Shown in pieces: positions 1 through 64,000 of a DNA stretch of 64,000 bases. Location: contig JAAILG010000040.1 of the NCBI GenBank assembly GCA_012026655.1, positions 1 through 64,000 of the forward strand, given 5' to 3'. The notes under the pieces were generated by a model. That model searched no databases. It saw nothing but the letters and a program-made list of their open reading frames with translations, and was not told the DNA's origin. The translations under genes were made by a program, and so were the position numbers. Within the stretch, counting starts at the first letter, position 1; each line of letters begins with the position of its first letter. This stretch comes from Hydrolagus affinis. Lineage: Eukaryota.

Positions 1-148
1 TGTGGAAATTTACCCCATGTTTGCGGATGACATCGCCCAGAGGGAGCGTGTAAAGGGTGAAAAGAAGGGGGCCGAGGACAGAGCCCTGAGGGACGCCGTG
101 GGAAACTGTGCGGGGGTTTGAAGAGAAACCGTTGGAGGAAATACTATA
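1..148 (-). mobile_element. L2-clade LINE reverse transcriptase fragment, 5'-truncated, runs off the left edge
   Basis: Minus-strand translation [46 protein letters not shown], the canonical non-LTR RT motif just before YADD. Not in the ORF track. Confidence 0.92.
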
Positions 149-1353
149 GCCCAATACTATGCATTCATCTCCTCTGTGAAAAAATCCTCATTCCTAGCAG
201 TTCTCTGATCAACAAAACAGTACTTGCAGCTTAAAGGCAAAGCAAGGCAATGAGATCCTTTGCAAAGTGCCTCTTCGAGTATCAGTGGGCGGTGAATTGC
301 AGTTGTAATTCAACTGCACGTAACAGTGGGTTCTGCTTGATGCAAGTCAGTTGGGAGCCATTTTCTAGATTTGATCCTCGCCTTTCGTGAGATTTGTTGT
401 CGAGTTACTTGGGGCCACCGCAAACTGCAATGGAAAGTGATCTGAAGTAGGATGGCAGCTTTTGATCAGCAGGCTCGCACTATAACAATGTGGAACTCAA
501 TGCCTGCACATTAGATACGCTCCACAAGAATTTGCCATTCCTGCCTGACGTCAACGAAGCATGTCTATTTCACATTTGCTTCAATGATACACCAGAATCC
601 TGGGATTTGCAATGCGGCAATTTGTATGTTGACTTTCTTTCAACTCTGTAATGTGCTTCGAACCTTCTGCCGCGGGCTGGTTAAGTGGGTAATTCATTTC
701 AAGTGGCTCCTCCTACAAAAGACATTACCTTTTTTTAAACAGAATGTAAAATTAGACTCGTTTTCAGCCTCCTAACTGACCAACCAGCTGTATCCAGCCA
801 GATGTGAGACTGGCTCCGTTGGTAGTAACCGTCTGACTCAAAGGTGAGAGTGCTACCAGTGAGACAGGCTGACACCTACATATTACTATTACACACTGTA
901 CTTTCTTATATATTTTGAGAAATAGTTGAAATCCGACACATTCCATGAAAAAGGGACATCTAATAACTCAACGGTGACTTTATTTCTCCTGAATAATGAC
1001 TCCTTCATCAGTGACTGACAGAAACAACTGGATATTTTACTGTTTGGTATATTTGCATTGTTTCTTTCACGTAGATTTAGCCTTGTACTTTGTTTCTCAA
1101 CAAAAGTCGATTTATTCCAGCTTCAATCTTTATAATTAAGTAACATGTAAATATGCCTCAGTTGGTTATAAATCAAGATTTTAAAATAGGTTACTAGATT
1201 TGAAGTAGTAATTTATATAAAGGCCAGAAAGAAAGATTATCTAAAAAGACTTTTCCTCCCTTGCCCTTGAATTCTGCTCTTACAGTTTAAGTCAAATAGC
1301 CAAGATATACCTACATTTTTGAAATCTCTCATATTTGCAAGAGGCTGGGATAT

Positions 1354-1655
1354 TTTCGCCCACAAAATATACAGTTAATTCGCTTCATAATATATTCTAT
1401 TGGTCCTTACATTTGATATAGCGCTTTCCACATCTAGACGTCTCAAAACGCTTCACACAATATACTGTAAAGTGAATTGATTGCATATTTGTGGGCGAAA
1501 CGCGGCAGCCAATTTCACACGGCAGTGTCCCACAAACAGTTGTGGATTGAAATGATCAATTATTACAATTTTTTGGGGACGTGCAAAACATGAAGTGCTT
1601 TGAGATGTCTAGAAGATGTGACAAGAAGCTATACCAAATGCAAGGATTAATATTT
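1354..1655. mobile_element. Nested SINEs: minus-strand SINE 3' part (~1404-1580) inside a plus-strand copy of the same family
   Basis: The plus copy breaks at ...aatatattcta (~1399) and resumes at tgaagtgctttgaga (1591). The intervening sequence is the reverse complement of the SINE body and tail. Confidence 0.8.
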
Positions 1656-1689
1656 TCTTATTAATCTAAAGAATATAAATGAGGCTGTA

Positions 1690-2460
1690 GAGCCTCTTCG
1701 TATAACTGAGGGAGCCAAACCTTGATGGTTCCTCTCTGAAACACTTTCCAATGCCTCAATGTCCCTTTCAAGGTACGGGGCCTCAAACTGCATGCTGAAT
1801 TCAACACAGGCCCCCACCAGATCTGTACAGTGTTTGAAGAATATCTTTTCACTGATAGTCAAAGGCTCTCAAGAAGCAACCTAGCATATGATCGACTTTG
1901 GTATCCACAGATTAATGTGGTCTGGGTAAATTCGGTGAATTGAAAATAATTGCACTCAAACCTTTATCCTTCTCCACCTCTATTACCTCTTCATTATACA
2001 TATAGGTCTACTGTTTCTCGTTCCAATGGGCAACGCCTTATATTTATGTACTTTAAAATCCATCTGCCACTTCTCGGCTCATCTGCTTAATTGGTCTAGT
2101 TCTTTCTGGATGCTATTCTGGATACTCTGATATTATTCACCTGCCTACACAGCCTGATATTGTCAGCACGTTCTATAATATTACAAGATGTGTGCTTCTC
2201 CGAGTCATTTATGAATAGTGTGAACAGTAGGGTGCCCAGAATAGATCATTGTGGAACTTCACAATTCACTGCCCTCCAGGCTCAACTTGCCATCATCTCA
2301 TTATTTGTACAACAAAGCCAGAATCAATCCTACCAGGTAATTTGACATTAAATTCTCCAAGCTATTAACCTGGTTGGAAACGTCTTCGCAGGTGGAGCTT
2401 GATCAAAATTAATCTGAAAATCTAGGTAAATCATGCTACATGACTCTTGTCCATTTAGTT
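1690..2460 (-). mobile_element. Degenerate CR1-clade LINE ORF2 (RT and C-terminal region)
   Basis: Minus-strand remnants MIYLDFQ (~2414-2434), a degenerate VPQGS-type motif ending SILGTLLF (~2220-2260), and LVGACVEFSMQFEAPYLERDIEALESV, resembling CR1 LVRPHLEY..QFWSP...KDI.ALE.V. Confidence 0.8.
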
Positions 2461-2469
2461 ACTTTCTCC

Positions 2470-2675
2470 AGAGCCTTGGGATGTCTGCCTGATGTGAAAG
2501 GCGCTATCCAAGTGTGACTTTGTTGTTGTTGTTCTCAAATAATTGTTCTGTCCGTGATTTTGCCTCCTACAGGTGTGAGGCTAATCTAGCCTATAATTTT
2601 ACGAGTCACGTTTCAGCGCCTAGCGATGTCCTCCTGACGTAAAAGGAGATCTAGAAAGGTCATTTTGTTGTTGTT
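2470..2675 (+). mobile_element. Two L2 LINE 3'-tail fragments
   Basis: gccttgggatgtctgcctgatgtgaaaggcgct...(gtt)n at 2470-2532 and a second copy at ~2616-2675 match the 3' end of the longer L2 copies. Confidence 0.7.
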
Positions 2676-3247
2676 TCATTTTGTTTCTGCACAGGTTTGC
2701 TTTCAGTAACGATCAGTCCTCCGAAAGTAAAGGTACTTTACTCAAAGTAAAAGGGAATTTCTCCTAGTGTGCTGGCCACCAACAACCAGATTAAAGTAAA
2801 ATTGGTCATTCACTTCATTAATTTTTCTGTGTCACTACTGTGTGCATTTGCCAACATATGCAGAGTCACTCTGTTTTACAGTGAATGTGGTGAAACGCTC
2901 TGTTTCCTTAATGGGACGCAATTTCTTCCATTTTGTTTTAAAAAGAACATCTATCGTTGTAAGGTCGAGCTCTGCTGTCTTCCCGCAACTCATCACCTTG
3001 TTGTTCTTAAAAGTAGTTCACCTCTGCATTGTCTGTTTTGTTCTTATCCTCCAAAACAGTATGGAATCCAAGTGTGCAATGCTATCCCCAGTTACTGATC
3101 AGCTTCTGTGTGGCACCTGGTCTGGTGTTGTCCTTCATGGGTGGCGTCTATCGGAAGTTGTTTATCTCCTCTGTGAAATTTTATCTACTTGTGAGAAATT
3201 GAAATACCGAAGCTATCGATACATTATCATTCCATATGTTATGATGT

Positions 3248-3585
3248 GGAGCTCCTGTGGCTTAGTGGTTAGAGCACTTGTCTTGCAAGCTGGGGAGACC
3301 AAGCTGGGGAGACCTGTGTTCGAATCCAGGCAGGTCAGGGCGAAACCTTGGGCAAGTTTCCTTACTCCACACGCCTAACAATAATCCGTTGACAAAAACC
3401 ACAGTAATAAAATTGGTCATTTCAATCCACAACTGCTTGTGTCACTGCTGTGCGCAATTGGCTTCCGCGATTCGCCCACAAATATACAGTCAATTCACTT
3501 TACAGTATATTCTGTGAAGCACTTTGAGACATCGATAAGATATGAAAAGCGCTATATCAAATGCAAGGATTATTATTATTATTAT
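3248..3585 (+). mobile_element. Full-length tRNA-derived SINE (CmiSINE-like: tRNA head, CORE-like segment, Deu-like segment, L2-like tail)
   Basis: A box tggcttagtgg, B box gttcgaatcc, ccttgggcaagtttccttactcc, ctgctgtgcgcaattggct, (tat)n tail. Internal 14-nt duplication aagctggggagacc. Confidence 0.9.
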
Positions 3586-5544
3586 TCCAATACTGAATCT
3601 TCCAGAGAGATCTCCATCTACACGTTCAGTTTGTGTCTGAATGCTGAAAGACTGGTTATTTTGTCTTAATACTCAAGGTTGTTCAGAATTGGGGTAAATT
3701 CGTGAGTTTGGTGTTGAATTGAATACTCCTTCCTCTCCCACCCACCATGTACCCACCCACCCACACCACTGCAGTTCTAAAGAAGAAACTAGCCTCCAAA
3801 TTAAATCTGCATTGAACTGTGCATAATTCTATATTTTGAGACGACGTGTTTTTTTTTTAGCAAGCTTGGGTTCACAGATCAGGTTGCTTCATAAGGCACC
3901 CTGAGCAACACTCGATAACGAGCAGAAACCAGAGAGGAAGTTAATTGTAAAAACAGACAGTCTCATTACCACCAGTGCATGATTTGTTTGAATCTTAAAA
4001 GCGCAACATCTCATTAGGGCGACTTTTTTTGGGGGGGTGGAGAGTGCGGAGCTTGCAAAAGAAAACGTTCAAGGTTCCCACAACATGTAAACTCCAGGCT
4101 CCAGGGACAGAACAGCTTCATGAAACATGTTTAAAAAGTGCACTTTGTAATTGTTAGCAGTAAAGCGTAAAATTATATTCGACAAAACATGCTTCATTTG
4201 GCAACTAAAATGATTCAAGATAATGGATTTGTTTTCATCACTGGGACAGACTTTGTTTTCTCTGCAGTGGCTCCGTTGCTGTTTCGCCACAGAATGGAGC
4301 TTGAAGCTTTTCACTAATAAGAATATATTGGCATGTCAGGCAAGAGACTAATTATACTTACCGCACAGTATACAATTTATTTACATTTTCCAACCACAAT
4401 ACCTAGGATTAGCCTGCTGAAATATTAATCCTGGAAAAAGAAAAACAACACGCCATAATTAAGATTAAGTTGTGTTCCACACTTGTGTGTTGCCTCAACG
4501 GTTTGCTGCTTTTATTAGCTGCAGACACGGGCTAAAACGGATAATTACAACTTGTGACGAAAATGTCATTTTCATCAAGAACCGTGATTGAAAAATAAGT
4601 CAAAAGTGTGAGCGCGCTGTGTATCAGTCCGAAATGCTTTGATTACTCGAGTCAGTTAAGTAATGTCAAATCTCCCCCAGCAGAATCGACTTTGGTTCTG
4701 AAACCATGAACCTTAGGTGAGCGAGCCCTGTGATTTTCTTGACAATCCAACGGCAAAAATCTCCAGCAGCATCACACAGCCGTGTCTCTGTATTCTGCAG
4801 TCATTCTATTTGCGGATCATAGCTCTTCTGGGAAATCAGCTGTGTCAATGATTGTCACGCTGTTCAACAAGACGTATGTAGCATGTAGCACTGGGTGTCT
4901 GTCTGAAAATTGCATTTCACTCTGTAAAGCAGAAGGCTATTTTGTTCTGTCTTTTTTAAAAAAAAAGAAATCAATAACTTATAATGTCAATATTAGATTC
5001 CTATTCTTATATGAAATAAGGGACCTCTTCCCATGTCAAATATTTCAGACCCGACATTTTCCAACCCATTCCCGCCTGCTGTGAGGATGTGACAATCCGT
5101 GTTATTGAAAGAATTGGATTTTACCTGTCACCTGCTCTGTAACTCAATGGAATGATTGTTCAACAGCACCAAATCTACACTAAATAAGATATATGGCTGA
5201 GTCTTCTAAAAGTTTTATGCATATGGTTTCTTTTTTCTCCCAGCTGTGTCATAGATGTCAAAAGTCTGACAAATTTCCCTTGAGGCAATTTAAGCAAACT
5301 TTAACTGGGCCTACTCAAAAAACACTGCTCGAGATCACACACAACAATGTTACCAGCTATGGCATTAAAGGCAATTTCAGACAGATATCTGGAAATACTT
5401 CTTGATAAGATTAATTAACAACTAGTACAGGTGACACGAAGGGTGGTTGATGGCCAAGCGGCTGGGACTCACTTAAGAAACAGTCACTCATTCTGAAGGG
5501 AGGACTGAAATGTTGGTGATCTGATCGATTGTGATATCGTTATT

Positions 5545-5714
5545 ATTTTCATGATCATTGTGGGACACTGCTGTGCGCAATTGCCTGCCACATTTCGACC
5601 ACAAAATGTACAGTCAATTCACTTTACAATATATATTCTGAGAAGCGCTTAGAGACATCTTGAAGACGTGTTAAAGTGCTAATTCAATTGCGAGGACTTT
5701 TGTTATTATTATTG
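5545..5714 (+). mobile_element. 5'-truncated SINE, same family
   Basis: tgtgggacactgctgtgcgcaattg...cagtcaattcactttac...(tat)n. Confidence 0.82.
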
Positions 5715-6792
5715 GTAGTATTATCTATTCATCATCCTGCACGGCAAGGTAAATAGCCTGCAGTCCACCAGGACACAGGGGTCTAAGTTCCGTTTATTAC
5801 AAATTTCAGTTTCAAACCTTAAATTACAAGGGTCTTGAAATGGCAATTTGCAAATCCCAAATCGGCGAAATTCGAAGGAAAAACTCTGTGGGTAAAAGGG
5901 ACAGTTTTTCGTTGCCAAGCTATTTGTCTGCATTTTTGATGGCTTGTTTCTATTTTTGCAAGCGCTCGCAATCTGTCATTCGACAACCGGCAGCTGCAAT
6001 TAATATAGCACATTTTGTGTGAGAAATATCACATTGTACAGAGTGTAGTGCACGTGTTCAGTGCTAGACTGCATATATTGTTGCTCAGTGCTGGGTGTCT
6101 ATGACAAAAGACAGCTGTTCCTTTATCATGTACATGACCCAAAAAAAAATAGTTGCTTTTGTAACGGTTTGCTTTCAGATAGCGAGGTCTCAGATTTATG
6201 TCCCTGGAGAGTACGTGTGAGAGGCTCAGACACTGTTTTGAGAAGATTGCCTTTGAAGGATTAGCTGCCCACAATGTGACATTTCATAACCTGATCTGGA
6301 AGAAATATCAGGGAAACACTGTGCTCAATATAATAGTTATCCGAGATGGAAATTGATACACAAGTAAATTTAAGACAAAGGGAAATGGTAAGGCATCCCA
6401 CTGCTTTAGGCTATAGCAACTGTGACAACAAATTGAACCATGAGCCTAATATGTGAAGTCAACTAACATACACAGAATAAACTGATTTCCTCTTTGAGTA
6501 AAATGTGGAGTCTGAGGTCCAGGGCTCGGTAGCTACTAGAACTTTGGTGTTGACTTTTAAGCACTCAGATGCTACTTTGCGTGGGGGGTGCTATATAAGC
6601 ACAAATTGTTGTTGACTTCTAGATAGTTTCTAGATAACTGGTACGGTGTTTGGCAAGCCACTTGTTGAAATTCCCAAAAGTGAATCATGTTCAACTGGAT
6701 GATCGAGTTGTTGCAGTCCCCTGATCTAGGGCCAATGAACAAGAAGAACTTGCAATTTATATAGCGCCCTTCACACTGGACGGCGTCTTGTG

Positions 6793-7140
6793 AAGCTCCT
6801 GTAGCTCAGTGGTTAGAGCACTCGCCTTACAAGCATGAGACCTGTGTTCGAATCCAAGCAGGTCAAAGCGAAACCGTGGGCAAGTTTCCTTACTCCACAC
6901 ACATGCCTAATAATAATCCGTCCAAAAAAAAACAATAATAAAATTGGCCATTTCAATCCATGACTGTTTGTGTGACACTACTGTGCGCAATTGGCTGCCG
7001 CGTTTTGCCCTCAAATAGACAGTCAATTCACATTACAGTATGCTCTGTGAAGCGCTTTGAGACGTTAAGATGTGATAAGATATGAAAAGATAAGATGTGA
7101 AATGCGCTATATCAAAATGTAAGGTTTATTTATTATATTA
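6793..7140 (+). mobile_element. Full-length tRNA-derived SINE, preceded by a minus-strand L2 tail (~6736-6790)
   Basis: cctgtagctcagtggttagagcactcgccttacaagc...gttcgaatcc; body and tail as in other copies, with slippage repeats in the tail. Confidence 0.9.
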
Positions 7141-7469
7141 TTCTTATTTTATCAATGAAGGAATGACTGGCTTCAAGGATTCTAAGGTAAACGGTGTGCC
7201 AGAGAAAATCAAGTTTCTAGACAACACAGAACTTTTTCAGGAAGAAGGAACTTTTGAAGGAGAAAAGACTGGAGACAACTACTGCCGTTCATCATTAAGC
7301 TAGACAATCTCAAAGTTATGGCCAATGTATCAAATGCTATCCTTATTTCGACGGGCAGCAGACACGTTAGTACGGGATATAAATAGGGTAACCGGGAATT
7401 TATTAAGATTAGATTTGGAGACGGGAATGCTTCGGTAGATAAGAAGGAGCTGAGTTATGGTGGTAAATA

Positions 7470-7790
7470 ATATTCCTTGCATTCGATATAATGTCTTATC
7501 ACATCGTAGAAACGTCTGAAAGAACAGGTGCTGTATGTTTTACAGTTGAACAATGCAGTCAATTTGTACACAGCAATGTCCCACAAACCACCGTGACTGG
7601 ATGATCAGTTAATTGCAGGATGGTTGTCCAGAACAGCGAGAGAAACTCCCTTCTCTTTTCAAACAATTCCATGGGATCCTAAACTTCCACCTAAACTGAC
7701 AGAACGGACCTGGGTTTAAGGTCTGATCTGAAGGTCAACACCTCCAACCTTACAGTGCTCAGACGAGAAATTTCATTGAGGTAATCTGTG
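7470..7790 (-). mobile_element. Older DeuSINE (SacSINE1/AmnSINE1-like)
   Basis: Reverse complement of Deu-domain motifs (cagcaatgtcccacaaac; ccatgggatc; gggtttaaggtctgatctgaagg..cacctccaac) plus an L2-like tail. Confidence 0.7.
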
Positions 7791-7902
7791 CTTGACAAAA
7801 AAATAGCTCCAATGCCAAGTACCAAAGCAGATACTGTATCATTATTAAAGTTAGATGCTTTGCTAGCCACCAGGAATATTCTGTGGGGATAAAGAGAAAA
7901 AC

Positions 7903-7970
7903 GGCAGATGATGGAAATCTGAAATAAAAACTGAAAATGCTGGCGATCCACAGCAGATCAATTAGTGTCT
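7903..7970. mobile_element. Single arm of the Penelope-derived hairpin element family
   Basis: cagatgatggaaatctgaaataaaaactgaaaatgctgg resembles the arms of the element at 30258-30442. Confidence 0.6.
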
Positions 7971-8894
7971 AGAAAAGAAAGCAGCGAAAGTATAAAGAGA
8001 ATACAGTTAGCTTCAGGCAGCCTATTAGCTGTGCATTGTTACTGAGTTCAATTAAGTATTGCTTCTTCAACCCACACTGTCCATGCCAACAGCACACAAG
8101 ATAAGCGTGTAAATAATAAGGTACATTTTCTTCTATATTTGCTTTTCAAGTTGCTCATTTTTCGAGGAAAATAAATGAACTAATATACTTGCCTACACTC
8201 GTTGAAGGGAAAGTTTTAAATAAGCAGCGTTATTGAGGGTCATGATAGCCAAAGCCATTTTGCGTTGCACTTGTGAACAAGCAAAGTAAAGGAGGCCCCT
8301 TCGTAGCAGTGCAAATTAAAGCCGTGAATAAATGCAGGTCCTGTTTCTCTTTCGCAAAGTACAAACAAATTCTGTTTTAAACTACTTTACCACAAAAAAT
8401 GCCCTTTCCTTCTTCTCCGCCATTATTTGCTCTGCAAAATACACTTTCCTTTTTATAACAGTTTGGCATTTTGAATAAACATTTAATTCAATAAATATTT
8501 GATATCTTCTATTTTCTGCCTGATTGTCATTCTTGCTGAAATAGTTGCTCTCCAATTTAGATTTAACAACCTCTTTTTACGCCAAAGAGTACTGAACTCT
8601 CGGTTCAAACTCTTTGGAGACCACGTGCACAGCCATATTCAATCACTCGATTTACTTTGATAATTCCTATCTATCATCTCTTCATCAAATTGAATGTTGG
8701 AACCACTTACTATAAATAGCACCTGCACTTGTCAAAGAAAATGAACTCTAAATTATTTACCAAGTGCCTTTTTTTAATATAAAAAAGTCATACAAGCAAG
8801 AACTTTATTTTTCAAAATAAACCCCCCCAAAAAATAATTCAACAGAATTTTCCTCAAAATTCTTCCAATGTACCTTCATTCTTTATAAATAATG

Positions 8895-9130
8895 GTAATA
8901 ATAATCATCCTTGAATTGGATATAGCACTTTTCACATCTTCTAGACGTCCCAAAGTGCTTCACAGAATATACTGTTAAGTTAATTGACTGTGTATAGGTG
9001 GCCGAAACATGGCAGCCAATTGCGCACAGTTGTGCATTGTAATGACCAATTTTTTGTTTAGGGATTATTGAGGGATTGAGGGATTATTATTAGGCGTGTG
9101 GAGTAAGAAAACTTGCCCAAGGTTTCATCC
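8895..9130 (-). mobile_element. tRNA-derived SINE, partial
   Basis: Reverse complement of the tail, cagccaattgcgcacag and gcgtgtggagtaag..acttgcccaagg. Confidence 0.85.
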
Positions 9131-9347
9131 AGCTGGGCACAGGATTCGAAATTGTCCCGTCAGATGGTAGACAAGTCTCTGAGATGTCTGGAAAATGGGA
9201 GTCTGTAAGCATAAGCTATCACTTCAGCTTCCAACTGAGCTCCCTTGAAGTTGATGAAACACTGAAGCCTTTTAGCACACAATGGATTTACTGAACTGCT
9301 CTCCTTGCAATTTCTTGACAAGATGAACCAATGATTTGTGCTTAGTT

Positions 9348-9765
9348 CGTCAGTTTGGCTTAGTTGGTAGTTCTCTCGCCTCCGAGTCAAAATCCTCACA
9401 CCGGGCTGGAACCCACAACTTTCTGACACAATCCAGGCCAACACTCCAAATTGGTGCTGGGATGAATGCAACACATTGTTGGAGGTACTATCCTTTATGT
9501 TAGACAGTAAACTGATCCACTTTCTGCGTGTTCCAAGTAAACTTTAAAGATTCTTTAGCGCGATTCAAAGCGAGAAAGGAGTTTCTCCCAATATCCTGGC
9601 CAACAATCAACTCTCCGGATAAAATTGGTCATTTACTCACTTCATGACCGTTTGTGGAACACAGATGCATGCCAATTAGCTATCATGTTCACATAAGCTG
9701 CATAATCACAACAGTTTGCAGAGAATCCTGTGAAGCACTTTTACGACGTCCTCCTGAAAGATGTG
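9348..9765 (+). mobile_element. Older DeuSINE (SacSINE1-like), near full length
   Basis: Head gtcagtttggcttagttggtag..ctcgcctccgagtca, atccaggccaacactcc, cattgttggaggt, Deu segment, tail gtgaagcacttttacgacgtcc. Confidence 0.72.
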
Positions 9766-11089
9766 AGTTCTTTCACTGTCAACCAACCCTGTGTTTTCTG
9801 ATGCATCCGAAACAGAGCTCTTGTGAAGACAAACGTGCATGAAGGAAAGTAGCTTACAAGAAAAGGTGATGGTTACTGGGGTGGCTTGTCAGTGCCCGAA
9901 ACATCCAACTGAATGAACTCTAGAGAGTGTATATCAGCTCCGATACCAATCTAGGTTCAACTCGTGAAGCAAATAAGAGAACGATGACAATGAGAGAGAT
10001 TTCTGCTTTTGAATGGTGAGTCAATTTGAATACTATAAATACAATGTTCTGAGTTCTTACATTGAATAATTTTCGTTCCATTCCCGTTTGATTTCCTTGG
10101 TTATTCTCTGAGAGCCTGAGTAATATGTTGCAGGGAACTTGTCTCTGTACTCATGTTCGAATACAACATTTTCAGGTGAGAGATATTAGACAAAGTATCT
10201 CATCGCCATGTACTTCTCTCTCTATGTATTTTGCTAGTCACCATGCAATCTGGGTAATATGTCCCTGCAGAATCATTTCAATGGTGCACAAGTACAATAA
10301 CTGAAGAAAAAAAGCTTCCCCTGTGCCTTATATTAGGCCCATTACAGAAAAGCCAAACAAATCAAAGAGAAGTTATCAAATGACCTTAAATTAGACTGAA
10401 GGAGAAGACAGAAGGTGAGTAGCATGGCTCAGAGTACCCAAAAGGGAAAACATCTTGTAAAATGGATCTCGATGATTGATGCGTAAAATTTTAATGTTGC
10501 AATTTGGTGAAATGATCTCTTGTCATTTTATTGCATGTTGCTTTCAGATTGCGAGCAAATTGAGGGATATTATTGAGAACGCAGGTGATGAAAGACAAGC
10601 CGTGTACCGTAATCGTAACCTAAACGTCTCCACAAGCACATCAGTCATAGGCTCTCGCACCAGGGCAGCATCGAGCTTGTGAATAAACTATCAGGGAGCC
10701 CAAATCACTCGAGGCTCAAGCAGCAAGGCCATTATGCCTTAACATTAAGTTAAGATCACACAGAATGGAGGGTGAAGGGGTGGAGGGGGAGGGGGGGGGG
10801 GGCAAGACAGACTACTTGTGCATCGTTTTTATTAATGCATCATTCACCATAAGATATGATGGTTCAATTAACAAGTGGAATAAAAACAGGCTTTTTAGCA
10901 ATTTGCAAAGGGCACATTTTTCCCTCCTTTGTATCATTGGCATGTCGTAACATCAAGACACTATTTGTATTTTTAAATTCTTTCTGTTCTTCTCTGCTGT
11001 TAAGACTATTTCCCTTGGGATCTGGGGATGCACTGTGTTGTGCTGCATTGCGACGGCTAGCCCATATATAGCCCTAGAAGGTTATGCTG

Positions 11090-11190
11090 ATCGGCTTAGT
11101 TGAGGAGGTGCAAGAGAAGCCTCATGTGGAGCCTAAACGCCTGCATAGACCAGTTGGGCCGAATGGCCTATTTCTGTGTTGTATATTCTA
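11090..11190 (+). mobile_element. CR1/HER1-type 3' end fragment
   Basis: gcatagaccagttgggccgaatggcctatttctgtgttgta, the typical chondrichthyan CR1 3' terminus. Confidence 0.65.
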
Positions 11191-14100
11191 CGTCACATCA
11201 CTCAAAGAACTAAAATGATGTGTTTCGAATTCTCACTGGTACTGGATAATGACTCATTTTCTTTCCAATAAGTAAAATGGAGTCCATCTCAGCATCCCAG
11301 ATAGGAACAGTGATAGATAACTAAATCAACAAGGAAAAAAAATTTAAACTTCATACAACAAAGTTAGTTGTAATAGAGTTCAGTTACAGCATGGTAATGG
11401 GGATTCATTCAACTCTAACCAGTGGTGTAACTGGGCACAATCTAAGGCGTTTTATGTCACAAACTGGTTCAAAACCTGGGATAATTGGTTCTAGACTTAC
11501 TTGCTACATTTAGAGAAAGGAAAGGAATTGAAGCAGTCCTTTGGGACCACAGTGTAGCATTTCACCACTGGACAATAATAGGTTCGCTTCAATTCCAATT
11601 GCACACCAATTTTCAGCCAGGCTGTCTGGGATGGTGTGGAAACCATTAACTGGAGCAAACCAAATTATAGCTGTTGACAATCATGTTGTATGCTGGCCAC
11701 TGGCCACTGCTGTCAATTTCAGCTGATATCTCCACCTGTGCATAAAAATGAAATTAACATAAAGCAGGAATTAAATATATATATAGTCAAAACAAACCCT
11801 ACAATGGGTTTCGAAACCAATACTATAATTCAGTAAGGTGAGAACATGGAATATTTATGTTAAGTTGTCAGCTATCCAGTCCTAGTCTTTGCGATCATTT
11901 TGTCTTAACAATTGTATATGGCATACAACAAATCTTTAAATTCAATCTTAATTTGACAGCTAGCTTCTGTTTAAAATAGCAGGAAAACAGCCCATAAATT
12001 ACAGCTGGATTTGAGAATCTTCCACAATACTGCAGTTTATTTAGATACTGCAGTTTAAAGAAAGGGGTTTTGCAGGCTGAGACTCGGTGGAATTTCAAGC
12101 CCCAGGTTCATGTTCCTTTACAATATTTGTGTCAGAAACATATTCAAATCCCTAAACACATGGGACAATATGATTAATGCAAACTGAGTTCATTTACTGT
12201 TTGATTCCTGCATAGCACCAAGTGTCACTTTTCATTTTACAAGGCATTTATAAAATAAACCATTGAAAGTTAACATTTATTTAACAACCCAAAGCAGCAG
12301 ACAACTATGCTTGCGGGATATACATTATTACTTTATGATTTTAACAAAAATTACACTGCAACTAAGGTTGGAATAAAGCCTCATTTGCAAATACCAACTC
12401 ACTTCCAGACCTCAACAATGTGGATTTATTTACTTCCCAATCTCCGCTTCTATTTTCCACTGTCTTTACCCAAGAACTGTAGTTGAGGCAAAGCCACTGA
12501 ACTCACTTCAAAACAGCTTCATGCCTTGAAGCGAAGATGGTGGGATGAGGTTAATTGAGTCAAAGGATCTTCTTCAACCAAACGAATCTTGTAATTGTGT
12601 GTTTCTCTGATACCCTCCCTCCCTCGCCCCACTGTGGGCAAGGTATCAGAGGATGACTGGCAATTTATTTTCGCACAAAAACAGAGAATTGGGAGTGGGA
12701 AAAAAAGAAAGGAAGAATATAAAATGCAATCCACAGACTTCTGATGCCCAGCATTGCAGCACCCAACCAAAACTACCTGCTATTCTCTCACTCTACCCAC
12801 CATCTGCTCTCTTGAACCTTGCTGATAACCAAAACTACAGGCTTGGCCCTTTGCCCAGCTCCTCAATAAAAATTGACTGCAGTAACCTTTTTCAGAACAC
12901 AATACAATGGTGCGGAATGTTTGGACGTGCGATTTCATGTCGGATTAGAATTGGTCTCGATTGGCTCCACGCCAGATTCAACAACTCATAAACATTCCAA
13001 ACAAACCAATTAGATCCTATAAAATGTTGACACTGCCATAATTTAACACACTGCTATTTGCTGGACGACATGTTACGCTGTTGATTCAGTTCTACTTGTA
13101 GTCATCTGAGCTAGATTCGCAAATCCGCCACATAAACATTTTTCGGTACAGTTTATTTGTGCCTCAGCCTTCAGTGGAGACCAGGACTTGTAACTTTTCA
13201 GACTCAAATTAAGCATCTAATGCTCCATTTGTACCATTGGAAGCAAAGTGCTATCATCTTCCACCAGGAGAGTGATGCAGGGCTTGAAAGCCCGATGTAA
13301 TGCTACCCATTGCATTAGCTGCATGCACTGAACTCGGAAATTGCACGCTTTTAATGCTATTAGAGAGACGGTTAACATGACAGGCTCTTTAATAACACAA
13401 GGAGAGAAAAAAATACTGTCTCTCCAGCCCTCTCTGTAAAAGCGGTTTCAGTAGAAGGGGATCTAAATCAGCAGGGTGTCCCATCAACGTTTCGTTTCAA
13501 ATCATATTGCTCGTCTCCAGTTTGTACCACACTCTGATTCACCCCCATAATGTCCATTGCCAAACCAGCATTAAGAAATCATCCAAAAAAACAAACATCT
13601 CTGCAAAATTAGGATTGCTCACAGCAGACTATGTCAAATAGCTTTCATATCTCCTCTGGTTGCAGAGAACATGGCTTGTTTGTCCTGCCATTGATTGCAT
13701 CTTAACGAGCTCACTTAAAAAGCATTCTTCTTTTATTCATAAAACATCACTGCTTTATTTATTAAATAACTCAAGAAGCTTACCATTCCTGTTGGGTTTG
13801 TTTAAAGGCAACATTCAACTGGCGATACAAATGTAAATAATTATGCTTGTTCCAAGAGATGGGAGAACCAAGTTAAGAGCAAAGATCAATTCAAATAAAA
13901 GCATGTAGAAAATAACATCGGTGGGCTTTTTACTTTGAGACACACTTCACAGAGGAAAACTTCTTTCATTGCATTTTTATGTAAAGGGAGTGTATAACTC
14001 ACAAGGAAAATCTACTGAATGCAGTATCTTTGACTTCAAAAGTTTTAATTTTGCAAAGGATTTTTTTTCATGACATTTACTATCACTGCACGTACATCTT

Positions 14101-14199
14101 GCAGATGGAATGCAAGTGCAACATTCTTTCATAGTCCCCGCTGATAATATTACTCAGTACAATTTGTTATTCACAGTTGTGATCGATTATGTTTGTTAT

Positions 14200-14715
14200 C
14201 TCATCCAGAACTCTGTAGCCCATGTCCTCTCTCACGCCAAGCTCCCCAACCCCATCTCATCCATTCTCGCCCGATTCCATTGGCTCCCCATCATTCAGAG
14301 AATTGAATTCAAGATTCTGGTCCTGACCTTTAAAGCCCTCCATGGCTTTGCCCCACCCTAACTCTGCGACCTTGTAAGCCCCTACCAACCTGCTACCTCC
14401 GCTCAGCGGGCTCCTCCCTGCTCCATGTCCCCCGACCCACCCACCTCACCATCGGCGGGCGAGCCTTCAGCCACTCTGTCCCTAACCTCTGGAATTCCAT
14501 CCCGCAACCCCTCCGCCTCGCCCCCTCCCTAGCCTCCTTCAATTCCCATCTCAAGATCCTCCTCTTCGAACGTGCCATCAGTCCCCCCTCTTCCCCTCGT
14601 AATCATAATCCTGACTCCAGTTCAGATCTGAAATACTGATTGTCCAGCGCCTTGGGACGTCCTCCTGATGTGAAAGGCGCTGTACAAATGTCATTGTCTT
14701 ATCGTTGTGGTTGTT
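14200..14715 (+). mobile_element. L2 LINE 3' portion (ORF2 C-terminus and tail)
   Basis: IQNSVAHVL...ISSILARFHWLPIIQRIEFKILVLTFKALHGFAPP matches the L2 LHWLP/FK motif; 3' stem-loop gcgccttgggacgtcctcctgatgtgaaaggcgc and gtt-rich end. Confidence 0.9.
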
Positions 14716-14719
14716 GTCA

Positions 14720-14880
14720 TCACCAACAACTTGCATTTACACAGCAGCTCCCATCACGCAGGGTAGTGTCCCAGAGGGCTTGACAACAGGGGAGCACGAC
14801 AGCGAGGGGAGTGGCGAGGTGACCATAACACGATGGAAGAGGAAAGACTTCAGGCGCGATCTGAGCATGCGGAAGATGTT
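14720..14880 (-). mobile_element. Second, divergent L2 3' end, tail-to-tail with the previous copy
   Basis: caacaacttgcatttacacagc...gtcccagagggcttgac...ggaagaggaaagacttcaggcgcgatctga. Confidence 0.6.
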
Positions 14881-15173
14881 CGTTCAAGTACCTCCCAATT
14901 CGAGGACAAATGAATGAGTCAGATAACACAATCAGCAATCAACAGTGCCTTGGATCACTACACATCTTTGTCGGGCTTGTATTCTCAAAACCAATTCAAT
15001 AGCAATGAGATCCTTCTTGCTGTCCACTACTCCTGCACTTAGAGGATAGATTTTCCACCCTGGATTCTCTAAATCCTCTGGCACAAAGAAAGCTCAATGT
15101 TGAACTGACTGGACCTCACTGAATCTTACTCATTTACTGGACTATTATTTCACACACAAAAAAGGGCGCATTT

Positions 15174-15385
15174 TATAATAATAATAATCCTTGCATTTGA
15201 TATAGCGCTTTCCACATCTTATCAATGTCCCAAAGCGCTTCCCAGAATATACTGTAAAGTGAATTGACTGTATATATTTGTGGGCGAATCGCGGCAGCCA
15301 ATTGCGCACAGCAGTGTCCCACACACAGTCATGGATTGAAATGACCAATTTTATTATTGTGTTTTTTTTTTGGAGGGATTATTTA
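15174..15385 (-). mobile_element. tRNA-derived SINE, 3' half
   Basis: (ata)n ccttgcatttgatatagcgc...cagccaattgcgcacagcagtgtcccac. Confidence 0.87.
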
Positions 15386-15479
15386 TTGGTTTTTGAAGAT
15401 CTTTTCAGCACGAGGAAACCAACAATGCACTACTTGCCGATTTTGTTGAATTGCTAGCATTGTTTGCAGGTTTAAAACC

Positions 15480-15830
15480 CACTTTGGGACTTGAATTCAT
15501 AATCTAGGCTCATTCGCCAGTGCACGACTGGGAGACTGTTATACTGGAGGACAGTGTACTGGTAGAATGTTGCATTGGAAGGGTGCTGCAATGTCAGAAA
15601 TGCCATCTTTCAGGTGATGCATTGCATAGCGGTCCTGTTGCCTGTTCAGGAAGACACTAAAGCTCTCGATTGGAACGGGAGTTTCCCTTGTTTTCTGCAG
15701 ATGAACAGTCCATTCACTTCAAAGCTGTTTGTGGGGCATTGCTGTGTGCAAAATGTCCGCCCGTGCTTAGCTACAAGTACACACTTGATAACAATTCCCT
15801 GTGAAGCATTTGAAATGTTTTGAGTGCAAA
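15480..15830 (+). mobile_element. Older DeuSINE (SacSINE1-like)
   Basis: cataatctaggct..., gctgcaatgtcagaaatgccatctttcagg, gctgtttgtggggcattgctgtgtgcaaaatg. Confidence 0.65.
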
Positions 15831-16559
15831 GCTTATTATCGTTGTAGAGCTCTCACAGAATTCTCGATAGTATTCAAATTTCTCCACTTTCAGGACTGGT
15901 ATCAGGATTAATTAGCACAGAAAGGAATTCACAAGCAAGTTTGTTAGAGCGTGGAGGCATATTTTATCTTATTGCAGTTCTACGTGCAGTTTAGGACATG
16001 ATACTTGCAGTTCATTGCGGTGCATTGGAGAATACCATTCTCCGAAGGATCGGGTTTACCTCGCCATCCCGTTCCCCCCCACCCCCTCCAAACACACCCA
16101 AACATAACCTTTATGTCGCCTTGAGAAAGAATAGAAAGGTCCCTTTAGATGTGCTCCTTCAGAAGACTTCTAAATTAGCCGTAATCCCTTGAAACGGAGT
16201 AACTTTCCAATTTCTCTTGAAGATTGTATCATTGCCATATCTCAGGAATAAGACTCATCCTCAGAATAGCAATCCATTGTATCGGTTACATAAAAAAGGA
16301 TCTGTGCAAAGTCCAAACCTATTGTGAATTATAGACAATGTTCACAGAGGCACTGCATATGTGTTGCTTGTGACTTATTTATTTGCATTGGGGGCATCAT
16401 CTTTCACATTTCATGCTGACCTGGGTTGCTTTTTTTCCGGACAACTCTCCCGCGATAGAACCTGATCAAACTCTTCAGCAGGGCTCTCCAGAACTATTAG
16501 AACAAGTAATGAAATATTTACGACAGTGAGGACTGGGGGCAAAAAATCTCTTCATTCTA

Positions 16560-16743
16560 GACTCCCTCGTCCACACCCTTGCCTCCTGCAAAGCCTATCT
16601 CAAGACGTTCCTCTTTGACTGTGCTTTTGATCATCCTCCCATCCCCAGCTCCCTTGCCCTCCAACTTCCAGCTCAAGTCTTAAACCCTTGAGTCTTGGGT
16701 CATCCTCCCGACACGAAAGGCACTATATAAATGCAATTTGTTG
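16560..16743 (+). mobile_element. L2 LINE 3' end
   Basis: ccttgcctcctgcaaagcctatctcaagacgttcctctttgac...cttgggtcatcctcccgacacgaaaggcactat. Confidence 0.75.
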
Positions 16744-17078
16744 AGTCCTGTAGCTTGGTGGTTTGAGGAGCTGGGTTTGATTCCCGACAAGGCGAAACGT
16801 GAGGCAAGTTTCCTCAACTCCACACGCCCCTGTTTACCTAGCGGTAAGTAGGAACCTGGTCGATTGGTAGATTGCTTTTCCGGTAGGGGATTATTTCCTT
16901 CAAAGAACAAAACAATAATAATTTGGCCATTTAATCCACGACTGCTGTGCGCAAGAGGCTGCTGCTTTTCGCCCACAAAGTATACATTCAATTCACTTTG
17001 CAGTATATTCCGTGAAGTGCTTTGAGGCATCCAGAAGACCTGAGAGGCGCTCTATCAAATGCAAGGGTTATTATTATT
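16744..17078 (+). mobile_element. tRNA-derived SINE, long subfamily with extended CORE-like middle
   Basis: Extra segment ccctgtttacctagcggtaagtaggaacctggtcgattgg after ctccacacgcc, also present at ~55635-55825 and 62878-63243. Confidence 0.85.
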
Positions 17079-17596
17079 TGTCATTTGTTGTTGTGTTGTA
17101 TTATTGTCACCTTCACCACAGTTTAACACACTAAGCCTTGCTCTCTTGCATTCCTGGAAAATCCCACTCGCTGTCCTTGAACTTTCTCTCCAAGCTTTCA
17201 AAACCTCTGTAAAATAATTAATACCTCCCCGACTGTGCTTTCGTTCACCTTGCCTCCTTACCTTGCTCAGCGATCCTCATTGTAAAGCACTTTGAGACGT
17301 TATCCAGCGTGGAATCACATGCAAGTTTGTTGGCAACATCTGTTGCGGAAGAGCAAATTTATGGAGTTTGAGAGGGAGGGAATAATTTGTAAAATTGTCA
17401 ACATATTTCACTGATATTTAATATGAAGCAAGAAAAGCTCAGCTTTGATTATGTTTGTAGAGCATACTGAACAGTCATGTACTGTAATCTACTAGCTGAT
17501 AACCGACAAAAAGAGAGTACTGATTTGAGTTTCATCTCTCCTTGGCAAGGTATTTTTTTCCAATGTCACCGGACCGAATAGACAAACAGAACCACA

Positions 17597-17675
17597 ATTT
17601 AATGTCTCATATTGAGGTTAAGACACTAACTGCAGGCACCTTGCAGTGTCTTAACTTCAAGATGAGACATTAAAT
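17597..17675. repeat. 31-bp inverted repeat (79-nt hairpin)
   Basis: atttaatgtctcatattgaggttaagacact / agtgtcttaacttcaagatgagacattaaat, 2 mismatches, 17-nt loop. Confidence 0.85.
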
Positions 17676-17860
17676 CAGCAAACTTTTAAAAATGTCGAGG
17701 TTCAAAGTCTCTGGTCTGTCAGTTTCCAGTGCTACAAAAGAGCCCACGGGGACTTGTTTTTAATCAACATTAAAAACTCACCGACATTTAGATGGCGTTT
17801 AGCAGATTTCCACGCAGGCTCACTGCTCCTCTCTCCTTGCCATCAGCACAGAACAAGGGT

Positions 17861-17978
17861 TGCAGTGGAATTAGCAGGTTTAATGCAAGCTGCCAGCATG
17901 CATCACTCCACAACAAGACCGGATTCACATCAGATCCCTGGAGTGCAACTGCCCTATAAACCTGTTAATTCCACTGCA
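17861..17978. mobile_element. 118-bp MITE-like element with 22-bp terminal inverted repeats
   Basis: tgcagtggaattagcaggttta ... taaacctgttaattccactgca (1 mismatch). Confidence 0.65.
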
Positions 17979-17980
17979 GT

Positions 17981-18315
17981 GGAGTCCTGCAGCTCAGTGG
18001 TTAGCCTTACAAGCATTAGACCCGTGTTCAAATCCAGGCAGGTCAAGGCATAGCCCGGGGCAAGTTTCCTTACTCCACGCACATGCACACCTAATAATAA
18101 TCCCTCCAAAAAAACCACAATAATAAAAATTGGTCATTTCAATCCACAACTGTTTGTGGGACACCGCTGTGTGCAATTGGCTGTCGGGTTTCACCCACAA
18201 ATATACAGTCAATTCACTCTACAGTATATTCTGTAAAGAGCTTTGAGACAGAAGATGTACATCTAGAAGATGTAAAAAGCACTATATCAAAAGCAAGGAT
18301 TATTATTATTATTAT
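17981..18315 (+). mobile_element. Full-length tRNA-derived SINE
   Basis: ggagtcctgcagctcagtgg head, gttcaaatcc B box, standard body, (tat)n tail. Confidence 0.9.
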
Positions 18316-19604
18316 TAAAAACCGGGGTTGAAAGTGAAAGAAGTAGTTCTACAGAGATCGGACAAGCTTGAACGAAGAGTCATTCTTAAAATGACTGACC
18401 ACCGAACACTGAATCTCTGAACACTATAGGTCCAAACATATTTAAACATACACCGGGAATTGACTCCAAACTGGAGATATACTGTACATGTGGTAATGCA
18501 ATATACTGTAAGCTTAGAAAAGTTCAAAGGTTGGGCAGAACTGGTACAGCGATGATGCTAACTTGCCTTCACTGGGAAGAAAGATAACAAGGATACAGTA
18601 GAAATTAATTAGACTTTATTAATAATTACATTGCACATCCGAATGGTCATGTTAAATCAAATCTTATTATTTTACCAATTTGTTTTACAGAATTGAAACA
18701 CAGCTGCAGCAATGGCTGGGTTGCTCTCAAAGGTGATTGCCTTCAGGGAATAAGATATTCCAAGTGATTTGCAAGAGCGTAAAATGGAAAACATGTCAAA
18801 AAGTAATTGTCAGAGAAGATAAAAAGTGTAAAAGAACATAATACACCAGAGCTTGCAGTGAAAGTATCAGTGGCAGAAAGACACAGAGGCCATAATGAGT
18901 TAAGTAGACTGGAAACTTATATAGACTTAGTTAAATTGAATTTTTCTTTCAAAATGATGAATTAGAAATTGAAGACAATAAAATCATACAAAACCCTGGC
19001 TTGAATTAGTTTGGGCTCCTTTATCAACAGGCAATGTATTTTATACAATAACAGGAACCCAATCTTTTAATGGGCTCACAATTTCTTTTGCAGTTTTCCT
19101 TGCAATCTATCATTTTAAATCTACCGTCAGTTCTCTTTCCCTCTCCCTGAGGGAAACATTAGTTGTCTGAATCTCCTGCCCAGAATGTACCAGTGGCTGA
19201 TTAAACATTTAAGAAAAAACATAATTTGTGTGACATTAGAATATGTCAGGTATATGTGATTTATACCTATACATCCCTAAAAAAAATATTTACAGGCATG
19301 GCAATTTCTGAAGCTGGGCATTGATAGTCAAGCCTGTAATTCAAACCCAATCATTTTCAAAGGAGACTTGCTTGAAATGAGAAGGTACACAGATTAAAAA
19401 TCCAACATATTCATTCATTCATTCATTCCTGGTCAGGTCATCAGATTTTATTAGGTGGGGCTTGTCTTTAAAGCACAGTTCTTGAACACAGTGTACAAAT
19501 GGTTGTCCGAACCTGGTAATCAAAGCCACCAGCAAATTTGATAATTGGGACACATTCCATTTGATCAGAAACTCAACAAATCATGAGCAAGATAATAATA
19601 AGCA

Positions 19605-19815
19605 GAAGAATAATCCTTGCATTTTATATAGCGTTTTTCACGTCTTCTAGACATCTTAAAGCGCTTCACAGGATATATCGCAAAATGAATTGACTGTATA
19701 TTCGTGGGAGAAATGCGACAGCCAATTAGGCACAGTAGTATCCCACAAACAGTCGTGGACTGAAATTACCAATTTTTATTATCGTTTTTTTTTGGACGGG
19801 TTATTATTAGGCATG
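19605..19815 (-). mobile_element. tRNA-derived SINE, 3' half
   Basis: Reverse complement of the tail and Deu-like segment. Confidence 0.85.
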
Positions 19816-21512
19816 TTATTAAGAAGCTCAGAGAGGCAATTTCTCCTCAACATCAAGGTTTACATTTAAAAATCAAGCTTTACATTTAATATTCAGATAT
19901 ATTTTGAGGAGAACAATGTGGATGCCTTAACATTTTAGTCAACAAAGTTTAAGGTGGAAACGCAAAATGTATTTGATGTCAAGAGCTTCAGGATTGGTAT
20001 CATAGGGATACAGGGATAGGAGGAGGCCATTTATTCCATCAAGCTTGTACCACCAGTTTATTATCTGTGGCAGATCTTTTAATTGCCTCCTTCTCACCGT
20101 GCTCCTTAATACTCTTACTTCCCTGATCAGAATTCCAGGCACTATATTTACAAAGCAATTATAGAGATTGTGGAATTCTCTGAGTGTACTGTTTTTTTTA
20201 CAATACATAAACGTGTCATGCGGTAAATCCTTTTGCTTTTGTTCATAGGTCTAAATCCCAAAATGAATGAATTTACAATGGGCCAAATTCTTGAGTATTT
20301 GTGGTTGAAAATTCAAGGTTAAAAGAGATCTACACATCAAACGAGCACAATCAGAATAGGAACGATAATTTGTGCGAGGCAATTTGCCTTTGCTTAAAGG
20401 TTTAAGATGAGAGTCATCACATTCTTACAGAATCTAAGAGAGAGGCTCCTGCAACCCCTTACAACTCATCTTTATCTTAAGCTAAACAACCTTTATTTAT
20501 ATATCCACCTTGGTATTAGGTCATCTAATTTAATCCCTACACTCTGGGACCTGTCTCAGTGCCACAAGCAAAACAATCAGTAATATGTTTACCCTTTATT
20601 GCCTTCAGAAAACGACTTAGTGCTATCTGCTGCTTGCAGAACTGATTGAAAAAAAATCAACAGTAAATTTAATTTAAATGCCATCTAAGAGAAAGTAACT
20701 TTTATTGGCTTGATAATTATATCTCCACTCTACCTATGTGTAGTTGACTGAATTGTTTTGAAAACAATAAAGTAAGGTAGATGCCTGGACCTTGAAAAAA
20801 ATATGCTTTATCGAGGATTAGAAACATATTCACTTATATAAAATTTACAACAAATACTACTGAGGTCATATACATTATGCACTGCCCAGAATTGCAAGAC
20901 AATAATGAGCTTGCACTTTGAGTATGCTGCGTACACTCTCTCCAAAAAGCCAATCAATTAGTTTAATTGAACAAAATTGTTGCTCAGACACCAAAACACC
21001 AGCCCTGTGAAACGTTAAACAAGGAGATATTTACTGGTGTGAACAGGTAAAGCAGTTTGCTCGCTTAATGAGACTAATTCTGCAAGACATTCACACAAAG
21101 CCACTCTTAATGTTTGTCGGCCTAGGAATGGGATAGGTTGATTATCCTTTAAAAGTCCCCAAGCAAATATGAGTTTCACCGTGTTAGAGCTATGATTCAC
21201 CAGCTCATTTTTCTTTGCTACTTAGGAATTTTAAGGACCAAATCAGTCTTGGCTGTCAACCCGAATCCCTCTCCACTCCCCCCAGCCATATAAAGAAACA
21301 TACAAGTCCTCATTGAGACTTCTCTTTTCAAGCCGGAGTTGAAGACACCAGCAATTATTTCAACGGGTCAACAGAAAGGGTGGCCAAGGCTTGTGTGGGA
21401 TACAGCTTGATCCTGTAAAGGGAAGCCAGAAGGATTGGTTTTCTGGATGGAAGAGATCAACAAGCTGAAGTGCTTTCTTTATTCAAAACTCTTTTGTGAT
21501 CTTTTGGATTTT

Positions 21513-21814
21513 GGTGTCCTGTAGCTCAGTGGTTAGAGCACTCACCTTGCAAGCGAGAGACCCGGGTTTGATTCCTGGCAGGGCGAAACCTTGTGTAAAT
21601 TTTGTTACTCCACATACCTGATAATAATCCCTCAAAAAATATTATTTAAAAACTGATCATTTCAATCCACGACTATTTGTGGAACACTGCTGTGCACAGT
21701 TGGCTGCCATGTTTTGCCTACATATATCACTTTACAGTATATTCTATGAAGCGCTATGAGATTTCTAGAAGACGTGAAAAGCACTACATCAAATGCAAGG
21801 ATTATTATTATTAT
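21513..21814 (+). mobile_element. Full-length tRNA-derived SINE
   Basis: gtcctgtagctcagtggttagagcactcaccttgcaagcgagagacccgggtttgattcc head with TGC at the anticodon-equivalent position; standard body and tail. Confidence 0.9.
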
Positions 21815-22347
21815 TTTCTTCTGACTGATGCACGTTCCATCCAACACCAAGTCTCACAAGTGATAGCAATCCATCAAGCAGATTGGGTGGGCAATCAAGT
21901 TCAAAGAAAACCCTAACTAAAGCAATGCGACATTGCACAATTAATTACAAGATATGCCACATATAGCATTCTTCGGTACCAAACAAATTGCTATCGGGAG
22001 GAATGTAAGCTTCTGGAATTCAGAAAGCAGAGTTCTGCCCTGGAGTATTGTTCTAAATGTCTGCTGTCCAGCATGAGAAATTAAACATTCTTACAACTCT
22101 CTCCTGGAGGTACGCCTTGTGAGACTCAAATGCCACAGAGCTGCTCAGCTGACATCAGCTGCAGGCCCCATCATCAGGCAATGTCTTAGGAGCCCAATGC
22201 AACTGGGAAACCTTCTCGCCTCCAGCACACCAGTGCTGTCCAAGGCACATCCAGTATCAACGAGGTACTTAATTTTCTTGTCTGAAACATCCTCCTAATT
22301 GGGATCAGGGATGCTGAGCTGTGCAGCATCTTTTGAGGCTACTCAAT

Positions 22348-22545
22348 CATAGGAGACTGCAGCTAGGGAGTAGGTTATTCAGCCCCTTTAGCCTGTTCCG
22401 CCATTCTATAAATCATGGTTGATCTGTACTTCCAAGTCCATTTCCCTGCCCTTACCCAGTCTCCCTTAATACTCTGAACTAACAAATATCTATCCACCTT
22501 AGTCTTCAAGATGTGAATGGACCCAGTATCCACAGTCTTTTGGGG
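22348..22545 (-). mobile_element. CR1 LINE 3' end
   Basis: ggagtaggttattcagcccctttagcctgttccgccattc..atcatggttgatct, the CR1 3' UTR; minus ORF includes LKTKVDRYL..SIKG. Confidence 0.8.
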
Positions 22546-23759
22546 GAGAATGTCCGTCTGTTGTCTTGGCCACTGAATGTGGTTAATGAGGAAAAGAAAA
22601 GGCGATAACATAACAAAACTATATTTCTATAGCACCTCTCAAGGCAAGAGGACGTCTCAAGCATTGGACAATTTCAGTGTTTTGGACATGGGCAAGGAAA
22701 TAGATATTTTGTAAATTTGGGGGCTTTGTTAAAAAAACGCTGTTCTTTTTGTGCCAGGTTTGCTTTAGGTCAGGGCAGTCTTTTTCTTACTTCCCAGTCG
22801 CTTTGCCCCTGTTCCGATCCTCCCCATTGCAAGCTGTTACACTAACAACTCTGTCTAAGAATGACTGGGTCGCAGAATTGGTCTCTTCCAATGATTTGCA
22901 CATTAAGCACTCTTCCCAAAAGCATTACAGCCGAGGTGAGGGTGTGGGGGGAGGGGGGGAGGAGTTTATGCCTCGGTGTGAATCCCTCACCTAGACTGGA
23001 GAAAAGCCAGCACAAAGCAGAGGGCTTGCAGTGAGTGTACTGGAGCTTGACATATTCATATGAACATACAATCCAATTTACATTTAATTTAGAGCATTTC
23101 ACATCTAGAGAACATTTGAAAGCACTTCACACAGTTGTCTGGGGACAGCTGGTTGGGGAGGGCGGGGGTGGGAACTGAAAAGGTACAGTCAAAGGTAAAT
23201 TTTGAGCTGACCTTTGAAACCAGTTTCCAAATTCAAATTACAGTATTGGTCATTTAGAAAGTGCATTAACACGCCATATTTTTGATGAATGGTAGGGCGA
23301 GCGAATGTAGTGCAAATGGATTTTGCTGATCATCCAATAATAGCTTGCAAGCACAAAAATATGCATACATTTTATGCAAAAGAGGGCCAAAATATTGCTG
23401 TGATTTATTGCACATTAGTATTTGGGAATTGGGAATAAAATCTTCACAGGTTTTAGAAATTGATAACGTACTTCTCTGATTTGGTAAAGATGTTAAATTC
23501 CAATTGCTTGAGTCTATTTCATCCAACACAACCTTTCCTTAATTGCGGTTATGTTTTAGGCTCTAACATTTTCTGTCATAGCAATCTCTTGCTCGATAAA
23601 ACTGTGAGGCAGGAACAGACGAAATTAGCAACAGGGGAAGGGAAAGCTATTCAGCTCATCAATCCCGCTGCAACACAGACAATTTCATGCTCCACATGCT
23701 GCAACCTTTTCCAATCCTACCATCACCACCGTATCCCTTAATACTTTTACTCCCCATGT

Positions 23760-24122
23760 ACCTCCACAACCTCGCCCCATCCTACATCCGTGACCTTCTC
23801 ACCCCCTACCAACCTGCCTGGCCCCTGTCCCCCGACCCATCCGCCCCACAATTAGTGGGGGAGCCTTTAGCCACTCTGCCCCCAATCTCTGGATCTCCAT
23901 CCCACAGTCCCTTCGCCTCGCCCCCTCCCTCGCCTCCTTCAAGTCCCGCCTCAAGACTCTCCTCTTCGATGGTCCCATTGGCATGGTCCTCTTCGATGGT
24001 CCCTCCCCTACCCTTCCTCCCCCCGTCTCCAACTCGGGTCTGAAACAGTGACTGTCCAGCGCCTTGGGACGTCCTCCTGACGTGAAAGGCTCTATACAAG
24101 TGTAATTTTGTTGTTGTTGTTA
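23760..24122 (+). mobile_element. L2 LINE 3' portion
   Basis: LHNLAPSYIRDLLTPYQP; paralogous to 14340-14715; ends gcgccttgggacgtcctcctgacgtgaaaggc...(gtt)n. Confidence 0.88.
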
Positions 24123-24239
24123 TCTATCAGTCTCTCTTTTTCTCTCAAATTCCCCATCCGATTTCTAACCTATAGCTTCCTGGCACCATGCAAAAAAAAA
24201 AGCATGTTTTGTATTAAGAACAGAAAATAAGACTTCAAT

Positions 24240-27201
24240 TTGTTAGTATTCTAGATTTAATAAGACAAGCATAACAGATAGTTCCATGTTCTGAAGATTA
24301 ACAAGGTCATCTATACAACAAGTATTAATAACTGAAACATTCCGTGATGAGTTTATATCATATAAGAGTGGCACAAGTACAGAAAACATGAGTTTGTAAA
24401 TTTCACATGTCTTCATTGAGTGATAACATACCACGGTATCACTGACAAGGGCACCTCTGAATTTTTAATGCTGATACACTATAAAGTTCACTAACAAAGG
24501 GTAGTACTTAAACCATTTAAGACTAATACAATACTATATATATTCACACAGCGGTGAGATGACATCACGCCACTACAAAGTTAAATAAGTTACCGTCTAT
24601 TTGTAGGGTACTTTACAACATCCTTGTAAGCATACAAATTAAGAAAATTATTCTGTTAAACTTGATACAAGTTTTCACATTTTCTTTTAAGGAGACATAA
24701 AAGCAATAATTTGACAAATACTGGCTGCAGTTCTCTGTGGTAGGGAAAGGTTGACCTGAAAGTTGCTGAAGATTGGTGTTACAATGGTCAAAGGCTGAGG
24801 GAATCATGCATATTGAAGGCTTACTTCTGTGCTTTACAGTATAGGCTGAAAACTGCGGTCAATATTTGCTTTGCTATTCCCCTGGGCTTACACTTATTTC
24901 AAAAGCAAGAAACCTCTGCACCTGTCCTGTGCCAGCCACACTTTGAGCTTCAGGAAGCCAGAAGGCAACACTTATTGTTCCACTGCTCCTAAGGCTATTT
25001 GATGATCTGTCACAACGTCAATTAGCAGGCAACACTGAAGAATATTTCCGCAAGTGTAACAGTTCCTGGGGTGGAACGTGATCACCCATTTCAAGCCCAA
25101 GGTATAATAAAATGAAACGGACATAAGGCTACACATCAGAAATTATACTTTGGTTCGTCAACATTTCCACAAAAGAATTGCAGGCAAAACTAAAAATAAG
25201 CTGCTCCCTTACGACAGAAAATGCAGGAACCGTACAGAAATGGCTTTGCGTCTGGGAGCGGTTTATTAAATCGGATCATCGTTAAAATGCCGGTACCTAT
25301 AAATCTTGGCATGGTTAGGAACTGGCATTTACAAATACTACATGGTTCATTTTGCCGTAAAATACAGTAGTCACACAAATGACGGAACAGTTTAATAACA
25401 CAATTCATCCGGATAAAAAGAAATTAGAGTCAATGACACACACCTAGGTAGGAAACGGAAACTTAAAAGATCAGCATACATATCTTTAAAATCTGTAAAT
25501 GAATCTCTGGATGCCATGCATATTCTGATAAGGCTAATGAAAATATACAATTTATTTAAACCCTTTCCCCCCACCCCCACCCAAAGAATCTTAATTGCAA
25601 AAGGTTTGCCCTACAAATACAAACCACTACACAGCATGAATTGAAAACCTTTTGTTTGCATCGTGAACAATGGTTTGATTTTCGCCATTGCAAATATCTT
25701 AGTCTCAACAAGAGTCATAAAGGATGTATGTGAGTGCTTCGCAGCTAGTTAATAGAAACATCATTTGTGCCTTGTAGAAAAAAAATCCTCTAGATCTTAG
25801 ATCAATTTTTTTTTAAAAGCCAGTGATTCTAAGCAGAAGTAATTCAGTCTTATAGAAACTGATATAATAAAAAGTTTTATGCGTGTACAATAACTTCACA
25901 ATCGTTCACTAATTTAAAATTTAAGTAAAAATTTGCCGCTCTGTATTCTGTGACCATTTTTCTTGGTGGAAATACTTCACTGACTCAATAGGGCATTGCT
26001 GCATTTTGCGTATCGACATTGCCGACATTTACAGAGGTCACAGTGTGAACTTTGACTTCCTGCTTCAAATTCTTATTATGCACGTCAATAAAAATCAAAA
26101 AGCAGCAAAGTTGCACATCCAGAACTTGCACCAGTATTATTGTTTTTCAAAAAAGAAATGCTGAATCGACATCCCTATGCTCCCTCCCCAAACATTAACA
26201 CTTTATTCCTAATTACAAAATGTACACGCCATTGTCCTACGTCTGAATCTTCTGACCGAATGTAATCACAAGATGCAGAACTTTGGGTATAGAGCACATT
26301 TGAAGAAAAATAAGACACAAGGTTTGGAGCAGCCATATTGCATACCTATGAGGCACGGTTTGCACGAGGATGATTTGTGTGTGTTTTTTTGACAACTCAA
26401 TGGTGCCATAGCTGCCATTTGAACTAGTGCCTTCTACCTATCAATCACTTTCTAAGACATTCGTTAACAAGGAGACTCTCCAAAATCAGATTCCGTAGTC
26501 CACATTGTTATTTAAAACTGAAGTGACTATTTCTTTTAGACTTGTGCCATTTCTCAGTTACGCACATTAATGTTATTGTTTCATTCCTTTCCTCTGCTTT
26601 TTGAATGTGGCCACAGTATGCAATTTGTAAAACACTGCTCTTCTGTAAAGCTGTACTAGCTGGTGTTCTATCGGGGAAAGGGGAGCTGTTTGGTCCCTTA
26701 AACTGACAGCCATTGCAATGTTATGGAGTCAGCGTGAAAAAATACTTAGCTAGGATCCCATCCCGTTGTATTCTCATATTCAAGATCTGCGGATCTACAG
26801 TTCAGAAGTGGGTTGGTTATGAGTCATTGAAATCAACTAATGGGGCTCAAAGTTGCTTACACCACTAATGTTTCAGTGGTCACTGGTTGCCACTAAGCCA
26901 GCACCTGGAAACCACTTCTGAACTGTGGACATCTACAATACAAATTGACATTCATACCACAACACGTTTTATTACTTGTACAATATGTCCTTGAGAAAGA
27001 AAGGCAGACTACAGCAAAGGGTCCCATGCATCTTATTCTCCAACAAATATTGTACTTCTGGCAAGCGTTCTTCATGGCCCATCACCATTTTCTTTACTTT
27101 ATTTGAAGCCTGTTGGTAATACGAACTAAATGGAAATTGAACAAAATGCAGTCACATCCCCAAACTTGCTACAGAGTGAAGGATGTTTGTGCAGACTTCG
27201 C
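24240..27201 (-). other. chl1: Putative long 3' UTR of the chl1-like gene
   Basis: About 3 kb with no recognisable repeats directly after the stop. Minus-strand AATAAA at 27098-27103, 26968-26973, ~26202, ~25551 and ~25262; ATTAAA at 24256-24261 followed by a U-rich tract. The end point is inferred. Confidence 0.5.
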
Positions 27202-27421
27202 TCATGCGTTAGCGGGAGACGTAGCTGTGGAGCTTTCATTTCCATCCACTGCGCCATTTTCTTTGTTTCCACTGTACTGTCCAATGAATGAACCGTCTTC
27301 ATTAAACTGTCCCTCCGATCCACCTTCTCCATACTTTGCCAGGCTGTCATCACTGCCTGTTGGCTTCACATCCTCAGTGAGAGACTGCTGGCTTCCTTTC
27401 AGGGGCCTGTCTTCATTGTCA
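27202..27421 (-). CDS. chl1: CHL1-like neural cell adhesion molecule, terminal coding exon (cytoplasmic tail)
   Basis: Acceptor ttttctttccag|T. Reads (S)[72 protein letters not shown] (220 nt). L1-family ankyrin-binding FIGQY at 27274-27288. Confidence 0.96.
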
Positions 27422-29256
27422 CTGGAAAGAAAATCATCCTCTCTCAGAATGTGGTGAAGACAGTTCAGGAAAATTCCAATAATTCCTTTGATTTCTTTTT
27501 TCTCTGCTATTGGGAATTACAGTGTAGAAATAGTTCCATGCTATTAGCCTGCACTTTGCGTCAATTTATATGAATTATCTGATTTACTGCTGATTTCCTT
27601 CCATCCAGGAATCGATTACTGTGATGTACTCAGAAATCTTAATTTCTTCCTATTGAAGGCTAATTTTATTAATTGAGTAGAAACACTTAAAACAAAGAAC
27701 ACCGTTGTAACAGTCAGGCTTTGGTTACAATAAATTAACATGGTCTGGTTTCAGCCTCTGTGCAAGATTTGGTTCATAACTTGATACCACTTTCATTTAA
27801 TAGCCAAAAGCACTTCTACAAGAGAAGGAGAGTTAGCGTCCAGTGTTTCCTCTGGGAGGTGGAGATGGGGATGGTGGGATTCCCAGCTTCAGGGAGTTCC
27901 AGTCTATCTTGGGAAGTACTGAATCTGGCTAATTTCCTGAGCCAATTCTGGAGGTTGGATTATCTATTTGTATTCATAACTGCTTCCGGTAGTTTGAACA
28001 CATTGAAATACTTCAATGTAGCCTCAACAACAGGTTTCAACAATTCGATTCAAAGTTACAGGTAACTGTTATTCTATTAGGTTTTTGGGAATAGCTGTAC
28101 ATTGACGGAAATGAACAATTAATGTCAATAATAATCCAAATTCATCTTTCCTCTTTCAAAATCTGTTTCTTGTTCACAGATTGTGCTGTTTTCATTTCTC
28201 ATTCTGGAGTCACGTTTTCCTACACTTTTCTACATTAAAATCAATTTGCAATTCATTGAATAAGTTGTCCTTTTAATAGAGTCAGATCATGTTGAATGCT
28301 GTTTATCTATCTGATTCTATTTGGGTAACATTTTTCCAAGTTATACCAAGGGTTCATATTTCATTCTTTGGCATGTTTGATCAGAAGAGGGGCAAAATGA
28401 GTGGTCGATAATGTTTTCATGGAATAGTGATTTCTCGGTCAAGCAGTATAATTAGTTAATTATTCAGAAATACTATTAAACCAAAAACAAAATACAATCA
28501 TATTTACCAGCTAAATAGATCATCCATAATTTAACTATACAGTATTCTAATCTGAAATAATTTTTTATATGAATATAAGTCTTGCTGCAAAAAGCAGCTA
28601 TGAGTTACTTTTGAAATATCCAGAGACCAATTTACCTTCCACTGACCCGACCAAATTGCCGGCAATAACTGTATGCAATGCGAAACGCAATATTCAGATA
28701 ATACTTTTTTTTGAATCATTGCATGCAACATGCTTATCACAAGAAGCAAAACACAAACTGCACAAATCGCACTCCGCTCGTACAGAAATAATCTAGGAGC
28801 TTGAATATTGGCTGAATTCACAATATTGACTCCACATCAATTGTTCTAGCGAAAACTTTCATTGAGCTGTTATGATTGATAATGCTTTTGGGCTTTCCTT
28901 GGCCAGAGAATGAAACCAAATCAAAGGTAAAAACGTAGCCTTTTCATTATTTAACATTTACGCGTTCGAGAAACACAGAACGTATTTTGAAATGCAAATT
29001 ACATTGGGGGATGAAAATATGTTGTTTCCTGTTTCAAATTATGCTCCACATAATGAGTCAAATTTAAGCCCCTGATTCATTGTAAGTGTAGATTTTATGC
29101 AAAAATAAATGTGGAAATGCTTCAAAGATTAAGTTGCAGCTTAAGAATGTGACAGATGGAAGAAGCTAAAATTAAGAAGACAGCTGGCAGAAGAATCCAT
29201 TATCTACGTAAAAAAAAAACTGGACAAAAACCAACTGGACACAATTACCATCTTAC

Positions 29257-29268
29257 CTTTCCAGTGAC
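29257..29268 (-). CDS. chl1: 12-nt RSLE microexon
   Basis: gggaacag|GTCACTGGAAAG|gtaaga, phase 2-2. Joining gives TAC AG|G TCA CTG GAA AG|T GAC = YRSLESD, at the position of L1CAM exon 27. Confidence 0.9.
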
Positions 29269-30124
29269 CTGTTCCCATTGAAGTTAGCAATAAGAAAGAA
29301 GAGCATAAAAACATATTAAAGAGCAAAATCCTCTGCTGTGCATGTAAAGGGAAATGGTTCGGTGATTTTAAATTATTGCAGCGAGTGAATAAACTGAGGT
29401 TGAAAAAATATTATAATTTGTTCATTTATCTCTGTATAATTATTTCATCTTGGATTCATGGTAAAGAAATGCATTTCCCCGCTATTTGCTGTGCTCTTAT
29501 GGATTATATTGGCTTTGACTAGAGTTCATTGTTGCTAAACATATTTGTCTTCTAAATACACTGCGAGCGCAATGTGAATTTCAATAAGGAGGGGAAGGAA
29601 ACAGTGTGTCGGTTTCTTGGATTACAATGTTGGGCAAAATGATTTGGTTTCCACCTTCAATGTACTGTATTACCTTCGTCTCACTGATGTAAAACAACCT
29701 AAATTGCTGTCCCTTTACAATCTATCACCTATTAATTTGAAAATGAATGTCTACATTTGGGGTAAATGTATCCATATAAAATGGATACCAGCTCATTCTT
29801 CAAGAATATAATGAATCCCACAATAAAAACTTTGTGTGATTTATTGATTCCTCCACCCCCACCACCAAGTTTCCACTTGTACGCACACACATGTCACTCA
29901 CAAGGTCATAAGAATGTTTTGGATGAATGAAGAATGCCCATCAGCCCATTTGATCCTAACCTTCCATAATACCCACCCGTCAGTCTTCCCAACACAGCAT
30001 GAGCTGACTCCCCCCTCTTTTTTACAGAAGGTCAGGACTTCAACTGTGGCTTCAATATTGCACTAAATAAGTGCAATTTCTCTGTTTTGGAGGCTATATA
30101 TTCACCTGCTCTCTGGCCAACGTA

Positions 30125-30185
30125 ATACAATACAAAATGACACTTGTGTTAGCGCCTTTCACGTCGGCAGGACGTCCCAAGGTGC
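30125..30185 (-). mobile_element. L2 3'-tail fragment
   Basis: caaaatgacacttgtgttagcgcctttcacgtcggcaggacgtcccaaggtgc. Confidence 0.72.
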
Positions 30186-30257
30186 TGTGTGCATTTTATT
30201 GCAAACTGCTAACCCGTAATTCAGACTGGGAGAATGCAGCAACATTGTTGGAATTTG

Positions 30258-30442
30258 AAACAAAAACAGAAGTTGCTGGGGAAACTCAGCAGGTCAGGCA
30301 GCATCCATGGAGAAAGGAAAAGAAGTCAAAGTTTCGGGTCTACGACCCTTTGTCAGAACTTGGAGTGCTGCCTGGCCTGCTGAGTTTCCCCAGCAACTTC
30401 TGTTTTTGTTTCAGATTCCCAGCATCTGTAGTACTTTGTGTT
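30258..30442. mobile_element. Palindromic Penelope-derived non-autonomous element with vestigial hammerhead ribozyme and 13-bp TSD
   Basis: Inverted arms 30257-30303 / 30366-30412. Minus-strand core CTGACAA-AGGGTC-GTA-GACCC-GAAAC at 30324-30360. Direct repeat ttgttggaatttg at 30245-30257 and 30443-30455. Confidence 0.75.
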
Positions 30443-31879
30443 TTGTTGGAATTTGGTTTTGCAGGAATTCAATATAACGCATTGAGAGAAATATGGAACA
30501 CTGCTCCAAGTCTGAAATCACAGCCATCTCCAGCCAGTCCTGTAACATTTTATATCTGGCATTGGGTGAACAAAAATCTGCTATCTAACTGGATCACTGA
30601 GATTCAAATATCTTACTTAAAATTGTACGTAATACAAATCCCGGCATCAGATTGATATCTTAAATCCAGCCTGCTGAGTTAATATACTGCAGGGTTCATC
30701 TGATTAAACTGCAACTCAGACTTGGGGGAGGATGGAGGTTAGATTTAAACCCTTTACGAACCGTAAGATCTGGGATCAGTTCCAAATGAGTGTCTTTGCC
30801 TGTTGCTAAAAATAATAAGCATCGGTTGATGCAATTTCCCTAGTCATTTCTAGTCGCCGTTGCTTTGCTTTGTCAGAGACCATTTACATTCTCCATAAAG
30901 CACCTTATAGTGTGTGTGTCTGTGAGCCAGTTAGCAAAACGGTTCTAATCTTTACTCGGATGAATCAAGTCACAATTATGAAAAGAGTTCAATTCTTCAA
31001 ACGGAGAATGCTGGGTGTTTTGAATTGATTTTCCCCGTGTGTTTTTTTTGTTGTTGCTGTAACTGAGATGCCCTCATGAAGATCACATCAATTACAGGAG
31101 ATATACACGTTAAAGAAGTGACACGTTATTAGTTCCATCATTCATTGCTGATGTCCTAGGTCAGGAAGTGAAACGAAAAGGGTGAATCATCAATACACGA
31201 GAAAGATGATTACATTTTAATTGATCAGCCATGAATTAATTATTGGCTTTGATTGATTAGAAACACTGCAGTCAGTGAACCGGCACCAAAGAGCACGGGG
31301 CAAATGAAGTGCGCAAAGAAATTGACATCTAAGTCTCATTAGGCTAACTGGCAAAACAGGCAGTATCTGTTAACAGTACAGTGCATCAATCTGCAGGAAG
31401 GACAAAGACAAAATCTACTCCTGACTCAGGAGAATATAAAAATTCCACGCGAAGGATGACATTACATCTCTGCAGGGGTTCTGGTAATTGAAGTACAACA
31501 TGAAAATCAAAGCAGATAGTGTGTCTGCTCCACTGGAGAGTAGGTTTGGCAAGTCAGTCATTCAATACACCACCGTACAGCTTAGCTCAGAATGATGATG
31601 AAAATGAGAGCAGTAGCAAAACAACCCATTCACCTCCTGCCTGAGAACCTCGCTGTACTGATTGAACAACAATCTCAAGTATTCCCTCTTTTTTTTAATC
31701 AGTTTTAAATAAATCACTAAAACATTGATCAACGTAAACGCTCGTTTCTTGCCTCCCCCTCAGACCCTGCTGTGCGCAGAATAAAAATGAGATAAAAATA
31801 TGAGCGAATGCAAACGCAACAAACTGCAGACACTGCTGCATAATGAAGGGGCATCCGTCAGCAGAGATGGAGAAGGAAA

Positions 31880-32110
31880 AAGGATTTCAGTGAGTATTGA
31901 TCATTCATTGAAGGTTTACAGACATGGTGAAGCTGCTGTGGACAAAGCTAATCAAATGCTAGATTGCATCTCGAAGGTATTTGACTACAAATCGAAAGAC
32001 GTTATCCCAACATTGTATCAATCACTGGTGAGACAACATTTGGAATGTTACCTGTGGTTTGGGCAGCCCTAACATTCTGAAGGGCAATGAAATGTTCACG
32101 GAAGGACAGA
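31880..32110 (+). mobile_element. CR1 LINE ORF2 C-terminal fragment
   Basis: IDHSLKVYRHGEAAVDKANQMLDCISKVFDYKSKDVIPTLYQSLVRQHLE resembles CR1 KANRMLGCI....YKS.EV...LY.ALVRPHLEY. Confidence 0.85.
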
Positions 32111-32309
32111 GAAGAGGAAAATTTAGTGGAGTGGGTGGGGGGCGGGGGGTACCATCCGGTCTTTGGAAACATCTATGACTTATGTAAGGAGGCGATTTAT
32201 TCATTTGAGAACACGGCAAGCAAAGATATGTGGAAACAAAAGGTTACATAATCATGTAGGACAGGAAAATGAGAAGATATTTTATTCCCATCTGGAGGAT
32301 AAGGCGTCA

Positions 32310-32730
32310 GTCAGCCTGGCTCAGTTGGTAGAACTCTTGCTTCTCAGTCAGAAGGTCATGGGTTCAAGCACCAGGTCAGGCTTTTCAACCAACTGTCTAG
32401 GCTGACACTTCGAGGGGAGTGCTGCATTGTGAGAGGACATTGAAACTGATGTGCTGTCTGCCTGTTCTGGTGGCTGTTGAAGATCCTATGGCAGTATTCG
32501 AAGAGTAAAAGGGATTTATCCCAGCCAATAACCTCCCCCCCCCACCCACCCCCCCAGATAAAATTGATCGTTCACTTCGTTTATGGGCAATTGTTGTCCA
32601 CAAATTGACTACCACCGTTCACCTACAAAATAGAGTAATTACTCTCTTGCAGTAAACGCTGTGAAATGCTTTGAGGGACACTATACCCATGAAATGCACT
32701 ATAATTCAAATGCAAAGATTATTATTATTT
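32310..32730 (+). mobile_element. Older DeuSINE (SacSINE1-like), near full length
   Basis: gtcagcctggctcagttggtag..cttgcttctcagtcagaaggtcatgggttcaag head, tctaggctgacact, gagtgctgcattgt, gatcctatggcagtattcgaag, tail. Confidence 0.78.
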
Positions 32731-34137
32731 TACATAAACTGCCAAAGAAAAATACTTGATGTTCAGTCAGATGGAAAATTATCTGCTTGAGAACATTATT
32801 AGAAGTTACAGGGAAATCAACAAATTCTCCAAAGGTAAAAGCTGTGAATTGAAGGTGGGAGAAAGAGAGGGGATGTTTCTGTGTAAAGAGATGTGGGGAG
32901 GGATACATTCTCTTCATTGTGTATTTTAGTATTTTCGAGATCCAGGCAGCGTCAAAGCAATATCTTTTTCTAGGATATGTAGATTTAATCAATGACCTAA
33001 TGGGATTTGCTTAGACTGTGCAGAGTGAGAGTGATGGGCTAAAGTGGCATTTTCTCATTCTATGCTTTCCTCTGCATTTAAGTTCATGTCAAAAAGCTTA
33101 CATAAACATCCAGATCATTCAGTTCAAAGTAAATTGTCAAGAAAAATATCTTGATTTACCCATCCACTAAACCTACTCAGATTAACACAATGTAATGGTA
33201 GAATAGCAAACCAATACCATTTAACTAAATGAAATGTACAGTCAATTCTGTGAAGCGCTTTGAGACATCTCAAAGACGTGATCAGCGCTATATCAAATGC
33301 AAGTGTATTATTATTATTAGCTAAGAGAGTTAAAATAGTGATCTTAGGGAATCAAAAGAAAATACACAGTGCATAACAGGCTATTCAGTTCATTTTGTCT
33401 GTGCTGGTGCTTGCTGTCTCACTACTGCTATCTGATCTAAACCAATTCTCCTACTCTTTCACTGTGCCCTTCAATATTTCTCTTCCATACATTATGCTCT
33501 TTGAAAGAATATGTTTGAGATCACATTTTGCTTTTAGTTCAATTCTCCTGCCCTGAATCTACCTTTTGTGGCTACTTTGCAAAAAGAAATATCGTTACAT
33601 GTTGATTTATCATTGATTGGTGCGAAAAGCAATGAGATAGCAATGAGATGAGTGTTTAATGGAGGTGAACAATTCAATAATTACTTAAATAGGTAAATGG
33701 GATCAAAGGTATCAATTCCATCAAAATATTCTCCTACAGTTACATTTATTTCAATAGGTAAAGAAAATTCAGAGAAAATGTACCCTGTACAAGATACATA
33801 GTCAAATAATGAACTACTGTTACGATGATGTTGAATGTAGTCGCAAGTGTTTAAAATGAATTGTTAAAATATCTGCTGCTTAGAAAACTCAAGGTTATTC
33901 ACGCCCAGAGATCTGTGAATTGAAATGTATCTGAACTTCAGCTTTAGTGAGGTAATACTGCCTTCACACATCCTAATTAACCATAATTTGCTTTAAAGTC
34001 AAAAGCAAAACCGAACAATGAAATCCTAATAACTGTAATATGAATTTAACAGGACTGAAAAGCACGGGAGGAGATAATCCCACTACAGAAGTGACAAAAA
34101 TCTCAACACAAAATAAAAATGCAAAACAAAAATAAAA

Positions 34138-34435
34138 TAATAATAATCCTTGAATTTGATATAGAGCTTTTCACGTCTTCTAGACGTCTCAAAGCGCTTC
34201 ACAGAATGTACCGTAAAGTGAATTGACTGTATATTTGTGGGCGAAATGCGGCAGCCAATTGCGCACAGCAGTGTCCCATAAACAGTCATGGATTGAATTG
34301 ACCAATTTTATTCTTGTGTTTCTTGGTGGGAGGGATTATTATTAGGCGTGTGGAGTAAGGAAAGTTGCCCAAGTTTTCATCCTGACCTGCCTGGATTCGA
34401 ACATAAGTCTCACGCTTGTACTGAGCTACAGGACT
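34138..34435 (-). mobile_element. Near full-length tRNA-derived SINE
   Basis: Reverse complement of tail, body, B box (ggattcgaac) and head (ctgagctacaggact). Confidence 0.9.
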
Positions 34436-34581
34436 GCACAAATAAAAATAGTCCTTGCATTTGATAAGTCAGGAGAACGTCTCAAAGTGCTTGAAATTAT
34501 TTAGTGAAGTGCAGTGACTGTGCGTTTTGTAGTTGATTGTGGTTGCGTGGATTTGCGAGCTGCCTTGGAAAAGAGCTTTAC

Positions 34582-34654
34582 CTGTACTCTCCAAATGTTT
34601 CCTCTTTCATTGGCTGTGCTTCAGGATCAGCACGGGCGTCTTCTTTATCTTTAA
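34582..34654 (-). CDS. chl1: CHL1-like cytoplasmic exon (73 nt)
   Basis: ctcctacag|TTAAAGAT...GAGTACAG|gtaaag; reads (V)KDKEDARADPEAQPMKEETFGEY(R/S). Not in the ORF track. Confidence 0.95.
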
Positions 34655-34878
34655 CTGTAGGAGAAATAACACATAAGAATATTATATACCAGATTTGGTT
34701 TACAGTGTTATTATAAAATGCCAGGAATTGCAATGGATCTTGATCCTCAGAGCTCAACTAAACAAAAGCATCAGACATTCACTCATTCAAAACATGGGCT
34801 TGCATTCGGGAGGAACGAGATCAAATCAATCAAAGGACCCTCCTTGTGAGAATCTTTTGATCACAAAATAAACTAACC

Positions 34879-35152
34879 GACAGTCAATTTACAGTATATT
34901 CTGTGAAGCACTTTGAGAAGTCTCGAAGACGTTATATCAAATAATAATAATAATCCCTCCAAAAACAACCACAGTAATAAAATTGGTCTTTCAATCCACA
35001 ACTGTTTGTGGGACGCTGCTGTGCACAATTGGCTGCTGCGTTTCGCCCACAAATATACAGTCTATTCACTTTATAGTACATTCTGTGACACGCTTTGAAA
35101 CGTTTAGCAGACGTGAAAAGCGCTATATCAAATTCAAGGATTATTATTATTA
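34879..35152 (+). mobile_element. SINE tail fragment followed by a 5'-truncated SINE
   Basis: cagtcaatttacagtatattctgtgaagc... then taataatccctcc...gctgtgcacaattggctgctgcg...(tat)n. Confidence 0.85.
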
Positions 35153-37199
35153 TAAATGCTTATTAAACCCCATAGAAATAACGAATAGTCAACTTTAATG
35201 TAATTCACATGTTGGATATTGAACAACATTGGTGCCTATTCTTCGACTGGGAAGTCCTCAGTGTGTACTGTGTTGGGCTTTATGCTGTCAGGTGTCTGGC
35301 CTCGAATCAGAAGCCTCGAATCAGACACTTGCTGCGCATTTCCGTCCCAATGACACCAGGATTGATTGTACTGTCGAGAGCCCTAGCTCCTGCTTCCTGA
35401 TGCTAATGGAGAGGAACAGCTTCACAAAATGTCTGTCACCTAGCTGCCGCTAATCAGCAAGTTGACAGCATTAAACACGGTAACAAAGCAGGACTGGAGG
35501 CATGCGTGGATGAATTGTTATCGCCCTTTATAACAGTCAGAATAGTGTCGTTCTTTTATCGGATCATACTTCCTTTTAATGAAATGGAAACTTTGAAAAA
35601 ACAATTAGCTGATTTTGTTCACGACAGATAAGAGCATTGCTAATTGACTCTGAAGAATATGACAAACCACATCATATTCGAATGAAAGACTTGGCTTGTT
35701 GGTGCAAGATGAAATGTTTTATCAGGTTTACCATACGCGTGCAAATGACGGAAACTCCGGGATGTAATGAGCTTTCCTGGATGACTGAAAGTAATGTGCT
35801 ATTGCTTTAAACAACGGTGCTCTTTTAGCATTCATCAAAGATGAGATCAGGCACACAATTTTATATCATATAATACAAACAACATTAATAATGAAGAAAC
35901 AATAGCTTTGGTGCTAATGAATTAACAAGAGTTTTGTTTGGGTTTTTTTGTTGGAATTATTGTCAGTGAAAGCTACGCAGCATAATCATTTGAGTTGTTT
36001 TTTTCCTGTTATTCCTCAGGTCGGGTATGACTGGTCTAATGAGGTTTTGAGCGTCTAAAGGGAAGGGATATCAACATTGTGGAAGCCCCATTATTTCACA
36101 AATTTGCATTTACTTGGAGTTGCATTTTAAGACTCAGGTGTTTCTCATCAATCAGGAGCTGAACCTATCTACACTGAGATCATTGTGAGCCAGCTCTCCT
36201 ACTGGGGTTAAGTAAAGTCATTCTACTTCTCCAGCCCTAGCTGTAGTAGCAATCAGCCATCAGTGTCTTGCGTGCCAGCCTGTTTGGACGAACCGTCACG
36301 TTCAATAGCAGACTGAGACAATCGCTGAAAAATAATACAGGTAGAGGTAGGCTACGTGAAGCAGAATGACTTCAGGAGCAATTTATATCATTATTGTTAT
36401 TACCCGATACTGCCTTGAGACAGCTCGGCAGCGTCAGATGGAACAGGTGTATTCCCTTATGCTTTAGAACAACATTGGCCGCTCTGTACCATTTACACTG
36501 GAATACAGCAGCGACGGCACTTTTATTGCCAGCGTACTCGTCCTCTCGACTCTGGGTGCAAAGATAGCAAAAGGAAAATTCAGATCTTTCTACGAATGCA
36601 GTGATCTTGGTTTTATTGCTGGATTTTGCAGACAAGTCTGGATATAGAATAAATAGGCAAATACCTTTTTCTGACGGCCAGGTATTAAGAGAGGATTTAG
36701 ACTTCATTTTTGCTGGGTCCCAGTCTTAATCTAGCTCAGTATATAAAAATACATTCTGGGATTAGGTGAATTTGCCCCAGTTAAGATACAGGTTTGAAGC
36801 AGGACAGCTGTGTGGGACTTGATTTGAAATACACTCCATTTTGATGGATTATTCATTAGTTTTGAAGTTGACAGAGCTTACAGTGCGAGAGCATAGTGGT
36901 GACATACAAAAATTAATCCAGTTGGTGTTCGGCTTGAACAGCAACAATGCTTTCGGAATGTTATTTCTGAAGACGGTGGTTGTTTTGAGAGCGTAATAAA
37001 GCAATGGCAGGTTTCAAACTGTTCTGCACAGATGAAAAGCACCTCTGAGTGCCGGACATCAGAAATTGTCAAACGTAAAGTGCAGGATATGTGCAGCCCT
37101 GGGAAATAGCTTCACACATGCTTACATGAGAGGAAGAGGTAAAGATGTAAAGACAAACAGCCGGCAGTGTTGCACCATTCTTTAGGAATGCTAAAATTT

Positions 37200-37550
37200 A
37201 TAAGAACATGAGAAATGCTAGACAAAAATAAGACCAAGATCCGCCTAGTTCGCCTTCCACCTTCCTGGCGGTCGCATGGTCTTATCTCCCGGACTAACTA
37301 TGTACCATCTAACCTAATATTAGATGTTATTTCTTAAAAGAAAAATATCTAATCTGTGTTTGAATTAATCAACATTTCCTGCTTCAGCCGTCTCTCAAGG
37401 GAACCTGTTTCACCGATTTACTGTTCGCTCACTAAAATAGTGTTTTTGTAGATCCACTCTACAATTTCCCCCCCCCTCACTTCAATCGAAGCTTGTGAAC
37501 TGTTTTACTATTCTGGACTAGTTGAAACTGCCTGTTATGATCTACATTAT
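37200..37550 (-). mobile_element. CR1 LINE 3' end (second subfamily)
   Basis: taagaacatgagaaatgctagac..agaccaagatccgcctagttcgccttc; atatctaatctgtgtttgaa; gggaacctgtttcaccgatttac (W-N-x-L-P region). Confidence 0.65.
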
Positions 37551-39158
37551 CAGTTGAAAGGGAGGTGGGTTGTGGTGGGGCATGCAACATGCATCTCACT
37601 GTGACATTTCAGCAAGGTAATGGGAAGCTGTGTGAACTCTAGCCTCCAGAAACCAGGCAAACTCCAAACCCACATCCTATTTCCATGTAAACTATGATGC
37701 CAGCAATTTTTTTTTTGGGGGGGGTTAGGTGGTGGAGGAGGGAGAAGTGGGAAAGGATCTATCAAAAATTCCAGGTCAGTTCATGTTGGTCAACAGTCAC
37801 AGAGAGATTAATTCTGCAGGTGTAAACCTCTTATTGAAGGATCACACTGGGGACTGTTAAGCTGCCACTCTCCGCTGACTGAGCTATGCTTTTCCAGCAT
37901 TTTATTTTGGATTTTTTTTCAGCTCCCCACTAACAAGGTTCAAATCTTCTCTGTGCTTAACTTAACTATTTCTGTGCCTTGCCTTGACCTTATCTTCATG
38001 CTGTTTTTACCATTTACGTTTCCAGCTGATCTTTAAAAAATGCTCAACGTACACTGCTGTACAAAAAATATTTAAAATAAGAAATATTTAACATATATAT
38101 TAATTTCTTGGACACGTATTCCACAAAGGCTCTCAGCGAAAGGGAGAGGACGGAACTGTATTATGGTCGTGAGTAAACCATGTTAAAACAGACACAATCA
38201 TTACTTAGTGTTCAAGATTCCTTAAAATGTTAAGATGACAAAGCTTTGGCTGTTAGAGGCTTGGATTCAGGGCTTGATAAATCTGTGTTGCCACCTTATG
38301 ATGACCAACAAGCCTACAGTCTGGAAAGCAAATGAATTTGTGGTGGAAGGAGCAATTTATTTTCAGGAGAAACAGCACTTCAGACCCGTATGTATTATTG
38401 ATTAAGGGATAAACATTCAGCATAATTTGACCTTTCGTTCAATAGGCAGAAAGTTAAGGCCAACAGCAACCAGCTCACCTGGGATTCAAAGATAGATTAC
38501 GCCTACACTGTTTCTTTGGATTTAGATACAGACTCGCCCACTTCCGACCCCAATAAAACAGAGACAAATGGCTTTGGTAGCATTCATTGCCAATGGCTAA
38601 TATTAGATGAGTTTGGATACTTCTCGCTCATCCCTCAACACAATAAAATTATTCGCCATCTAAACTGTTGGGAGAATTTAAGGATCACAGCAAGGTGAAG
38701 GCAACAACCTCCATTTGGGCCACTTTGTTACCTTTAATACAATTTGATTTCCCTTCATATTGCACCGGAGACACAGAGCCCTGTTCATTTCATTCCGGGG
38801 CCAGGTCAACTCTCGGCAAATCCAGCAGCCAAGGAACCAGAGTAATTTGGGGGTTCATTAGACTATACCCAATTGCAGTGAAGTCAATAAATGCATCCTG
38901 GTTAACTACATAATGTATTGAAAATGTGACCTTGTTTTGAATGAAGTGAACGTGTGACTAACTGAGAACACACTTTAAACCTATCTGCCCTGACTCGGTT
39001 TTGATCTTTCCTTTCTCCTCCCTCCTCGTTTCATTTTTCAGCAGATTTCATTGGGAAATCACCTTCAATTAAGAGATGAACTGTGCTTTCCAACAAACTC
39101 TGTAGAAATATTGTTCAGTTCTTTTACAAACGCGACAGAATAAGGACCCAGTACTTAC

Positions 39159-39290
39159 CAGAATATTTTCCTCCTTTGTTTCTCTTTATGAAGCAGGCAA
39201 TTAGCAGAATGAGGGTAAGCAGAGCAATGGCACACATTAAGCCAATAAACCATCCTTGCGTAGATATTCCTCCATGAATTCCAGCATATG
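39159..39290 (-). CDS. chl1: CHL1-like transmembrane exon (132 nt)
   Basis: cctacaacag|CATATGCT...TATTCTG|gtaagt; reads (A)[43 protein letters not shown], closest to CHL1 [26 protein letters not shown]...GGKYS. Confidence 0.96.
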
Positions 39291-40552
39291 CTGTTGTAGG
39301 TCATATAATTAATCATTAAGAAAAGAAGCAATTAGAAAAACACGGCACTTTTTAACCATCAGAAAGAGAAATATGGCGCATGACAAATTATTAACATTTT
39401 CTGCAATTGATAGATAATACATCAACATCAGTAACATTTTTACACATACACCTTATCTGGAAATAAGTGCTTTTAAAGGCTTTTCCTAACTATGTTTCAT
39501 ATATAAAATGTACAAAGTACGTGTAACTTGATAGCATGCTACAAGCAAGAAAAAATGAGTTATCATAGCCTTCGGTCTTGTAATTTTAAAACGTAAAATT
39601 TGAGTTGCCGGTAAGGAAACCATTACACTTTTTCTGGACATAACCAAGATAAAGTGTCTGAAGCAAGCTAAGTACTTTTGAAATCTGTGAATTCCGAAGG
39701 TGCACATAACTTGTATATTTTATCTTTAAAAAATAGCCTCAGAGGGAGTGAGAATTATGTTGTTTGAGTTGATATCATTGCACTTTGCCTTCGTGCTTCG
39801 TAATGTCAATCAACCTACTAAAGCAGTACATTCTGCCTTATAGTTCCATCCGAGGTATCCACAAAGCTAAATGTAATCTGAATAAAGCAAGCTGTCATAG
39901 TTATATTTATAAAACACAATAATGGGTAACACTGTGTATCATAACCGTTTTGTTTGTATTAGATAACAATTTAAGCAAATTGTTCTCGACATCTGTTGTA
40001 CACACCTGAAATTATTCAGGGAATTGAGGAGAACTCTTTGCATTAAAACAAAATGAAATTATCTTGTGCGCACATGGATACCGATTCAATTGATTTATTC
40101 AATGCTATCTTATCACAAAAATAATTCTGCTTTAACGAGCAGTAGTCATGATTGAATAATAAAGCAAAACCACAATAACCAACAAAGCAGACAGAAAGCA
40201 TCAGCAGCCCATGCATACACAATGCCAATGGAGTTAAGAGAAAGCAAGTGGACGGTCAGGAATGAAGCAAAGCAGAGAAACCCAAGACCTTTGAGAGCTG
40301 AACATCCTGTGCCAATCCAGGTTTGTCCCAACATCATATAATTTCATGAGATTAAAGACAAATCCAATGATATATTTTGGCCAAATTATTGTCAGGCAAG
40401 CTCCGCTTATAATTTAGCAAGAAAAGCTTGAATTTCATGTTTTAAAAAAAAACTTTGAAAAGCATGGGATGGATTGGGTGATGATTTTATTCTAAATTTA
40501 TGGTAGAAAACGAAATGTTCCCACTAGATTCTGAATGGGACCGATTCCTCAC

Positions 40553-40714
40553 CTTTTACCCTTGTTTCTATAACATCTTCAAAAATGCTAGTGTTATCAA
40601 ACCAGTTCTTAGTCATAAGACGGATTGAATATTCACTTCCAGGTTCTAGCCCCTCTAAGATGTGGAATTTGTTTGAAACATTTACTGCTTCTGAAATCTT
40701 CCATTTACCTTTAC
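40553..40714 (-). CDS. chl1: CHL1-like fifth FN3 domain, second half (162 nt)
   Basis: ttccatag|GTAAAG...GTAAAAG|gtgagg; reads KGKWKISEAVNVSNKFHILEGLEPGSEYSIRLMTKNWFDNTSIFEDVIETRVK. The RLMTKNW.DN.SIF.DVIETR motif is characteristic of CHL1. Confidence 0.95.
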
Positions 40715-41086
40715 CTATGGAAATTGCATTAAGAAAATTAAACGCCAATACATTTGTCGAGATTTGAAGAAATGATTGCAAGTATAATTGGATTATATCA
40801 TAAAAGTTGTGTCACATTCATTACTTTATTGGCTCTTATAATATCACCGTGAAATAGGCAATTGTAAAAGCGAAATATCTTATAAAACGATGAAACAATT
40901 TATTTTAATTTAGGATCAAAAGTTACCAAAAAGCTGACGCTAACTTGAGAATGAGTTGTATAGAAATAAACTGCATTGGTCTGCCGCATTAATCATGGAG
41001 CGTGTGGCTAGTGAAATAGGTACATTAATAGGCCCAAAGGGGATTTCACTACAATCTCTGTAAAAATTAGAGGGAGAACAGCTTAC

Positions 41087-41200
41087 GGTTATTCATGTAT
41101 GCAACATAAAATTCAGAAGCTGCATGTCCCATTCCTGGAATCCAGCTGATGTTTGCATATGTTGCACTTACAGAAGAACTGATGTTCAGCAAGACTGGAA
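41087..41200 (-). CDS. chl1: CHL1-like fifth FN3 domain, first half (114 nt)
   Basis: ttcaatag|TTCCAGTC...AATAACC|gtaagc; reads (V)PVLLNISSSVSATYANISWIPGMGHAASEFYVAYMNN(R), with FN3 B-strand W and C-strand Y; phase 1-1. Confidence 0.9.
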
Positions 41201-42190
41201 CTATTGAATAAGTAACAAGACAAGCAATATTGCATTAATGCAGGGTCGTTATTTGCAGAAACAGAAGTAAGAGAGGAAGGTTAGATTACACCGTTGCCAC
41301 CAGCATGCACACTGCAGGGCTTATAATTCATCATCAGTTATAGCAGTGCAGAGGGAACTGTTGCTGCTGATTCGATTTTGTTTTGCAAATCAGCAATAAG
41401 TGCATGTTTGCGATGGCATTCGTATTAAATTCACAGTGTGACGCACTGCGGGATGGAACATACAAACAACACGAGCACGTCGGAGAGGAATTTTTCATTT
41501 TCTTTGCAAATTCGTTTGGAACGCTCCTCCGCAAAAGGGTCTGATCCAGAGAATAATCAAATTGGAAACGGTTGCAAACGGTTGGTAACTGAACTGAGCA
41601 AAGGCAAATTCCTAACATTTCCACATTCAAGCATGAAACAAATGGAGAACAGCTCATTGTACAATGCTCCATACTGCAGTAACACGCCAGCCATAGCGCA
41701 GTCACTATGAGGGGGAGAAAAACAAGTGCTACTTCCATCTTGTTGGTTGGTCAGTTAAGGCACGTTAAGGGTACAGAATGAGACAAATGGCTAAAGCTGT
41801 TGACAAAGTAATCCAATAAGAAGCAGACTCTTTAGAGGCAATACTGTAGAAAAAATCAGTATGTTTTTATCTGTCAGCATTACTGGAACTCTGATGGAAT
41901 AATGTTTGCTATTACCCAGTTTCTCACGAAAGGCTGTGCAGATTTGCCATTAAATGCTGCACAAACAGGAATCTCATGTGCACAGGGAAATGACTGCCCA
42001 TAGAAGTGCAATTTAAACAGCAGTTTAGTATGAGCCATGTCTCCTCCAAAAAAGCCCAACATATTGCTTTTCTGGTATCTTGGCCTTTAACGTAATTCAA
42101 GGTCTTCTCAAAAGTGACTTAATCTTAATCACAACCAAAAAGAATGTTAACCGACAGTCCATTGCCTGTGCAAAGAACACATCCACTTAA

Positions 42191-42230
42191 TGTGTGGGTG
42201 TGTGTGTGAGAAAGAGAGAGAGAGAGAGAG
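42191..42230. repeat. Compound (TG)n(GA)n microsatellite
   Basis: tgtgtgggtgtgtgtgtgagaaagagagagagagagagag. Confidence 0.85.
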
Positions 42231-42939
42231 AAGAAATATCACATTGATTACAGAAGATACCCATTGTTCTTCCACATTGAGGAAAATCCAGAACCTATAC
42301 AGCCCTCAATTAGTTGCAGAGTTCTTTCTCACAGAATACACCTCTGATATAAAATGCTGTTCATTCCATGGCCATTTCTGAGTCAGGGCTTCCTAAAACA
42401 CGACCGTTAAAGATTCCATTTTCACGCCAATGCAATATCATTTATATTTTTCACTGGTGTGAAAACCCTACAGGAGCTGTGAAAAAGCTATCGTGCGCCC
42501 AAAAATCTCAATCAGATGAGCAGAGTGTATGTGTAAATTTGTTATTTTAGTCACATAGAATTAACACAACATGCAAAACCTGATGGAAACAAGTGCATTT
42601 CAGCGTTCCACGTGGCACAAACAAGACTTGTTATGCACACTTAAATTCTTATTTTTTTTAAAAAAACAATTGCTCCTTATATGTATATTTTACACATCCT
42701 GAGTTGAGGTGGAAGCAATATTATTGCAGGTACTCAAATAATTTAGCTCTCATCTACTCCCTGTGGCAAACTCGACTGTGGAGAACAGATGCATTACACA
42801 GCAGGGAGAAGTTCACAGATCTCGGTATGTTAATCGACTGTCTACAGAAAATTAAAAACTTCGTACTGTCCTATAAATATGTAACTCCGAATTTCAGGTC
42901 ATTGAAATTCAGGGTGAGATGCAACTTAGTGTGAAATAC

Positions 42940-43011
42940 CTATGGAAGACAGAGAATCATTGGCAACTGGGGAAAGGGAAGTAGTTGGAAAAGAGAAAGT
43001 AGTGGAGAAAC
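42940..43011 (-). CDS. chl1: Candidate cassette exon encoding a Ser/Thr/Pro-rich linker (72 nt)
   Basis: tttctgtgctttatttttcag|GTTTCTCC...TCCATAG|gtattt; phase 1-1, open: (G)FSTTFSFPTTSLSPVANDSLSSI. Confidence 0.6.
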   Translation of the reverse strand, partial: VSPLLSLFQLLPFPQLPMILCLP

Positions 43012-43144
43012 CTGAAAAATAAAGCACAGAAATAGGCATATGAGAATTTACAGAACAATCAACAAATAACAGGAACTCAAATAAAGGAAATATTATACCA
43101 CTTACTTAGGAGACATACAGTGCACATAAATATTAAGACACAAC

Positions 43145-43387
43145 GGGGGAGAAATTCCCATCTGGTTCTCCATTTACTCAATTTTCTCGGCGTTTCAGAC
43201 CATCCCAGAATTTGGCAAGTTCTGCAATGGAGTCATTGTAGTAGAGCTGATTTTCTGCAAGTTCTTTTCAGAAATCCAGAAAACCAGCTTCAAACTTAAC
43301 GGCGGGATTAAGGATTTGCCAAATTCGAGACGGTCTGAGATGCTACAAAAATAGAGTAAATGGAAAACCAAGTGGATTTTTCCCCCC
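43145..43387. mobile_element. MITE-like element with ~75-bp imperfect terminal inverted repeats
   Basis: gggggagaaattcccatctggttctccatttactc...cagaccatcccagaatttggcaa versus ttgccaaattcgagacggtctga...gagtaaatggaaaaccaagtggatttttcccccc. Confidence 0.78.
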
Positions 43388-44747
43388 ACTGCCCACCTTA
43401 CTGCATTTTACTCTGCGACATCAAAACATAATCAAATCTGACATCATTAAAATATTTGCAAACAGAGCAGATTAGAAATCGATTGGACTGGAGGTTTCAA
43501 ATGGCTGAGTATAATTTTACATTTTCAAATGATACAAACAAATTGTGCCCCTTTATTTCTGTAAACTGATAATTGAAGCAATCACTGTGTTTGGTATTGA
43601 ACTGTTTGCCTTGCCTTATGTTAACAGGCCAGTCTCTTGAGCACAGCGATTCCAATATTTTGCATCCAGAAACAGTTCTATCTCTAGGTTGAGCATGGGG
43701 TACCCACAAGGAACTGATTCACATAAGACAGCCCAATGAGCTCAACGTTAAGTCGATTTGAAATAATTACTATCTCCTATCACAAGGAGAGTTTGTGTTG
43801 TGTAGCTCTGCTTTAATCGAATGATTAACAACTTCTTATGCCTTTTCTCATTGGTGGGTGCAACAAACAAGTCACCTTGTAGGGACTGTGTACCTGCCTG
43901 TGTCAAAATCCATTTATTTGGCTCTGCATTAATTTGCAAAAGAAAATAACCCTGGGCCCTCGTACAAATGTGAGCATTTTCTCTGTGTTCATGCCAAAGC
44001 ATTTACTGGTCCTGGAGCACAGGAGAGAATTGGTTCCTGAGTTCTTAAATGGTTTTATTTCATTTTTACTTTTGAACCAACCAGTGCTATTTTGTGGGTG
44101 AAAAACACAAACCAGCATATTGCCAGGAGTGAATAACAAAACGTCTATTATCTTTATCTTGCTACCTTCGGGTAAAACTAGAAAACATCAATGTTTAAAA
44201 GCCATGATCCTTGTAGACTATATTTGGTTTAAAATAATTTGTCAGGTTCTATTGATTGAATTGCAGACCAAATAACTAAATTATTTTGCAATAAAACTAC
44301 TCTTTTGTATGTAAAATATAAAACATATATTATTTCCAAAGCACTGTCAAAAGCATGCAGCGGTTTACACTGAATAAGCTTCAGGTATTTGCAAGTCTAC
44401 TTAAGCTAAGATTGCTTACAGCTGTATATGAATTGCTCCTAGATTCAATGGAAGCCCATTTTGGTTAACAAGATAAGTTGCAAAGGAACAGTGATGCGCA
44501 AGTCACTCTTCTATTCATTGTTATGAGAATTCAAAGTATGAGGATATATTTGCTTCTCTCCCAATAGTATGGTAGGATTAGTGTGCTTATCTTTTGATAA
44601 TAATTGGAAACTGGATCCCCACCTGTATACGATTGCCTCTATTTGACAATTATTTAGTATTATCTAGAGCAACTCTAATTCTAGTTTATGTTAGTAATTA
44701 CTAATTGTGCTACTTGAAAATACACTACACACTAGTAGTTTCATCAC

Positions 44748-44777
44748 CTGTCTTCCTTGTGGGCAGTAGAAAATTAT
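44748..44777 (-). CDS. Weak candidate 30-nt cassette exon
   Basis: ttttgttttgcttcttccttaaag|ATAATTTTCTACTGCCCACAAGGAAGACAG|gtgatg; phase 1-1, open: (D)NFLLPTRKT. No homology support. Confidence 0.25.
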
Positions 44778-45769
44778 CTTTAAGGAAGAAGCAAAACAAA
44801 ATGGTATTAAAATATATTACAAGGCAGAATATATGACTCCTCCCTCACAACAAAACATGCTCAGAATCTCGAAACAGTGCATCATTACCAGGGAGTGCTG
44901 TAGACTGTTAAGTCATCATAGTGGAAGGATTATTTTAATTATAAATGAATTATATTGAACAGCTATGGGTTGACATAGTAACCAAAAACATTAAGCGAAT
45001 TGAAAAGCGGGTATTTTCATCTGGCTAAAACCAAATCTTTGTTTCATCTGGATTCAGGTAGCTTTGGGGATCAATTTTCATTCAGAAGGCAAAATAATGC
45101 AATCTTATTGCCATCTGTAACCTTATTCCTTTTGAGAACCCCCAATGAGAAGCCATTCAAAAGAGCACTCGAGTCACTTAGGAATGGTTTGCGAACTGTA
45201 CAATTCTATTTGAAGACAAGATAGTTTCAGTGTTTGGTGGCAGACACTTGCTTGTATTTTTCCTGCTCGAAAGGGAAGAGGGGAGATTAAACACTTTACA
45301 TATTTATATGTTTATTTTGTAAAAGTTACAGTCGGTTTTATGTCAATTTTAGAAATATTTATGCAAATTGTAGTACCTAATGTGAATTTGTAAATCTTAA
45401 GTTGACAACATTATTTGTCAGCTTTGATAGTAGTGTTGCACTCCCAAATCTGCTTATGTTGGAACCTGGTGCGTTGATTTGCCTGGCCCCATTGAGTGAG
45501 TTTTGACTGGATTTGACTATCAGCAGGCAAAAACTGTTTGGAAGGTTAGAGCACACTATCTGAAGTAGGATGGCCTGTTCAGCTCAAATACCATTGCCAC
45601 AGCTAATCAAGAAGAGATGTGCTGTTGGCAAGGGAAGTCTATGAGTTAGATTGGCTGATCTGTGTTCTACATGAAGAGAGCAGCATAAGGAATTTGGTTT
45701 GATCTGTTGAAATCTGAGTTAGGGACAAATTGAATTAAAATTTATATCTGAGGAGTTCAATGGATGATG

Positions 45770-45920
45770 GAAACGGGTTCAAAAGGAATTGGATAGCGAC
45801 TTGAACAGGAAAAATTTGTAGGGGTATGGAGGGAGTGGGATTGATTATGTAGCTGTTCCAAAAAGCACAGCAGCACAATGGACCGAATGGCCTCCTTCTG
45901 TGCTTTAATAAGTCTATGAT
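45770..45920 (+). mobile_element. CR1 LINE 3' end
   Basis: ttcaaaaggaattggatag...gggtatgga...atggaccgaatggcctccttctgtgct. Confidence 0.78.
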
Positions 45921-47879
45921 TGTTTGTTTGATAATGGAGAAAACAACCAGACATTGATATCAATTTCCAGAATATTAGAAATATTGCTCATGATTCTTAC
46001 TTACATGTTATGTCAACAGAAATTCACAGCGGTTTCACTTTCACCGACAAATTTAATCTCTTGGAAACACACAGAATTTATTGTGCTCCCACACAATTAT
46101 CAGCCCTTTTCTTGATGTCAGGCTCTTACTCCCTCTCTGTGTCTTTCTCTCTATTTTCTTGCAGGTAAACAATGCCAGTCAAAAATGGAGCATGAAAGTA
46201 AAGCCATCGTTCTGCTAGCTTCTCCAGCATATTCACATCCAATCCATACACAGAGAAAAAACTACACTGAAAATGCCTAGCATCTGATGTAACAATATTG
46301 GGAACTCTGTTCAGAGTATGTACTTGAATGAGGGAGTGGGGGTGTGGGGAAGGAAACAAGAAAAGGTGGAATACATACATTGAAGGTGAAGCAGAAAAAT
46401 ACAGTGTGATGTGACTTCTAGTTTAGGTACATGCAATATTTAAGGTTTTTGTTTTGAAAACAAACGTGCTGTGTGTTGATCCGAATGATAGAAAGCGAAG
46501 GCTGGATATATTCAAGGCTAAAAGCAGTCTTTTAAGCTTGATTGACAGATAAATCCAGGCGCCGTGAATTTTCTTTGAAAAATAGAGGCTTTCTTACAGG
46601 GTTTTTTTTTATTTCCTTTTACTTCTTATATGGTGTTCTGCTGGTAAGCCTGAGCTGCTCGCAAATACCCAGAGAGTGCAGCAATTTAATTACTAACCAC
46701 TTTGAAAACTTAATTTAATAAGTATTCTAATGCCCGTGTGTTTGCATTTACCCACATCTGTAAAACACACCTGGGGCTTGTGTGCATGTTTGCTGGTGTG
46801 AGGCAGCACCTGATAGGAATCACCTTGGGAGCATGTTTTAATTGCGTTTTGTTTTCGAGAAGAAAAGAGAAAAAAATGTTTGCGGGCATCGATCGGCCAA
46901 CTGTGTGCTCTCTCTCTCTGTTTCAAAACCTGTATCTATATGCTTTGGAGTAGAGAGAAGCCGCGCTATTGTCTCAAATGTAATTAGTCGCACCAGTGAG
47001 AAGGAAAGATTGGGAGCTCAGCTCAACTGGCAAGGCACAGCAACAAGACGTCGCTTCTCGTCCTGTGAATCACAGCAATGATTTCCTCCTGTAGCACGTC
47101 GGTAAGCAGGGCCCCTGCAATGCCAGCATTTTCTTGCCAACATCCTGTGCAAATCCAATTTTTCTTCCTCGTTCAGAAAGCACTCACACTCTCCTTGCCA
47201 GCATTTGAGCTCAAGACCTCAGCTTGCCATGGGCAAAATATTGCCACAATTTCAATTCCAAAACAGAATACATTTTGTCATTTTCAAATCAATCGGGGTT
47301 TTTATTTCGCGGTGGGGAAGAGAATTTAGTTTATGGCGCCAGTTACGTTTTACTTTATCAATGTAATACAATTGTGAGTGCAGCCAAGGCTTACTTTAAC
47401 CCCACTGTGACAAGGTGTACAAAGCAGTCCATATTTGCTTTGAGCCTCGATGTATGGATTTTATGTTAGACAACTGTGCGCTGAACTAACATCGAAAACT
47501 GAAGCAACACGGGACTATCCAAAGTTGCAGAGAAGCATAAATGAGAGAATAAAATGATGCAGTCTCCATCATTACCAAGGCGACACTACCCAAGGCCAAT
47601 CTTTTTTTACTCTTCAACCGCTCTTGAACCCTAAATGTTAATGATATTCGATTGTATGGACTTTCTGCTTCCTCTGAACTTTGCATTTATCCCTCAGTTT
47701 TATATTAGCTTTGCCTCGGACTACAGCCAAGCCCAAAACGTTTAGCCACATCCTAACCAGCCGAACACAAGAGTATTAATCTTATTAAGTTGCACTTTTA
47801 CCTCCCAGCACATTCTCCTGACACATTTGCAACAAAAGAGCTTTCCCATTACATTCCCCAATCTGCAACTCTTTTGACT

Positions 47880-48165
47880 ATTGTAGGCTTAGAAATGCTT
47901 GCCTGCCCTTGAACAGTAACAGGGCTCGCTCCATCATTTGTCCCTCTGGAACTCCATACCACAATCCTACCGCCTTGCCCGCTGCCTTGCCTCCTTTAAG
48001 ACCCTCCTCTTCTACGATGCCCTTGGTCACCCTCCTACCTCTAACCTACCCGCTGCACCCCTCCTGATCCCAAACACTAGTTCAGGTGTGGATCCCTGAC
48101 TGTCCAGTTCCTTGGGATGTCCTCCTGGTGTGAAAGGTGCTCTACAAATATAATTTGTTGTCGTT
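47880..48165 (+). mobile_element. L2 LINE 3' end
   Basis: ctctggaactccatacc..ccttgcctcctttaagaccctcctcttc...ccttgggatgtcctcctggtgtgaaaggtgc. Confidence 0.78.
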
Positions 48166-48185
48166 ATTGACACCAAGTTCTACGC

Positions 48186-48385
48186 GGAGTCCTGTAGCTC
48201 AGTGGTTAGAGCACAAGGGTGAGACCTGTATTCGAATCCAGGCAGGTCAGGGCAGCATCTTGGGCAAGTTTCCTTGCTCCACCCGCCTAATAATAATCCC
48301 TAAAAAAAACTGTCAGTTCACTTTACAATATATTCTGTGAAGCGCTTTGAGATGTCTATATCAAATGGAAGGATTATTATTAGTA
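48186..48385 (+). mobile_element. tRNA-derived SINE with internal deletion of the Deu-like segment
   Basis: Head and CORE-like segment join directly to gtcagttcactttacaatatattctgtgaagcgc. Confidence 0.83.
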
Positions 48386-48734
48386 GTATTTTCACATTGC
48401 CCAATATTATTTGGCTAAAGGGTCAGTGAATTTTCTGAGCTGCTAACAATGCTACGACTTAATGATATCAATATTTACCATTGTTCCTGTCTGCGAGCCA
48501 AGCAAGAACAATGACAGGAACAAGCGGAGCCAATGCAATGGAAATGAGAAGAGAAGATGAAGTTTAGTAGTATACAGTGAACGGTACAGCTGGGCCTTGT
48601 TTAAACAAAATTGTCAGTAAGGAGTCAACCTTAAGAAATTCATTAAGAAGTCAATATGATTTCTTCATTAAGAAATGAAGTCAGCAATACGGATTCAAGA
48701 GCAAGCCCATTTAAACCCGATCGATTCTAATAAG

Positions 48735-48913
48735 AAAATGGTCATTTCAATCCATGACTGTTTGTGGGACACTTCTCCATGCACAATTGGCTGCTGCGTT
48801 TCGCCCACAAAGTACACAGTCAATACACTTTACAGTAAATTCTGTGAAGCGCTTTGAGATGTCTTGAAGACGTGATAAGGCGCTGTATAAAATGCAAGGA
48901 TTATTATTATTAT
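48735..48913 (+). mobile_element. 5'-truncated SINE
   Basis: ggtcatttcaatccatgactgtttgtgggac...gcaagga(tta)n. Confidence 0.85.
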
Positions 48914-49084
48914 CTATCTTCAGAACGGAGCACCCTCGAGATACGGTGACGGATGGCTAATTTCCAGAAAGAAATCACCACTTGGGTTTCTTAACTTCAA
49001 ACATAACTTGAGCTGGGACCATTTTGCGGCATTTCTTTATGAATTTCTTTTTTACATTTTCTCAATTCATTTCACTGAGAGACA

Positions 49085-49403
49085 CCCTGCTGTAGCTCAG
49101 TGGTTAGAGCACTCGCCTTACAAGTGTGAGACCTGAGTTCGAATCCAGGCAGGTCAGGGCGAAGCCTGGGGCAAGTTTCCTTACTCCACAAACACACACC
49201 TAATAGTAATCCCTCCAAAAAAAACACAATAATAAGATTGGTCATTTCAATCCACGACTGTTTGTGGGACACTGCTGTGCGCAATTGGCTGCCGTGTTTC
49301 GCCCGCAAATACACAGTCATTTCACTTTATAGTATATTCTGTGAAGCGCTTTGAAATGTCTAGAAGACGTGAAAAGCATTCAAGAATTATTATTATCATT
49401 ATT
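49085..49403 (+). mobile_element. Full-length tRNA-derived SINE
   Basis: Intact A box tagctcagtgg and B box gttcgaatcc, standard body and tail. Confidence 0.9.
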
Positions 49404-51830
49404 ATAACTTGGACGGCAACACTTGTCAGGTGAAGTGATCATGATTACAGACCGGCAACAAGGCGTAGGTGGGTGTTCAGTGATTTAATGTCCAACACAT
49501 TTGCAGTGCTGCTGTGTGGGTTTTAGCACTGAATAATATAAACCTGCTCCACAGTTCACAGGCTACTTAGAAGGTCATCCCTTGAAATAATTGTTAAATA
49601 ATCAATCTCCTGCTTTTGTTTCGCTTGCCTTGGAGTTTGTTGACATTTGGTTAATTTGGACGAAAGGCATTAGATGCTTCAAGGTCAGTGAGTTCAGTCC
49701 TATTAACCAAAACACACTTGCAGCCCTGTCTGAAACTTTACAGAATTTAGCGCAGAGGCAAGCACACCCACTCGCATAATTTCTATTTATTACGCTGAAA
49801 TGATTTAGCATTTTAAATAATGGATTTGTCTTGAGTCTGACATTTATTTGTACAGAACGAGAGCTTAATCTTAAAAATTCTCCACAAGAAGATTTGGTGC
49901 CATTTATTCCAAAAATTGTCTGACACTATTTCTTTGGCGCTGAAGGTAGGAATAAAATCGTCAGGGGAATTTATGGAACTGTAGCACAGATGATAAAAAT
50001 GTAGCAAATGTTTTATGTTCACTTTTAAATGAACCAAGAAATCATGGTCGTTGGTTGAAAGCTTTCAACACAAAAACACTGTAGCCAACTCTTATTAACA
50101 AGGACAGCAGCAATCGCATGAAAATGACATCTTAGATCACCTTTTATGATATGATGTTCGTCTATTTTCTACATTTGAAGGCACGGTGCTGTATCTGTTC
50201 TTGAATAAATAGCAATTGGACGAGTATCATTCGATAAAAAAGAACTCTAGCTATAAACCTGGCACACCTGTTCATTTTTTCCAGATTTCTTAATTTTACT
50301 AATACAATATTTCAAAGACACCCAAACGTCCAGTGAAGTGCCTGAAATGAGCTTTGTTCACATAAGCTGCTTAAAATTGGCTGGATGGCACAAAGCAATC
50401 AGAATTCAAACATTAAGATTTGAATGTTGGGTTTGGATAATTTAGCAGAGACGCAAAGTAAGTGACAATGACAGTGACAATGGGGAATAATCAGACCAAA
50501 CTGGGAAGGCAGAAATTCTCTATTCAGTAATCAATTAAGAATATTCTTCTCAAGTCTACTTGCCTATTGTCCTTTATTTTAATCATTACATGGCCAGCCT
50601 TGCTCTGTTGTATTCTCTTAATGAATCCCAAACCATAGTTAAAACAATATTATAATTGTTACATTCAAATCATAGTCTTATTTATATAAAGGTACACTTT
50701 GCCTATTCTATAAAAGAGAGCAGCTTATTTTATGAAACAATGTTGAAACAAAGTAGGATTTATGATGGAAACACAGCTAAAAAACCTTTTTTTTCCCTGC
50801 ATGTTACATTGAATTGTCCGCTGAAGGTATAGGAGACATCCATTTTTCATCATAATAGTCTCTTTAAAGCATCTGTTGTAATTTAATGATGGCTTAGTAC
50901 AAAACTAATTTAAAAGGCATTCAATGTACCGCAGAATGCGAGTTAAAATTACAACCACAGAGCAATTTACACTGCTTGAATGTGACATTTAATTATCTTG
51001 TACTGCCCACCAAGCCATTTCTCCCCAACCATGTGTAAGAACAGCGTTGCCATTTAATAAAAATTCAATAATATTTTGTTCTCCTACATAGCCAAACACT
51101 TCATCCTAAAGCAGCTTCTTGAAAGGTAACCGAACCGAACCTGATTGCACTCTTGCTGTTCAAAGATCAGAGTCTGTCATGTAGACTTTGAGCCCAGATA
51201 GGATCAACCACTCTCCACAAGGGTTGTAATGGCAAGTGTGTGATTCACAAAAGGATGTTCAAATAGCAAATTCCTGGATGTGTGTTGTGGCGGGCAGACA
51301 GTGGGCCATTCTCTGGGATGTGTTGAGACACTGATCTCGGTTACAAACGCAGCAAAATTAATACATGAGCCACAGCACATTGGGATTTCCTATTTACAAA
51401 TCGTTTCGCCAATCTAGGCAAATTAGACCCCGAGGAATTTGAAAAAATGTTAAGTATAATGATTCCTCAAAAAAAGTGGCTTACAATTTGGAATTTAAAC
51501 AGAGCAACCGTACACTTGATATGCCATTTTCATAACGTAAGCTATTCTCTCCTTGTATTTCATTCAATACTTATTTTCAAAAGGAGTGAAGCACTTGCAG
51601 AAACAGTTGAAAAGAACAGAAATAAGGTAAATTATTGTTTTGTCTGCACATTACAGAAAAGGCAGTTTTCTCGCACTTTCGTTATTGTGAAATGTTCAGG
51701 AAGATTTGGCATTTCAGATACCATATCTCAGAATTATCTAATGATCCAATGATTCTATGAATTACAACACATGCATATACAGTAATATCCAGTTAATGTA
51801 GATTCCATGTTACAAATATGATTGCCTTAC

Positions 51831-52010
51831 CTCCTTCCATCACAGTTATCCCTTCCTCCGTGATAAGTTTCCCAGGTCCTGCCTTGGTGCAAGCTCTCAG
51901 ATAGAACTTGTATTTGCTGCTGGTGTCCAGATCTGACACTGTCAGTTTTGTTATAGTAGAGTTTGTAATATTTATTGCTTTCAGAGGCCCAATTTCATCT
52001 GTGTCATTAA
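51831..52010 (-). CDS. chl1: CHL1-like fourth FN3 domain, second half (180 nt)
   Basis: tttgttttacag|TTAATGAC...GAAGGAG|gtaagg; reads NDTDEIGPLKAINITNSTITKLTVSDLDTSSKYKFYLRACTKAGPGKLITEEGITVMEG, comparable to CHL1 NDTYEIGELNDINIT...KYKFYLRACT..G.GKPITEE. Confidence 0.95.
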
Positions 52011-52419
52011 CTGTAAAACAAACAAAAAAGACATCACACAATCTGTAGCATTCGAGAAGAGATTTTCCCCCCACCTCCTTCGTGTCCCTCCAGACAAATT
52101 GGTCATTTACTTGTGTGATCGTGCTGTGCTGTTGTGTTTGCCAATAAATGAACAATCACTTGACAGCAAATTAACTGTGAAGCACTGAGGCTTTCTGACA
52201 TTATAGACCCTGTAAAAAAGGAAGGATTATGACATCTGTTTAATATTTACTATGTTAAACACATTATGTTCCACTTTATCATCAAGTTTGACTTGAAATA
52301 TTGCAGTCTATGGTGCACTGTTAATTGTCCTCGCCTATACTGTAATGTTATGATTCTGTATTCTGCTGGAAAAAAATGGTATCTGGCTTCCATTCTGCTT
52401 AGAAATGTTTACATAATAA

Positions 52420-52735
52420 AATGATTTGATAGGGTAGATACAGAGAAACTATTTCCTCTGCTAGGGGAATACAGAACAAGGGGGCATATTCTTAAAATTA
52501 GAGCTAGGCCATTTAACAGTTTTTCACCCAAAGGGTGGAAATCTTGAACTTTCTCCACAAAAGGAAGGCTGAATGGTTAATGGTTCCACCCACATCTGCA
52601 AGACTGTGCTGGATAGATATTTGTTAGGTCAAGGTATTAAGCCATACAGATAACAGGACTTGAGGTATAGATCAGCCATGATATTATAGAATGTTATAGG
52701 CTCGAGGGGCTGAATGCTCTTCTCCTGTTTGTATG
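52420..52735 (+). mobile_element. CR1 LINE 3' end
   Basis: tttgatagggtagatacagagaaactatttcct...agaacaagggggcat..cttaaaattagagctaggcc...gatcagccatgat...ggctcgaggggctgaatg. Confidence 0.85.
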
Positions 52736-53519
52736 TTTTCCACATATCTGTTATTATTAGTATTATTATTATTGCCATTATTATATCTGGGAATGTCTGT
52801 AAGTTATAGGAAAATATACAATTTCACAGATAGGAGTACACATGCTGCATGAAGAGTTAACAGTTGTTGTCTATCAAGGGAAAGTACTGTACTGTACTAT
52901 ACAGAGGCTGAGAGTACGAATAGTGGGCTATGGCATGCCTGGATAACCAATAAGCTACGATAGATTTCTTCACAATAGATATTCCACCTTAACCTATTGT
53001 ACCGTATGCCAATTCAGCACACAAATATCACACTGGCTTTATTTGTTTTTCAGTCATTGTATTTCAGAGGAAACTACAATGCATGTTGGTGCTCCATTAT
53101 TTCCTTGGAGTCTTGTGAAGCACTCCTCCAGTTGTCAGATTGAGTCTTTATAAAGCTCAGTCTGCGTGTCGCTACCAGGACGTGGAGAGAAGGAGGATTT
53201 CCTGTGTCAATTCAATAAAAAAAACTAAACGAATTGAAGTAAATAAAAGGCTACAGAGAAACAGCTTTATTGACTGCTGTTCTCTTTTATTTTCCTGTCT
53301 GATGCAGGCATTGTTGATTGTTTCCTTCCCCTCCTGTCACTCTCAGAAGTGGAAGAACACCCAAGTCACACAGAGCGCTGTTATCGCTGGACTGTGATGG
53401 GTTGTGCTGACCACAACATAACTCAGCAAGTCATAAACCTGCATGTTTTTGAAGTCTTAACAAGTATCAAATGTTTCACTGATTCCAACCGTGATACAAC
53501 CATCTTCATTTATAGTTTC

Positions 53520-53695
53520 CTGGTATTTTTTGAGGGATCATTATTAGGCATGTGGAGGAACTTGCCCAAGGTTTTGCCCTGCCTGGAGTTGAACCCAGGT
53601 CCCTCGCTTGTAAAGTGAGTGCTCTAACCACTGAGCACGTCCTCCTGACGTGAAAGGCGCCATACAAGTGTAATTTTGTTATTGTTGAGCTACAG
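53520..53695 (-). mobile_element. SINE 5' half interrupted in its A box by a 49-nt plus-strand L2 tail
   Basis: ...gctctaaccac[tgagc]acgtcctcctgacgtgaaaggcgc...ttgttattgt[tgagc]tacag; 5-bp duplication at 53632-53636 and 53686-53690. Confidence 0.8.
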
Positions 53696-55634
53696 CTGGC
53701 TCTCTGTGGGTTAACATTTACTGCAAAGCACCTTACCCATGTTGTCTCTTTTCTGAGAGCATTTGCAATATCTCCGAGCATCGCCACAAATTTACACCCA
53801 GCTGTAAAACCCAATTCCACACCAGCCCAAATCAGAATAAGCGTGTAAATCCAATCATTGAGTCCAAAGCAAACAAAAAATTGCCTGGTCACAAGAAATC
53901 AAATGGGCAAAACAGCATTGAGGAATCATTCATTGCTATTGTCTAATGATAGAGCTTTGTGGCATGTGTGATAAAATGTCTTTCAAGGGTCAGCAAATAT
54001 GTAGCCAAAGCAGTTATATGTCAGGCTGTCTTTACATTAGTGGGGAAACCAGGAGAATTGAACTTAAGAATAATACTGGTCAAAAAGCTTTTTCAATTCA
54101 TCGAAAGTCCTGACATTTCTCAACACTTTCATTACATAAATAGGATGGCAGATAGGTACCAGAATATCATTTTAGCACAACCAGTGATTTCAACTTGATC
54201 AAACATGCTAGAGGCTTCATTGCACAAACTGTTCATGTGTTATTCATTTGGATCGGTAGTTGTAGGTGAAAATAATAAAACACAGGGGTTTCTTTTCCCT
54301 ATATTTAGTTTGCAGACCAAAGAAAGAGGATAGAAATGTCTAGCGTGACATTGACATCCTTTTTAAAGGGTCAAGGGAAACAATACACTCACTAACAAGA
54401 GCTATAATTTTCCACTTGAGGGTTGAGCCTTTGTTAGAATAAAACGCTGCGCAACTTCCAGTTTTTAGACTTAACAATGTGTGCATCCAAGTGAAAGGTT
54501 TGAACTATTCAATTATAAATGTTTAAGATTATATTCTGATCGATACTTAAATGTGTTTGTGCTCCAATACTAAAATCCCTCTCCAAATTATATTAAAACC
54601 GGAGAGATACTCTAAACATGAGACACTCAATGGGTCTTTTTTGTATCCTTCGATCGGTTTGAAGATGTGCTCAAAGGAGAAATCATTTTGTCCATCATTG
54701 CTCTCATGTCCCTGTTATTCTCTAAACTCTCATCATTTTTCCTCTGCCTCGTTGAGTCTCAATTAATAACATTATTGTTGCTGCTTGTAGTTCATCTGGG
54801 TGAAAACATAAATCGACAAATTTAAATTAATAATCATGAGCCATGAAACCAGTGCTTTATGAAAATGAAAAAAAAAATCTTAAAATTGAATCAGTTGGAC
54901 AAAAAAGATGTTGCGTTCTGCATCATCCAAACCAAAAGCTGCGGAAAATTAAAATACTCAGAAACAGCTCAATGCCGCAAAGATGACAGGGTGGGTGAAT
55001 ATTCTGGAAGGATGAGCTGAAATGCGCCAAAGGGCCTTTTTTCATCCAATCCTCCCTCGTAATCTATTGTGGCCCGCAGCTCTCTTTTGAATCTGGATCC
55101 GGTGATGTACAGTACAAAGCCACCAACTGGCGAGTATTGATACAGTACAACAACAACAAAATGACACTTATAGTGCGACTTTCACGTCGGGAGGATGCCC
55201 AAGTCCCAGTACAAAGCGTGCACAAATTTGGAGGCTAACAACTAGTTGCCATCACTAAGCGCCTAGATTCATGTAGAAGGTGCGTCTTGTTGGGTATAGC
55301 CATCAGACCTAACATACATTCTGTGATACCCCCTCTAGCTCTGTATCACTTTGCCTGATAACAGGTGAGTATTGAGTCATTCACTATTGGAACGCATGAT
55401 TCTATTTAACGCTGACGCCAGAAATGCTATTTTACTAACTCTCCATTTCTTCATCGTTCTGACCTAAACTCAGTGACAGCAGAATTGATGGATGCAAATG
55501 GTAGTGTTTCCAGAAAACATTGTGCTGTCAAAATGAATGTTACTTTCACGTACTGATATGCACAATCGGTAATGGCATCAATGGTGAAGTTGATACAAGG
55601 TATAAATAAAATGATCTGCCACAAGTAGGGGCAG

Positions 55635-55920
55635 TGAGAAACATTGGGCAGGTTTCCTTACTCCACATGCCTCTGTTTAGCCAGCAGTTAAGTATGGTTG
55701 TTAGTCGATTGGCAGATCACTTTTCCGGGAGTAATAATCTCTTCAAAAAAAGTGCTACAGTATATTCTGTGAGACAATTTGAGATGTCTCGAAGATGTGA
55801 TAAGGTGCTATATCAAATACAAACATATCATACATTATTCATTGATTCTATTGCTTGGGACATGCTTATGTCCTCCCGACGTGAAAGGCACTATACAAAT
55901 GTAATTTTGTTGTTGTTGTA
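55635..55920 (+). mobile_element. Partial long-subfamily SINE followed by an L2 tail
   Basis: ttgggcaggtttccttactccacatgcctctgtttagccagcagt...gtcgattggcagatc; then gtcctcccgacgtgaaaggcactatacaaatg(ttg)n. Confidence 0.72.
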
Positions 55921-56175
55921 TGACATAGGTGTAGGTCTAAATTCGAGCCACTTGTTTAAATGGCATTCATTGTTTAATGAATGGCATTCATTACTCCTTC
56001 CACTTCCACATGGGCCAGGCTTGTTAGCCTTTTATCTGCAGGAGATATGATATGATGGCAACATTGAACTAGTATGAGTGGTAGATAGATACAGCTCCTA
56101 ATCTGATGGTTTGCAACAGCAGTATAAAATATGCATTGTGCTTAATGATATGGATTTGTCACCAGTAGTAACATA

Positions 56176-56218
56176 CCAAGAAGACGCTGGGAATATGCCA
56201 AGAAGACGCTGGGAATAT
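56176..56218. repeat. Perfect tandem duplication, 22-nt period
   Basis: ccaagaagacgctgggaatat g ccaagaagacgctgggaatat. Confidence 0.85.
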
Positions 56219-56330
56219 TTTAGACGAGTAGCATTTTAAAATTCTTCAGAATAACACCCCATGACAACAAACCTCCTTTAAGGTCAAATCAGGCTTTGTT
56301 AAAATTAAATGAGCGTTATTGATAAATTGT

Positions 56331-56645
56331 AGTCCTGTAGCTCAGTGGTTAGAGCACTCGCCTTACAAACGTGAGACCTGTGTTTGGAATCCAGGCAGGT
56401 CAGGTCGAAACCTTGGGCAAGGTTCCTTACTCCACACGCCTAACAATAATCTCTCAAAAAAAAACAGTAATAAAATTGGTCATGTCAATCCACGACTATT
56501 TGTGGGACACTGCTGTGCGCAATCTTCTGCCGCATTTCGCCCACAAATATACAGTCAATTCACTTTACAGTATATTCTGTGAAGCGTTTTGAGGTATCTA
56601 GAAGACGTGAAAAGCAATATATTAAATGCAAGAATAATTATTATT
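56331..56645 (+). mobile_element. Full-length tRNA-derived SINE
   Basis: agtcctgtagctcagtggttagagcactcgccttacaa head, standard body and tail. Confidence 0.9.
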
Positions 56646-56949
56646 TGTTCTTCGGGGATGTTTAAGAGGATTGATGGTCCTTGATTCCCCAGACTGCTTT
56701 CGATTTAGCTTAAAAATGGTCAATTTCTGTCCATGAGCTGTGCAACACAACCGCAGTTGGTTTTTTTCCACCAATGTTTCTGCTCGATTTCCTGCTAGAC
56801 GTCCCTCCTCTCATGTACAACTAGCTTTTCGTACCACCGGGCTGGAGTTTTACCAGAAAGACGGGTTTGAGGTATCGGGAATGGATATTTCCTGTACCAA
56901 AGCCCTTCTCTGTTACTGATGAATACTGTGAATGTCAATGAATCACAGC

Positions 56950-57600
56950 ACTGACCTTTTTAGACGATTCAAAGCCCTGCTGATAACTACCACTTATCCC
57001 CATCTACCTTAGTTTACTGCTCAGCTAATTCATTGCTCATCTTAAAATCTCCCCCTTTATACCAATAACTTTCATTGAATCACACATCTCTTGCAGAGTG
57101 GCTGGCACCAAATGCCCTCTGAGAGTTGAGATAAATGACTTTCAATGACAATACTATCAACGACTAATGTTCTTGTAATCCTCGAAAGAATTCCAATTGA
57201 TTTTGCAAGCCCAATTGTTGCCTTTATCCTTCCTATTCGAACTTTCAATTATTCTTCTGGTAAAAAGACTTGAGATAGATTTTTTTTTCCAATTATAGAT
57301 GTCAAGCTGACAGATCTGGAAATTCACAGAATCATATTTATGACCTTTTACTTAAAGATCGGGAGAAGATTTACTCCTTTTCGCATCTTCTCATACCACC
57401 CCTGTGCCCAGTGAGCTGCGAAAAAATCCCTTCGCAACCTCTCCCATTTCTACTTTTGTTTCCTTAAGTATTGTTGGATGAAACCCATCTGGTCCTGGTG
57501 TCCTATGAATATTGAAATCCTTCACTTTCTCTTTTAATGCCCATTTCTTTGCTAACCTGCCTTTCTCAGAAAGTACTAAAGCATTCTCCTTCCCCATCAT
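56950..57600 (-). mobile_element. Degenerate CR1 LINE ORF2 (RT N-terminal region)
   Basis: IHRTPGPDGFHPTILKETKVEMGE...FRSSLGTGVV resembles CR1 KSPGPDG.HPRVLKE...SL.TG.VP; RSVSLTS and VIYL remnants follow. Confidence 0.8.
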
Positions 57601-60600
57601 TCAACGTGGAGGAACATAGTGCGCTGCCAATGTTTTCTAGAGGGAAAACCAACGAGCAGTATTTCTACACAGATTTTGCCCTTTATTTTTCCACACAATA
57701 TCACTGGCTTCCTTACAAAAGCAGATTCACAAGTTTTGTGGAACTAGGCCTTCTTTTAGCAACATTCATGAAATTCGCTGTCACTCCCATCCGATCTTCT
57801 CACCCTGGATTTAGAGCTTTTGCTTTATGTTTACAGATTTTCTAACTTAATTCTTTCCCTAGATCTGTCACTAAATCTTTGTACATGAAACTAATTCTTC
57901 TTTTGTATCCTTTCGAAGCTCGAAGTTTAAAAGAGGTGACTGACCTAAACGCAGTGGTCAGTGCTATGATTCAATGCTTCATAGTATTCGATTCTAAAGG
58001 GTAGAGACTGTAGCTATAATAATAAAAATAATAATAAACCTTTGATTTTATATAATGCAGTTCACATCAGGAATTTCCATTCAGCCAAACGTCTCTATTT
58101 GTAGATGATGCCATCTTCTCTCATCCCAGCTCCTTGCTCTCCCCCCATGCTTTTCCAGTACCTTTATTTGTCATTATTGTCCGATTCCCTTATCAAATAA
58201 CGCAGCTGAATTCAACATCAGCAGCCACTTTCATCATATATATAATCCCAATAAGCTGTGGCGGACAACAAATTCTTCCGACCTCCCCCTCTATGCTTCC
58301 TGAATAAGCTTGGGTCTCAAGCCCCTTATTGTTGAGCAATAGGAGCAAATCTCATCTTGACAAAATAAATCTGTACTTGATGTTGAAGTCAATTTCAATA
58401 TTTCTGCTACTTTCTCAGCTGAGATCAACAAACTCAGCACAGGTCAGGATGTAAATCTGCAGCCTTGTGGCTTAGTGCTCCACTAGCTGTGTTTTTAGCC
58501 ACTTGGCTATCGAGGGAGCTCATCAGAAATAAACACCCTTTATATAAGCATTTTGTTTGGTACAAATGTCAGCAATGCTTTAAGGTTCATGTGCTTGGGA
58601 ACCAACCACCATGAAGCCAGCGCTGGAACGATTGCTATCAACAGCAAAGCAACTTGCCTGTGTCCTAATCTGGAGCTGGGCTTGAATAATGCACCAGTCA
58701 CATACACACAGAGTCAAAAGAAATAATTAATGTCGAAGAGGTGTTTGCTACAACATATTTTCTGTTCTAAACATTTGCAATTAATCCAGCTGGTCTGTAG
58801 GCAAATCAGGTTGCAGTGGTGAATGATTACGTAGACAGGGTTACCCATGCACACAGCTTAAGGTTACAGTGGACTTGTGAGCTCGGTAATGAATTATTCG
58901 AGTTCTTCTCCTCGAAATTCACCGGCTTGATAGAAAGCAACAAAGTCTTTGCAATCTTGCACATGCATGAACAAAGGGTAATTGGGCAGACGTGCACAAT
59001 AATTTGAGGCAAGAGTTCTGAGGGAGGACTCCACCCAAAATGTTAACCTCTCTGTGTCACGGAGTCGCTCATTTGGTTTATTTCTCATTGGGACTGAACG
59101 CCATGAGGTGATCAATCAGGAAAGACTTTATGTCTTTACTTTATGTATTCGGCGTGTAACATTGTTTTGGATTTCAGGCGATCAGAATTAGCATTTTCTT
59201 TCTTTCCCCCACCACCCCCCCAATAAAACAAAGTAGGTGCCTTTCACGGGGTTAAATCTCTCAGCGATGTGGAGCACTAAAGCAGGCACTGATGTGGCAA
59301 AAACATTGATATATGCACAGCCATGAGTCCCTTACTCCTGTCATCTTTTTAATATTTTAATACAGGCAAGAAGGCAACACAAATAGACCTCCCAAAGCAG
59401 CGATCCGACAGAGCCTGCCAAGGATTTTACAAATGCTGCACCATTCAATTTACATTATCGGTCACATTCGGCACAGAGTTTAGCCACACAATTCGAATAA
59501 AGATGAACTCCCAATTGAAATCATAAATGAATGGCTTCATATTCATTCCGTTGCAGCTTCAACATGATTTAACACTGCAGTGCCCACTAGGATTAAGGCA
59601 ACAAAAGCACCTTTACATGCCGCATTAACCCTCTGAGCGCCACGGCCCACGGGTCCACAATACCACCTGCTTTTAACCTGAAAACTATTGCCTTAGAATG
59701 TATGATTGTGGCAAGTTTTAGATATTCTTAAAGCTCAGTCTCAATTTGGAAGCCAGTTTGATGCAGTTCGTGAGACAAATCCCCTCCAAGGCCCATTAAA
59801 GCCTAAACATATGCGTTTGGTTTGCAGTTTTAAATTTTCCTGTAATTAAACTGCTCGACATTGTCAAGGCATTATTATTCAAATATTTGTTTTATTTATT
59901 TCAGCAGCGCTGCAGAAAAATTGCAAAATCATCCAGCCTAGAGAGGCAGATATTTCCTCCCATGCTCTGGAAGGAATCAGGGGCAATGATAGATACTGTT
60001 GTCACTCACAGCACCGAGTTTACCTCTCTACTCTCTGTAATCTAATTAGATAATTGGCTACCTTGAAAACACAAAAGCCTTTTAGTACCTGACTGATCAT
60101 CTCATAACATTCAATCCCACGACAAATAAGACTGTCAATTTAACCCAATTATTACAATACATCATTGGGTAAAATTGAATGTTCACTTCAAATTTGGATA
60201 AGGAAAATAGATAGTTCATACACCATGGGAATATATTAACCTCTGCGCCAGGCTGGTGGGTTTGCCTGAAGCACTAAAAGTACATTGAGTGATTCATTGG
60301 GATTTCAGTATTTTCAAAGTGCATCACCTCTCACAAAAATTCGCTCTTAAATGAGCTGACATTTAATTCGCTGCTCTCCCATACTAATTAGTTATCTTAA
60401 AGGCAGAATTGCCATTAACTCAATATTGTTTAGTTACTGCAGAAATTAACCTTTATACTGCTACGGTTTTAGTTTCTACTTATATATTCTAACCTGCGTA
60501 CTCTAATTTCTTTTTAGTGTTGACAGGTAAATGGCACCTTGTCTCAACGTGGATTATGTACTTTATCACAATCAATAATTAGAAATCCTTTCAGCAATGA

Positions 60601-62877
60601 AGCAAATACTTTGCTTTGTCCTGACGTGCCATAAATCACTGCGATATCAATGCCAAAGCAGCTTGATGTGACAATCAGTTCTCTTCACTTTGACGGTTGG
60701 TAGCGCTTGGGAGTCATTGCCACAAGTGTCAATTCAGCATCGATCAAGTAAATAACAATTCTGTTAAAGTCTTGCATTTGATATAGTGCCTTATATCAGG
60801 TCTTCACAACATTACAAACCACTTCTCAGAATATACTGTTCAGTGAATAGACTATATTTTATGGGTTAATCATTCAAAAGGGAATTGGATAAACACCTGG
60901 GCAGCAAAAATATATTGAAGGATATGGGGAAAGAGTAATTTCTGTGCTGCAAATCTCCATATTTCTCAATCTTAAAACACTTTAACCCTTGTTCTCACAA
61001 TCACTAAGAAGAAGTACATTATAGAAAGCAGAGAGTCAGAGTGAAAACGATTTCACAATGTAAAGCACTGGTTCTACTCTGTTGTCAGCCAAGCAAATCA
61101 GGTGTTAAAAAGTTATGAAAGAACATTTATGCTGATATGGTAAGGATTAGTGGGGAGGTTGATGTAGTGCAGTTTTGGTAGAGCAAGAGGGGTTAGGTTG
61201 ATAGTAGCTCCTTTCACACCAGAAGGATACCTTAAAGCACTTCATAGGATTTATTGTAAAGTGTAGTGACTGTTTTTTGTAGGCTTTACGCTGTTGGGAT
61301 TTCAGGTCTCTAGTTGGTACAGGATTCTTTCATTCTCTCTCTAATACCTAATAGCCTCTGGGTATTGTTTTATTTGTCAGGATCTTGTCTAGTTCCTTTG
61401 TAAAACCAATTGTAATTTCTCATTCCAGTAGTTTTGTATAACTTTCTTTGACTGGAATAATGACCTCCTGAATTCTCAGTTTGAAGCTAACACTCTTTAT
61501 TCTTGACTTCCAAGCCTATTTTTGGAGCTGCAGTCATGTTTCTTGCATGTAATAGCATTCTGGCCAAGCACTCAATGTTGACTCATCCCTGTATAATTTT
61601 ACTGTGTTTGATCAATGGACAGCACAATTTCTAATCACTGTATCCAAATGAAGCCGGCACTCAAGTGCATTAGTGATGAAGTGTATTCAATATGAGCAGT
61701 CATAATACCACATTCTGGATAGTCCGTTTTGGTCACATATCTCTGGCAGCTTATAGCAGGCCTATGTAAACATTTTTAATGAGTACTAAAGGAACTCTAA
61801 ACTTCAAGCCAGCATGATGTGCACTCGAGAATTTTATTGGAATAAATTACGTTTGCCGCAGTCCGGTTACAGTTTATGAGGTTCATTATCAGCCAGTGAA
61901 ATTGGTTAACTATCGAAAAGGGCTGCTGTTAAAAGCACTGCATTCCCAGTTAATACTGTAGTTGTATAAAACAGGATACACTCAATTTTCTTTACTTCTT
62001 TCCGCGATCAACACAGCGACGCTGTCAATCCTGTGGAATGATATGATTTTCCACTTGTCAGCTAATGTCAAAACTCAGGCACAGAACAGCACCACCTGGT
62101 GCACCACAGTAAGTGTTTCCATTTCTCAGATTAATTATAATAATAATCCTCGCCTTTGATAAAGTGCCGGTAATGTCGTTATGTCTCAAAATGATTACTG
62201 TCAAGTGTAATGACTGTAGGTGTACAGTCATTAATTACACTTTGACTTTTACAGCCATTTACTGTTCAGCAGCAACTGTGTTCATCCAAAATATACACAC
62301 CAAAAAACAAGAATAAACGGGAGACAGCTTCCACAAAATAACAAATGCCAAAACAGCGCTCTCCCCTCGCTAGGAATGGGCTATTAATCCATGTCCCAAA
62401 TTGGGTATGAATAGACAACGTTCTTACGCAGAAGCAAAAGTGCTACCAACTGAAGCAAGTTGATATCATGTCATTTTTATGTTCTTAAGGAGATTACTGA
62501 TGTAATGGCATTCGATAATGAATCAAATTCACTTGATACTAAATATTCAGGTTCCTTTTCTCTTTTGGACTCCGATCTCCTCACTCCCTCTCCTCTAAAA
62601 ACGCTTAAATCTTTGATTTCCCTGCTCGGCATCCACCACTACATTTGTCAAGAGTTTTGAGACGTTCTACATTAATGACTCTATCTAAATGCAAGTTGAT
62701 GTTGATTTATGGGCAGTGTTGTGTTGGGACAAATACTTTACTGGAAAGAAACCAAGTTCAGGTAATCAAAACTGGTTTCAGCTTCTTTACACTCAATGGA
62801 GGGAAGATAATCTTATGCTGTCAATTCACACTGGTGCTCCGGGACTATTCATGTGAGGTTGGCTTTTGAGTAGGGCT

Positions 62878-63243
62878 ACTAATAATAACAATCCTTGCAT
62901 TTGATACTACACCTCATCACATCTTCGAGATGTCTCAAAATGCTTCACAGAATATACTGTAAAGTGAACTGATTATATTTTGTGGGCGAAACACAGCAGC
63001 CGATTGTGCGCAGCAGTGACCCACAAACAGTGGTGGATTAGAAAAACTCATTTTTATTTTAAGTAATTATTACTCCCGTTAAAGCGATCCGTCAATCGAC
63101 TAACAACCGGGTTTGTATTTACTGCCAGGTAAACAGAGGCGTGTGGAGTAAGGAAACTTCCCCCAACACTTCGCTCTGCTGGGTATCGAACCCAGGTCTC
63201 TCGCTTATGAGGCGAGTGCTGTAACCACTGAGCTACAAGACTA
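62878..63243 (-). mobile_element. Full-length long-subfamily tRNA-derived SINE
   Basis: Minus strand: cttgtagctcagtggttacagcactcgcc..gggttcgatacc..ccacacgcctctgtttacctggcagtaaatac..gtcgattgacggatcgc..tail. Confidence 0.87.
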
Positions 63244-64000
63244 AACTGTAGCGCTTGGTGTGTCCACCGAGTAAAGAAAATAACCCTTGGCACTTCCTGG
63301 CCACTTGTACTCATCCTGAAATGCACATAAATTCATTCCCAAAAAACGTGGGATTTCTTCAGACTAATTAAAGGGTTCGGTGGATTCTTTCTGGTTTCAG
63401 CTGTTCCTCTATATTTCTCTCGGTACAGTATTTAGCTTCTATCAGCAATTTACGTTCAGATGACTAAAGTAGGTTACATGGTCATTGCACAAAAATGCTC
63501 ATGCACAAACACGTGACAACATTTCTCAAAATATGTTGTGCCGGCCAGCATTCCGGCAATTCGGGCTCCGCGTTTCTTAATGAGGAAATCTGTTAAACAC
63601 TGCAAAATAGCGGAAACTTCTTTCCGCTCGGTTGAAGCTCGCGGAAGCACATTCGCTCGATGATGGGGTTCAGACCAAAAGAAGAGGCTGCTGATTGTAC
63701 AAGGGTATTTACAGTGTCTGGTTCCCTCCGTGTTTTTTTTTCTGACACTGAACTTTTATTTTCTGTTGTGGATAAGCAATATCTGAGACCAGCAACTTGA
63801 CGGTCACTCCATCCATGTTGTGGAAGATGTTGCATGTGAAAAGTACAGCACACACAAGCACCAGTCTTCTGGATGTCTAAAAATGGTTAAACGTGTGTAT
63901 TGAATGCAATCAAGTACTGTACTTTGAAACACAATTACCATCATTATTCCACATGTTTCAGTTATTGGCTAACGCAAAAAAAACACAGTGGGGGATAACA

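Follow-up and report, generated by a model that had tools for sequence, protein, structure and literature searches.

Neuronal L1CAM has an isoform in which a 12-nt exon (exon 27) inserts RSLE into the cytoplasmic tail, giving YRSLESD in a tail that also carries FIGQY (PMC2173551, PMC2956685, in the portions available). In L1, according to the available text of three reports, YRSL is recognized by ezrin and by the AP-2 μ2 chain, and RSLESD serves as a CK2 site to which 14-3-3 binds (PMC2173551, PMC4810158, PMC2956685). Mammalian CHL1, a paralogue of L1CAM, is described as having FIGAY (available part of PMC12681835) and no RSLE insert. In excerpts of the respective sources, CHL1 with FIGAY binds ankyrin-G with high affinity via FIG-x-Y (PMC9396398), and the mammalian protein has ezrin and spectrin links (PMC4754453) and is taken up through lipid rafts (Tian 2012, cited in PMC4754453). 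As far as the accessible text goes, neural micro-exons regulated by SRRM3/4 are very short and in frame, with a strong 5′ splice site and UGC near the 3′ splice site (bioRxiv 10.1101/2024.09.17.613571).

We analyzed a 64,000-nt stretch of Hydrolagus affinis DNA (GCA_012026655.1, contig JAAILG010000040.1, positions 1 to 64,000), referred to here as the window. By sequence comparison, its gene is the ordinary CHL1 of a holocephalan fish. The mammalian-type description does not fit it, since the tail has FIGQY rather than FIGAY and the gene carries an RSLE exon. We put at roughly 80% the probability of our main reading, namely, that the window covers the 3′ end of a holocephalan CHL1 whose tail keeps the RSLE micro-exon and FIGQY, likely from the vertebrate L1-family ancestor, and that inclusion of this exon is predicted to give L1-style clathrin endocytosis.

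The tail motifs, YRSLE and FIGQY among them, were all found on the minus strand (Table 1). Seven exons joined at AG/GT boundaries yield a single 296-codon open frame whose sole stop is terminal, and the cytoplasmic tail is assembled from four spliced pieces, including the 12-nt exon. The first-pass annotation, which had reported YRSLE and FIGQY in the tail, was correct on this point; its coordinates left out the transmembrane exon, the 3′ end of which encodes KRNKGGKYS with the juxtamembrane KGGKY motif. Of the six Ig domains, four to five FN3 domains, and single transmembrane helix that characterize L1-family adhesion molecules, the window holds only half of FN4 and the FN5 and transmembrane exons; the Ig/FN3 Pfam set was seen in the orthologue of Callorhinchus milii. 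The depth of read contigs over the 3′ untranslated region was 150 to 430 versus 1 to 22 in repeat-free intron bins, in runs (read sets X1 and X2) that are RNA by guess and come from a relative with ∼7% other letters. No exon-exon joints were listed from read sets X1 to X4, repeats swamping the mapping. When 150 Ig/FN3 representatives were compared with the window, they matched the CHL1 exons and, weakly, one site at 58.5 kb (E 0.001); no other Ig/FN3 gene, contactins included, was found in the downstream 27 kb of the window. An Rfam search of the window returned tRNA-like matches only.

Table 1. Features of the CHL1 3′ end in the window (percentages are identities to C. milii CHL1 unless stated otherwise)
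Feature	Position	Strand	Evidence
CHL1 exon, FN-III repeat 4, second half	51831..52010	-	tblastn 93%; AG/GT ends
Small alternative Thr/Pro-rich exon, FN4/FN5 gap	44748..44777	-	Acceptor and first GT located, 3′ end uncertain; 81% over 16 aa to RefSeq X1, E 0.03
72-nt alternative Ser/Thr-rich exon, FN4/FN5 gap	42940..43011	-	AG/GT ends; 100% over 23 aa to X1; sturgeon 79%; bowfin 71%
FN5 first-half exon	41087..41200	-	97%
FN5 second-half exon	40553..40714	-	94%
Transmembrane exon	39159..39290	-	98%; splice ends
First wholly cytoplasmic exon	34582..34654	-	VKDKED...FGEY; last residue is the tyrosine of the sorting signal
12-nt micro-exon, inserts RSLE, completes Y-x-x-hydrophobic YRSL	29257..29268	-	AG acceptor, GTAAG donor
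Last coding exon, ankyrin-binding region	27202..27421	-	PLKGS, GSDDSLA, FIGQY, SSTAT, stop; 99%; Pfam PF13882, E 1.7e-16, 61.5 bits, cut-off 23.8
3′ untranslated region, extends past 25500	25500..27201	-	Read-contig depth

A domain-wise phylogeny, which the first-pass annotation had proposed as a check, grouped the gene with CHL1 and upheld the earlier view of a CHL1-type ectodomain and transmembrane segment. In a tree of FN4-FN5-TM sequences (20 rows), the window lay inside the CHL1 clade (100/99) as sister to C. milii CHL1 (100/93). A quick tree of the N-terminal ectodomain, in which C. milii stands in for the window gene, recovered CHL1 (100), CHL1 with L1CAM (98), and NRCAM with NFASC (99). 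Ectodomain identity to bony-vertebrate CHL1 was 59 to 72% for 11 of 13 rows and 44 to 50% for two gappy rows, and that to L1CAM and NRCAM was 27 to 41%. The C. milii orthologue (XP_042195494.1, X1; XP_042195495.1, X2; UniRef A0A4W3IWW4) is 93 to 99% identical per scored exon and 98% identical in the tail; it shares the RSLE micro-exon and FIGQY, both already in public models, although its sequence is not identical to that of the window. Could the gene nevertheless be L1CAM or NRCAM, its CHL1 look being due to convergence or mislabeling? The tail is 73% identical to NRCAM (C. milii) and 67 to 70% identical to amphibian L1CAM versus 48 to 67% to bony CHL1, and three listed chondrichthyan isoforms were automatically named "neuronal cell adhesion molecule." However, the gene falls outside the L1CAM and NRCAM clades in both ectodomain and tail trees, the FN4-FN5-TM tree refutes the idea, and C. 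milii has separate L1CAM (P0228) and NRCAM proteins. We regard this identity as practically excluded. The tail terminates where that of amniote CHL1 does and lacks the C-terminal extension found in L1CAM, NRCAM, and NFASC.

The first-pass annotation had called the tail L1CAM-like. Of 23 tail residues that are common to L1CAM but not to most bony CHL1 proteins, 20 also occur in NRCAM, NFASC, or cyclostomes, and the comparison indicates that the tail is ancestral rather than specifically L1CAM-like. Some of the earlier residue labels were wrong: PLKGS, taken as CHL1-type, occurs in NrCAM too, hagfish has an SSTAT-like stretch, and VKDKEDA, taken as L1-like, is found in lamprey. Outside chondrichthyan CHL1, the highest tail identity (73%) was that to NrCAM and to lamprey P0381, compared with 62% to C. 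milii L1CAM. Lamprey L1-family genes have YRTLE or YRSLG together with FIGQY, and amphioxus has FIGQY. NrCAM, neurofascin, and the lamprey genes share the RSLE-type insert and FIGQY, but they form separate clades and have C-terminal extensions that the window CHL1 lacks.

The 23 residues matching L1CAM might also reflect a chimeric gene, in which gene conversion or exon shuffling supplied a CHL1 ectodomain with an L1CAM tail. For the tail alone, uniting chondrichthyan CHL1 with every L1CAM was not rejected (p-AU 0.41), and neither was uniting all CHL1 tails in one clade (p-AU 0.50). Such a swap is at odds with the wider distribution of 20 of these residues and with the retained short CHL1-type C terminus. 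Moreover, L1CAM tails form their own clade (100/98), which contains C. milii L1CAM and excludes the window, and grouping the window with C. milii L1CAM was rejected (p-AU 0.0006), as was grouping with NRCAM (p-AU 0.027). A recent swap is largely refuted, and we consider the chimeric origin very improbable.

The 7,160-nt intron that contains the micro-exon has 23 AG-12nt-GT candidates, one of which encodes RSLES; dinucleotide shuffles yielded RSLES in 0 of 2,000 and RxLES in 5 of 2,000 cases. Three further AG-12-GT candidates resembling SLE were discarded on translation, and RSLE strings arising by chance at four other places in the six reading frames had no splice context. Of the 11 C. milii CHL1 models, 3 (including RefSeq X1) splice the same 12-nt exon, which is spliced as GSLE in seven shark and ray species. 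Upstream of the exon, TGC occurs at -21, -37, and -57, with no other AG for 62 nt; with its GTAAGA donor and 12 nt in frame, the exon has the sequence features of SRRM3/4-type micro-exons. In zebrafish neural-exon tables (supplements of PMC12626424), the only CHL1 entry is an 18-nt chl1b exon, and no 12-nt exon of nrcam or l1cam is listed there either.

FIGQY was present in all 95 readable chondrichthyan CHL1 models (102 fetched). Among the 277 readable of 296 bony-vertebrate models, FIGEY was found in 122/122 from ray-finned fishes and lungfishes, and FIGAY was found in 155/155 from tetrapods; the survey covered species other than coelacanth, bichir, human, and mouse. At readable junctions, the insert was seen in 24 of 97 chondrichthyan models (8 of 21 species, with none in the other 13) versus 1 of 287 bony-vertebrate models, and it was absent from 12 readable monotreme and bat models. 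Counting X1 or sole models, the insert occurred in 7 of 17 versus 0 of 32 species (Fisher p 2e-4, for a hand-picked set of nonindependent species that does not include the single positive bony model). The FN5 first-half exon was found in 48/102 chondrichthyan, 7/20 sturgeon and paddlefish, 19/31 holostean, and 5/10 lungfish models but in 0/115 tetrapod models. The 20 shark and ray species share FIGQY, full FN5, and the optional 12-nt exon with the window, with tail identities of 82 to 87% (five species aligned), whereas their junction reads YGSLE.

Judged from these models, FIGAY and the missing insert are tetrapod or bony-vertebrate states and not traits of the whole CHL1 orthologue group, and the RSLE/FIGQY state, which RefSeq and UniRef models already contain, is general among cartilaginous fishes. 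The first-pass annotation had proposed that this gene preserves an ancestral tail, with losses later in bony vertebrates. RSLE and FIGQY do appear to be ancestral and changed later, but the gene is not special in this respect. The literal YRSLE was encountered in holocephalans only, and the change in FIGQY was stepwise, from Q to E to A, and not a single loss. Since mammalian CHL1 with FIGAY still binds ankyrin (PMC9396398, in the part available), the change from Q to A is not a loss of function. As for novelty, which would fall if RSLE/FIGQY were general in nonmammalian CHL1, the generality extends to cartilaginous fishes only, not to bony fish, amphibians, or reptiles. Among the papers listed by our searches, we found none on the stepwise history or on RSLE/FIGQY in fish CHL1, and no match for FIGEY, L1CAM, and ankyrin together; the 2013 phylogeny of the L1 family by Mualla, Nagaraj and Hortsch may cover part of it.

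The lone bony-vertebrate insert, YRYLE in a flatback turtle model (P0559; CAM5154005.1), lies exactly at the junction and speaks against a fixed date for the micro-exon loss. Absence from protein models is also weak evidence of loss, because 13 of 21 chondrichthyan species and most NRCAM models (RSLE in only 7/58) also lack the insert. The same gene and ancestral tail may therefore have had a later history in which the micro-exon survived, degenerating, into amniotes, was lost or silenced several times, and was missed by most annotations. Set against this are its occurrence in 1 of 20 turtle models, its rarity in bony vertebrates as a whole, and its absence from all 32 bony X1 or sole models; the turtle insert, known from a protein model, may be a homology-forced or read-through prediction, and a teleost-type model (P0233) carries four inserted residues of unrelated sequence at the junction. 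We hold this late, repeated loss to be possible but doubtful.

Under our main reading, CHL1 and L1CAM would be sister paralogues from the vertebrate genome duplications. The CHL1 tail would have changed little in cartilaginous fishes, with a lone R-to-G change, at the exon junction, in sharks and rays. In the bony-vertebrate line, Q would have changed to E, and then E to A in tetrapods; the micro-exon would have been lost or silenced in most bony lineages, and the first FN5 half would have disappeared from tetrapods as well.

In neurons, SRRM3/4-type regulation likely brings about inclusion of the micro-exon. The YRSL signal here is identical to the Y-x-x-hydrophobic motif of L1, whose own 12-nt exon occupies the same position, and by analogy inclusion would create a ligand for AP-2 μ2 and ezrin, as well as RSLESD, a putative CK2 site bound by 14-3-3; skipping would leave YSD and a longer-lived surface form. 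FIGQY would tether the protein to ankyrin/spectrin for as long as the tyrosine in this motif stays unphosphorylated. Inclusion of the micro-exon thus likely lets chimaera CHL1 be internalized as L1 is, although L1CAM, the model for this mechanism, is a different paralogue with an ectodomain only 27 to 36% identical, a longer C terminus, and a separate gene in chimaeras. Alternatively, the exon could be degenerating in cartilaginous fishes, a relic that is seldom included and plays no role in endocytosis. It is skipped in most models, and with YGSLE the shark and ray proteins lack the arginine of the 14-3-3 motif known from L1, a change which suggests relaxed constraint. Yet SLE is unchanged in all 24 carrying models from chimaeras, sharks, and rays, the splice signals are preserved, as are the TGC motifs upstream, and YGSL is still Y-x-x-hydrophobic; we think a relic unlikely. 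On a bolder, speculative view, to which we give slightly less credence than to late repeated loss, CHL1 never fully lost an L1-type endocytosis switch: the micro-exon would be neurally spliced in all cartilaginous fishes and survive in some amniotes, as in the turtle, AP-2-dependent uptake would have been shed late and repeatedly, and the combinations of YRSL, YGSL, YRYL, or none with FIGQY, FIGEY, or FIGAY would record a switch from clathrin to rafts.

The weight of the result is limited, as the remaining three paralogues allow the ancestral state, including RSLE/FIGQY retention, to be predicted, RefSeq already contains the sequences, and mammalian CHL1 keeps ankyrin binding; it is a real but modest evolutionary footnote. 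It dates the specialization of one of the four vertebrate L1 paralogues, in that the unusual tail of CHL1 is a stepwise bony-vertebrate and tetrapod derivation and not a property dating from genome duplication. It also provides an instance of dated micro-exon loss from a single paralogue and a natural allelic series for the roles of the RSLE micro-exon and of residue four in FIG-x-Y.

Six-frame search and splice-site reading located a single gene's 3' end on the minus strand of the window; its seven exons join into a single frame of 296 codons with a sole, terminal stop. The last exon matches Pfam PF13882 and is 99% identical to that of Callorhinchus milii CHL1, with 93 to 98% identity for the remaining scored exons, which marks the gene as holocephalan and its bearer as probably a species other than C. 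milii. Contigs from two sequencing runs of a relative, RNA by guess, covered the last exon together with the 3' UTR to a depth of 150 to 430, versus 1 to 22 in repeat-free intron bins, and this coverage halts at the exon's acceptor. Near that acceptor the two contigs terminate at 27424 and 27423, respectively; this might indirectly hint at an additional upstream path in run X2 ending like the micro-exon. No exon joints were listed from the run contigs; their mapping was swamped by high-copy repeats, which lie at about 30.1-30.5, 33.0-33.3 and 34.1-35.2 kb. Six tRNA-like Rfam matches (6798-6862, 21515-21586, 49086-49154, 53583-53636, 56331-56403 and 63171-63242) are likely heads of SINE repeats, and a weak plus-strand tblastn match to an invertebrate L1-like protein (58499-58675, E 0.001, 35%) is probably due to chance.

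Exons of the CHL1 3' end in the window
Feature	Coordinates	Strand	Ends
FN4 exon, second half	52010-51831	minus	AG/GT
First FN5 exon	41200-41087	minus	AG/GT
FN5 exon	40714-40553	minus	AG/GT
TM exon	39290-39159	minus	AG/GT
First cytoplasmic exon	34654-34582	minus	AG/GT
RSLE micro-exon, 12 nt	29268-29257	minus	AG/GT
Last exon	27421-27202	minus	AG/GT

The first-pass annotation had called the ectodomain CHL1-type, and domain-wise phylogeny bears this out: a maximum likelihood tree of the window-covered FN4-FN5-TM part (LG+G4, 43 rows, 190 columns) placed the window within CHL1 at 100/99 and beside C. milii CHL1 at 100/93. For the N-terminal ectodomain, a quick tree with 31 rows after 12 fragments or near-duplicates were dropped, and with C. 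milii in the window's place, supported CHL1 (100), L1CAM (99), CHL1 plus L1CAM (98) and NRCAM plus NFASC (99). C. milii possesses a separate L1CAM (protein model P0228, V9K9R6) and a separate NRCAM. Excerpts of PMC8851675 describe the four genes as a whole-genome-duplication quartet and report that neither the skate nor the elephant shark assembly contains the L1CAM-bearing paralogous region; chimaera L1CAM P0228 is nevertheless in UniRef.

The first FN5 exon was found in chondrichthyan, ray-finned and lungfish CHL1 models, whereas none of 115 tetrapod models has it. This is an ectodomain retention that parallels the tail's, and it places the origin of mammalian CHL1's half-FN5 at the tetrapod stem. 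In the FN4-FN5 interval lie two small alternative exons rich in Thr, Ser and Pro (minus strand, 44777-44748 and 43011-42940); they also occur in sturgeon and bowfin CHL1, and their position may recall neurofascin's PAT region.

The RSLE bracketed in the first-pass annotation proved to be a genuine exon, 5313 nt past the previous exon and 1835 nt ahead of the last. Among the 23 AG-12nt-GT candidates of the intron it alone encodes RSLES, which 0 of 2000 shuffles reproduced. It has a GTAAGA donor, TGC at -21, -37 and -57, and no rival AG over 62 nt, features of micro-exon type as defined in excerpts of bioRxiv 10.1101/2024.09.17.613571. The window encodes YRSLESD, the same as L1's.

The chondrichthyan sample comprised 102 CHL1 models of 21 species; FIGQY was present in 95/95 with a readable motif, and the insert in 24 of the 97 with a readable junction (8 species). 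RSLE appeared in 3 of 11 C. milii models, RefSeq X1 among them. The other seven species, sharks and rays, had GSLE, one of them in a truncated skate model. The bony-vertebrate sample (296 models, 19 without a readable FIG-x-Y motif; coelacanth, bichir, human and mouse not included) had FIGEY in 122 ray-finned and lungfish models and FIGAY in 155 tetrapod models. An x-L-E insert occurred at 1 of its 287 readable junctions, as YRYLE in the flatback turtle Natator depressus (P0559, CAM5154005.1; 1 of 20 turtle models), and may be a surviving micro-exon. In hand-picked X1 or sole models, a set that excludes P0559 and whose species are not independent of one another, the insert was found in 7/17 chondrichthyan versus 0/32 bony-vertebrate species (p 2e-4). 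Just 7 of 58 NRCAM models showed RSLE, so insert counts in protein models are a blunt test. Mammalian CHL1 is not known to contain RSLE, and in agreement none of 12 monotreme and bat models had the insert. Six of 10 lungfish models (Protopterus, among P0135 and P0542-P0548) carry at this junction a 25-residue insert unrelated to SLE. Alternative C-termini without the ankyrin motif, soon after the junction tyrosine, occur in several bony-vertebrate models (P0523, P0535, P0563, P0568, P0571, P0612, P0614, P0620 and P0676); a His-rich one is common to gar and bowfin, another to a turtle and an alligator.

The 110-residue window tail is 73% identical to C. milii NRCAM and equally so to an L1-family protein of lamprey. 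Against L1CAM, identity is 67-70% for amphibians and 62% for C. milii; against CHL1, it is 62-67% for amniotes and 50-55% for ray-finned fishes. The tail shares 23 residues with L1CAM that are absent from most bony CHL1. Of these, 20 recur in NRCAM, NFASC or cyclostomes, which leaves 3 found in L1CAM only; 2 residues are shared with bony CHL1 only, and the stop codon sits at the amniote CHL1 position. Lamprey L1-family proteins have YRTLE or YRSLG plus FIGQY, whereas an amphioxus protein has FIGQY without SLE. In a tail tree built without the micro-exon and Q/E/A columns, L1CAM formed a clade (100/98) with chimaera L1CAM inside and the window outside; chondrichthyan CHL1 tails had a short branch arising from a polytomy, bony CHL1 tails a longer stem (0.069 versus 0.19). 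A recent tail swap was rejected, as grouping with C. milii L1CAM alone gave an AU p of 0.0006; grouping with NRCAM gave 0.027. Uniting all CHL1 tails gave p 0.50 and uniting chondrichthyan CHL1 tails with all L1CAM p 0.41; on these 104 columns an early tail swap was not rejected, but the data do not require one. On these sequence comparisons the tail is thus ancestral and not specifically L1CAM-like, the label it first received, given the wide sharing of the 20 residues.

For L1, excerpts of PMC2173551 and PMC4810158 report that the RSLE exon marks the neuronal form, that YRSL binds mu2 of AP-2, with Src phosphorylation of the tyrosine as off-switch, and that YRSL serves ezrin too; 14-3-3 binding requires the CK2 site RSLESD (PMC2956685, in part). 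Since the window's YRSLESD is L1's and the splice features are of micro-exon type, we infer that the micro-exon would be included in neurons and that the inclusion form of chimaera CHL1 would undergo clathrin-mediated recycling, with the skipped form remaining at the surface longer. We put the AP-2 step, argued by analogy, at roughly 0.6. The G of sharks and rays preserves the Y-x-x-L pattern, and with it the 14-3-3 motif would lose its arginine. The functional stake of FIGQY is small, because CHL1, which bears FIGAY (PMC12681835, in part), is among the four L1 proteins that all bound ankyrin-G with high affinity by ITC (excerpts of PMC9396398). Raft-dependent internalization of mouse CHL1, described in part of PMC4754453, is compatible with a possible route change following signal loss.

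The observation is real. Both the gene and its motifs were known before, and public chondrichthyan CHL1 models already combine RSLE with FIGQY. We found no description of this combination in the literature covered, from which subscription journals were mostly absent; a phylogeny of the L1 family reportedly dates from 2013. The ancestral state was predictable, because L1CAM, NRCAM and NFASC all bear both motifs and CHL1 is sister to L1CAM. The boldest reading, that amniote CHL1 still has the micro-exon, seems unlikely to us. What the data add is a dated stepwise series, from Q to E to A in the FIG-x-Y motif and with RSLE, GSLE or none at the micro-exon, plus a possible hold-out in a turtle.
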